Assembly (NCBI GenBank): GCA_951406725.2
Contig: OX597828.1
Coordinates: 49,352,001-49,416,000 of the forward strand
Reading direction: 5' to 3'
Source of the DNA: Octopus vulgaris
Lineage: Eukaryota
DNA: 64,000 nucleotides
Each line of letters begins with the position of its first letter. The first letter of the stretch is position 1. The position numbers and the translations under genes are program-made. Under the pieces are notes generated by a model. It was given only the letters and a program-made list of their open reading frames with translations. It was not told where the DNA came from and did not search any database. This document shows positions 1 to 64,000 of this stretch, one piece after another.

Positions 1-212
1 CTGGTATATGTAAATGAATGTATGCAGGTGTGTGTGTGTGTGTGTGTGTACAGGTTACATGTGTGCGTCTTTAATATAAAAACAACAACAACAAAAAAAG
101 CGAAACAGTATATCATAGCTATGTTTGGATAGCTGTTAATTAACTGGTTGTTTGTTATGTTACTAATGATGGTGCGGGGTGGAAGGAGAGTGGGGTGTAG
201 GAACTCCTGCCT

Positions 213-243
<31 letters not shown>

Positions 244-764
244 TCCCCTCCAGACAAACTTTAAAAGCTTTTTCCTTTCTTCAACAGAATTTTCTTTGAT
301 TGAACATCTAATATGAAGTCCATTGGTAATTATATATAGATTCTTAATTAGGTCTTTGTTTTAACGAGATATATTTGAAAATATCTCTTTCTTATGAAAA
401 TACTGCGTATTTTATTTCATTTACCAAACAGATAGACACACGCTTACGAGAACACACACACGTGCGCACACACGCAAGAATACACACATCTGTCTCATCT
501 CATAAATACACTATATTTAATTAAGACATTTGGATTAAGATAACAACGAATGAAGAAAACAATGAGAACTTAACGAGCCTTCCCCATTAGTGTATTACTG
601 CTATCTGGTTTATTGAAAAAAATAACAAAATCAATTGTAATACTATATAAGATTTAAATGGGCCAATGAAGCAACTTCTATTCTAGGGGTTTGGTGCCAA
701 CAAGGGGTTCTCTGCAAGTAAGGGACATTTTCTAAAAAATTTTCGAATTTAACTCTTTTTACAG

Positions 765-1170
765 TTAATCTTTTAGCATTTAAACCGGTCATATCCGGTC
801 CAAATATTCTACTTCAAACTGACCAAACCCAGCATCTCACACCTCTCACACCTATCCTACAATGTCGTTTTAAAAATAAACAATCACATCTTTGAAATCT
901 CTAAGTTACAAAATAATTAATTTTTAAAAACATGGATAAACAAGTCACACGCATTTGACAGAGTAATTTGAATACTAAAGGGTTAAACCACCCATATCTG
1001 GCCCAAATACATTCTACTTGTTCTATGTTCAAAGTAGCCAGATCTGGTCTCTCACACCTACCCTACAATGTTATTCTAAAAATATACAATCACATCATCA
1101 AAATCTTGAAGCTATGAGAAAACGCTGTGTTAATTCAAAACAATGTGAATAAATAGGGATTACATTTGAC
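765..1170 (+). mobile_element. piggyBac-type MITE family 1, one full plus one partial tandem copy
   Basis: ttaatcttttagcattt...aatactaaagggttaa termini; body matches other copies. Confidence 0.75.
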
Positions 1171-1174
1171 AATG

Positions 1175-1465
1175 CCAATCACTCCGAGAGTGCAGTGGGT
1201 GCTTTTTATGTGCCACAGGCACAGGAGCCAGTCAGAGGGCAATGGCACCAACCACATTCGGATGGTGGCACGTAAAAAGTACCAGCCAAACACAGTCGAT
1301 GCCAGTGCCACATAAATGGCACCCACTACACTCTCAGAATGGTTGGTGTTAGGAAAGGCATCCAGCTGTAGAAACCTTGCCAGATCAGACTGGAGCCTGG
1401 TGCAGCCCACTGGCATTGCCAGTCCTCAGTCATAACATCCAACCCATGCCAGCATGGAAAGCAGA
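1175..1465 (+). mobile_element. Family C (RTE 3'-end-type repeat) with inverted 5' segment
   Basis: ggttggtgttaggaaaggcatccagctgtagaaa...cccatgccagcatggaaagc; 1175-1263 is in the opposite orientation. Confidence 0.75.
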
Positions 1466-1885
1466 TACTCTTTTTACTCTTTTACTTGTTTCAGTCATTT
1501 GACTGCGGCCATGCTGGAGCACCGCCTTTAATCGAGCAACTCGACCCCGGGACTTGTTCTTTTGTAAGCCCAGTACTTATTCTATCGGTCTCTTTTGCCG
1601 AACCGCTAAGTAACGGGGACATAAACACACCAACATCGGTTGTCAAGCGATGCTAGGGGGACAAACACAGACACTCAAACATATACACACACATACACAT
1701 ATATATATATATATATACATATATACGACGGGCTTCTTTCAGTTTCCGTCTACCAAATCCACTCACAAGGCTATGGTCGGCCCGAGGCTATAGTAGAAGA
1801 CACTTGCCCAAGGTACCACGCAGTGGGACTGAACCCGGAACCATGTGGTTGGTAAACAAGCTACTTACCACACAGCCACTCCTGT
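1466..1885 (-). mobile_element. tRNA-derived SINE family A (~420 bp; CORE-like CCTTGGGCAAG block; internal TA/CA tract)
   Basis: Minus strand head with A box TGGCTGTGTGG and B box GGTTCAGTCCC; AAAAGAGT-type tail; at least 10 further copies in the window. Confidence 0.9.
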
Positions 1886-1924
1886 GTCTATGTTAAACAA
1901 TGATGATGATGGTAAAGGAAATCG

Positions 1925-2133
1925 ATGGCACAAGGCCAACAATTACGGGGGTGGTGAGGAGGAAGCTCATTACAATGGCCTCAGTACTTGACTGGTACTT
2001 ATTTTATAGATCCTGAAAGGATGAAAGACCAAGTGAACCATGGCAAGAATTTGAACTCAGAATATAAAAATGGACAAAATGCTGCTAAACATTTCACCTG
2101 GCATGCCAACAATTTTACCAGACTGCCATCCTC

Positions 2134-2167
<34 letters not shown>

Positions 2168-2330
2168 TAATAATAATAACAATAATAATAATAATGGTTT
2201 CAAATTTTTCCACAAGGGCAGCCATGTTTTGGGGGAGGAGATGAGTCGATTGCATTGACCCCAGTGTTCTACTGGTACTTAATTTATCAACCTCGAAAGG
2301 ATGAACAGCAAAGTCAACCTCGAAAGGATG
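1925..2330 (-). mobile_element. Two SINE family B fragments
   Basis: ctggtacttaatttatc...gaaaggatgaa blocks. Confidence 0.7.
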
Positions 2331-2962
2331 ACAAGCAGAGTCCCATCTGATATATGTGTGTACATGAGTCATATCCAGTGTGTTAATCACATCTGATGTA
2401 TATGTAAGTTACATCTGGTTTGTGTATGTGAGTCATATCTGGTGTATATGTGTGAGTGTGTTAGTGTGTGTGTGTGTGTGTATGAATCATATCTCCAATG
2501 TAGAGTATATGTAAGTCACATTTGCAATGTATGTGTATGAGAGAGAGAGAGAGTCACAACTATTTTAACCTTTGTCAGGACCCTTCCCTCACTCCTGCCC
2601 CTATATTCCAAACAACAGTACAAGAAATGACAGAAGAGAGTTCAGATTTCTAATTTGGTTGTAATGGAATCTTGTCAACTGATGGATCCATTACACTTCC
2701 ACAAAACTTTAATTAAGCCTAACGAGTAATTAGTTTCACAAAAATAAACAACAACAGTTCTACATATTAGCAAGAATATTTGAATGCAGAGTTAGGAAGG
2801 AATGGTTTCTTTATATCAACATACCATTCTGTTCTGAACAAGAGTTTACCCAGAACAAATCTGAGAAATTATCAAAAAATTTAAGTATTTAGAGACTGCA
2901 CCATTATAGGGCAAAGGAGGGGAGGGTTGGGTGACTGTTCCGGTGAAAGTGAGAGCTTCTCT

Positions 2963-3354
2963 CTACCCATTCTATTCCCCCACCCTCTGTACTCTCTCTC
3001 CCTTTCTTCCTCACACACATTATTTTCCTTTCTCCCTCTCAAACTACCCATTCTACCCCACCCTCTGTACTCTCTCTCCCTTTCTTCCTCACACACATTA
3101 TTTTCCTTTCTCCCTCTCAAACTACCCATTCTACCCCACCCTCTGTACTCTCTCTCCCTTTTCTTCCTCACACACATTATTTTCCTTTCTCCCTCTCAAA
3201 CTACCCATTCTACCCCACCCTCTGTACTCTCTCTCCCTTTCTTCCTCACACACATTTTCCTTTCTCCCTCTCAAACTACCCATTCTACCCCACCCTCTGT
3301 ACTCTCTCTCCCTTTCTTCCTCACACATATTATTTTCCTTTCTCCCTCTCAAAC
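2963..3354. repeat. Pyrimidine-rich minisatellite, ~78-bp unit x5
   Basis: ctacccattc unit starts at 2963, 3044, 3122, 3201, 3276. Confidence 0.95.
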
Positions 3355-3961
3355 ACACACAAGCTCTCTTTCTCTCAGTCAATCCTCCTCTCCCTCCCTC
3401 CCTCACATACAAACTCTTCCTCATTCTTTCTTTCTTTCTTTCTTTCAATCTTTCTTTCGAAAGCAACAAGATGAAACAGTTTGTGGTGATCTGAAGTTTA
3501 TTTAAGACTGATGATCATCAGGTGAAACAAATAAGGAGATTGTTGGGAAAATAAACAACAGAAAGATAATATATTTTGGAATTTATTAGTGGTTCTGTTA
3601 CTTTTGCAGAGATTGGGGTGGGTGGGGAATAAGATGCAAACACAATGATGGTGGTGGTGGTGGTGGTGGTGGAGACTGTAAGAAACAAGACAGATTAACA
3701 TTCCTCGGTGAAGATTGCTGGAAGAGAGACCCAAAAGATAATCTTAATGGAGATTAAATGAAGGTAGACAAAATATATAACAGTGATAAATATAAGATGA
3801 TAGACATGGATATAACGTAAGAAGGCAGATCAATATATAATACTGGTGGAGATTATAAGAACATGGATATCTGTCTATCTAGCTAGCTCGCTATTCGTCA
3901 TGTTAGTTACTGAATAAGTAATCCTCTAGATTTACCTTGCTTATTTGTACGCGTTTCAAAT

Positions 3962-4043
3962 TTTACCTAAGGACGGTGGATTTACACTTATGATGTAATC
4001 TATGAAAGCATCAATAGAATGGTACCAAAACAGTTGTAGTAAA
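3962..4043 (+). ncRNA. Decayed type I hammerhead motif
   Basis: tttac-CTAAGGA-c ggt...acc-AAAA-C agtt G-TA-gtaaa: 5-bp stem I, ggt/acc stem II base; two G-to-A changes in the core. Confidence 0.5.
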
Positions 4044-4208
4044 TTTTAAACACCACTTGTGCTCCTTTATATCTATCTAAATTCATATATATATATATGA
4101 AGGTTTATTTTTATGTCAAGTTCAAAACAATTCATACCTATAAGTAGGGGACAACTTTTACAAGGAAAAGGTTGACAGGGACGTCAAAGTTTCATCCTCC
4201 TCACCTTC

Positions 4209-4249
4209 AGACTGATGAAGGCAGACAAACTGAAATGTCAAAGTCGCTG
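4209..4249 (+). ncRNA. Decayed hammerhead motif at centre of an imperfect inverted repeat
   Basis: CTGATGA(4212-4218)-ag gcagacaaa ct-GAAA(4232-4235)-T gtcaaa G-TC-gctg; stem I weak. Confidence 0.4.
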
Positions 4250-4321
4250 GCAACCTTTCACTTGTAAATATTTATACATCTGTGTGTGTGTGTGTGTGTA
4301 TGTGTGTGTGTGTATGTGTGT

Positions 4322-4648
4322 TGGCACTTGTGCCAGTGGTACGTGAAAAACAACATTCAAGCGAGGGCGTTGCCAGTGCCGCTGGACTGGCTCCTGTGCA
4401 GGTGACACGGAAAAACACCATTTGAGCGTGGGCATTGCCAGTACCGCCTGACTGGCCCTTGTGCCGGTGGAATGTAAAAGCACCCACTACACTCTCGGAG
4501 TGGTTGGCGTTAGGAAGGGCATCCAACTGTAGAAACTCTGCCAGATCAGATTGGAGCCTGGTGCAGCCATCTGGCTCACCAGTCCCCAGTCAAACCGTCT
4601 AACCCATGCCAGTATGGAAAGCGGACGTTAAACGATGATGATGATGAT
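4322..4648 (+). mobile_element. Family C: RTE 3'-UTR-type repeat with (GAT)n tail
   Basis: Internal gtgccggtggcacgtaaaaagcacc subrepeats, ggttggcgttaggaagggcatcc block, ggacgttaaacgatgatgat tail. Confidence 0.85.
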
Positions 4649-6024
4649 ACGCAGACATATGTATATATGCATGTACATATATAGATAGATATACACATAC
4701 ACAAAGAGTGCACCATGTTTTAGTGGATAAACTTTAACAGGGCACAAATTGAAGACAACTTGGCACAACAGGCACCAAATTCTAACTTTCCTATGTCTCT
4801 TTCAGACCCAACACTGTCAACATGGAAGATTCCAATCTAGTAAAGGCTTGAAATTTCGGGAGAGGGGACCACTTGAAATCTAGAGTTTCGAGAGAAATGT
4901 ACATTAATGGTGATTCTAAGATGATGTTACACAGACAGGTTTGTTTACTTAGTACATCCTTGGGTCTATTGATCTCCACAATCAATAAGTCTGAGTACCA
5001 GTAGTACACTAGGGCTTCTTTTAATTGACCTACACCATTAGATGTCTGTATCACAAAAACATGTGCCCCCACCATCACCACTTTCTCAGCTTACAGGTTT
5101 GTCTTCAGAATGAGATGGAATTTTCTTAGAAAATCTCTCTCTCCTTCCCTTTCTCTACTCTCTCTCTCTGTCTGCCCTTTCTTCCCCCCCCTCTCTCTCT
5201 CTCTCTTTGAGATGTAAACTTGTTGTTTATGGTGTCACCAGAGACATCTTTTTATGGGAAAAGTGATAAAGAAGGTGATGTTGAGTGAAGCATTTAGGAG
5301 AGACAGAGGAAAGAGGAGAGGATTATGGGGAAATAAAACAGTGATAAGGAGAAGAGGGAAGAAGATAATAGTAGAATGAAGAATAAAAAAAAAGGGGAAA
5401 AAAATCTGTAAATAACCTTTCCAAAAGTGACATTATTCCTTCTTTTGAGACAAAGTGAGAGAGAGAGAGAGAGAGACAGATTATGTAGAGATTGTGTAGT
5501 AACAATGTAGAAAAAGAAAGGGAGTGGAAAGACTGAAAGAAGAGAGAGAGAGAAAGGGAGTGTGTAGTGAAATTGAATGTAAGAATGATAGAATGTGAAG
5601 AAAGGGCATGATAAAAGAGAGAGAAAGAGAGAGACAGTGTGTGTGTGTGTATAATGAGAGTGTGTAGAAGAGGAAAAGTGTAGAAATAAATAGTAAATAA
5701 CAAACATATAACTGTCTTACAACTGTTTGTAAGGAAATATAAGACTTGATAAGGACTTCTGAGGTTGGGGGAGGTGGCCACCCCACAGCCACCTTTAATT
5801 CCTCTCTCTCTCTCTCTCTCTCTCTGCCTTCCACTCGCCCCCCCCCTGGTGTCTTTTGGCAGAACAATGGAGAGAAGAGAAAGCAGTGTTACTCTACTTC
5901 ACTATTCAGTAAAAAACATATTCTTTAAATCCTGCCAGAAAAATGTAAGGAATGTTAAAGAACTCTTCAGACACTTTCAATAGAAAATTGTTTTAAATCT
6001 TCAGAATTGACACTATATATATAA

Positions 6025-6074
<50 letters not shown>

Positions 6075-6943
6075 GCATATATGTATGTGTGTCTGTGTAT
6101 ATGTATGTGTATATATACACACACACACACACGCTTTTAAACACACATGCATCTTTAAATAATGCACTGTGGATGCACATACGTATGGGGGGTGTAGGAG
6201 TATATACAGGGAGTGGGGAGAACAATGTGTAAAGTGAAATAGCTTTTTGACACCACTTGTGTGTGTGTGTGCATTATGTGGATGTAGATGTGTGTATGTG
6301 TATATATATATATACATATATACATGCACACCCGTTCAGTATCAGCTTTTCCATGCTTGCATAGGTAGGACAGAGATATATCTGAAGCAGGATTTTATAG
6401 CTAGATGCTCTTCCTGTCCCCAACCTTCACCTGTTTTTCTACTATTCCAAGAGCAACCAGGTAATAATCACTTAGGTCAACACCCTCTACATTAAGCAAA
6501 TATTGAATTTACTTGAATAATAAAAATGAAATACAGGTACCTGTACATTAGTATAAAAGATACAAGTTTATTAATACTATATTGCAAAAGGTACCAGCAG
6601 ACTAATCTGATGGCTGCAGGAATTTGAAGTTCCTGCTCATTAATTAGTGCAAATTATTAGGGGTTCCAGATTATCACTTTCTAGAAAGTCAGTACCTGTG
6701 TGTGTAGGCACGCGCACACACACACATATTCACAGAGAGAGAGATTTATATAATCACAAAAAGAATTCTTTACATTATTATATGTAACGACTATATATTA
6801 TATAACCATAAAAATGACTATTCTCCATACTATTTACTAAATGTAATGTATACTTACTATACGGTACATTTATTAGTTTTTAACTAATAAACAATCAACA
6901 CAAAAGTTATCAACAATTTTACAGCTTTATTGTACTTGTGATC

Positions 6944-7225
6944 CCTGTGCCAGTGGCACGTAAAAAGCACCATCCGAACGTGGCCGATGCCAGCGCCGCC
7001 TGGACTGGCTTCCGTGCCGGTGGCATGTAAAAAGCACCAATCCGATCGTGGCCGTTGCACCCACTACACTCTTGGAGTGGTTGGCATTAGGAAGGGCATC
7101 CAGCTGTAAAAACATTGTCAGATCAGACTGGAGCTTGGTGCAGCCTTCTGGCTTCCCAGATCCCCGGTCGAACCATCCAACCCATGCCAGCATGGAGAAC
7201 CGACGTTAAACGATGATGATGATGA
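6944..7225 (+). mobile_element. Family C repeat
   Basis: Same architecture and (GAT)n tail. Confidence 0.85.
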
Positions 7226-7269
7226 TTCCACAACTAACATTAATTCTATATTAGTCACATAAAATAACT

Positions 7270-7940
7270 AGGGCGGCAGGCTGGCCGTATCATTACCATG
7301 TTGGGCAAAATGCTTAGCGATATTTTGTCAGCCTTTACATTCTGATTTCAAATTATACTGAGGTTAACTCAACTTTTTATCCTTTCAGGGTTGATGAAAT
7401 AAGTACCAGTGGCGTACTGGGGTTGATATAACTGATTTGTCTCCTCCTCCGAAATTTCTGGTCCAGTGCCAAAATTTGAAACTAATGAGCTGGCAAAATC
7501 GTTAGCATGCAATTGGCGGCGAGCTTACAGAAACATTAGCATGCCAGGCAAAATGCCAAGTGGTATTTTGTCTGTCTTTACATTCTGAGTTCAAATTCCG
7601 CCGAGGTCAACTTTGCCTTTCATCCTTTCGAGGTCGTTAAATTAAGTACCAGTTATGCACTGGGGTCAATGTAATCGACTTAATCCGTTTGTCTGTCCTT
7701 GTTTGTCCCCTCTATGTTTAGCCCCTTGTGGGCAATAAAGAAATAAGAATCATTAGCATGCTTAGCTTAGTGGCATTTTGCTTGTTTTATGTCCTGGGTT
7801 CAAATGCCATTGATACCAACTTCCATTTCATCCTTCCAGTGTCAATAAACAAGAACCAGTTGAGCACTGGGGTCAATGTAATCTACTTAGCCTCCCTTAC
7901 CCCTAAAATTACTGGCCCTGTGCCAGAATTTGAAACCAAT
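7270..7940 (+). mobile_element. Tandem cluster of three SINE family B copies (best copy about 7515-7748)
   Basis: ggcggcgagct head, B box GAGTTCAAATTCC, central CTTTCATCCTTTCGRGGTCGATAAATTAAGTACCAG block resembling the Meta/Sauria-type SINE central domain. Confidence 0.85.
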
Positions 7941-8014
7941 GACACATATATTACACACACACATTCAATTAACATCTTCTTTTCCATGCTAGAATGGGCT
8001 GGACTGAGATGTAT

Positions 8015-8243
8015 TTAACCCTTTCATTACTGTATATATTTTGAGATGTTCTGTGTTTCTTTTGATTAATTTTAAATATTACAAAGAATTTAGCAAAATA
8101 ACTTAGTTAACATTCAGCTAGTGTAATAACATAACTTGTGATTAAGGTTTGGTGGAAGATTTTAATTCAAAACTTATGAAAACAAGACATTTGTACTACG
8201 GAGCCAGCGCCAGTTTCAGCCGGGTTGGTAACGAAAGGGTTAA
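8015..8243 (+). mobile_element. piggyBac-type MITE family 2
   Basis: TTAA-CCCTTTCATTAC...GTAACGAAAGGG-TTAA; near-identical to 27623-27852. Confidence 0.9.
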
Positions 8244-9417
8244 GACATAGTGTTTTCCTGTCACTAATTTGAATAGGATTTCAGCCATTTACAAAGAAAG
8301 ATATCCACCAGCTAATGCAACAGGTATGTACAGGTATACCAGTCATATCCCAGTGTATTAATGGTGCATGTTATGGAAATTATGCTTAATGGTGTTTCTT
8401 CTGTCTTTATGAACAAAGTTCAAATTCTGCTACAGTCAACCTTGCTTTTCATCCTTTAGAGACAATAAAATAAGTACTAATTGCAAACTAGGGCTGATGT
8501 AATCGAGTAGTCCCCAGCTCCCAAATTTCAGGCTTTGTATCTACTACAATGGACAGAAATATTACCCATCTCTATAATTCTAATAAAGAACTCTGTCTAT
8601 GCCATGTTCTTGAAATCATCTTTTTATTCTGTTTTATTGTTCTCAACACAAACTAAACTCTATTTACTCACAATATTGACCGTTCTCGTGTACAAACGAA
8701 ATATAAGATTCCTAATCTCTTTGTTCACTGTTGAGTCTGGCTGGTTGAATAGTGACTAACTTGATCACAATATCAATACCACAGCATTAATAACAGGTTC
8801 TAAGAGAGGGGGTGGAGCAGAGAGCTACCACTGTGGCTTCACTGTCTGTACATGTTTGGGTGTGTGTGTAATATATATATATATATATATATATGTTTAG
8901 ATTGTTCTCTGTCTTACATGTACATCTGGTGGGGATCACTGTTAGCACTCAAATAATTAAGACGTATATTAATGATAGAGTGATTGCTAATGAAACGGGA
9001 ATCAGACAGACTGAAGAATTAGTTGGATCAATTGTTACAAAGAGTGTGTGTGTGTGTGTAACAGCTGTAGGTTAGTCCAAAATTGGATTCAATAGAAATT
9101 TGCATTCGTATATAAGACAAAGGAATAGGAACTTTACATCTGGGTAGATACCTTGGCTAACATCGAATGATATTAAAAATTTAGAATCATTTAGAATTAC
9201 TAATTAAACTGAATGCTCTTCAAATGGTAAATCCTGAGTTTGCTTCAATGGATTTCTTGGAGACCTATATATATATATATATATAGGTTCAGTAACATTT
9301 AGATTCAGTTGAATATGGTACTTAAGTTAAAGGCACCAGAGTTTAGTATGGTATTATCCATATAATTCAAAATGGTGTGATTATAATCAAAATAAGCAAC
9401 AATGATATCCAGAGGTA

Positions 9418-9507
9418 ATGCAGTACGATTGTTTCATGCGACTCCATTTAATTGAACAATGCAAGTATTACGTCAGTTTTAAAATGTAGGGCAATCTTCA
9501 GCTGCAC
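9418..9507 (-). ncRNA. Type I hammerhead ribozyme motif, intact core, long stem II
   Basis: Minus strand gtgcag-CTGAAGA-t tgc ...(51 nt)... gca t-GAAA-C aatc G-TA-ctgcat: 6-bp stem I (one G.U), minimal stem III. Predicted cleavage between 9424 and 9423. Confidence 0.7.
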
Positions 9508-9542
9508 AAAGAAACAACTTAATTAACTAAATATTCTATATC

Positions 9543-9740
9543 TCTAAACCCAACACTTAAAAACCACTAACCCTAACTTTAAATACAAACTTAACTCTAA
9601 CCTCACTCTAAACACAATACTAACCCTAAAACCTCTCTCTGGATACAACCCTAAAACAACACAAACACTAATGTTAATTTTAAGTACAATTCTAACCCTG
9701 TGGCAGACCCTAATCCTTAACCTCAGCCCTAACTCTAAAC
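9543..9740 (+). repeat. Degenerate (TAACCC)n-like tract
   Basis: Repeated ctaaccctaa / ctaactctaa / aaccctaa units. Confidence 0.55.
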
Positions 9741-9958
9741 TTTAGCATTTAAACTGGCCATATCATAAATATTGTTCTTCATTTTATGTTCAAACTGGCC
9801 AGGTTCATCCTCTGGCACCTACCCTACAATGTCATTCAGAAAATAAACAATCACATCATTGAAATTCTGAAGCTACATTGTAATGCCTGATTAATTCAAA
9901 ACAGTTTAAATATATATGCATCACAGTTGACAGAATAATCCAAAAGCTAAAGAGTTAA
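9738..9958 (+). mobile_element. piggyBac-type MITE family 1
   Basis: Body match; right end gctaaagagttaa. Confidence 0.75.
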
Positions 9959-10804
9959 GCTTTAACCAATAATATTTATCAGGAATTGCATTAAATATTA
10001 CTGCATACACTTGGTCGCATGAAATGGAGTCAACTTGTTGAGAGGGACTAACAAGTACTTCTTTTGCAGAGATTCTTGACGATGGAATGGAATTATATAT
10101 TAAATAACGAAAAACACAGCAATTTTGTGTATTTTTGAAATTTGAATTTTAAATTAATCTAAATCTCAATTAGTTAATTATGGCAATAATTAACTTTACT
10201 TTTCAGCTAACACCAATGCCTGATTAAATCTTAATTGGATGAGAGAAATAGGAATTATATGGCAATAATTCTACAATCTCACTTCTCTACACAAATGAGA
10301 GCAAAAAATAGTTTCTCAAAAGTATTTCACACACACACAGACACACACACAAAAGACTCATTTTATATGGAAACTACTTACTCACGTGCTCGTGTGTGTA
10401 TATGTGTACGGGGAGGGGGTTAGTTGTCAGCACAGAACATAGACATTAAATCATAATATATACAGAGTGAGAGAGGGGGGAGGGGTTGAAAACGAAGCAA
10501 GTGCAATGTGTGTGTGTGTGTGTGTGTGCATTACTAGAAAACAACAGATGTTGAACAGTTTAGAAAATCTGTAAATATATATATATATATACACACACAC
10601 ATATATATATACACATACATACACACACACACACTCTCTCTCTTTGACTGGCTGCTTGGAATATCTGCCATATCTTATAATCTCTAATGTAATCCATCAC
10701 ACTTTCACACACATATGCATACACGCGTGCACGTGTGTGTATGTATGTACATATGTATACATACATAAATATATATACACACAAATATAGCTGCATATAT
10801 ACAC

Positions 10805-10847
<43 letters not shown>

Positions 10848-11062
10848 CATTCGAGGCTTTCTTCCAAGGAATCTAATGCGCTTGGCTTAGATTTTCATTT
10901 GGGGCTGGCCAGATCAGAGCAATTTCAAGATTAATCAGCCGAAATTGCGAAGATTGAAGGCTTCGAATGTCCCGTCTGTGTTTTTTGTATCGTCTTCTAA
11001 ATGTTTTACATTCTTGTCCCAGTTGGTATTTTTTTTACATTTACATATATATATATATATAT

Positions 11063-11101
<39 letters not shown>

Positions 11102-11944
11102 CATTCACACAAATACAAATATCTGTAAGTACACACACACATAGAAACACACCTACTCACAAATACATTTGTATATGAATATATATACATCCAATCACAA
11201 GGCATACACACAAATACACTACACAACCCCACCACACACATACTACCTCCACGAAATAGAAGACATTTGTCCAGGGTGTCAAATAACCCTAAACCGCACT
11301 TTTTGAAGCAAATACCTTAACCACAGGGATCCCTGCACTTTGCATGTGCAAGTTTGTGCATGGACAACATAGTGTAATATTTGAAACTAGAACTTAGCCA
11401 TAATGACATGGTTAAACTGTACACATGATTAAATAATTCTTATTCATAACAGAGAAGCTAATTGCTATAAGTCTTTTTTGAGGACAGATGAATGAAGTGC
11501 AACCTATCTTCTGATCAGTAGTCAACAAGCTATGAAGCATACCAGGGAAGTCTTTTTTTCTGCATACAAAGAGAATAACAAGATGTATTTACACATGTTT
11601 AAAGCGCCACAGCAAAAGACTTAAAACGTACCAAGTTTGTTTACAGTAGATTTCAACTTTCCAGGGAGTGACCATTACACTAGAGTTCCAAAGACCATCC
11701 TCTACATATCACAGATTGCTTTGTTGTAATGGTGCTAGCTCTCTGCACTCAAGAGTTCAAATCTTATTGAGTTCCTCATTCCAGGGTGAATAAGCAAAGT
11801 ATAAACAATGTACAGGGACAATTCTTCTCTTTCACCCAGGTTTTCTTCTCTCTTTCTGGAAGAAATCAGCTAAGGTCACACTTGGATGTGACCCTCTGAC
11901 TACATCAAAGAGTAGAGGGCTCAAAGCAAGGCAAATCACACAGC

Positions 11945-12342
11945 GTTTTACTTTTTTACTCATTTCAGTGCGGCCATACTGGGGCACCACCTTCAAGAAT
12001 TTTCACTCAAAGGAATCGACCCCAATACTTAATTTTTTTTTAAGCCTGCTAACTTATTCTATTGGTCTCTTTTGCCTAACTACTAAGTTAAAGGGACTGT
12101 AAACACACCAACACCATCTGTCAAGTGGTGATGGGGGACGAACAGACACAAAGACACACACACATATACATACAGACATACATGATGTGCTTCTTTCAGC
12201 TTTTCTCTACCAAATCCACTCAGAAGGCTTTGGTCAGCCTGATGCTATAATAGAAGACGTTTGCCCACGGTTCAATGCAGTGGGACTGAACCCAGAACCA
12301 TGTGGTTGCAAAGCACTTCTTACCACACAGCCACGCCTGCGC
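11945..12342 (-). mobile_element. SINE family A, diverged copy
   Basis: Colinear similarity to 1466-1885. Confidence 0.8.
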
Positions 12343-12471
12343 ATGAGAAAGTAGACCTGCTGCAAGTGTTAATGATAAGCCGTCAGTTGTTCAATCAACT
12401 GAGGTACTTACTCTCAAATTTAAAAAATTGGTTCTTGGGCAATGAACAGAGGAGCATGGGTATAAGGTATT

Positions 12472-12698
12472 TTGACCCTTTAGGGTTCAGATTACTCAGT
12501 CAAATGTAATACATACTCATTCATGCTGATTTGAATGAATCATGCATTATCTTTGTGGTTTTAAGATTTCAATGATGTGATTGCTTGTTTTGAATGACAT
12601 CGTTAGGTACAGGTGAGCGGCCAGAATCGGCCTGTTTGAACATAAAACAGGTAGAAAATTTGGGGCTGGAAATGGCCGGTTAAAATGTAAAAGGGTTA
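12472..12698 (-). mobile_element. piggyBac-type MITE family 1
   Basis: ttgaccctttag...aaaagggttaa termini. Confidence 0.8.
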
Positions 12699-13044
12699 AG
12701 AGAAGAACAGGACAGGAGTATCAATGATTCTAAAGTGATGAAGTCTGATAATAGCAGCACCTGTTGCTGTATAGCAAATTCCTCATCTGAGGTGTCTGTG
12801 AGTAAGTGATGAGAGAGCAGGAGGAAAGGGATAATGGTGAGGAGGAGGAGGAGAGTAGGAGGAAAAGGATGAGGAGAAAGGGAGAGTGTGTATTGTAACA
12901 GAGACAGAGATGTCATAACTGATGAACACGCACACACACACACCTGTTGGGTTGATTGTACCTGTAACTCAAATGATACAGGTTTGTTACACACACTGTG
13001 TCATACTGATCCTGCCTGAGAATTACATTAAGGGCACACATGTC

Positions 13045-13239
13045 TGATGATGATGTCTGTGGAACACTCAGCCACTTATATGTTAATTATCTGCCCCTGA
13101 ATTAACATATAAGTGGCTGAGTGTTCCACAGACATCATCATCATCATCATCATTTAGCATGGAAAGCGGATGCTAAATGATGATGATGATGTCTGTGGAA
13201 CACTCAGCCACTGATATGTTAATTCAGGGGCAGATAATT
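13045..13239. repeat. Direct-inverted-direct triplication (double palindrome)
   Basis: 44-bp arms 13045-13088 / 13100-13143; ~70-bp arms 13085-13160 / 13170-13239. Confidence 0.9.
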
Positions 13240-13921
13240 CAGTAGATCAAACAACTGAACCCTCATTAAAGTGTGCATATGTATCACGCAGATACATACA
13301 CACACATGCTGTATGTATATATGTGTGTGTGTGTAAGTTATATGTCCTTTGTGTGAGTGTGTGAAGTTGCTATACATATAGTATCAGGTCATTTTATATG
13401 CTACTACTAACATAATCCTATAGAACCTGTCACATGGTTGAGCTGTCAGTGACTAAACCAGTCTAACCTGGAAGGGTGGGTTATTGGGTTGTGGGAAACT
13501 GAGCAAGAAAGACCACACAATTTGAAAAAGGGAGAAATTAATCCAGCATAGAATCAACAGCTGTCTCACAACAGGGAGCAGGGACATGGAAATACTAAAT
13601 ACTAAGACCTCAATGGGAGTGAGGGACCCCTAGCCTTTGTTAGAACATCTGTGCTTTAGAGGGGTCAATAGAGCTACTTAGCCATAGCATGGGCAACTTA
13701 TCTGCACTACTTGGCTGCCATGTAGGTGGGTCCAAGAAAACAAAGGGATAGGCAGCCTTCTTTGAGAGAAAAACTAAGTCACAGGTGTCAGCTTTAACCC
13801 TTCATTACCATCATCATTGTTTAACGTCCACTTTCCATGCTGGCATGGGTTGGACGGTTTGACAAAGGGCTGGCGAGCCAGTAAGCTGCACCAGGCCCCA
13901 ATCTGATCTGGCAAGGTTTCT

Positions 13922-14140
13922 TATTTCTTTACTGCCTACAAGGGGCTACACAAGGACAGACAAACAAATTAAGTCGATTATATCGATCCTCAGTGCATAA
14001 CTGGTACTTATTTAATCAACCCTGAAAGGATGAAAGACAAAGTTAACCTCAGTGGAATTTGAACTCAGAATGTAGCAGCAGATGAAATACCGCTAAGCAT
14101 TTCACCCGGCGTGCTAACATTTCTGCCAGCTCATCGCCTT
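13922..14140 (-). mobile_element. SINE family B with 16-bp target-site duplication
   Basis: atctggcaaggtttct at 13906-13921 and 14141-14156. Confidence 0.9.
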
Positions 14141-14394
14141 ATCTGGCAAGGTTTCTACAGCCAGTTGCCCTTCCTAACACCAACCACTCTGAGAGTGTAG
14201 CGGATGCTTTTTAAGTGCCATCAGCACGGGAGCCAGTCAGGTGGTACTGGCATCGACCATGCTCGAATGGTGCTTTTTAGGTGCCACCTTTGTGTTACCA
14301 TATTTCTATTGAGATACACTGCTTTTGTTTCAGTTGAAGTTTTGAAAATAACAAAAAATTTAGTGAAATAACCGTCATTATTTCAATGGTGTTT

Positions 14395-14639
14395 TAAGGT
14401 GACAAGCTGGCAGAATTCTTACCATGCTGGGTAACAGTGCTTAGCAGCATTTCCTCTGACTTTAAGCTCAGAGTTCACATGCCACCGGGGTTGACTTTGC
14501 TTTTCATTCTTTGGTGGTGGTGGGGGGAGTCGATGAAATAAAGTACCATTTGAACACTGGGGTTGATGTAATAGACATACCCCCTCTTCTGAACTTGCTG
14601 GCCTTGTGCCAAAATCTGAATTCATTTTTTTTTTTTTTT
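14395..14639 (+). mobile_element. SINE family B with 9-bp target-site duplication
   Basis: aatggtgtt at 14385-14393 and 14640-14648. Confidence 0.8.
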
Positions 14640-15162
14640 AATGGTGTTCAAAAGATAAATTAAGCATGAAAATTTGATGTAAGGTTTTAATTTAGATCTC
14701 TTTAAAACAGTAAGTTGATATAATAGATCCAGGGATGATCTCAAGCAGGTTAGTTTCAAAAGGATTAAGGGAGTTTCTGACAGACTGGATTTCAGGCAGA
14801 ATCTCACAGCTGGGAGAAAGTATCAGTTATCTTAGCAAATGCTTACCACTGGAATCTATTTCTTTTGCAGCAAAGATAGGGATACAGGGAAACACATCCC
14901 ACCTGCCACTTTTAGTTTTTGACTTGTTTCAGCTATTAGACTGTGGCCATACTGGGGTACCACTTGGAAGAAGTCTTTTTATTTGAATGAATCAATCCAA
15001 GTACATGCTTTTTTTAAAGCCTGGTAATTATTTTGTCAGTCTCTCTTGTCATACTGCTATGTTGTGGGGACATAAACACACCAACACCAGTTGTCAGATG
15101 GTGGTGGGAGACAAACACAAAGTCATACACATATGGAAATATATATATATATATATATATAT

Positions 15163-15357
15163 CAGTCGCCATGACAGATCGTTAGCCACTACACACATTT
15201 TTTTTCTCTCCTTGTTTTTTTCTGTGTACCTTTCTGTAGAAGAGCATAGGCTCGAAACGTAAAAGACTTTTTTCTATTCCTGAGTGTTATACTAATACAT
15301 CTGTTTGTTTTGTACACCACCTGTCTTCGTCTTTTGTTTTTTTTGTAAACTTTCCCT
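15163..15357 (+). mobile_element. 195-bp hammerhead-bearing mini-element inserted in the (TA)n tract of a SINE
   Basis: Bounded by TA runs 15139-15162 and 15358-15370; SINE family A sequence resumes on both sides. Confidence 0.7.
15230..15265 (+). ncRNA. Minimal hammerhead-like motif (Penelope-type, variant core)
   Basis: cttt-CTGTAGA-a-gagc atag gctc-GAAA-CG-TA-aaag: 4-bp stems I and II; stem III reduced to palindromic CG; A6 replaced by U. Confidence 0.6.
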
Positions 15358-15921
15358 TATATATATATATGACAGGCTTCTTTCAGTTTCCATCTATCAA
15401 ATCCAAATCCACTCACCAGGCTTTGGTCAGCCCAAGGCTATAGTAGCAGACACTTGCTCAAGGTACCCAGGAGTGGAGCTTAATCCGGAGCCATGTGGTT
15501 GGGGAAACAAGCTTCTTACCATACAGCCACACCCACACCTATACTATGAAGCTTTGTTGCACAGTTATCTCCCCCTGCAATGAGGATTAAGGATCATCAG
15601 TCCTGCGAGTGGCTGTTATCATTACAGCAGTTAGAGTATGATGTGTCTATGACAATAACACCAGCACCATCGCAGTTGTTGCCTCACACGTGAGGAGAGG
15701 CACTTGGTGAAAGTAGTCATGGATTACTGGCTGTTCGTGCACCTTCATCCCCGGTTGTTGTTGCTCTGTCACAAATCATGCAAGGATCCACAGTTGAGGG
15801 AGAGAAGCTGATTATCATTGAAACTGATGGATAACCAGAAATAAGTATACATATATACATACATACATACACATAGCTCATAGCTAAATGTTTCTACACA
15901 CACATGTATGCATCTGCCAGT

Positions 15922-15977
<56 letters not shown>

Positions 15978-16108
15978 TATGTACATGTCTTTACATGTCT
16001 GAGACTGTGAGTGCAAGCCACTTATAATCATAGATAATGTTTATCAAAATGTCCACACAAAAAAAAAGAATAAATCATAAAACAATCATAGAACAATCAT
16101 AAAATATA

Positions 16109-16477
16109 GGTGTAGGAGTGGCTGTGTGGTAAGTAGCTTGCTTACCAACCACATGGTTCCGGGTTCAATCCCACTGCGTGGCACCTTGGGCAAGTGTCAT
16201 CTACTATAGCCTCGGGCCGACCAAAGCATTGAGGGGATTTGGTAGACGAAAACTAAAAGAAGTCCGTCATATATATGTATATGTGTGTGTGTGTGTGTGT
16301 GTTTGGGTGTCTGTGTTTGTACCCCCAACATCGCTTGACAACTGATGCTAGTGTGTTACGTCCCCATAACTTAGCGGTTCGGCAAAAGAGACAGATTGAA
16401 TAAGTACTAGGCTTACAAAGAATAATTCCTGGGGTCAAATGACTGAAACAAGTAAAAGAGTAAGAGAGTAAAAGAGT
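16109..16477 (+). mobile_element. SINE family A (internal deletion near 3' end)
   Basis: ggtgtaggagtggctgtgtggtaagtagc head; aagagtaaaagag tail. Confidence 0.9.
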
Positions 16478-17222
16478 GTATCTTTATCATCAAATTTACT
16501 TGTATCTTTACAACATGACCAAAGTTTCAGCATTCACTCAAGCAAGTGGGCAAATGGGCAAACAAGGTATTACAATAATTATGTAATAACAATTAATAAT
16601 ACCTTCTCCGCTCTCTCCCACCAGAGTCAAGGACACTTAATCCCTCTTGACTAAAAGACCAAGTAAAAGAAAGAAACCCCAAATCTATTGTCTGTTACAA
16701 AAGTATTCAACACTTACAGGACTTGAGATTTCCTGGAAAGAGTACCACGGGGATCCATGATCTGACCCACTCTTCTTAGCAAAATCTATACAGCCTTTCT
16801 ATGAAGCCTTCATAAAACATACACGGCTCAAACTCACACACACAAATGGCATCACACTCACATCTTCCCACCATTCTTTAGACTCATACAAATTACTCAG
16901 AGATCTGAACCTGGTTCCACAATGACAAAGAAGCAGCAATAACCTTTGCCAGATACACCATCTTCCCTTTTAATCACCATCGTTAGACAATACGATATTC
17001 AATCACCCATCAAACTCAACAACATAAACACATAAAAAGACAGAAATACTATAAATTACAGCATATTTAGAAGACACTGTAAAGAAAGCTAAGCTTAGGG
17101 CAATCCTGGGCCCCACATCTGACCAACAGGAAGAAGCAACACCAGTGCCCAGTTAATACATCAGATCAATTGTAAGTTAATACCAGTCCTGCTTGGGTTC
17201 TTAATCTCTCTACAGCAAAACG

Positions 17223-17422
17223 TTAATCCATTAGCATTCAGATTACTGTCAAATGTATTACTTATTTATTCACCTTGTTTTGAATTAATTATGCTTTATC
17301 ATGTGGCTCCGAGATTTCAATGATGTGATTGCTTTTTTTTTATAATGACATTGTAGGGTAGGTGTGAGAGACCAGATTTAGCCAGTTTGAACATTTGGCC
17401 AGTTTAAATGCCAAAGAATTAA
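17223..17422 (-). mobile_element. piggyBac-type MITE family 1, internally deleted
   Basis: Body match; decayed TTAA-bounded termini. Confidence 0.7.
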
Positions 17423-17844
17423 ACTACAAAAGACACAGAGCAACACATTGTGCTTTGTAACAGTAGACCTCATCCACAAACATTACACGACAAAACAAAG
17501 ATACTTAAAAATTGAAGACCACCTGCACTTGTGAGGGAGCTCAGCTTGTTAGCACAGCAAGCTCCAACTTCTAATCACTCCTCCAGATACAGAAACAACA
17601 CCTCCAGAACAGTACACCATCAAGGACATCTTAAAAACACTCCACCTCCCATTTGATCCAAACATAAAAAGACCCATACACACAGACATTGGTGCAACAT
17701 CAAAAGTTTCAATAGAGCCCTAACACTGCGAAGGGGGTGTACAACTATCAACAATAATTGATAAGGAAAGTCTCCAATCCTATGCTTTGGCTGCAGCAAG
17801 AATCTGCAGATATAGAAAAGTACACTGGACAGTGGAGAGTAAAA

Positions 17845-18105
17845 AGAAAAAAAGGTAAAGTTAGCTTCTCGAGTCATACCAACTCATAAAGGCCAATTTC
17901 CGGGTTTCATGGCATATGTATTCTCCACCAGGATGGGGCGCCAGTCCATTGCAGGATTACTCATTTCTGCCACCTGAGTGGACTGGAGCATCGTGCAATG
18001 AAGTGCTTTGCTCAAGAACACAACGCGTCGCCCGGCCCAGGAATTGAAACCACAATCTTATGATGAGGAGTCCAACAGCCTAACCACTAAGCCACGTGCC
18101 TCCAC
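17845..18105 (-). mobile_element. tRNA-derived SINE family D
   Basis: Minus strand tggaggcacgTGGCTTAGTGG...GGTTTCAATTCC, core ttgagcaaagcacttca...ctccagtccactcag...aaatgagt, tail aactttacc. Confidence 0.8.
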
Positions 18106-19821
18106 AGTGGAGAGATTGGAGAGAGTGCATTACGTTATGTCCATACTATCGCACTGCATATCATATGATTTATCACTGCTGCATGTCAGAGTGTGCAGTG
18201 CAATGTGCAGGTAAGCAGACACAAGATGCAACTGAGAAAATGGATTTGTGAACCATAGGCCTTCTCGATCAGGACTGACCTGGGAACCACACAACAATAA
18301 TTACAACAACAACAACAACTATTATTGTAAAAACTAACTCAACAACTATTACAACTACTGCAACTACTACTACTACTACACCTGCAGCAGTACCACCCAC
18401 CTACACTACACAGCCACCCTTTGACTCTCAGTAATAAACATATTAAGTAATGTTTCCTAGATGAGTCACTCTCCACAGTAACTCCCACTCACGTACGAAC
18501 CAACAAATTATGTTAACCCAACACTCAGTTTCCCTTTCAAGTAATTCATAATCCCTAACTTCATGGCTCATGTCACACCATAAAACTACAACACAACTAC
18601 AGCACTACTTCAGCACACCACCCTACCACCATACTATGCCATACCACACTACAACAGTACACCGGATCAGACCACACTATTACCATACTGCTATACCATA
18701 TCACACCACACTACAAGACTATACTGTATCACACCCCATCACCACAACACTGCTACAAAAACTACTACAGCACTTTACCACAATACACTGGCACCATACA
18801 ATATCACACCATACAACTGTGTACTACACCACATTAATACAACACTACCTACACCACACTAGCACTGCTACAGTAGCCATGAAATCTGTAATTAATTAAG
18901 AGACCAACACAGGCCAGAAGAGTCACCAGTGAAGTATATGGTAGTGGTGGTGGTGGTGGTGGCAGCGGTGAACGTAGCCGAGATGGTTTTCAATTCGAAG
19001 GAGAAATAATGTATCTGTTCTGTTCTGTTAGTGGAGAATTTAATGAGAAGAAGAAGAAAGTATTGGCATTGATGATGAAAGAGAAGATGGTTTGTCATCA
19101 TCGACAGAGAAGAAACGGAGAAATAGAGGAGAATTGGTTCTTCGTGCAGCTGAAATCAGCAGTAATCAATACATAACAGCTTGCAGGGAGAAACAGCAGC
19201 CTAGATTAACAAACCAAACCAGCCTCCACCCCTGCTCTCTCTCTCCGTCTTTGTCTCTCTTTGTCTCTCTTTCCTTCTCTCTCGCCTCCCTAGCGCTCAC
19301 TGTAGAATCTGCCAAAGAACTACAACAGCAGCCAAGATTAACAAAAGCAACCTCTCTTTCTTTCTCTCTCTCACACAGACACAGACACACACAGACACAT
19401 ACATTACACACACACCTCCTCTGTTTCTCCTCCCTGGTACAGCAGATCTGCCAAACAACAGCAGCAGCAACAACAACACTAATGCTCATGAAGCACTTCT
19501 GCGGCCATTTATCAATAAGACAGCAAGCAGCCATCATCAGTACCACTACCACCACCACCACCACTGCCACCACCATCGCCACCATCACCACAGCACCGCC
19601 TATTGCCATCGCTGTCGTCGGCGCCATCGCCATCAGAAGATACAGTTTCTTCAGCTGAAATAGTGAAGCCTGCTGCAGCAAAATGTGAAATTGATATTTT
19701 AGCATTTATAGAAATAGTTGTGGAAGTGAATTCACTTCAGTGCCAGTTACCGAAATCCATTGAGTCAGGTTTATTGTAAACTAAACAGATGGGTGATGGG
19801 GTGGAGGGTGTGGAACGTGTG

Positions 19822-19883
<62 letters not shown>

Positions 19884-20778
19884 TGTGGAGCAGGCAGAGG
19901 CATTTTAAAGGAATATTTTCTGGGATTATTGAAATTATTATCATTATTTAAATAAGTTGTCAGATTATAAAATAAGTAGTATTCTGTCAAGGAAAATATA
20001 TATTACAACACTGTGTGTGTGTGTGTGTGTGTGTGTGCTACCATCATTGATTTTGTATATATGAGTGAATATCATCATCATCATTACTTGATGTCATTTT
20101 TTTTCCATGCTGACATGGGTTGGACAGTTTGGCAAGAACAGACAGGCCAGAGGCCTCCGGCAGGTTCTCTGTCAGCCTTGGCATGATTTCGACCACTGGA
20201 TGCACTTCCTAATGCCAACCACCCTTACAGCATGTAGTGGGAGCTTTTTAAAGGGCACTAGCATCCACAAGATAAGACCCTCACTTAAACTGAGCTAAGT
20301 ATGGAGTGGCAAAATATGTGTATGTGTGTACACGTCTCCTTGTCTTCATATTGTGTGATAGTCGTAAACAAGTATCACCATCATACAGGCAGTATCAGTT
20401 GTTTCTCATCTTCAAGGAAAAGCATCTCTGGCCATGGGGAAATATTTCCTTATTTGGAAACAGGTGAGGGTTGGCGACTGGAAGAGCATCCAGCCACAGA
20501 AGATGGGCTTCAACAAATTCTCTCCAACTCGTGATACACAGGAAAGTGATAATGACCACAATCATGGTGTTGATGATGTATGTATGCATAAAAGCAGTTG
20601 AATTAGAAGAGTTTTTTTTTTTTTAAACAAAATATGTTATATTTGTTCCAGTTCTCTGCATTCTGAGTTCAAATTAGGTCTGAGGTCAACTTTGCCTTTC
20701 ACACTCTTAACCCGTATATGCCCTTAAAAAATTTCACTGTAATTTGATTAAACATTATGGTAAGCTTTCACGATGATA

Positions 20779-21173
20779 GGCGTAGGAGTGGCTGTGTGGT
20801 AAGTAGCTTGCTTACCAACCACATGGTTCTGGGTTCATTCCCCACTGCGGGGCAAGTGTCTTCTACTATAGCCTCGGGCCGGCCAAAACCTTGTAAGTGG
20901 ATTTGGTAGACGGAAACTGAAAGAGGCCTATCGTATATATATATATATATATATATATGCATGTATGTATGTATATGTTTGTTTGTCAGTGTTTGTCCCT
21001 CCAACATCGCTTGACAACCGATGGCTGGTGTGTTTACGTCCCCGTAACTTAGCGGTTCAATAGAATAAGTAATAGGCTTACAAAGAATAAGTCCTGGGGT
21101 CGATTTGCTCGACTAAAGGCGGTGCCCCAGCATGGCTGCAGTCAAATGACTGCAACAAATAAAAGAATAAAAG
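20779..21173 (+). mobile_element. SINE family A
   Basis: Full head-to-tail match to family. Confidence 0.9.
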
Positions 21174-21484
21174 ATGTGAAAGAGAAAGACAGTATGCAAC
21201 TGTTAGCTATTGGTGTCGACTCCCTACTGAACATTTCATATGCTCGGTCAGATGCTCTCCCAGGAAGTTCATGTTCAAACAAGTAGGTGGAGGTTTTGCA
21301 TTGCAAAAATGCAGCCAGCGATATATGGGTCAAGTTAGTGAAGTTGAGGACAACTACAGTTCCCTCTGTCCCGCTCCCTCTCCCTCTCTCTCTCTCTCTC
21401 TCTGGTTGTCATATCCTGGATATTTTGTTGACTCATGGGTGGGAGGCCAGCCAGGAATGTGATGCATCTGCTCCTGAATATATG

Positions 21485-21718
21485 TATTTCTTTATTACCC
21501 ACAAGGGGTTAAACATAGAGGGGACAAACAAGGACAGACAAACGGATTAAGCCGATTATATCGACCCCAGTGCGTAACTGGTACTTAATTTATCGACCTC
21601 GAAAGGATGAAAGGCAAAGTCGACCTTGGCGGAATTTGAACTCAGAACGTAGCAGCTGACGAAATACGGCTATGCATTTCGCCCGGCATTCTAACGTTTC
21701 TGCCAGCTCGCCACCTTT
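21485..21718 (-). mobile_element. SINE family B, full length
   Basis: Near-identical to 7515-7748 and 28924-29156. Confidence 0.9.
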
Positions 21719-23043
21719 ATATATGACCATTTAAAACAAATGGCTAAAGCCATGTGCATTTTACCTAGCCATCCTTGACTCTCAGAGCTCACCGATTGAT
21801 GGATGGAAATTTTTTATCTTTTACTTGTTTCAGTCATTAGACTGCAGCCATGCTGGAGCACTGCCTTGAACTTTAAGAAAAGAGATCGGTGTTCTGTTGC
21901 ATCGAACAGGCTGTCAGCCAATGACCATTTACAGGCACGACCTTACTACTGCTTGACACAAGGTTGTTTTACCTGCTGTGTTTCTGACCCTCCTTAGACA
22001 ATCCAGTCCTGATGAGTTCCCTCATCAGAAGATTTAAATTTAGATCACTTTAAAACAAAGTTTGTAACATAGAACCAGGAATGGTGGTCTCGGGTGGATT
22101 GGTATGAAAAAAGTTAAAGAGAGGGATTATCGAACAAATGGTCTTTAGTTCAAAGCCTTATATAAGTTTATTTGGGTTGCTAACAGGTTCTGCAAATACT
22201 TCAGAGGTCAACAAACCATTCCAGTGACTTCTTCATCAGAATAAATTCAATAATTACATCAGTTAATTAGAAATATGAGCAGAGTACTAATTAATCCAAA
22301 TTAATCTCGCTACTGAGGATGGTCTTAACATAAATGGTTACAATTTCAGCATGTCAAAAGTTTTTTTATTTTGATTTCTTTTGGGAATTCATTAAACATT
22401 CTTCAAACTCACAAATACATTTTTTTGCTAAATATTATGAAATTTCTTGCAAATTCCGGTATTACTTTCTACATTCTTGTCTACTAAATTCCAACATCGG
22501 TTCTGTTTATTTTCTTACTCTTCCATTACTGAGGCTGAGTAAATATTTTTACAGCTGGCTAACCTTCTTAAATACAATCCACTCAACCATGAAGAAGAAA
22601 AAAGTGCAACATCTATTTTTTTCTCTTTTTCATTTTTTTTTCTCTTTCTGTCAACTCGATCAAAATGTGATGTATAAACGATATAATGAGACTAACGAGA
22701 CAACAAAAAGGCTTTTTATTACACAGTAAGGTTAGAACTCATTACCAAAGAGTCAATAACGAAGTACTTTTAAACATTACAGCCACTTAGGTTCTAAACC
22801 ATTCGGCTGGAAACATTTTCTAAGGAATCACTGAAATTGTACCATCACAGCTTTCTGCTGGAAGCTGCAGTCAGAATCAAATTAACAATATTGACCAGAG
22901 ACAGCATTTTATCACTCCAATACACAATTACAGTTCAATATTCACCAGTGACAACCTACACTCACTTCACTACACAAAATGATGCCTGATTTCACACAAT
23001 TCAATTGTTACATCCGCCGTCACAGCACAGTTGAGGTGCTGAA

Positions 23044-23079
<36 letters not shown>

Positions 23080-24216
23080 GCACAGACACACACAGACACA
23101 CACGTGTGTGTGTGTGTGTGTGTGCGTGCTCGCGTGTGCATACACAAACGGGATTCCGAGAAGGCGATCCGTGTGATATGACGATAGCTTTATTTCACAT
23201 CCTACTCTCTCTAAAGTTGTGGATTTTTATTAAACGGAGAGATGTTCAGTTTATAGGAAGATATCGAACAAACAGCAGCCATCAATGAGGATATCAGCAA
23301 ACAAAGAGAGGGAAGTTCTTGCCGAGAAAGGAATCGATGGCCAGTCAATCTAATATTTAAGATACATATTGTCTGCGAATCAAAACCATCCACCCATGTA
23401 TTGTATGGTATATATGCTATACACCATTGTGTGTGTGTGTGTGTGTGCATGCATAGATGTATATGCTAATATATATGTGTGTGTGTGGGTGTATATGTGC
23501 ATACACACACACACACCCACATGTATGTGTATGTATAAATGTGTGTGTGTGTGTGTATGTATAAATGTGTGTGTGTGTGTATGTATAAATGTGTGTGTGT
23601 GTGTGTGTGTATGTATAAATGTGTGTGTGTGTGTGTGTGTATGTATAAATGTGTGTGGGGGGTGGGGGTGTGCACATAAACACACAAGTGGGTGTATATG
23701 TCATGTGCTTAATGTTTATTTCATGGTGAAAACATAAGTGCTCAATACATTACACCGCCTTGTTCTGAAAGTGCGTAGTTGTGTGTGTGTGTATGTGTGT
23801 AAGTGTGAGAGAGAGAGAGAGAGTGTGTGTGTGTGTGTGTGAAATATAAACAGGATTAAACAAAACACTGCAAAGATGATAGTGTAAAACCTTTCGGTGG
23901 AGACATGTTTTTACCTTACATAAGACACACACACATTACATATATATATAGAGAGAGGGGGAGGGAAAGAGAGAGAGAAAGAGAGAGGAGAGAGAAAAGG
24001 AGAGAGAGAGAGGTGTGTGTGTGTTGCTTTGCTGGACAAAACTTTGAAGTCACTGTCAAAAATATTCTCATTTAAGAATATAAACATAAAAGCAAACATT
24101 AACATATATCTTTTATCTTTTGCTTGTTTCAGTCATCAGGCTGTGGCCATGCTGGGGCACCACCTTGAAGAATCTTTTTAGCCGAATGAATTGACCCCAG
24201 TACTTCATAAATATAT

Positions 24217-24502
24217 AGCTCAGTGGTTAAAGTGTTAGGCTTATAAACGTGAGGTGGTTAGTTCGATTCCCTGACCGGGCTGCGTGTTGTGCTCTTGAGC
24301 AAAACACTTTATTTCATGTCACTCCAGTTCACTCAGCTGTAGAAATGAGTTTCCACATCACTGGTGCCAAACTGTATCCCTTAGATAACACTGGTAGCAT
24401 GGAGAGGGGAGGCTGGTATGCATGGGTGACTGTTGGTCTTCCACAAGCAACCATGCTCAGACAATCACATGGTCATTCATGACTGACGGGGTCTTTACCC
24501 TT
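24217..24502 (+). mobile_element. tRNA-derived SINE sharing family D core with a different tail
   Basis: TAGCTCAGTGG...AGTTCGATTCC, cttgagcaaaacacttta...ctccagttcactcagctgtagaaatgagt. Confidence 0.75.
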
Positions 24503-24856
24503 AAAGTATACATACACCGTCTCCTTGACCTACAACTGAGTTCCGTTCTGACTAACAGGTCGTAAGTCGATCCGGTTGCATGTCAGATATATATTTTCCA
24601 ACACTATTTTCATTCATGCAACTGATGCTTGAAAGCAAGTGAGTGAGAGACAGGGGCAGGTAGGGGATGCCTGGGTCTGAGGGAGGCCTGCATTACCAGA
24701 TGCTCCCATAGTTATCATACGCACAGCTGCCCAACATCCAAAAATTGATGGTCAAAAATTGGAACATGCGAATGGTCATAAGCTACATAGGTTCTAAGTC
24801 AAGGAGGTGTGTGTGTGTGTGTGCATATATATATACATACCCACACGTGTGTATGT

Positions 24857-24908
<52 letters not shown>

Positions 24909-24998
24909 TTGCTCAGGCATTGTGCGACTAATAACACAATAACACACACAAATATATATACACACACACGTGTGTGTGTTTACATACATATATATATA

Positions 24999-25297
24999 TC
25001 ACGTGACCAACCAGACCATCAGATGTTGTTACACATCGCTGGTCACAATGCGTTCGCATTGTTTTAGCCTTCGAATGACGCCAACCCGCTGGCTAAGTGA
25101 GCAGGCCAACAGAAGAAAGAGTGAGAGAAAGAGTGGTGAAAGAGTACAGCAGGGATCACCACCATCCCTGCCGGAGCACCGTGGAGCTTTTAGGTGTTTT
25201 CGCTCAATAAACACTCACAACGCCTGATCTGGGAATTGAAACCGCGATCCTATGACCGCGAGTCCGCTGCCCTAACCACTGGGCCATTGCGCCTCCA
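24999..25297 (-). mobile_element. tRNA-derived SINE family E inserted in (TA)n
   Basis: Minus strand tggaggcgcaaTGGCCCAGTGG...GGTTTCAATTCC; CpG-rich (young); TA runs on both sides. Confidence 0.8.
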
Positions 25298-26259
25298 TAT
25301 ATATATATATATGAAGCAAAATGAAGTAATAATAGATTTGGCTGTCTAACAGCAGTATTTATTGTAGCTCGTTAAAATTGGTAATTCCCTTCCTCTCTCT
25401 CTTTCTCACTTTCTCTGATAATTAAAATAAAGACATTGATGTGTGTTGTCACCACCCTCCATACCACCACCACCACTTTCACCAAGTGTAAACAGAAGCT
25501 AGTGTTTCATCAACTGGCATCACCTCCACCACCCCAGCCAACCTCTGACATTCCCACACCATCCACCCATATGTGTTTATATGCACCCACCCAGTACAGG
25601 AGGACGTTAACCAACATCTACTGGGAAATACCCCCCCTCTCCCCTATCTCTCTATACCTACTTTCCTACACCACCCACCCTCGAATGTACCCATGTACCC
25701 AACCAGTACAGTTGACACTAATTAACATTTACTGCTCTCTCCTCCTCCATCTTGACAGAATTTTCAAACTTCTTGCTGTACACACACACACACACACACA
25801 TTCTACTTTGGCAAAGTAGGATCAATAACCAATCATTAGAACTCAATATATTACTTATAATGGACTTACAAAGCTGTAGACTCTTATACAAACCAGAAGA
25901 TAGGTACAGAGCATACACATTAATTAATTAATTAATTAATCAACCAATCAGTCAATGGCTACACAACCACCTTCATCAACTTACAGCTGTTTTGGGTATA
26001 AGGGAACTGTCTACCCAGACTTGAGTGCCAATCTTAGAGCTAGTCAGATCCTTAAGATAAAATGTACCTTTGAGGAAAACATATACATATACATGTATAT
26101 ATATATATCAATTGCTGGTAGGGACTTGTGTTAATATGTACATACCAGTTGCCAGAAAAGTGTTTAATATGTAAATTGCTATATCCAATAGTGTTACACT
26201 ACTAAGACTTAGTGGATATTTAAGCACTGAGTTTATGGATGGTTAATAGGCTGAATGCT

Positions 26260-26302
26260 GCACTGAAGAAGGAGCAATAAGTCCAGAAATGTGTATATAT
26301 GC
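26260..26302 (+). ncRNA. Decayed hammerhead-like motif in a TA-flanked segment
   Basis: gca-CTGAAGA-a gga gcaataag tcc a-GAAA-tgtgtata-TA-tgc; stems of only about 3 bp. Confidence 0.4.
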
Positions 26303-26490
26303 CCACAACCCATTTTTCTATCCTTGATCACATCATTTACATAGACATATTCATATCCAAAACATCACAACTTTCATTGCTGGCCCTGAACTCTATAGAA
26401 AATCTGCAGAGATAGCTTGAAAGGGTTATATAACTTGACCTTCCGTGTCTCTTTTCGTTCATTTGCTTATTACTCTACATGTTTGACTTG

Positions 26491-26537
<47 letters not shown>

Positions 26538-27120
26538 CCAACCATATGGTCATGGGTTCAGTCCTTCTAAAACATTAAATTTGTAGAAGACAAATGTCTT
26601 CTATTATAGCACTCAGACTAACCAGAACCTTGAGTGGGTTTAGATGACGGAAACTGAAAGAAGCCTGTCATATATATTTATGTGTATGTATGTTACTGTC
26701 TCCTTGCCTTGACTTCATTTGATAGCTGTGGATGCTACATGATAATTATGAGATCATACAGAAACCAGAAGTTGTATTGAAAACATTTAATGTTTTAGTA
26801 AAGTACTCTACTGTCATTAATTCCTATCTCACTGTGTGTGTGTGTGTTTGGGAGGTGGCAGAGAGGAACAGAGGAGGAGAGAAGGGGACAGAGAGAGAGA
26901 GAGCCTGTGGGTGTGCATGCACATATGAATATCTGATATACTGTCTACTTCACATGGAAACTGGTAGTCTATAAGAATTAAAGTTTGTTGTTATTTTCTT
27001 GTTAACAAATAGTCCATTGGTTCTGCACTTTCAAAGACCTGAAGAGTAAGAGATTCCTTACTTGAAAAAGAGGTAAAGACTACTGAGAATAAGTGCATCC
27101 AGTTGTAAAATAATGCTTCA

Positions 27121-27162
<42 letters not shown>

Positions 27163-27622
27163 TCTAATCCAATCCATTCTGGCACAAAAAATGTGGACAT
27201 AAAGAACACAAATAAATGAACATTGCAAATAGGAGGTGACAAGTGTCTCAATATCCCAACATGCCAATACAGATGGGAATTAATTGGGTAAAAATATAAA
27301 GAAATAATTAGATGGCATGTCATTCCACAGAGTTTCGCTTTAAGATATTAATTTTCATTAATTATTGTACAATTAAGAAGTTCACTTTACAACTATGTCA
27401 ATTTGAACTTCAGGTTCAATCCCATTGCATGGCACTTTGGGCAAGTGTCTTCTACAATAACCCCACTTTGTTGACCAATGCCCAGTAATAATAATGTTGG
27501 TGTTTGGAATATAAATTAATGTGAAATTTTGATGGAATTTTTAACTTTAGACGACTGTAAAACAAGAAATGTGTGTTGAAGAACCCGGAGATTCCAACCT
27601 AAGGGGTTTGGTATCAAAAGGT

Positions 27623-27852
27623 TTAACCCTTTCATTACTGTATTTATTTTGAGATGCTCTGTGTTTCTTTCAATTAATTTTAAATATAACAAAGAATTTA
27701 GTAAAATAACTTAGCTATCTTTCAGTTAGTGTTAGGAATATAAATTGTGACTTAGTTTTGATGGAAGATTTTAATTCAGAACTTATGAAAACAAGACATT
27801 TGTACTACTGAGCCAGAGCCGGTTTCAGTCGGGTTGGTAACGAAAGGGTTAA
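27623..27852 (+). mobile_element. piggyBac-type MITE family 2
   Basis: Same TIRs and TTAA flanks. Confidence 0.9.
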
Positions 27853-28164
27853 ATTAATAAACCTCGTAAAGATAACTAGTCACCGGAAAGAAGATAGGAC
27901 TTGGACTACCATCTGTGAAGCAGTGATACATGATATGTAGAAACAGGATAGGTAGACCCCCACTCCCCTAACAAACCATACACACGCATACACATGGCAT
28001 ACAAGAAAAGCAAAGGCTACATAAGAGGTACAGTGAGGATCAAAATTAAGCTGAAAGAAAAGGAAGATTTTGTAGTAATTAACTGCAGAGGAGTAATTAG
28101 CATTCAGAATACACATGAAATAAATTATTTCATATACCTGGTAGGAGCCTTGAAAGAAATTGGT

Positions 28165-28380
28165 TTCAGATTTTTTTGCACAAGGCCTGCAATTTGGGGA
28201 GAAGGGGTAAGTTGATTACATCAACCTCAGTATTTGACTGGTACTTAATTTATGAACTCCAAAAGGTTGAAAGACAAAGTTGACTTCTCTGGATTTTGAA
28301 CTCAGAACATAAAGACAGACAAAGTGCCGCTAAGCATTTTTTCCCAGCATGCTAACAATGCTTCCAGCTCACTGCCTTAG
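28165..28380 (-). mobile_element. SINE family B, diverged
   Basis: Family match. Confidence 0.75.
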
Positions 28381-28417
28381 ATCCCTAAAAGAAATTGATA
28401 GCTTCTATTCGTTAGGG

Positions 28418-28558
28418 CAGTGGTTCCCAACCTGTGGTCCGTAAAGATGAACGTTAAGCTAACAGAAAGCTGACAGACCTTTCAATAGCCCTGAGGTCTG
28501 TGGGAAAACTCATTTAAACAAACAGGATCCTTGGTGGTGAAAAGGTTGCGAAGCACTG
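28418..28558. mobile_element. hAT (Charlie-like) MITE
   Basis: TIRs cagtggttcccaacct / aggttgcgaagcactg (14/16); 8-bp flanks cgttaggg / cattagag (6/8). Confidence 0.7.
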
Positions 28559-28923
28559 CATTAGAGGATTGTAATTAGCTGAGGAGGAAGTATTTTGAAA
28601 GCAGCCAAAGAAAGGCCTGGGTGGAAATCTTCATGGAACTAATTTAACTCCACTGATAATGAAAGGACTATCTCTTTGGGTTAAGGGCAGATTTTACAAT
28701 GTGTTTATACGAAGCATGATATTGTATGGTAGTGAAACATGGGTACTGAATGCAGAGGAGGTGTGAAAACTTGCAAAGAAAAGCCACAGGTATTGTTTGC
28801 TGGAACTGTTACTTTGGTGTAAATGAAGGATGGAACAGAAATGAACTGGCAGACAATTGAGGAAAAGAGGAATTAACTGCAGTGTGCAAGGGAGAAGATA
28901 GAGGTAGGATAGATATGGGAAAT

Positions 28924-29156
28924 GGTGGCAAGCTGGCAGAAACGTTAGCACGCCGGGCGAAATGTTTAGCAGTATTTCGTTTGCCATTATGTTCTGAGTT
29001 CAAATTCCGCCGAGGTCAACTTAGCTTTTCATCCTTTCAGGGTCGATAAATTAAGTACCAGTTACGCACTGGGGGCGATGTAATCGACTTAATCCCTTTG
29101 TCTGTCCTTGTTTGTCCCCTCTATGTTTAGCCCCTTGTGGGCAATAAAGAAATAAG
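28924..29156 (+). mobile_element. SINE family B, full length
   Basis: Family match including gtttagccccttgtgggcaataaagaaataag tail. Confidence 0.9.
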
Positions 29157-30837
29157 ATATTGGGATGCCTATGGAGAATGACAGCCGAATAAAGAAGTAC
29201 CAAGATGTTCAAGAGAAAAGGAACTTGAAAAACAGGGAGACCAAAGAAGGCACTGGAAAAAGTGGTTGAAGCTGACCACTGGAAAATGAACTGGACAAAG
29301 ATGAAAGAATGAAACAAATGGCAAAAAGCTGCTCTGGAGAAGATCCATACAACTAATCTAAGCATGGGGGGAGAAAATGAATGTAAAATGTTGGTGATGG
29401 CCCTAGTAGTGGGTCTAATTATTTTTTATAATGTAGCTCTATTTCTGGGTTTATCTGTTGCTATATTATAGCCTGCTCACCTCCTCATGAGTTTGTCTAT
29501 TGACATAATGTAAGCTACATTAAGGAAATAAGGAAAATCTATGTGAAGAGTGACTTTCTATAATTGGAAGATTTGAGTTACAGCAGATGGTTATGGAAAG
29601 AGAATCCAGTTTGTGTTTCACACAGAGAAAGAGATTTGTGGCATTGAAACTGTAGATTAAATAATTCTTCAAGAGATTATTAGCTTGGAATGTCACAGAT
29701 TGGAATAATATGAGAAGAGGAGGGGAGAGAGGAAAAGAGGAAGTGTGGGAGGGGGAGAAATGGAGTGAAGGAAAGAGAAAGAAACAGGAGAGACTGAAAG
29801 GAGAAGGGAAAAGAAAAGAGGATGTGAGGGAGAGAGGGGTAGAGAGAGGAAGGTGAGAGAAATGGTGAGAAATAGAGAAAAAAAAGAAGAGGTAAAGAGA
29901 GTGGAGAGAGAGAGAGAGAGAGAGTAAGAGAAAGAGACACTGAGAGAGTGAAAGAAAGTAAGAGAGAGAAATTTCATAATTTCCAAGATTCCAGGGACTC
30001 TCTTCTGGTTGAAGAGATGATGACCGATTCCAAGAGAATCCCGGATGCCAGATGGGATTGAACTCACGGTATTGAGAAGTCAAAGCCATAATCTAATGTA
30101 TTTAATCTGTTTAATTTCAGGCTAATTGCATTAGTTAATTAGGAGATTAACAGCGCAAGAGAAAGAAGGGGGTTCAAAGAGGTGGGGAGGTGGGGAAATG
30201 AACCAATTGGTCCCTAAAAACTGCCAATAATAGAGAAATAAGAATTAGTAGTGGTGGTGGTGGTGGTGATGGTAGTAGTAGTGGTGATGGTGGTGGTGGT
30301 GGTAGTAGTAGTAGTAGTGGTGATGGTATTGGTAGTAGATAGTTTCACAAGCTGGATAATATGTTAAAGACATTACAGTGTGTGTGATTTCGTGAGCGTG
30401 TACATGTGAGTGGATGTGTTTGTGTGAACATATGTACGTGTGTGAGGGTAAGAAAATGTGTAGATGTGTATAAGCTTATTAAGCATCTGTGATTGTGTAT
30501 GCGTGAGAACGTGTGAATATGCATGCACACGTGTGTGTGTGAGTGTGTAAAGCATGTGTCAGTATATGTGCATGTACGTTTGAACGTGCATATATATATA
30601 AATGTGTGTGTGAGCATGTCCAAGTCTACGCGTGCGTTTGTGTGTGTCTGTAAGATGTGTTAAGTACATGTGTGTCCCTCTCTAACTTCACGGTCGACTG
30701 GTTAGACCAAAACAGCCAGCAAAAGGATATACAGATTCCACTAAATAGAAAAACACATGTAACACTTCACATGCAAACAGTCAATATTTATAGAAACACC
30801 CCCTACACACACCTGTCCACTAAAAAATTATACTAAA

Positions 30838-31229
30838 CTAGCAGTATCGCCCGGCGTTGCTCGGGTTTGTAAGGGAAATAACTATATAAGCATTTTTAGA
30901 GATGTAAAGTATAATAGCCATCTCAATATGGCTAGCCACAAAGGTTACTGTAGCTTTTTACGTTCTGAGATTTAATAATACATTTTTAGAGAGTTATTTC
31001 CCTTATATAATAGCAAAAAAATGCATTAAAAATGGGAAAAAATTATGGTAAATTTTTTTTTAAATTGTAGACTCATCGTAGACGTGTGCTAATACCCAGA
31101 AGGGCTCGATATGAATCACGACTATAAGATACCCAGTTTTGATTACACTGCACCGCAAAATGTGGGAGCAGTTAGGAATCTAAATCGTAGGAGACAGACA
31201 GCACACAACCTCTCTTTTATATATAAAGA
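30838..31229 (-). mobile_element. Non-autonomous Helitron
   Basis: Minus strand A|TCTTTATATATAAAAG ... hairpin cccgagcaacgccggg, 8 nt, CTAG|T; inserted between A and T with no TSD. Confidence 0.85.
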
Positions 31230-31249
31230 TTAATACTAATTTCATTTAC

Positions 31250-31652
31250 TACGTTCTGAGTTCAAATTCCACTGGGTCGAACTATGCCTTTCATCCTTTT
31301 GGGGTCAATAAATTAGGTACCAGTGGAAAGACTGGGGTTGATGTAATCGACTAGTCTCCTCCCCACAAGTTTCAGGCTTTGTGTCTTTAGCAGAAACGAT
31401 TATTATTATTATAAGGCGGCGAGCTGACAGAATCATTTGCACACAGGACAAAATGCCTGGTAGTATTTCATCCTCCACTACATTTCTGAGCTGAAATTCC
31501 ACCAAGATCGACTTTGCTTTTCATCTTTCGGGCTCAATAAATTAAGTACCAGTTGTGCACTGGGGTCAATCTAATCGACCGGCCCCATCCTCCAAAACTT
31601 CAGGACTTGTGCCTATAGTAGAAAGGATTATTATTATTATTATTATTATTAT
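31250..31652 (+). mobile_element. Two tandem SINE family B copies with (TTA)n tails
   Basis: Family match. Confidence 0.85.
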
Positions 31653-33459
31653 TATCCCTTTAGTATTCATATTATTCCATCAAAAGTAATGCATTTTTAT
31701 TCTCATGGGCGCAGGAGTGGCTATGGTAGGATTGGAGTAAATATAGGCTGTTGTAGAGACTAGATGACAGTGTGATGCAGATGAGAAATAAACTGCTCCT
31801 GGTTAGGACGCCAGTCTACAATTATTATACTTAGATGACCAGGTATACTCAGGCCTATTCCCCTGCCCTCAACAAACAACCACTAGCTTTTAATTTAAAC
31901 CTATGAACTTTGACCTAGTTAACAAAACAAAGGAAAGCTAAAAGGTCAAATGAACCAATACAAATACAACAATACATTATTTAACCCCAGGTAGACCACA
32001 ACTGGGCAGACATGATCAAAGATGTTCCATAACCATGAATCACACTATCTTTTTGGTATCTGGGCTTACAACATTCAATGTGCTCTTTGTTTTAAGATAA
32101 TGGGAAATGATTTGAAGCAATTTAGCTGCTCTTTTTAAGGATCCCTCTTTGGCTGATGTCTTGTGTAGAGAACTGGTCCTCTGGAGAGAACAACAGGTTA
32201 CTACAAAGTACAGAAGACGCAACAGTGTACAAGAAGCATAAAAACCAAGGGATTTCGACAGTGAGACCAATTCGAAAGAAATAGCAGCTAAATCTCCATA
32301 TCTTACTTTACTATGTAAAAGGGAAAAAAAAAGGAAAGCTACATTGGATAAGTTAGAATAAAAGACATGATGGTCGCAAATGGAATGTCGCCGATCCTAA
32401 ATCTACTTGAAGAGGACTCAACCCAGAGCTAAACAACTACAGTAATTATATAACATATTATATAGGCACAGACATGGCTATGGGATAAGAAGCTCACTTC
32501 CTAACCACATGGTTCCGAGTTCAATCTCACTACACGGCACCTTGAACAAGTGTCTCTTACTATAGCCTAGAGCCAACCAAAGCCTTGTGGGTGGATTTTG
32601 GTAAATTTTTACATAGGAAGCACTCATGCCAGTGCTAAGTAAATGCACCTGTAAAATGGTTGGTGGTAGGAAGGACACCATGTCAAAACAAACAATTGGA
32701 GTCTGGACAGCTTGCCAAGCGGGCCAGCTCCTGACAAACCATCCAACCCATGCCAGCATAGAAAATGGACATTAAACGATGATGATGATGGACTATAACA
32801 GGAGTGGGCTGAAAACATGGCCCTGATATACACCTACTTGCATGCTAAATTTCTTGAGCATGGTACTAGGTCAACAGCATAGAGGAAGTCCTTATGTACA
32901 GCTGGCCTTACACTCCTGTTTATAATCTGGAGAACTATCAACAGGAGTGGACTGAGACCAGAACCTTGACGAACGCCTAAATTCTCCATTGCGCTCATAA
33001 CTAATTCACGACTTATTCACAGCATTTCTCTGCATGGCTGGCATGACTTTGTCAAGCCATTAACCAACAATGAGTTTTCTCAGCAACCACTGGACCACAG
33101 GGCCCAGAACACTATCAAGGGCCACCTTCTTCCAAATTAACAAATGCTAATTAAAAGATCAACAACACCAAGAACATCAACACAAAATAAGGAAGTGTAT
33201 ATGGTGACAAGTTAAATAGCAGATCTACTTTAATGTTTGGCAATAATGATATTGCTAGAGTCAATATTTTAGCAAATACATTTGAAATGATACATGGGTG
33301 TGTGTGTGTGTGTGTGTGTGTAATGATATCGATGTCAGGGGTGGTGGGAAGAGAATGTATTTCTTTAAATATTGAAATGAAAACTGCCTTTAGGTTCATT
33401 CTCATTCAGGCACAGAAAAGAGAGGTAGTTATATACAGCAGTAGTATGGGTGTGCACAT

Positions 33460-33470
33460 GTATATATGCA

Positions 33471-33510
<40 letters not shown>

Positions 33511-33554
33511 TATATATGCATGTGTGTACATATATATTTATATGTATGTGTGTG

Positions 33555-33587
<33 letters not shown>

Positions 33588-33630
33588 ATATATATGTGTG
33601 TGTATGTATGTATATATATGTGTGTGTATG

Positions 33631-33668
<38 letters not shown>

Positions 33669-33720
33669 CGTGTGTGTATATGTGTATGTATGTATATGTG
33701 TGTGTATGTATATATGTATA

Positions 33721-33767
<47 letters not shown>

Positions 33768-33781
33768 ATGATGTATATATA

Positions 33782-33822
<41 letters not shown>

Positions 33823-33877
33823 GTGTGCGTGTGTGTATATGTGTATGTATGTATATGTGTGTGTATGTATATATGTA

Positions 33878-33910
<33 letters not shown>

Positions 33911-33918
33911 GTGTGTGT

Positions 33919-33953
<35 letters not shown>

Positions 33954-33955
33954 AG
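33460..33955. repeat. Compound (TG)n/(TA)n microsatellite with higher-order duplication
   Basis: Block atgtgtgcgtgtgtgtatatgtgtatgtatg recurs at about 33662 and 33821. Confidence 0.9.
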
Positions 33956-34356
33956 CATGTGTGTAAGTGTGGCAGTGGGTATAAATATATGTACATGTGG
34001 GTAGGACGTGGATGCATGTTGTGTGAATGTGCATGTATACATGTGCATGTACGTTTGTGTGTGTGTGTGTGTGTGAAGAACAAGGTGTGTGTGTGTGTGT
34101 TACTGAGTGAGAGAGTTGCTAATTAAAAACAAAAAAAAAAAGGAACAACAACCAGTTAACAGAGCTTTAAGTATTTCCTTTAAAAGAATCCAAGAGAGAT
34201 GATGATGATTTATGATAAATTCGAGAAGGTGGGAGGGGTGTTGAAAGCGAGAGTTTTGCGGGGTGGAGTGGGGGGGGGTACATATTGAATAACCCAAAAG
34301 ATATATTTTTTTTAATATAAAATAAATCAGGGGAAAAAAAAAAAATCTTAATTACA

Positions 34357-34513
34357 TGCAGTGGCTGTGTGGTAAGTAGCTTGCTAACCAACCACATGGT
34401 TCCAGGTTCAGTCCCACTGCGTGGCACCTTGGGCAAGTGTCTTCTGCTATAGCCCCGGGCCGACCAATGCCTTGTGAGTTGATTTGGTAGACGGAAACTG
34501 TAAGAAGCCTGTC

Positions 34514-34559
<46 letters not shown>

Positions 34560-34783
34560 ATGTATGTGTTTGTGTGTCTGTGTTTGTCCCCCTAGCATTG
34601 CTTGACAACCGATGCTGGTGTGTTTACGTCCCCGTCACTTAGCGGTTCGGCAAAAGAGACCGATAGAATAAGTACTGGGCTTACAAAGAATAAGTCCCGG
34701 GGCCGATTTGCTCGACTAAAGGCGGTGCTCCAGCATGGCCGCAGTCAAATGACTGAAACAAGTAAAAGAGTAAAAGAGAGAGT
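34357..34783 (+). mobile_element. SINE family A flanked by ~165-bp direct duplication
   Basis: Near-consensus copy; flanks 34192-34356 and 34784-34950 are copies of each other. Confidence 0.9.
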
Positions 34784-36086
34784 AAGAGAGATGATGATGA
34801 TGATGATGATAAATTCGAGAAGGTGGGAGGGGTATTGAAAGCAAGAGTTTTGTGGGGTGGAGTGGGCGAGGGTACATATTGAATAACCCAAAAGATATAT
34901 TTTTTTAATATAAAATAAATCAGGGGGGAAAAAAAACAAACATAATTACAAGTATACAACAAACAAACAAACAAGCAAGCAAACGGTGTCTAGTTGCGGT
35001 ATTTATTGGAACGGTGGAGCCAGGGCAGAGAATTCTGGCAATGGTGAAGTATTCAATGAAAGGAAGTGAGTGGAATTATGAGCTGAGAACACAAGTGTAC
35101 TGGGGGGGGGGTGGAAGCGGGGGTGGCGATGGGTTGTTAGTGGTTCCAAGTTAATTAGATCAGTTGGGTGTATAGACTTTATACACTTACCAGGCTTTAT
35201 TTATAGTCAAGATATATTATACACACTGGATAGAATAACATGAACGTAGCAGCAGAGAGAACAGTTATCAAAATATATGAAACAGAGTGGGGAGGTGTTC
35301 CTTTGTGTGTGTGTACGCATGTTAATTTGTGTATATGTGTTAGTGTGTGTGTGTTTGTGTTAATTTGTGTATATTTGTTAAGGTGTGTATGTGTTAATTC
35401 TTGTGTAAATTCGAGTGTATATATGAATATGTGTATGAGCATAAGTGTAAGAGTGTGTGAGCATGTATGAGTACAAGTGTGTATACATGTGTGTATATGA
35501 GTGTACGCGTGTATATGAGAGTGCGTGCTTATATGGGAGTGTGCATGTATGAGAGGATGCGTGTATATGAGTGTGCGTGTATATGAGTGTGTGTGAGTGT
35601 GCACATATGAATGTGTGTAACAATTTGTGTGTGCGTATATTGTGTTAATTTGCACATGTGTGCTTGTGTGTTGTTGGTTAGCTCAAGGTCAGTTCCTGAT
35701 CAAGCAGACCTATAGCCAAAGATTTTCCAACCATGACCACCCCATCTATTTTTCAAACACAATCTTACATAGGGCAACCTTAAACAATGTGTTAACCCTT
35801 TATCTGAAACAAAAGACTGTGATGTAACAGGCCCCACCCAACTATGCAGTTAAATTTGCAGAACCCTTCAGCCAGGGGTCCAAATTTGAACCACACCAAA
35901 ATTTGGACCCACTCTCTTCATGAAGTCTCTGAAAGTCAACATGAATAAATAAAAAAAACTAAAAATTTTTTTGACCAAACAGTAATATAGTATGAATTAG
36001 TGACATTTATAGCTGTGTGGTTAAGATCTTCGTTTCACAACCACAAAGGTTCCAAGTTCAGCCCCACTGTACAATATCTTGGACAC

Positions 36087-36483
36087 TCTCTCTTTACTCT
36101 TTTACTTGTTTCAGTCATTTGACTGCGGCCATGCTGAAGCACCGCCTTTAATCGAGCAACTCGACCCCATGATTTATTCTTTGTAAGCCTAGTACTATTT
36201 CTATCGGTCTCTTTTGCCGAACCGCTAAGTTACGGGGACATAAACACACCAGCATCAGTTGTGAAGCAATGCTAGGGGGACTAACACAAACATACACGCA
36301 CACATATATATACATATATACGACGGGCTTCTTTCAGTTTCCGTCTACCAAATCCACTCACAAGGCTTTGGTCGGCCCGAGGCTATAGTAGAAAACACTT
36401 GCCCAAGTTGCCCCGCAGTGGGACTGAACCCGGAACCATGTGGTTGGTAAACAAGCTACTTACCACACAGCCACTCCTGTGCC
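36087..36483 (-). mobile_element. SINE family A nested antiparallel in an older SINE head
   Basis: Near-consensus copy; host head at about 36010-36085 resumes at about 36484. Confidence 0.9.
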
Positions 36484-36832
36484 AAGTGGCTTCTTTTATA
36501 CATCCAGACCAACCAATACTTTGTGAACAAATGTGGTAAATGGGAAGCTGTAGAAATATATCATCATCATCAAAAACAGTTTTCCATATTTGCATGGGTC
36601 AGACAGAATTCACTGCGGAAGATTTTCTACAGCTGGATGGCCCCCTCCCTGTCACCAACCCTCACCTGCTTCCTAGCAAGGTAATATTTCTCTGTAACAA
36701 GACATGTTTTTCACAAAAGATTCCAAACAGACATTAGTATGACACTTGTTTACAATCATTACACAATATCAAAGCATGGGTGAGTGGGTGGGTGGGTGGG
36801 TAGGTAGGTTGGTAGGCAGAAAGGTGGGTAGG

Positions 36833-36888
36833 TAGATAGATAGATAGAGAGAGAGTTAGATAGATAGATAGATAGATAGATAGAAGCG

Positions 36889-36929
<41 letters not shown>

Positions 36930-36955
36930 ACAGATAGACAGACAGACAGACAGAC

Positions 36956-37005
<50 letters not shown>

Positions 37006-37148
37006 GTAGATAGATAGATAGATAGATAGATAAGTAGATAGATAGATAGATAGGCAGACAGACAGATAGATAGATATAGATAGATAGATAGAAGTGGATG
37101 GATGGATGGACGGATGGATAGATAGATAGATAGACAGACAGACAGATA
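36833..37148. repeat. (GATA)n/(GACA)n/(GGAT)n tetranucleotide array
   Basis: Direct inspection. Confidence 0.95.
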
Positions 37149-37777
37149 AATGGAAGTGGATATATAAATGGAAGTGGATGGATAGATAGATATCATCATT
37201 GATAGATATCATCATTATCACCAAGGTGAAATATTGATAACTGTCGTTCTTGAATGGGATTAGGAGTTGTCGCACCTGTACATGATTTTCAGGTGTTTTA
37301 ACAACCAGTACTTTGAGAGTGTCATCCCCACCGCACTAAACCGCAGCGTACTGGTGAACAAGCAAAACATTGCGTGTGTACAGACAACAATGTTTGAAAA
37401 TCACAAGTGCTGCGTCTAATTGATAATTGAATTTAACCCTTCACCTGCATCGCCTTGGCAAGCCAGCAAATGGTTTTTCTTTCTTTTTTTTTTTTACACT
37501 ATTTGTATATAGTCACAGACTGATGATTTGATTCAGGTACATGATGCTGATACGCCACAAAAATAGCAAAATATTGATATCCATCACTTCTGAATGGGAT
37601 TAGGGGTGAGTTGTCTCACCTGTCTTCTGGCATTCGTGTTTTAACACCCAGTGCTTTGAGGGAATTGTCTCCACCCATGCTAAACCACAGTGTACAGGCA
37701 AACAAACAAAATGCAGACACTGAGTATATGTGTGATTGATAACACTTACAACACTAGCACTGCTTCTAATTCACAAC

Positions 37778-37832
<55 letters not shown>

Positions 37833-37833
37833 C

Positions 37834-37989
37834 GTGGAGTGGTTGGCGTTAGGAAGGGTATCCAGCTGTAGAAACACTGCCAGATCAGACTGGAGCCTGG
37901 TGCAGCCCCTGGCTTCCCAGACCCCGGTCGAACCGTCCAACCCGTGCTAGTGCGGAAAACGGACGTTAAACGATGATGATGATGATGAT
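37834..37989 (+). mobile_element. Family C repeat, 5'-truncated
   Basis: Near-consensus 3' 155 bp. Confidence 0.85.
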
Positions 37990-38155
37990 ATATATATATA
38001 TTCTAAATGCAAAGCCAGAAATCCGGAATCTGGAATTATCCAGCAATTTTTACTAGTTTTATTTTGTCTTTTTGTCTTCTCTCCTTAATGTGGTTTTAGA
38101 GTCAGATCCTGACTGCTATTTTCAGCATGGCAGTATCTCATAGATACTCCTAAGT

Positions 38156-38198
<43 letters not shown>

Positions 38199-38679
38199 AC
38201 ACAGGTTTTATATCATTATTGCAGTGAATGACAAGCATAAAAATGCCTGGCAGGAAATGTTTCTGCTAGTTTAATTAATGTAATAAGATAGTTTAATTAA
38301 AAAAAGAGAGAGAGAGAGAAATTAAGATACAATGATCAATGAAGTGGAATTGCTCCAAGTCAACAGAACCTAATAGACTGCTCCTGTAGTCTAGGTAGTA
38401 TACGATTGAGAGGAGACTCTTGCTGTTCAGATCGCATAAGACAGACTGCAGATTCCTTTAGACTATAAAACAACAGAACTGAAAGCGTAAGACGAATACT
38501 GGTCCCGAGATTGGTTAAGGGTGTTATTGGTGGAGATAGAATAGCAGTGTTGGTATGGTTGTAGTAATGGTAATGCTCTGGTTGTAGGAATATGGTGTAG
38601 TAGTAGTAGTAGTAAAGGTGGTGTTGGTTAATGGTAGATGTGACAGTTGTGTTGGTTAATGTTAAAAGTTGTAGGAGAC

Positions 38680-38952
38680 ATCATCATCATCATCGTTTAA
38701 TGTCCGTTCTCCATGCTAGCATGGGTTGGACGGTTCGACCTGGGATCTGGGAAGCCAGGAGGCTGCACCAGGCTCCAGTCTGATCTGGCAGTGTTTCTAC
38801 AGCTGGATGCCCTTCCTAACACCAACCACTCCATGAATGTAGTGGGTGCTTTTTACGTGCCACCGGCACAGGTGCCAGGCAAGGCTGGCAATGGCCACGA
38901 TCAGATTGGTGCTTTTTACGTGCCACCGGCATGGAAGCCAGTCAAGGCGGCG
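38680..38952 (-). mobile_element. Family C repeat
   Basis: Reverse complement of family with (ATC)n start. Confidence 0.85.
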
Positions 38953-40464
38953 CTAATTTCTTACCAAAGCGAAAGCTCAGAAATTTTGGTGAGATGGATC
39001 AGTCAATTGTATCAATGAAGCCCAGTTCATGACTGGTACTTTAATTTATCGACCCCCACCCAAAAGAATAAAGTGCATTATCGACCTCAGCAGGATTTGA
39101 ACTTGGAACATAAGGGCTACAACTTAATACTGCAAAACAGTTTCTTCAATGTTCTAACAATTTTGCTAATCAACCATCCCAGAGAGCTAACAATACAATA
39201 TTGCAACCAATAAGTATTAAAAGTCATAGTTATCTAAATAGTACAGACCAGACTGGAGCAGTGCATTAAAATTAAATTTCTCATTTTGTGAATAATATAC
39301 CTATATGGATACCATCATCACCACCATCTATTTGCACACACACACATATCTTTAGATATATAATGTATTGCGTGTGTGTATGTGTGTGTGTGTGTATGTG
39401 TGTGTATGTATGTGTGTGTGTGTATGTGTGCGTGTGTGTGTATTTATACACATATCAGGCAGGTGTTTATTACTACAGCATTAAAAAAAAAAAAATAGAG
39501 AAAACATTACTCAGAGAAGAACATCAGAGAATTGCAGCCATGTGTGTGTGTGTGTGTGTGTGTGTGAATGTGTATATGTATTGAGGCTGTATGAATGAGT
39601 GTATGCAGGTGCATGTGTGTGACTGAGAATACATGTGTGCGACTGAGAATACATGTGTGTGTGTGTGTGTTTGCGTGTAATTCTTTAAATCATCAGTCAT
39701 CATGGAAAAGAGTAATGCCAAAAAGAAAAACGATGATGATGACATCAATAATAATAATAACAACGATGATGCTGACAATAATAATAAACAATAATTGATC
39801 ATCAGCTGCCATAACACATCATTTGAGGAGGAGGAGGAGGAGGAGGAGGAAGAGTGGGGGGAGGCTGGGGGCTGGGTGGTTTCCTTCTTGCTCCAAGATT
39901 ACTTTGGAAACAAAGAAAGCAAGCATCTGTGTGTGTGTGTGTGTGTGTAATGACAACTGAACTAAGTCCCCACCACCACCACCACCATTACTATGACTAG
40001 TCACCCCCGCCCTCATAGCTGCCTCACTGTGTAACACCACCACCACCAGCAGTACCAATACCACCACCGCCACCGCTGCCACCACAAATTACCACCTAAA
40101 CCATTAAGCATCGGCTCTACCATATATACCACTGACACAACTAGCACCACCACCACCACCACCACCACCACCGTCATCATCATCTCCACTCGCCAAAACC
40201 ATAATCAGTGTCATCGTTAGAACCACTACCAATAACAAGCAAAAAGGAGGAGGGGGGCGACACCACCACCACCATCACCAACAACAACAACAGCATTAAC
40301 ATCATTATCATCATCAGCATCACCAAACACTACATCACACACTACATCAGATGAAATAAATACAACAAATGGTCTGTGAAATCACTACATTTATATAATA
40401 TACACTCATGTTACAACCCAATAATATACACACAGGCGATATACAAATAAATACACAGCCTGTA

Positions 40465-40495
<31 letters not shown>

Positions 40496-40653
40496 CATAC
40501 ACACATTTACACACACACAAACGTGTGTGTGTGTGTAATTTATAAAGAACTGTATAAGGTTTCAGATTTTTTCACTTCACACACACATACACACACACTA
40601 TCTCACTCTTACCTTCCTCCCTCTCTTTCTCTTATTCTTTTTGCTCACATCCC

Positions 40654-40697
<44 letters not shown>

Positions 40698-41766
40698 CCT
40701 GTCTGTCTTTCTTTGTTTCTGTCTGTCTGTCTCCCTCTCTGTAACTACTTCATCTTCTCAAAGCGATTCCATCATTCACCCACAGAATGAGATAAATTCA
40801 AGATTTCAGGGTTTATTGCAATTGCTGTTGTTGTTGCTGTTAGTGTATTGGTTTTAGTAGCATCACAGAGTGTGACAGGGTAAACTAGACATACACAGAG
40901 GGAGACAGAGAGAAAGAGAGGGGGAGAGAGAGTTAGAAAGAGAGAGGGAAGGAAAATAATGGAGACAGAGAAAAGAGAGGGAAGGAGAGAAAGACATAGG
41001 GAGAAAGAGAGGTCAGAGGAGAAAGAGAGATATATACAAAAACAGAGAGAGAGGGAGAGACAGAAAGAGAGGCACAGAGATACAAACAGAAGCAGAGAGA
41101 GAGAGAGAGAAAGTGGGGGGAACAAGTGATGGGGCTAGTGTGAAATTCAGTCAGGAATTAGTCAGAAGATAAAGGAGCAGAGGGGGAAGAAGGAGAAGGA
41201 GGAGTGAGGAGGTGATGATATGATGATGATGATGATGACAGGAAAGAGAGCCCTTATTAAAGGGAAAAGAGAAAAAATAGGATTGGGTGGGTTAAATCAG
41301 CCATTATTACAAATAGGGGAGCAGTTGTGGGGTGGGGTGGGAATGGGGGGAAGGGTGAGCTTGGAGAAGGGAGGAGGCATGATGATGAAATTGTTGGCAG
41401 CAGGAGGAGGAGGAGGAGAAAGAGGGTGGATGGAAATGGAGGGGGTAGAAGTGGAACAACAAATAATAACAACAATAATAATAACAATAATAATAATCTT
41501 AACAATAAAGCAATGAACTGGTGACATTGTAAACAGATGGAGGTGGTAGTCGTGGGTGGAGAGGATAGAGATAGGGTACGTGTGCGGGGAGGAGGAAGGT
41601 TATACATGTGTGGCACATGTGTGGGTGTTTGTGCACATGCATTCGCATGGGAGGATGTCTTTGTGCATGTTTGAATGTGTGGGTGCATGTATGCGTGTAT
41701 AGTGCATGTGATGTGTAAGCTGTTTATATATAAAAATATATTTGCATGTATGTATGTATTTGTGCA

Positions 41767-41852
<86 letters not shown>

Positions 41853-41929
41853 TGTGTGTGAGCATGTGTGCATACATAGATATCTGGTCATGTGTTAATA
41901 TATATTAATGTACATGTGAATCTGTGCCT

Positions 41930-42455
41930 ATATATATACATATACACATATATATATACATATACACATATATATACATCATCATCATCATCGTTTAACG
42001 TCCGTTCTCCATGTATACATATATACATATATATATATACATATATACATATATATATACATATATACACACATATATATACACATATATATACACATAT
42101 ATATACACACATATATATACACATATATATACACATATATATACACACATATATACATATATATATACACATATATACACACATATATATACACACATAT
42201 ATACATATATATATATATACACATATATACATATATATATACACATATATATACACACATATATACACATATATATACACACATATATACATATATATAT
42301 ATACACATATATATACACATATATATACACACACATATATACATATATATATACACACACACATATATATATATACATATATACATATATACACATATAC
42401 ATATATGCATATATATACACATATATACATATACACACATATATATATATATATG
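41930..42455. repeat. Compound (TA)n/(CA)n microsatellite
   Basis: Direct inspection; contains a short family C tail remnant at about 41977-42013. Confidence 0.9.
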
Positions 42456-42792
42456 CATGCATGCATACGTGGGTTTTATATGTATGTCTGTGTATGTATT
42501 AGTGCATGTGTGTGTGTTGTGTATACATGTGCAGAGCTAATGTTAAACATGTCAGAGTTAAAGAAGGAAGAGATAGCATTGCCAACTGGAGCAGAGGAAG
42601 TGGCAACGGGGTGGGGGAGCGGGGTAGTAGAGTGATGGCGATGTCCTCGCCCTGGTACATTTGATGTAAAAAGGGGAGGGTATGATGATGATGATGATGA
42701 TGACGGCAGTGTGAATGAGGGTGGCAGCAGCGGCAGCAGCATGTCCCCTCCCTAATTTATTTGATGTAAAAAGGAGAAGCAAAAACCAATGA

Positions 42793-42837
<45 letters not shown>

Positions 42838-43565
42838 AGCATATATAGAATCACCAAACAGGGAGAGGCTCTGTGTGTGTGTGTGTGTGTGTGGTTGGTT
42901 GGAGAACAGCTGGAATCATAGAGCCCCTAACATCACTAACATCTCCACCACGACCACCACCACAAACATGAATACTATCGCTGACATAACCATCTCCAAC
43001 CGCTGCAATCAACACTACCACCATCACCATCATCATCACAACTAGTACATTGACGTAAAACTCATGGTGGTGGTGGTGGTGGAAATGGCTCGTTACTACT
43101 TTTCTCCTGCCATAATGCTGTGTACATTACACTGTGTACTCTACACTGTACTGTGTGTACTCTAAACAACCACCACCGCCGCTGCTGCTGCCAATACCAT
43201 GCTATGTGTACTTAAACTAGTCAACACACTTTAGTTCTACCACTACCACCAACACCACCACTAGAATAACTTTAATCCCCACAACCAGCACCACCACTAA
43301 CAATACAACTGCCAATACTAACGACAACCTCCACCATCACTACAACCACCACTGTCACAATTACTACAAAAGCACCAACACAGTAATAATCATTATTACA
43401 AACACTACAACTACAACCGTCATTAGTACCACCACGAGAAATAACCACAAACAATTCAGGGAAGTCAATAAAATATTTGGTGTCAAAAGTTTAGGATGAA
43501 ATGTCAAAGCAAAATGGTTGTCGGAATGTCTTGGTTGAGATTGTTGTGACAGATTCACACTGTTT

Positions 43566-43573
<8 letters not shown>

Positions 43574-43640
<67 letters not shown>
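43574..43640. repeat. (GA)n microsatellite
   Basis: Direct inspection. Confidence 0.95.
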
Positions 43641-43643
<3 letters not shown>

Positions 43644-44888
43644 GGAGATCATCATCCAACATCCGTTTTTCATACTGGCATGGGTTGCCAAGGTCTGCAG
43701 CAGGCTTCATTAACTGTTCTGGAATGATTTCTATGGTTGGATGCTCTTCCTAATGCCAATCATTTTACAGAGTGTACTGGATGCCTTTCATGCGACACCA
43801 ACATTGGTACCTTCAAGATGGCACCAGCACTAGTGCTTTTTTAAATAGCACAAGCACTGGTGGTTTGTAAGCAGCACCAGCACCAACAGGGTCACCAGAT
43901 AACTTGCAAGGCAAAAACCCCTTTGCTTTTCTATGTTTACCTATTCCTCTCTCACTCATCAATGCGTGTGTGTGAGTGTATGCCTCCGTATGTGTGCATG
44001 TGATTAAAAAGTTTGCTTTCCAACCCCAAGGGAAATGTGGATGCTCCCCACCCTCAGTCCACACACACACACACACACAGAGCCTCACATTGAAATGGAA
44101 GAAATTGTTTTATTATTAATACTGTATTACTGGTAACATCCTACCCTGGTGTATCGCTGGTACTGAAACATTCCTGGATATGAAGTTAATGCACTTTAGG
44201 TAACTTTTTCTCAGATGTTATTTCTGTAACCCTAGGTCAACCCTGATGGCACTTACCTACAGCTATGATCCCCTTGTTCCTTTTGTGACGCAGAGGGACA
44301 ACATAATCTGATGAGTCCTTTCTTTTTGTCTTTAAAACAGTAAAATGTTATTTGAAGGATATATGTATCTTTACATGTGCCACCATGTAAAAGCACTTGT
44401 GCAGTGCCACGTAAAAGCATTCAGTACACTCCTGGAATGTTCTTGGTATTAGGAAGAGCATCCAGCTGTAGAAACCATGCCAAATCAGACTGGAATGTGG
44501 TGCAGCAGCCCTCCACCCCACCCGAACTAGCCAGCTCTGGTCACACTGTCCAACCCATACCAGCATGGACAATGGATGTTAAATGATGATGATGATGATG
44601 ATAGCAGTTTTTGCCATTTTAATATCCAGACCAGATCCAAAACCTGGATTTTTTTTTTGTTAGGGAGTTCACACCAAAAAAAAAAAATTAAACCAAAGTC
44701 AATTAAAGAAAAGATTAATGATATTTATAGAAGGAAAACCGTTGGGGGTGTGCTGGAAGGATGCTTAAGGACTGCATGCAGCCCTGCAAGCTGCAGTTGA
44801 AAATCACTGGTATAAAGGGTCCGTCATGATAATCCGTCTGTACCTGGACCATCTTACCTTTATTAATGAAATATCTTAAAATGAGAAA

Positions 44889-45252
44889 GGCACAGACAAA
44901 GCTATGAGGTTAAGAAGTTTACTTTGTAACCATATGGCTTCAGGTTCAGACCCGCTATGTGATACCTCAGGCAAGTCTTCTACTATGGCTTCAGGCAGAC
45001 CAAGGCCTCATGAGTGAATTTGGCAGACAGAAACTAAAAGAAAAATCCTCCAAATATATGTGTGTGGCTTTGTGATGGCTGTAAGTGAATGTCATTCATT
45101 TCCAGCATTCAGTGAAAACATCAGACCATGGAGAAATACTACCTTGCTCAGAAACAAGTGAGGGTCGGTGACAGGAAGGGCATCTGGCCATAGAAAATCT
45201 GCCTCAATAAACTCTGTCTTACCCATGCAAGCATGGAAAAGTGGACATATAA
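44889..45252 (+). mobile_element. Chimeric SINE: family A head plus family C/RTE tail (similar copies near 32465-32790, 20330-20560, 36560-36775, 62650-63030)
   Basis: Decayed tRNA/CORE head followed by gtgagggtcggtgacaggaagggcatc...cccatgcaagcatggaaaagtggac. Confidence 0.7.
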
Positions 45253-45254
45253 AT

Positions 45255-45612
45255 GGTGCAGGAGTGGCTGTGTGGTAAGAAGCTTGCTTCCCAACCACAT
45301 AGTTCTGGGTTCAGTCTCACTGCATGGAACCTTGGGCAAGTGTCTTCTACTATTGCCTCAGGCTGACCAAAGCCTTGTGAATGGATTTGGTAGACAGAAA
45401 CTGAAAGAAGCCCATCGTATATTTTTGTGTGTGTGTGTGTGTGTGTATTTGTTCCCCACCTGCATCGCTTAACAACTGATGTCGGTGTGTTTACGTCTCC
45501 GTAACATAGCAGTTCAGCAAAAGAAAGCGATGGAATAAGTACTAGGTTTACAAAGAATAAGTCCTGGGGTCAATTTGTCCAACTAAAGGTGGTGCTCCGG
45601 CATGGCCACTGC
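45255..45612 (+). mobile_element. SINE family A
   Basis: ggtgcaggagtggctgtgtgg head and family body. Confidence 0.85.
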
Positions 45613-46002
45613 CTAAAAGAAATTAAAATGATGAATACAACGAGTACCTTGAATGGAGAAAAAGCAGAAAGCTGTCTGTGGGGTTGTGTGCTTTACAAAA
45701 GATGCACGGTTCAAGTCCTACAGGCAGCTTTCTGCCTTTCCCCTGATCAAAGGGTTTTTAATAATATAATTACCACCCTGTGCTAGCACCACATACAAAG
45801 CATTTGTACTGGTACCATGTATAAAGCACCGGTGCTGGCACCACATATAAAGTGCTCAGTACACTCAGTAAAATGGTTGGCATAAGTAAGGGCAACCAGC
45901 TGCAGAAACTATGCCGGAACAGACAACTGGAGCCTGGCACAACTCTCCGGCTTATCGCCTCCAGTCAAACTGTCCAACCCATGCCAGCATGGAAGATATA
46001 CC

Positions 46003-46230
46003 TTAACCCTTTAGTGTTTAAACCGGCTGTATCCGGCCCAAATATTCTACACATTTTATGCTCAAACTGGCCAGAACATGCATCTCACACCTACCCTGCA
46101 ATGTCACTCTAAAAATAAGCAATTACATCTTTCCTATCTTGAAGGTACAAAATAATATCAGATAAATTTTTTTAAATGTGAATTAATAAGGATTACTTTT
46201 GACAAATTAATCTGAACGCTAAAGGGTTAA
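46003..46230 (+). mobile_element. piggyBac-type MITE family 1
   Basis: TTAA-CCCTTTAG...CTAAAGGG-TTAA. Confidence 0.9.
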
Positions 46231-46784
46231 ATAATAATGATGATGATGGCGGAACAATGTTGCATAGAAACCAAACATGGAGGTTCAATGTTATAAGCAC
46301 TACATCACAAAGAAGCCATTTAAAAAAAAAAATCCATTTATATTTTATGCTAGAATTCTTCATGCGAGCAAAACCATTTATAGTTGAGGCTGCTATGTTG
46401 AGCAAAGCAGGAACTGCTGCTAATTCCCATAGCCATTCCTCAGTTGTAGCTGTAAGGTTGCAGACCCAATTAAGAAATTGTCATTATCAATTCCAGATAG
46501 CGAGTCTACAAGGAGGGGGACAAGCTATTGAGAAAGAAGAGTGATTAGTTTAGAAAGAGAGTTTCGTGAACTATTGAACATTGTAAAGAAAGGTCTGGCA
46601 GATGAGAGGAGAACTTTTGATAGAAATCAGGAGAGGTTAGAATCAAAGAAATTCTATCAACATAGATTCAAGAACTCACAAGAATTCTTCATCATAACAA
46701 GATTTATGGATAATGAAAGCATGGCTGAATCAAATATAAATGATGCTCTTTACATTGTTGTAGTTGTTGTTGTTATTTTTATTA

Positions 46785-47190
46785 AGACAGCAAGTTGGCA
46801 GAATCAGCTTTATGTTCTGAGTTCAAATTTTACTAAGACTAACTTTGCCTTTCATACCTTCGGGGCCAACAAAATAAATACCAGTCAAGCACCGGAGTCA
46901 ATGTAATTGATGAGCTCCCTTGCCTGAAATTGATGGCCTTGTGCAAAAATTTGAAAACATTATTATTATTATTATTGTTGTTGTTATTGAGACAGTTAGC
47001 CAACAGAATTGTTAGCAAGTTAGACAAAATGCTTAGCAACATTCATTCTATCTCTACATTCTGAGTTCAAATTCCGCTGAGGTCGACTTTGCTTTCATCC
47101 TTTTGGGGTCAGTGGGACATGGGGGAGAGGGCAATGCAATCAACTGCAAAAAACCTCAGGCCTGGTGCCTGGAGTAAAAAGATTTATTAT
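46785..47190 (+). mobile_element. Two tandem SINE family B copies
   Basis: Family match, (TTA)n tails. Confidence 0.75.
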
Positions 47191-48075
47191 TACTGTTATT
47201 AGTGGTTTACGTTTACAACTAAAATTGACTCCTGTTTTTAAGTGGTACTTTGGTATTTTACCAATTCCATAACACTATCTCAAGCACAAATTAACTGAAA
47301 ACCTTGGAAAGTGGGTGGTGGTGATAGTGGTGAGGTAATCAAAGGAATGACCTAGAGGTCAATGACAGCACCAGATTGTGATAGGGAGAACCAACAGGTA
47401 TTTATGCTGAATGCACGGAATACACTGAAGCTTAGCAGTGTGTCAGATGGATGTTGTAGCAATATGGATATCCTCCATGTTATCCAAGTACAGTGTTCCT
47501 GAAAATCTTGCCATGTAACATGGAAGCCAATGACCCAAAAGTTTCAATATTATGGAAATCCACATTACAGCAAAATATGGAAGCATAGCTGCAGGCTTTT
47601 AAACCAAGGTCAACCCTGTTTAAATGAATCCTTAATTAAAGGTATTCCAACCATAGCAAACCTGCCTTGTTAAGGAGTAAATAGAGTTATATTATCCAAT
47701 ATGTTTTGTCTATATATAATAGTGAGATGTGATGGGAGGGAGACATTGCTGCTATTTCTAGCAAGTCAAGTGAACTACTAGAACTAGAAGCTCCATGTAG
47801 TGGTCATATCTGGAAAGTAATTCATTTCACAATCACACACACAGATTCATGTACATAAACTAGAGTACATGCAAATACAATAAAACAACAATAAAATTTT
47901 GTTACCATAATACTTGATTCCATAAATATGGTACCTACATACACCTAGGTGGACTATGGTCACCACAGTATCTATCAAGATGGACTGCATGACTGTATGG
48001 CAGTCATACTGTCCATCTTGATAGATAACTACCACATGGTATCTATGAACAGCTACATGGACTGTGCAATCACAT

Positions 48076-48112
<37 letters not shown>

Positions 48113-48114
<2 letters not shown>

Positions 48115-48462
48115 TCTCTTTTACTTGTTTCAGTCATTTGACTGTGGCCATGCTGGAGCACTGCCTTTAGTCGAGCAAATCGACTCCAGGACTTATTCTT
48201 TGTAAGCCTAGTACTTATTCTGTCAGTCTCTTTTGCCGAACTGCTAAGTTATGGGGACGTAAACACACCAGCATCAGTTATCAAGCAATGTTAAGAGGAC
48301 AAACACAGACACACAAACATACACACACACATGCATATATATACGACGGGCTTCTTTCAGTTTCCGTCTACCAAATCCACTCACAAGGCTTTGGTTGGCC
48401 TGAGGCTATAGTAGAAGACACATACCCAAGGTATAGTAGAAGACACATACCCAAGGTGCCAA
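48113..48462 (-). mobile_element. SINE family A, 5'-truncated, with small internal tandem duplication
   Basis: Family match; tagtagaagacacatacccaagg repeated twice. Confidence 0.85.
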
Positions 48463-48565
48463 GGTGTAAAACAATGTAATCTTCTTTTCAGGGAATAATA
48501 CCAGTGATATCTTCGAAACATGTGTCAGAAGTAAAAGAATTTGAATTACACCTGCATTAAACTCC

Positions 48566-48617
<52 letters not shown>

Positions 48618-48620
<3 letters not shown>

Positions 48621-48793
48621 GGTCCCGGGTTGATTCGGGGTTAACCACAGTTAATAAGGTACTCAATACATAGCAGAGTAAAATTAATTTATTATATAGA
48701 AGGAGCTTCTACAGGACTAGAACTGTTTCATTCAAGAGAAATCTTCCTGAAGATTTCTCTTGAATGAAACAGTTCTAGTCCTGTAGAAGCTCC

Positions 48794-48802
<9 letters not shown>
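48618..48802. mobile_element. Fold-back hammerhead element between two long (TA)n runs
   Basis: Perfect 54-bp inverted repeat 48693-48746 / 48749-48802 with 2-nt spacer, plus 75-bp unique tail; TA runs at 48571-48617 and about 48797-48847. Confidence 0.7.
48743..48789 (+). ncRNA. Type I hammerhead ribozyme motif, intact core
   Basis: cttc-CTGAAGA-t ttc tctt gaa t-GAAA-cag ttctagtc ctg-TA-gaag: stem I cttc/gaag, stem II ttc/gaa closed by U.U, stem III cag/ctg plus A-U. Predicted cleavage after 48785. Confidence 0.75.
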
Positions 48803-48850
<48 letters not shown>

Positions 48851-48935
48851 AAAATAAGAAATAGAATGTCCTTGGTACAGTATTATATATTTGAAAAAAA
48901 TTAATAGAAGTGGCTTTTCTGATCATTTTTCCACT

Positions 48936-49162
48936 TTAACCCTTTAGTATTTAAACCGGCCATATCTGGCCAAAATATTTAATCTGTTTTATGTTCAAAC
49001 TGACCAGATCCAGGCTCTCACACCTACCCTACAATGTTATTCTACATTAAGTAATTACACCATCAAGATCTTGAAGATATGAGATAATGCATGATTAATT
49101 CAAATCAATGGGAATCAATAAGCATTATGTTTGATAGGATAATCTGAACACTAAAGGGTTAA
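48936..49162 (+). mobile_element. piggyBac-type MITE family 1
   Basis: TTAA-CCCTTTAGT...ACTAAAGGG-TTAA. Confidence 0.9.
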
Positions 49163-49659
49163 TAATTAAATGTTTTATAAGTTATTAGATGTGTAACTTA
49201 TAAACATCTAATCATTAAGGGGGAAAAAGTTATCAGAAAAGCAAGGTGGTACTCCAGCATTGCCACAGTCTAATTACTGAAACAAATAAAAGAATAAGTA
49301 TATGAAGCTTGCCCGTACTTACAACATCAAGGTGGATTATACCACCACATGGCATGTATAAACAGCCAGGTAGTCTGTATCACCACAGTTGGACTAAGGT
49401 GATCACCAGGGACAGAAAGATATAATGCAGTAACATCGGAGATGTGAACCAATGATCTCTTGGTATGTAGACCAATAATTTAACAACTTGCTGCAGTTGG
49501 GTTGATTTTTATACTGAACATTGGGCGACAGGACACAGAAGAAGTGGTCTGAACAAAGGTAGCAGGAGGGAGTGGATGCAACTAGTTTATTTTATTAAGA
49601 ATTATAATTCTTGTTTACTAAGACTGGTGTAGTAATTCACACACACACACACATTCCTG

Positions 49660-50165
49660 AGAGGCCAGAAAAAGCACTTCAAAGACACCTTAACTCTTTA
49701 GCATTCAGATTTCTCTGTTTATTTATTTGCGTTGATTTGAATTAGACATGCATTACCTTGTAGGTTTGAAGTTTCAATGACGTGATTGAGTGATATTGTA
49801 GGGTAAGTGTGTAAGGCCAGATCTGGCTGATTTAAATGCTAAACGGTTAAAAGCTTCTCTAAGGGCCTTTAGCATCAGCCAGGTCACATGGAAGGAGATA
49901 GGTCAGAAGAGAAGCAGGTGATAATCAGCTGTCCACAAGGACATGCAAATCTGTAAAAAAAATGCTGCAACTGAGCAATGCAGGCCAGACAGAAAAACCA
50001 GCACCATCAAGTCTCCAACCACCAGCACCATTCCCTGTTCACACTGCCAGAGAGCTTCAGGGTATGGCTTCGCCTGATAAGTCAGCAATGCTCCCACAAA
50101 GCTAAACCCCATTCCCAACTCCAGAATGACTAGAGTATCCTCATTGCTCCAACAGATAAATACCA
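49660..50165 (+). pseudogene. RTE (BovB-like) LINE C-terminal fragment with decayed C2H2 finger
   Basis: GQKKHFKDTL|KASLRAFSISQVTWKEIGQKRSR**SAVHKDMQIC...TIPCSHCQR; stops and frameshift; split by a TTAA MITE. Confidence 0.75.
49690..49850 (-). mobile_element. piggyBac-type MITE family 1 inserted in an RTE fragment
   Basis: TTAA at both ends; RTE reading frame is continuous when it is removed. Confidence 0.8.
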
Positions 50166-50669
50166 CATTCTGTATGTAAGGTTGTGGGTAAGATCTGTCA
50201 GAATATCTCTCTCTCTTGCCTCAGTAAGGGACAGATGATGGATATCTGGCAGATGGCCTATGGATAGGGAACAGACTGTAGATGGGCAATAGACAGGTCA
50301 TGGGTCATAAACCGACAAAGAAGAGATGGACAACAAACTATTGATGAATGAGGAACTGTGGATGACACCTGGGAAATGCAAGCACAAGGCTGGCTTGTTC
50401 GACAAAACTGCACCAACAAAGGTGCCACCTCCTACAAACAGGACTACGCAAATCCAGAGCCAACTCATTGTCTTCAGTCACAACAGACCACTGGTGCCCG
50501 ACCTGCAACCAGAGCCTTCTGAGCACACATTGGACTGATTGGCCACAGTTGGACACACCAAGCCCCGTCTTCTCCCATGTAATATCCTTGGTCACCACTG
50601 ATAACAATGGACTAACTAATAATTATAATGGATGAACAATGGACCAGTGATGTGTTGCTTATCATTCTG

Positions 50670-51547
50670 ATCAAATCCATCATCCTCGTCACCATTTAAA
50701 GTCCATTTTCCATGTTGGCATGGGCTGGACAGTTTGACAAGAGCTGACCAGCTGATGAGCTGCCCGGATTCCATTTCTGTTTTGGCATGGTTTCTGTGGC
50801 TGGATGCCCTTCCTAATGCCAACCACTTTACAGGGTGTACTGGGAGCTTTTACGCAGCACCAGCATAGTTGCTTTTATGTGGCGCAGACATGGGTGCTTT
50901 TTATTATGACACCAGCACCCACAAGCCCACAAAATTAGGATCACTCAGCTGTAGAGGGAGTAGGGGACATGCCTGTATGTAAAGACAACCACAATTTTAC
51001 TTGGTTTCACATGGCTTCTCAAGCACAGCAAACTGCCACAAGTCTCGGTCCTTTGTCATCCCCTTTTTGAGGCCCAACATCTTAAGATCTTTTCTCACCA
51101 CTTCGTCCCATATTTTCTGGAGTCTATTCCTTCCACACGTTCCCTCCACAATTAGAGACTGGAACTTTTTGATGCAGCAGTCCTAAGGGGTAGAAAGGGC
51201 TCCTTAGCCGTAGTGAAGGCAATCTATCTAGGGAGATAACCTTACAATAAATCACTCGGTCCGTAGCTTAGAAATACTGGGTTGACGTCCAGTGGGAACA
51301 GCTTTGTTTCATGGAGGAGGAAAGATCTTCTTTAGTACTTGGTTGTACAATGCTTTCCAATGTGTGTAGTAGTGGCATGTGCACACATTATAAGCCATTT
51401 GAAAAGACTATGGAATTTAGTCTCGACCACAGTCGAACAGTGATGATGATGTGAGTCCTCATCCATACGCATTACATGACCAAAGCAATGTAGTCTTCTC
51501 TCCTGGACACTACATTTGATGCTATGTATACCCAGCTTGTGTGACAT
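50670..51547 (-). pseudogene. RTE LINE 3' fragment (ORF end plus 3' UTR equal to family C tail), interrupted by a 269-bp insertion
   Basis: LGIHSIKCSVQERRLHCFGHVMRMDED|CCIKKFQSLIVEGTCGRNRLQKIWDEVVRKDLKMLGL...KDRDLWQFAVLEK* then ggttggcattaggaagggcatcc tail. Confidence 0.8.
51185..51453 (+). mobile_element. Short retroposon with (TGA)n tail and 6-bp TSD
   Basis: agtcct at 51179-51184 and 51454-51459; ends tcgaccacagtcgaacagtgatgatgatg. Confidence 0.6.
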
Positions 51548-51669
51548 AATATACTCAGTCGTTACCCATTACATAAGAATAACAACCAAAATACATGGAA
51601 CGAAAGACAAACAAAAGATTAAAGGCAAGAAACATGAAAAGACCTCAGGTGGAGGTGACAAAATGGTGG

Positions 51670-51899
51670 TTAACCCTTTAGCATTTAAACCGGCCATATC
51701 CGGCCAAAAGTATTCTTGCTTGTTTTATGTTCAAACTGGCCATATCTGGTCTCTTACACCAACCCTACAATATCATCTTAAAAACTAACAGCCTCCTCAT
51801 CAAAATCTCATAGCTCCAAGATAATGCCTGATTAGTCCAAAACAATGTGGATAAAAAAGCATTAATTTTGGCAGAATAATGTGAACACTAAAGGGTTAA
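51670..51899 (+). mobile_element. piggyBac-type MITE family 1
   Basis: TTAA-CCCTTTAG...CTAAAGGG-TTAA. Confidence 0.9.
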
Positions 51900-52119
51900 A
51901 GAAAAAGAAAAATCAAGGCTGATGGAATAGAATGGCATGGATCAATTGAGGCCACAAGTTGTTGGGCATTTAACATATAAGATGATGTCCGATTTAGACT
52001 GGAACTGGTTCTCCATACAGCAAATAATGCCCAAAACAAGTTAACTTGGTGAAACACTTGTTTGAAACAACAAAGTAGATTCTTGAACTTCTCAGTATGT
52101 GTGGCAGTTCAGAACCAAT

Positions 52120-52192
<73 letters not shown>

Positions 52193-52536
52193 ATTTATGA
52201 CAACAAGAAGTGAAAATATTTACAAACTTAAAAAAAAAAAGAAGCAGAAAGTGGTTTTAAGACTCTAGAATAAAAGTTCATGATCACTTTTACGACATCT
52301 GTATTGAAACAGATGATGATAATAATAATAATGATGATAATAATAATAATAATGATGATAATAATAAACAATAACAACAAAGGCTAAAAAAAAGAAGCTT
52401 GTGTGACAAGTCTCCAGTGTTTCATTTTCGAGCCTTGTTCTCTTTGTCATAGGCATGTGTTAACATTAGTGTAGGAGAAGATATATATATACATGTACTC
52501 AAACACACACACATGCTAACGTTAGTGTACAAGAAG

Positions 52537-52572
<36 letters not shown>

Positions 52573-52886
52573 TCAGAGGGAACAAAAGATTTTAAAAAAT
52601 AAAGCACTTGCACTATTAATAGATGCTATTTTAAATCTGACAACATAATTAGCTATCTAATGGCTGTTAGTATATTACTAAGAGCACTTGAGATACTATG
52701 TATAACTCTATGTAACATTGTTTGTAGCAAAACCACTATATTCAAGTAGCTGATGCCACTTGAGTAACACACTCTCTCGCACACACACACACACACACAC
52801 CCACACACCACTCAAATAATATATATTTGAGTATGGGTTTGTAGTATGATATAAAAAAAACAATTAGTAAATGGATAAGTAATTAC

Positions 52887-53975
52887 CTTTTCGACTTTTA
52901 TCTTCTTCATAGGTAGTCCAAATCCATCCTCAACTTTGGCATTAAATTCATACGGATCTGGTGTAGGATTTTCCTTTTTAAGATGGGGCACATCTCCCCC
53001 TCGTGGTTCCAACACTGGATTATAAATGGTAGATGTATCCAACCCATTGCTGATAACAGCAGCTGATGACGACGGGTTATTGTTTCCATTGGAAACGCAA
53101 CAGTCAGCACCGGAAGACGGAGCAGGACAGGAAGTAGATGATGACGACGAACAAGGTGTTGACGAAGAAGATGACGACGACAACGACGATGATGAAGGTG
53201 GTGGTGGTGGTGGTGGCGGTGGACAAGAAATGGATGATGCTGACGACAATGATGATGATGATGCTGTAGATGTGGAATTAGTTGTAGCCGAACTAGAACT
53301 AGTTGATGACGATGATGATGACGATGTCGATGATGACAATGATGATGATGATGATGTAGATGATGTGCCTGAAGCACTGGACTTGGTCTTGTCTTTCATC
53401 TTCTCCTTCTTGTGGGACCCTTTCATTTTGGGTGACTTCTCCTGTTTACTACTGTTATTGTTATTGTTGTTGCTGTTGCTGTTGTTGCTGTCACCAGCAG
53501 GAGACGGCTTCATCTTGTCGGCGAGCAGCAGAACACCATTGGTGCCGCCACCACTGCCCACCACCACGCTGCTACAAGAGGCACTACAAGCCGGCCCCGA
53601 CGCTGCCCCGCTAGTAGTAGCGGCAACAGCATTGCCGCCACCACCGCTGCCGCCGCCGCCCCCTCCGGAGCCGCCCGGCACGCCAGCGTCACCAACCGAC
53701 GAGGTGGGACCCACGGAGGACGACCCTCCCGTCGTACCACCGCCTCCGCCAGACGAAGTCGCGCCGCCTCCGCCGCCACCTCCACCACCACCACCACTAC
53801 TGCCACTGCCACCACCTCCGCCGCCAGGGGTCGATGCTACACACTTTCCAGAATCTGGTTTTACAATTTCATGTTTCGGTTCAGCCTTGTTATTTGCTCC
53901 ACTCACGTTTTTCCTCTTTATCTTCATCTTTAGCCCTTTATCTACAGTTGCTTGGTGCTCGATATTGCTATTCAT
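52887..53975 (-). CDS. ZNF608: First coding exon (363 codons) of a ZNF608/ZNF609 / scribbler (brakeless)-like transcriptional co-repressor; downstream exons not found in the window
   Basis: N-terminal HQATVDKGLKMKIKRK...KHEIVK block recognised from scribbler/brakeless-family proteins; basic KSPKMKGSHKKEK and C-terminal DPYEFNAKVEDGFGLPMKKIKVEK islands separated by poly-G/S/N/P. ATG in AAAATG context with in-frame TAA at 53991-53993. Phase-0 donor AAG|GTAATT at 52887/52886. Only strongly GC/CpG-rich stretch in the window. Family assignment is from motif memory, not a search. Confidence 0.8.
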
Positions 53976-55229
53976 TTTAGCCCAGGGCCTTTACAGCACA
54001 AACTCTCTACCTGAACGATGTCTGGCTGGGCAGTCACTTTAGGACTTTTGAAATTCCTTTTTTCTTTTTTTTCTTTTTTAATTTTATATTTTTTATAGAC
54101 TTATTTATTTACTACAGCACTGGGCAAACCGCACCCAGCAAACTGCTCTTCACACATTCACACACACTCACACAAATGTATGTAACAAACATACAGACAT
54201 ATATATACACATATATATATATCTATGTATAGTATTTCTTTTGCACGTGTGTGTGTGTATATACACGTACATGCATACATACACACCCACACGCACACAC
54301 TCACATGCACACACTCACTCACTCACACACTCACACCACACGCACGCACAATACAAGGCTGATAGAATACTTTCCTTTTGCAACACACCCCAATCACACA
54401 CATCCACACATACCTCTAGATATACATATACACTCTAACATGTATATATGTACACACACACATATATATATTTATATATATATATATATATATCTATATA
54501 TCTATTCTATATCAAGTGAGTAAATATATATTCGTCGTATACATCCGGATTAGGAGTAGTGTCGGATTCTTCTCCGTTTGTTCGGTAATCCTTTGGTTGG
54601 CGTGAGTAAAAAAGTATAGTAAATAATCCTTGATTGTGTGAAAAATACTTCTGACTGTCATGTGTATGTGTGTATAATAGATATACATATATAATATATA
54701 AATATATATAGATATACGTGCGTCTAAATATATACAGTATATATATACAATATATATATGTACATATATAATATATATTATATATATATCATATATATGT
54801 ATATACACACATAACAATGAAGGAAGCTGGTAGGTGATCGTTCACAGAATGAGAGAAGGGTGTCGGAAATGATCTAGCTGTATTGAGAATGGCAGTACTG
54901 TTGCCGCAACTATTTTTGCTGCTATTACTGAGTAAGCAGGCTGTATAAGATCCATGGTTAACTAACTGGTTAATTCACTTAACCTTGGCTAGCCACATAA
55001 CATATATAACAATATATAATATAATATATTTATATATATTTACAAGGCCTTTTTAAGTTCAGGCCACTGGTGAAAGAAACTGTAATATTATAAGAATTTT
55101 TTTTCAGTCTCTCTCTCTTGTGGGTGTGTGAGTTTCTTCTCTCTTCTATGTATTATCACCGTCTTTTCTCTCACGTTAGATCCAGTAGCCTGAGTCTCTC
55201 TTTCTCTTCTTGTCTCAGTTTGTGAGGAT
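53976..55229 (-). other. Putative 5' UTR portion of the same exon
   Basis: Strong minus-strand acceptor ttttctcttttttccatttttttcacAG|atcctc with AG at 55231-55230. No SINE/MITE between it and the ATG. Upstream in-frame stop shows it is non-coding in the CDS frame. Confidence 0.5.
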
Positions 55230-55550
55230 CTGTGAAAAAAATGGAAAAAAGAGAAAACAGAAAGATAGAATTAAATCTCTTTCAGGGTTAACATGGGGAA
55301 AACTTTTTAAAAAAAATATACCTCCTTTGAATAAGATAATATAACATCCAACCCATTTTCATTTATTATTTATTTATTAATTTATTTATTTATTTATTTA
55401 GAGAGTGGTAAGGGATGAGAGCCACAACTTCCCAATAAACATGACAGATCTTCAGATGCTGAGAGAAGAAATGCTAGAGAGAGACAGAAGATAGGAAATG
55501 GTAAAGCACTGGGACAGAATTACAGTCACTTTTCACACATGGATTTTAAT

Positions 55551-55587
<37 letters not shown>

Positions 55588-56322
55588 CTAACTGCACTCT
55601 CATAATCACACATACAGCAGTATATGTTAATTACAATAGCTAATTTAACTTTCTCTCTCTCTCTCTCACACACACACACATTTGCAAACCCTGTTGCACA
55701 CTTCTTCCTTTCTATCCTTCTCTCTCTCTCTCCTTCCATCTAGTTATGTACCCTCCCCTTCTCTCTCATCTATATACCTCTCTTTCTATCTATCTATTCC
55801 CTCTCTATCTCTGTTATCTACACACTCTTTCCATATCTCTGCCCCATTCTCCCTGCCTATTACCTATAAGCTTTCTCTCCTTCCCTCTATCTACTCCTTC
55901 TCTCTTATCTACATGTCCCCTTCTACACCCTCCTATCTCTATCTCTCCCTCACTTTCTCTCTCTCATGTTTTCTACATTCTCTCTTCTCCTTCAGAAAAT
56001 ATTCTCACTATACATGTACAACAAAATAATCTAACAGTCATATCTGTACACACACACACACACACACTGCCAGTCACGTATACAACACAGAACCAATGGA
56101 GATATTTGGATGTTGCTTATATAAAACTTTGCTACCTATCCCACCCACAATACACACATTACACTCATAGATATGCACAGCATCCTATATATACACAGAA
56201 TGTATGCATATATCTATGTAAAAATGTATGCCTGTATGTGAGAGTATGAGGGTGTGTAGCTACATGTATGCATGTTCATCTACATGTGTAAATGTGACAA
56301 TATGTGCGTATATACGTTTATG

Positions 56323-56368
<46 letters not shown>

Positions 56369-57730
56369 GTATTATACATACATATACACAGATCACACAC
56401 TCTTATCAGCCCAGTGTATATATACATGTACACAGATACACACACACATATATATACAGATACATACACACACACACTCTTATCAGCTGTGTGTATTCCA
56501 AGACATTGGTAGCTGTGTGTATTCCAAGACATTGGTAGGTGTGATGTTGTGGTGTTTATGCCTTTACACTCAAACCATGACATCACTGAATCATTTATTC
56601 ATTAACGAGTAAATTAACCATGGCCTTTCATTCTACCCCTTTTTATCATTTAACATCAACAGCCTTTGAACTGTCCATCCATAGACCAACTACCTACACA
56701 CCTATTTACCCCTCTGTTCATCCATGTCCCTAGCTATCTACCTGTCCATCTATCTAGCTTTCAAATCTACCCATCCAATCTACCCACATACCTCTCTATT
56801 CATCTATCTATATATTTATCTCCCCATCAACATATCTCTATCTATCTACCTACCTATAAACCAGTTTATCTAGCTATCCAGTTAGTTATTTATCTACCTA
56901 TTCATCCATCAACCATCATCATCATCTAAATCCATATCATTCTATCTTCCTGTATATCCATCTATCTCTCTGTCCATCTATCTATCAATCTCTCTACCAT
57001 ATATTTCTCCATCTCTCTTCCTATCTATCCATCTATCTACCTACCTATTGATCTACCTACCTTCATATCTAGCTAACTACCAACCAACGTATCTAGCTAT
57101 CTTAGTTAGCAAGCAACCTATCTACCTACCTACCTACCTACCTACCTACATATCCATTTATCTACCTACCTACCTATGGATCTATCAATCCACTTACCTA
57201 TGTACACCTACCTCCCTATTTACAATCATCAAACAAGAAAATGCTGAAACTGCAGAATCAGAAGACATTGAAGATAGGAAGGAAGGAAGGAAGAAAGGAA
57301 AGAAGAAAAGGAAGGAAACGAACAGATCCATGGGGCCAGATTTAACACCAACAGCAGCAATCTCTCATTATACAGACCCACCACCACCACCACCACCTCT
57401 GCTATCACCACCACCACTACTACTACCACTACTGTAATGTATGTATTACATTGCACTGACAAACCAACACAGTAACACAATCATGTGTCAGGTCCGTACA
57501 GAATAGAGGTGGGAGGAGGATATCTTACACACTCACACACAGAGCTTAGCCGAGTGTGTGTGTGTGTGCGCGTGCGAGTTCTTCACTCTCAGTATATATA
57601 CATGCCTGAGAGAGACACATCCTCCTCCCACAGACATTTTAGCTGTATGAGTGAGTGAGTAAGAGAGAGGGGGAGGGGCAAGAATACACAGCTACAGTCC
57701 GTGTGTGTGTGTGTGTGTGTAGTGGAGAGG

Positions 57731-57773
<43 letters not shown>

Positions 57774-58150
57774 CTCTACTGTGTGTGCAAAAGAAGTGGG
57801 GCGGAATCGGAAAGACATTTGAACTGATAGTATTCAAGTATTATAATTATATGGGATAAGTGTCTACATACACCCATATCCAAATATACACTATACATAC
57901 ATACACATACACAGCACACACTCACACACAAACAGTAAACACACATACACTAACACAGAAAAGCACTACAAAATTATTTAGTCATAAAGAAGGTGTAAGC
58001 ACACATTATGTGTCTATGTGTGTGTGTATAAAAACATATAGACATATATATATTCATATATACATATGCATATATACACACACACACCTTTGTATGTATA
58101 TATACATACATGTCTGTATATATGCACACACATATATATGTATATATATG

Positions 58151-58183
<33 letters not shown>

Positions 58184-59288
58184 GTCTGAATATATGTACA
58201 TATGCAAATACACATAGCTTTGTGTGTGTGTGTGTGTGTCTATATGCCTGCATATATATATATGATGATGATTGTGTGTGTGTGTGTGTCTTTGTTAGTG
58301 TATGTCTGTGTGTAAATGTATATATATATATATATACATTTACACACACAGAGACATACACCAACAAAGACACACACACACAATCATCACCATCATCATC
58401 ACCATCACCATCTGTTCCTATTTCAAAAAATCAGGGACAACCAGAGTTTCAAGTAAAAGAGAAAATCCATGAAGTGGAATGGGCCTATATTAATTAATTA
58501 ATTAACGAATTAATTAAACAACACAAGACTGGTCCTGTTTCCTTCACTTCCAGAATCTGTCTGAGAGATAAAAGTCTGAAGCGGAGGGAAACAGGTCTAA
58601 CCTTGTAATATAAAACTCATTTACACACACACACACACAACTAGATACATACAGAGTGAATAAATGCACACACACACACACATATATATATATATACACA
58701 CACACACATATATGTATATATACACATATATATATTTTAATGTGTGTGTGTGTGTATCAATAGCAAGAGATAAGAAGGAAAGTACAGCTTGATAAATGTC
58801 TGACTGATGCTGAACCACTTACAACAGCCATACCTAGCTCTATTATCATCATCATCATCATTATCATCATCATCACTAGCATAGCCATCACTGACATCAT
58901 CATTACCATTATATTATGTTATGTTCCTCACATGCTCTTCACTTCTCTGTCATTCCTCCCACTACAGATTCATCTCTCTATCTTTCTCTATCTTTCTCTT
59001 ATTACGTGCACACGTTTTTCATAGTGTGTGTGTGTGTGTGTGTGTGGTGTAGAAAGAGAGATGATATCAAAATAGACTGATAGTTTAAACGGCTGGTGTA
59101 AAGGAAAGGTGGTGGAGAAGGAGCGTAGCAATGATATCAAGTGAAGATGTTGAAGTGTTGTGTATGCAGAATAATTTACAGGACAGGATTTCTAACCTGA
59201 GGGGGAGAGAGAGAGAGAGAAAGAAAGAAGACAGGCAGAGGAAAGGGGCAGAGAGAAAGATGGGGAATGAGGAGAGGCAGATATGTAA

Positions 59289-59319
<31 letters not shown>

Positions 59320-60167
59320 GACAGTAAGAGAGAAAGAGTTAAAATGAGATGAGAGACAGATAGACAGAAAAATAGGGAGAGAGGAGAGACAAATAGACTG
59401 AGAGGTAGAGTGAATGGAGAGGGGGAAAACAGGGAGAGAGAGAGGAGAGAGAGAAGTAGAGAGAGAAAATGAAAGAGAGAGAGGAGAGAGACAGACAGGA
59501 GAATAGAGAGAGACAAACAGACTGAAAGATAGGGAGAGAGGAGAGACATATAGGCAGAGAGATCAAGCGAGAGAGAGGGAAAGATAGGGGTAGGAGAGAA
59601 GGGGAGAGAGGTAGGGAGGGAAGGAGTGACAGATAGGTAGAGAGGGGAGAGGTAGAGAGGGGGAGAGTAGAGAGAGAAACAGACAATAAGGGAGAAAGTG
59701 TGAAAGAGAGACATAAAGAGAGGAAAAGGCAAGAGAGCAAGAGTGAGGGTGAGAAAGCAAGGGTGAGGGTGAGAGGGAAGGAGTGAGAGAAAGAGAGACA
59801 AGGCCACATATTCCATGGGGTAGGTGAAGGAGAGGCCGTTAAATCCACCCAGTACTTAATTTCCTCTTCCCACATGCAAACAACCAGCACCAACACCGAC
59901 CCCACCGCCAGAACAATGAAATGCTACATTGACCTCAGTGAGGTTTGAACCCACGGTATAGTAATTGGTTGTAGAAAACTGAAAAGACATCCAATCCATT
60001 CTGTGTTTCTATGACGGAGTTTAAAACACTGACTCATATACATTGTAACAATATATACCGTACACTAATGACTACAATTATATAGAATATATAATTACTA
60101 TATACACACACACCAAACAGGCCGAATTCAATTGCTGAATTGGTGGAAGGGAGGACTAGATTGTTCT

Positions 60168-60610
60168 ATTCTTTTATTCTTTTACTTGTTTCTGTTGATG
60201 GACTCTTGGTCATGCTAGGGCACTACCTTGAAGAATCTTAGCTGAATGCACCAACCCCAGGACTTATTTTAAGCCTGATGCTCTCTTTTTGCCAAACTGC
60301 TAAGTGATGGGAGATGTAAACCAGCCAACACCGGTTGTCAAGCAGTGGTGGGGGAACAAACACATATGCACAGATATTTAGATACATACACATATACACT
60401 CACATTCACATACATACATATATACACACACACGTGTGTGCATGTGCGTGTGTACACAATGAGCTTCTTTCAGTTTCCATCTACCAAATCCATTCACAAG
60501 GTTTTGGTCAGCCAAGGGCTATAGCAGGAGACACTTGCCCGGGGTACCACTTAGCAGGACTGAAACCAGAACCATGTGGTTAGGAAGCAAACTTCTTATC
60601 ACACAGCCAT
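60168..60610 (-). mobile_element. SINE family A, diverged
   Basis: Colinear similarity to family. Confidence 0.75.
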
Positions 60611-61424
60611 GCTTTGCAGGGTTTACTTTTGTCACAGTACACAGCAAGTTCAAATCCCACCTACAGTGTGTTTGTATATTCATTTTGCTACTTTAAGCAT
60701 GTCTCTCGGAGAGGGGTCACTCTGATACAAAACCAGAAAAGCAAGGAATGGCTCTGAACATTTTGAGGAGTTTTTTGACTGTGCTTCAGATCATGGCAGC
60801 CCCAAGTTCCTATGTGTGCGACCCATATTGGCACTGGATAATCTTGCCCTGGGTTGTCTCTGGAACATATCAGCAAGGTGGAAAGGGTTTGTGCAAGCCT
60901 TATTGGATGTGAAATTTTCAAGTTGAGCAATCACCAATGAGGCAACTCTCTGATGCCTGGTCGAGTAGGAGGGCACTACAGCAAGCATGAAAACAATAGG
61001 TGAGAACTCGGGTGAAGTTGACAGGTGAAATAACCTCATGCACTGACATTTGGCATGAATTGATCAGTGGATATTCAGTCACTAGTAGACACTAATCATC
61101 ATCGTGTGTGTGTGTGTGCGTGTAATATATATATATTTATTACACACACACACACACACACACACAGTGTGTGTATGTAATTCTTTTTTGCGTTGGTGCC
61201 ATTTTCTTTGTTGCAAAACAATTACCATCATGCTCTTTTACTCGTTTCGGTCACTTGACTGCGGCCATGCTGGAGCACCGCCCCCAGTCGAGCAAATCGA
61301 TTCCAGGACTTATTCTTTGTAAGCCTAGTACTTATTCTATTGGTCTCTTTTGCCGAACCGCTAAGTTACGGGTACGTAAACACACCAGCATCAAGCGATG
61401 TTGAGGGGACAAATACAGACACAA

Positions 61425-61477
<53 letters not shown>

Positions 61478-61481
<4 letters not shown>

Positions 61482-61682
61482 ATCCAAACAAGAAAGCACA
61501 AAAAAACACAACAACGCGAGGACGTGGAACAAATATAGTATTATTGGACGCTCATGAAAGAAGGAGGGTTTAACGTCTTGAGCGGAGCTCTTCGTCGGAA
61601 ACATAGGAGAAGGAAAGATCCAGAGAAGGGAAGACAGAGGAAAAAAATCGCCAACAGTACACATGAGGTCACATTTTGAAAA
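61478..61682 (-). mobile_element. 205-bp hammerhead-bearing mini-element inserted in the (TA)n tract of a SINE
   Basis: Bounded by TA runs on both sides inside SINE A copy 61233-61862; 3' tail resembles that of 15163-15357. Confidence 0.7.
61568..61602 (-). ncRNA. Degenerate minimal hammerhead-like motif
   Basis: Minus strand gttt-CCGACGA-a-gagc tcc gctc-aaga-CG-TT-aaac: same geometry as 15230-15265, with GAAA mutated to AAGA. Confidence 0.5.
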
Positions 61683-61866
61683 ATATATATATACATATAT
61701 ATGAAGGGTTTCTTTCGGTTTCCATCTACCAAATCCACTCACAAGGCTTTGGTCAGCCCGAGGCGATTGTAGAAGACACTTGCCCAAGGTGCCACGCAGT
61801 GGCTCTGAACCTGGAACCATGTGGTTGGTAAGCAAGCTACTTACCACACAGCCACTCCTGCACTTA

Positions 61867-62356
61867 GGGTGGTAAGCTAGCAGAATCATTAATATGCCAA
61901 ACGAAATGAAAATGGCAAGCTGGCAGAATTGTTAGCACATCAAGCAAAATGCTTGTCAGCATTTCATCCATCTTTACATTCTGAGTTCAAATTCTGCTGA
62001 GGTCGATTTTGCCTTTCATCCTTTTGAGGTCAACAAATTAAGTAAGTACCAGTGAAACACTGGGGTTAAATGTAATTGACTAGTTCCTTCCCACAAAATT
62101 TCAGGCCTTGTGCCTTTAGTAGAAAGGATTATTATAACTATTATTGCAGTGAGCTGGCAGAATTGTTATCACACCAAGTGAAACGCTTAGAGGCATTTCA
62201 TCTGCCCTTACGTTCCGAGTTCAAATTCCACTGAGGTCAGCTTTACCTTTCATCTTTACAGGGTCGATGAAATAAGTACCAGTTACACAATGGGGTCGAT
62301 GTAATTGACTTGTCCCCTCTCCCACAATTTCAGGGTTGTGCCTACAGTAGAAAGGA

Positions 62357-62389
<33 letters not shown>

Positions 62390-62600
62390 GTGTAGTGGAT
62401 TGATATTATTAGATCATTGGATGCAGTATTTGTTCAGACTCTTTAGGGTGTGAGTTCAAACGCAACCAAAGTCAGCTTTAATTTTCATTGTTTTTAAATC
62501 TGATAAACTAAAATATAAGCTCACTGCTGGAGTTGATATAATTAATTAACACTCATTAACTTTCTGACCTCGTGGCTCTGTTAGATACAATTATAAACCC
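61867..62600 (+). mobile_element. Tandem array of SINE family B copies
   Basis: Repeated agctggcagaattgttagc...ttctgagttcaaattc...agtaccag units. Confidence 0.8.
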
Positions 62601-63049
62601 CATCTTGGTAAGGTGCTGTTAAAAAAGAAGCAACTAGAAATTTCATCATTGTTTTCACATCCACTTTTCCATGCCTGCATGGGTCAGACGGAATTTGTGG
62701 CAGCAGATTTTCTTCGACTGGATGCCTTTTCTGTCACTAACCTTCCTCATGGCTAGACATGTTTTCCACTGAAAACTGTATATGAACAGCATAACGTGTG
62801 AGACCGTGACACATGTTTACAGTTATCATATCATGTCAAGACAAAGGTACACACAAACACATACACACAATAGACTTCTTTCAGTTTCCATCTATGAAAT
62901 CCACCCAAAAAGTAACGGTCAGCCCAAAGGGTACAACAAAAGATACCCACCCAAGGTAACACACAATGAAACTGAACCGGAGATCATATAGCTAGGAAGC
63001 AAGCTTCTTAATCACACAGTTACACCTGTGCTTATATTAAATACTGCTA

Positions 63050-63420
63050 AGGTAGGAAGCTGGCAGAAGCATTAGCATTCTGAGTTCAAATTCTGCCAAG
63101 GTCGACTTTATTTTCCATCCTTTCAGGGTTGATAAATTAAGTACCAGTGAAACACTGGGGGGGGGGGTCGATGTAATTGACTAGTTCCTTCCCACCAAGT
63201 TTCAGGCCTTGTGCCTATAACAGAAAGGAATTATTAGCATGCCCAGCAAAATGCTTAACAGCATTTCATCTGTCTTTAAGGTCCAGGTTCAAAGTCCACC
63301 ATAGTCAACTTTGCCTTTTGTCACTTTCAGGGCCAATAAAATTAATAAGCACTGGATTCGATGTAATTGACTAAAACCTGCCCCAAAACTTGTTGGCCTT
63401 GTGCCAAAGTATGAAACCAA
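63050..63420 (+). mobile_element. Two tandem SINE family B copies
   Basis: Family match. Confidence 0.75.
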
Positions 63421-64000
63421 GATTAAGTTCTGCTGAACAAACAGGTGCTAATTAGGTGGCAAATTAAGAATATAACACCTTTAGACATTTTTGAGAGGTA
63501 TGTCTCCTTGCAAGGCCTTAGTGACCAATGGGATGAAGAGAAAAGTGTCTCCTCAAACCAGGAAGCTGGTCTCCACTGAAGATACCTAAGTCCCCAGGTT
63601 GTGTTAAACCAAGCAATCAATCAAAAAAGGTTTATTGTCCAAGTAAGTCATGGCAGGATTTGAATTCGGAATCCAAAGAGCTGAAACAGATACCATAAGG
63701 CACCAAGTAACAAGTTTAAAGTTCTTACAGCTCTGCCAAGCCAGCCACCACCCTAGATTCTTCATTTTTTTTCTTTTTCTCTTTATTATTGATTTTGAAA
63801 TGATGAAAGGCAAAGTTGAACTTGGTGTGACTTGAGTGTGCAGTGAGATGGAACAAAGGCTATGAGGCATTATATACGTTTGAATGACTGCTTAGTCAGT
63901 GTCTAATAATGCATAAAGCCAATATATTTATGTATGTCTGTATATATATATATAAATATATTTGCTGTCTATATACACACGCATATATAAAAAGTACTAG

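What the first reader, a model, noticed from the sequence alone, without database searches (positions are those of the whole stretch)
48693..48802. Perfect 54-bp fold-back palindrome hinged on an intact hammerhead core
Seen: arms 48693-48746 and 48749-48802 are exact reverse complements with a CT spacer, and the spacer is the CU of CUGAAGA. The plus strand therefore has a complete ribozyme (cttc-CTGAAGA-tttctcttgaat-GAAA-cag ttctagtc ctg-TA-gaag) whose stem I 5' strand comes from the opposite arm. The minus strand has a core-truncated copy (AGGAAGA) plus the 75-nt tail. The whole unit is embedded between two ~45-50-nt TA runs. Known: Penelope-like insertions often carry an inverted terminal copy. 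Inference: reverse transcription folded back at the ribozyme. Zero mismatches imply a recent insertion. A full transcript would form a long dsRNA hairpin that competes with the ribozyme fold.
Basis: partly seen in the sequence, partly recalled or inferred. Interest (0 to 1): 0.8.

Follow-up and report, generated by a model that had tools for sequence, protein, structure and literature searches.

The report
Head-to-head Penelope retroelement stump
The perfect 54-base mirror repeat is real and is likely two cut-short tail ends of an abundant Penelope-like jumping gene joined head to head inside a TA repeat, an insertion form already described, and its hammerhead-ribozyme motif is predicted to be locked inactive by the mirror.

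Summary
The palindrome is exact: arms 48693-48746 and 48749-48802, spacer CT, between TA runs of 47 and 51 nt. The + strand holds a complete type I hammerhead motif at 48743-48789 (1 descriptor hit, 0 of 200 shuffles). Its layout matches Hydra-clade Penelope-like element (PLE) hammerheads. Contigs of four public runs show an abundant family (8341/1656/991/103 contigs laid). The stem I 5' strand CTTC is native to the family, not lent by the left arm. Other copies invert at many positions, not at this nucleotide. The hinge uses a native 4-nt inverted repeat (CTTC/GAAG) and lies about 38 nt from the cleavage site. A hammerhead-free repeat in the same window has the same kind of junction. Head-to-head PLE palindromes, a one-sided tail and TA targeting are all published (PMC3846280, PMC8557442, PMC11167929). 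The unit lies in a predicted intron of a ZNF608-like gene whose strand carries the broken core. Not shown: the exact hinge in independent reads, the empty site, a linked RT gene, cleavage. Verdict: ordinary member of a known insertion type.

The parts
48571..48617 (.). Left (TA)n run, 47 nt; inferred half of the microsatellite target
48618..48692 (-). 75-nt 3' tail of the element, on the left copy only; one private substitution at 48652 against nearly all family depth
   Evidence: tables 2, 3
48660..48680 (-). Small predicted hairpin in the tail; by eye like tail hairpins of Hydra-2_Amil and Hydra-2_Ajap
   Evidence: fold; supplement sequences read (eye comparison, not aligned)
48693..48746 (-). 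Left arm: 5'-truncated element copy on the - strand, core broken (AGGAAGA)
48743..48746 (+). CTTC: native stem I 5' strand of the right copy and at once the reverse complement of core GAAG of the left copy; 4-nt junction microhomology
   Evidence: table 7
48747..48748 (+). Spacer CT = C3, U4 of the hammerhead core, native to the right copy
48743..48789 (+). Type I hammerhead motif: stem I 4 bp, core CUGAAGA, U + 3-bp helix II + U, GAA, stem III 4 bp with 8-nt loop holding palindromic CUAG; predicted cleavage after A48785
   Evidence: N7 (48751) and loop II (48759) vary in the family, table 3
48749..48802 (+). Right arm: 5'-truncated, tail-less element copy on the + strand, ending in TATATA that merges with the TA run
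48797..48847 (.). Right (TA)n run, 51 nt
52887..53975 (-). Context: coding exon of a ZNF608-like gene ending at a GT donor; the next conserved exon is not in the window, so the unit is inferred to lie in its intron, about 4.1 kb from the donor

Best explanation
The unit consists of two truncated 3' ends of one abundant repeat family joined head to head between two TA runs; the family is likely a Penelope-like retroelement, and the join was likely made during insertion when two cDNAs, primed from opposite strands of a cut (TA)n target, paired through the family's native 4-nt inverted repeat CTTC/GAAG. Shown: the anatomy; family abundance; native CTTC; tail-less 3' ends joined to TA a few bases into the tail, besides copies covering the full tail; many other head-to-head joints. 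Inferred steps: (1) the element's GIY-YIG endonuclease cuts both strands of the TA run; (2) one cDNA starts at the far end of the tail and stops at or beyond core GAAG, the other starts at the tail-less site (here the internal UAUAUA) and stops just past stem I; (3) both read through the predicted cleavage site, so the template was uncut; (4) the 3' GAAG of the second pairs with CTTC of the first and both are filled in, leaving the native CT as spacer. The hammerhead is a passenger. In a + strand transcript it is predicted to be buried in the 54-bp hairpin, and the predicted host pre-mRNA (- strand) carries only the broken core. Odds: Penelope-like identity about 0.9; this two-cDNA route 0.55.
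For: Exact anatomy. Descriptor hit 1 vs 0 of 200 shuffles. Of the 7 variable places listed for the family, the only one in the core is N7, the free position (48751 A>T, about 30% of depth in X1). U after A9 and U before G12 occur in 14 of 26 Hydra-clade hammerhead rows; ACAG/CTGT stem III in 4 of 26; (TA)n is the listed target for 26 of 27 Hydra families; Penelope-13_HM has a 5'-truncated inverted copy (PMC8557442 supplement). Palindromic loop 3 fits PLE hammerheads (PMC4209133; predicted homodimer -12.8 kcal/mol); 8341/1656/991/103 contigs laid from X1/X21/X22/X3; loose ends before 48743 in all four; (TA)n joined before 48687 (20/11/14/1 contigs) and 48683 (11 in X1, 4 in X22); 15 distinct joints at depth 4-184, one (48673>48743) in three runs. 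Inverted 5'-truncated copy and one-sided tail: PMC8557442. Palindromes at head-to-head junctions: PMC3846280. Both target strands cut and extended, two RT start sites bounding the tail, uncleaved RNA as main substrate: PMC11167929. 0 of 14 antisense ends lie within 3 nt of the cleavage site.
Against: No RT or endonuclease gene is linked: no genome is held, and the unit has no other copy in the window. The exact hinge is in none of the 32 listed pieces; the only gap-free piece across it (X3 record 30) has 3 other letters and 19 nt on its shorter side. The empty site and a target-site duplication could not be examined. The right copy ends at TATATA, 6-10 nt short of the family's common tail-less ends. 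The locus at 13045-13143 shows that the same junction type forms in a repeat without a hammerhead, probably at DNA level. Rfam does not recognise the motif. The arm sequence was not found in the Craig et al. consensus file, and Hydra-1_Obim has a different hammerhead. Some downstream joints may be misalignments at short internal inverted repeats.
Confidence: 0.55

Rival explanations
1. Same element, built at insertion by self-priming of one antisense strand: it folds back at CTTC-AG-GAAG, copies itself through the tail, and the primer-side tail is then trimmed at the internal TATATA by the endonuclease on integration. This is the version closest to the first reader's fold-back.
For: PMC3846280 interprets junction palindromes as self-priming on an antisense template; PMC8557442 ascribes the one-sided tail to endonuclease resolution. 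The AG loop on the - strand fits. The arms are identical. Contig pieces cross the hinge region with 1-12 gap letters in three DNA-type runs (table 8).
Against: The mini-hairpin has no predicted stability (DNA MFE unfolded; forced 3-bp fold +1.1 kcal/mol). Many joints are strongly asymmetric, with the antisense copy ending at E54-E102 and the sense copy starting near E-4, which self-priming at a hairpin does not produce.
Confidence: 0.23
2. One ordinary truncated copy was inserted, and a later replication template switch (TA run to internal TATATA, back at GAAG/CTTC) replaced its 5' part by an inverted duplicate.
For: Explains why the right arm ends exactly at TATATA and gives the CT orientation. 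The palindrome at 13045-13143 has a native spacer between native AATT repeats in a hammerhead-free repeat. The private change lies in the tail while the arms are identical.
Against: Head-to-head joints are frequent in this family across runs and are a published hallmark of PLE insertions. No control family was laid, so the excess is not measured.
Confidence: 0.12
3. Assembly or library fold-back artefact.
For: The exact hinge was not seen in the listed contig pieces. PMC8557442 notes that such structures trouble assemblies.
Against: Related palindromic junctions occur in contigs of independent runs at depth 9-59. Three pieces have 31 or more reference letters on both sides (X21 record 14; X22 records 22, 23), and one form (48711-48773, 8 gap letters) is in both X1 and X21. 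The two flanks differ and the tail is one-sided, as published for real insertions.
Confidence: 0.07
4. A selected regulatory element: a hairpin-gated ribozyme, or a source of small RNA or editing substrate for the ZNF608-like host gene.
For: Inferred intronic position; 54-bp perfect hairpin on either strand; the family is present in a run guessed to be RNA.
Against: The host strand has the broken core. The hammerhead fold is predicted to be rare even without the left arm (6.5e-6 for the right copy, 1.6e-3 for the minimal motif, nearest-neighbour energies without tertiary contacts). No conservation of this locus was shown. Rfam miRNA matches are generic hairpin scores far below gathering.
Confidence: 0.03

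Closest known systems
Head-to-head inverted pLTR insertions of endonuclease-bearing Penelope-like elements (Arkhipova et al. 2013, PMC3846280; Craig et al. 2021, PMC8557442)
   Same: 5'-truncated inverted copy joined at the 5' end, palindrome at the junction, tail on one side only, AT-rich or (TA)n target with no discernible duplication.
   Different: Both copies are stumps (54-60 and 129 nt) with no ORF; the tail is 75 nt (about 65-69 nt from the family's common short ends) against the 30-40 nt usually reported; the junction falls inside the hammerhead.
Hydra clade of PLEs and its hammerheads (PMC8557442, Files S1, S2)
   Same: Type I core CUGA(A/U)GA with U before and after helix II (14 of 26 rows), ACAG/CUGU stem III (4 of 26), hammerhead near the 3' end, (TA)n target, similar tail hairpin by eye.
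   Different: Loop III is 8 nt (1-3 nt in the listed Hydra rows); helix II has only 3 bp (2 of 26 rows); not the sequence of Hydra-1_Obim; no protein was available to place it in the clade.
Poseidon element of Anolis carolinensis in vitro (Frangieh et al. 2024, PMC11167929)
   Same: Two classes of 3' end bounding a tail; products expected from both target strands; uncleaved template.
   Different: There the hammerhead overlaps the ORF start and the RT start sites are not homologous to the target; here the short end coincides with a TATATA that matches the target.
Animal non-LTR retrozymes (PMC7229834; bioRxiv 10.64898/2026.07.22.740005)
   Same: Non-coding, high-copy, type I hammerhead, PLE-related.
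   Different: Retrozymes are head-to-tail tandem units of a few hundred bases; this locus is a head-to-head pair with one intact core.

Membership tests
Type I hammerhead ribozyme | Core CUGANGA ... GAAA ... UH with three helices | tested here: met
   all core bases, 4+3+4 Watson-Crick pairs; 0 of 200 shuffles
Type I hammerhead ribozyme | G10.1-C11.1 pair closing helix II (highly conserved per PMC4209133) | tested here: not met
   U.U at these places, no variant listed in the family; the same U...U occurs in 14 of 26 Hydra-clade rows, so this is a known variant form
Type I hammerhead ribozyme | Match to an Rfam hammerhead model | tested here: not met
Type I hammerhead ribozyme | Self-cleavage | not testable with these tools
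   Needs an assay; the fold is predicted to be rare
Penelope-like element (EN+) | RT plus GIY-YIG endonuclease ORF | not testable with these tools
   No genome held; the stump has no ORF and nothing links it to one
Penelope-like element (EN+) | Hammerhead in the 3' pseudo-LTR | tested here: met
   Predicted cleavage site 92 nt from the tail end
Penelope-like element (EN+) | Inverted or tandem 5'-truncated partner copy | tested here: met
   This locus; 14 inverted and 1 tandem joint in other copies (tables 5, 5c)
Penelope-like element (EN+) | Optional 3' tail at one end | tested here: met
   Tail on the left copy only; TA-joined ends at 48683-48689 in other copies (table 7)
Penelope-like element (EN+) | Dispersed multicopy repeat | tested here: met
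   8341, 1656, 991 and 103 contigs laid in four runs of two organisms; no copy number can be read from this
Penelope-like element (EN+) | Target-site duplication or empty site | not testable with these tools
Hydra clade | (TA)n target and hammerhead layout | tested here: met
   whether the U...U layout is specific to this clade was not tested
Hydra clade | RT/EN phylogeny | not testable with these tools
   No protein linked
Non-LTR retrozyme | Head-to-tail tandem units each with a full hammerhead | tested here: not met
   Head-to-head, one full core; one tandem joint seen in another copy (table 5c)
microRNA precursor | Match to a family at gathering score | tested here: not met
   Best 63.5 bits against a gathering score of 119

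The most novel reading that the evidence does not exclude
In this family the hammerhead serves less as a cutter than as the place where reverse transcription ends and turns: 5' ends pile up at the outer edge of stem I, and the built-in CUUC/GAAG complementarity between stem I and the core supplies the pairing that makes head-to-head palindromes. Hints: 8 of 15 listed joints start their sense copy at or 5' of E+3 (P = 0.06 to 0.8 depending on the range assumed); 8 of 24 listed DNA-run pieces cross the hinge region with 1-12 gap letters; loose ends before 48743 are heterogeneous (agreement 0.60-0.69).
Probability: 0.2. Interest if true: 0.5.

Novelty: new member of a known kind. Interest (0 to 1): 0.17.

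Why it matters
As a single locus it matters little: it is one stump of a very abundant repeat. It is a clean, minimal example of the published but mechanistically unresolved head-to-head PLE insertion, in which the spacer orientation and a 4-nt microhomology constrain the route. If junctions in this family truly cluster at the hammerhead's 5' edge, that would bear on the open question of what PLE hammerheads do (PMC8557442 calls their function unclear; PMC11167929 finds cleavage dispensable in vitro), and thousands of copies make that testable. Perfect intronic hairpins of this kind would also be double-stranded RNA substrates for editing or silencing (inference).

Tried and rejected
Own-genome search: no genome held. 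Rfam: no hammerhead model hit; miRNA hits rejected as generic hairpin scores. A core-only pattern in the window was not above chance (20 matches, 12 of 100 shuffles as high), so the full descriptor was used instead. Pattern scans of metagenome (68 loci) and viral (11 loci) collections: all 79 rejected as chance, best blastn E 0.033, mostly Glu-rich coding sequence. Search for the arm or tail in published consensus files: no match. The 'stem I from the opposite arm' reading was rejected. A hinge set by ribozyme cleavage was rejected: the hinge is about 38 nt from the site and 0 of 14 antisense ends are near it (sense starts at the site could not be detected with this reference). Plain fold-back of the tail-primed cDNA was rejected from the spacer orientation. 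Organism naming through the host protein gave only unnamed close relatives; mollusc is supported by named hits at 68-71% over short stretches, cephalopod is my inference from recalled repeat content. Pfam gave nothing significant for the host exon.

Full report
Observation. The palindrome is as described. Arms 48693-48746 and 48749-48802 are exact reverse complements over 54 nt with spacer CT, flanked by TA runs of 47 nt (48571-48617) and 51 nt (48797-48847), with a 75-nt segment (48618-48692) beside the left arm only. It is the longest perfect non-simple palindrome in the window and far beyond chance. The window is microsatellite-rich animal DNA. No genome is held, and the unit has no second copy in the window.

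The hammerhead. On the + strand 48743-48789 has all core bases, a 4-bp stem I, a 3-bp helix II flanked by U and U, a 4-bp stem III with an 8-nt loop, and a predicted cleavage site after A48785. A full descriptor finds only this site in the window and nothing in 200 shuffles; a core-only pattern is not above chance. Rfam does not call it. It lacks the G10.1-C11.1 pair that PMC4209133 reports as highly conserved. However, 14 of 26 Hydra-clade rows in the hammerhead table of PMC8557442 have the same U after A9 and U before G12, 4 of 26 have the same ACAG/CTGT stem III, and (TA)n is the listed target of 26 of 27 Hydra families. The loop III centre CUAG is palindromic, and the stem III hairpin is predicted to pair better as a homodimer (-12.8 against -1.4 kcal/mol), as proposed for PLE hammerheads. 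Cleavage was not tested.

The family. One sequencing-run search listed 24 runs, 22 holding part of 48400-49100. I laid 4 of them on 48618-48802 only; all are contigs, read to 76-100%. 8341, 1656, 991 and 103 contigs were laid from X1, X21 (organism A), X22 (organism C) and X3 (organism A, RNA by guess). Seven variable places are listed; the only one in the core is N7 (48751 A>T), and another is in loop II (48759). At 48652 nearly all depth differs from this copy, a private change in the tail. Loose ends before 48743 occur in all four runs (44, 28, 8, 4 contigs), and all four consensus cells end in AG. The family therefore reads ...AG-CTTC-CTGAAGA natively: stem I's 5' strand is not a gift of the left arm, and the native stem is likely 6 bp (AGCUUC/GAAGCU), cut to 4 here. 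(TA)n is joined before 48687 (20, 11, 14, 1 contigs), 48683 and 48689: these are tail-less 3' ends. 43 further loose-end rows were not shown.

Other junctions. Tables 5 and 5c list 15 distinct joints, 14 head-to-head and 1 tandem, at depth 4-184. With E0 at C3 of the core, sense copies start at E-4 (6 joints, five of them with 1-6 letters between), 1, 3, 15, 15, 16, 19, 25, 26 and 34. Antisense copies end from E19 to E102, none within 3 nt of the cleavage site. One joint is shared by X1, X21 and X22. Of 32 pieces shown (of 11,127, chosen by the tool), 8 of 24 from the three DNA-type runs cross the hinge region with 1-12 gap letters, three of them with 31 or more reference letters on each side; the gap positions are not given, so their place at the hinge is inferred. 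One piece in X3 crosses without gaps but with 3 other letters and only 19 nt on one side. No listed piece reproduces this exact hinge. So head-to-head joints are common and are not fixed at one nucleotide. An excess near the core's 5' edge is possible but not established (8 of 15; P = 0.06, 0.31 or 0.80 for three assumed ranges). E-4 is also where the reference stops being native sequence, which biases the count.

Mechanism. Both copies point their 3' ends outward into TA. The left copy is the long form with tail; the right is a short form ending in TATATA. CTTC at 48743-48746 belongs to both, and the CT spacer is native to the right copy. A cDNA primed at the tail end that folded back on itself would leave AG, not CT, on the + strand, so the strand that turned back started at the tail-less end and the tail needs another template. 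The simplest account is two cDNAs from the two strands of the cut target, joined through CTTC/GAAG (inferred, 0.55). It agrees with in vitro work on an Anolis PLE, which cuts and extends both strands, has two RT start sites bounding the tail, and uses mainly uncleaved RNA (PMC11167929). Self-priming of one antisense strand with later trimming (0.23) follows PMC3846280, but the mini-hairpin has no predicted stability and asymmetric joints are common. A later DNA template switch (0.12) also yields the structure. The window offers a control: the palindrome at 13045-13143 keeps an 11-nt native spacer between native AATT repeats in a repeat without a hammerhead core. Both cDNAs run across the cleavage site, so cleavage did not set the hinge.

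Consequences. A ZNF608-like coding exon lies at 52887-53975 on the - strand and ends at a GT donor. Five homologues give no further exon in the window, so the unit is inferred to be intronic. The host strand carries the broken core and a 54-bp hairpin. On the + strand the hammerhead fold has predicted probability 1.6e-3 alone, 6.5e-6 in the right copy and 7.5e-48 with both arms (no tertiary contacts modelled). Identity of the arms bounds their divergence at 5.4-6% (95%), about 8 million years at 0.09 per 25 million years (rate from PMC13282606), if the organism is an octopus (my inference) and there was no gene conversion.

What is known. PMC3846280 describes head-to-head inverted pLTRs with palindromes at the junction and an optional tail (passages and parts 2-3 of 5). 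PMC8557442 describes the inverted 5'-truncated copy, the one-sided tail and TA targeting (passages; supplement searches and parts 2, 3, 53 of 59). PMC4209133 reports opposite-strand hammerhead pairs 100-700 bp apart (parts 1-2 of 4). PMC11167929 was read in parts 1-2 of 4; bioRxiv 10.64898/2026.07.22.740005 in part 1 of 5 (its supplements are closed and were not seen); PMC7229834 and PMC13282606 in passages plus one supplement search. Eight searches turned up no description of this family's hammerhead or of junction clustering at a hammerhead; the library lacks most subscription papers and Repbase was not available. Earlier AI notes on other genomes report similar stumps and 5' ends near the hammerhead; they are leads, not support.

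Verdict. Real in the assembly and very likely in the genome; an ordinary, stump-sized head-to-head insertion of a Penelope-like family, probably of the Hydra clade. Membership rests on non-coding features, since no RT gene could be linked. New member of a known kind; interest 0.17.

Noticed in passing
window 13045-13239: Direct-inverted-direct triplication in an (ATC)n-containing repeat: perfect 44-bp arms around an 11-nt native spacer bounded by AATT, a second hinge at 13139-13191, and a third copy to 13239. Same junction logic as the finding, without a hammerhead.
   Followed up: partly
window 47969-48027: 27-bp, 93% palindrome with a 5-nt spacer 600 bp left of the finding, next to a segment (48028-48074) with a 72% direct copy at 49341-49387.
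   Followed up: no
window 52887-53975 (-): Low-complexity-rich coding exon of a ZNF608-like gene; the next exon is more than 52 kb away or outside the window.
   Followed up: partly
window 48407-48456: Exact 25-nt tandem duplication inside a dispersed repeat.
   Followed up: no
window 48784-48798: TAGAAG-CTC-CTTCTA directly after the cleavage site forms a hairpin that is predicted to sequester the stem I 3' strand even in a normal copy; it could act as a native off-switch.
   Followed up: partly
window 48660-48680 (-): Tail hairpin resembling, by eye, those in the 3' ends of Hydra-2_Amil and Hydra-2_Ajap; a candidate conserved RT-binding element.
   Followed up: partly
window 46003, 48936, 51670 (+) and 49791-49850 (-): Dispersed repeat family with three direct copies about 2.7-2.9 kb apart and one inverted copy.
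   Followed up: no
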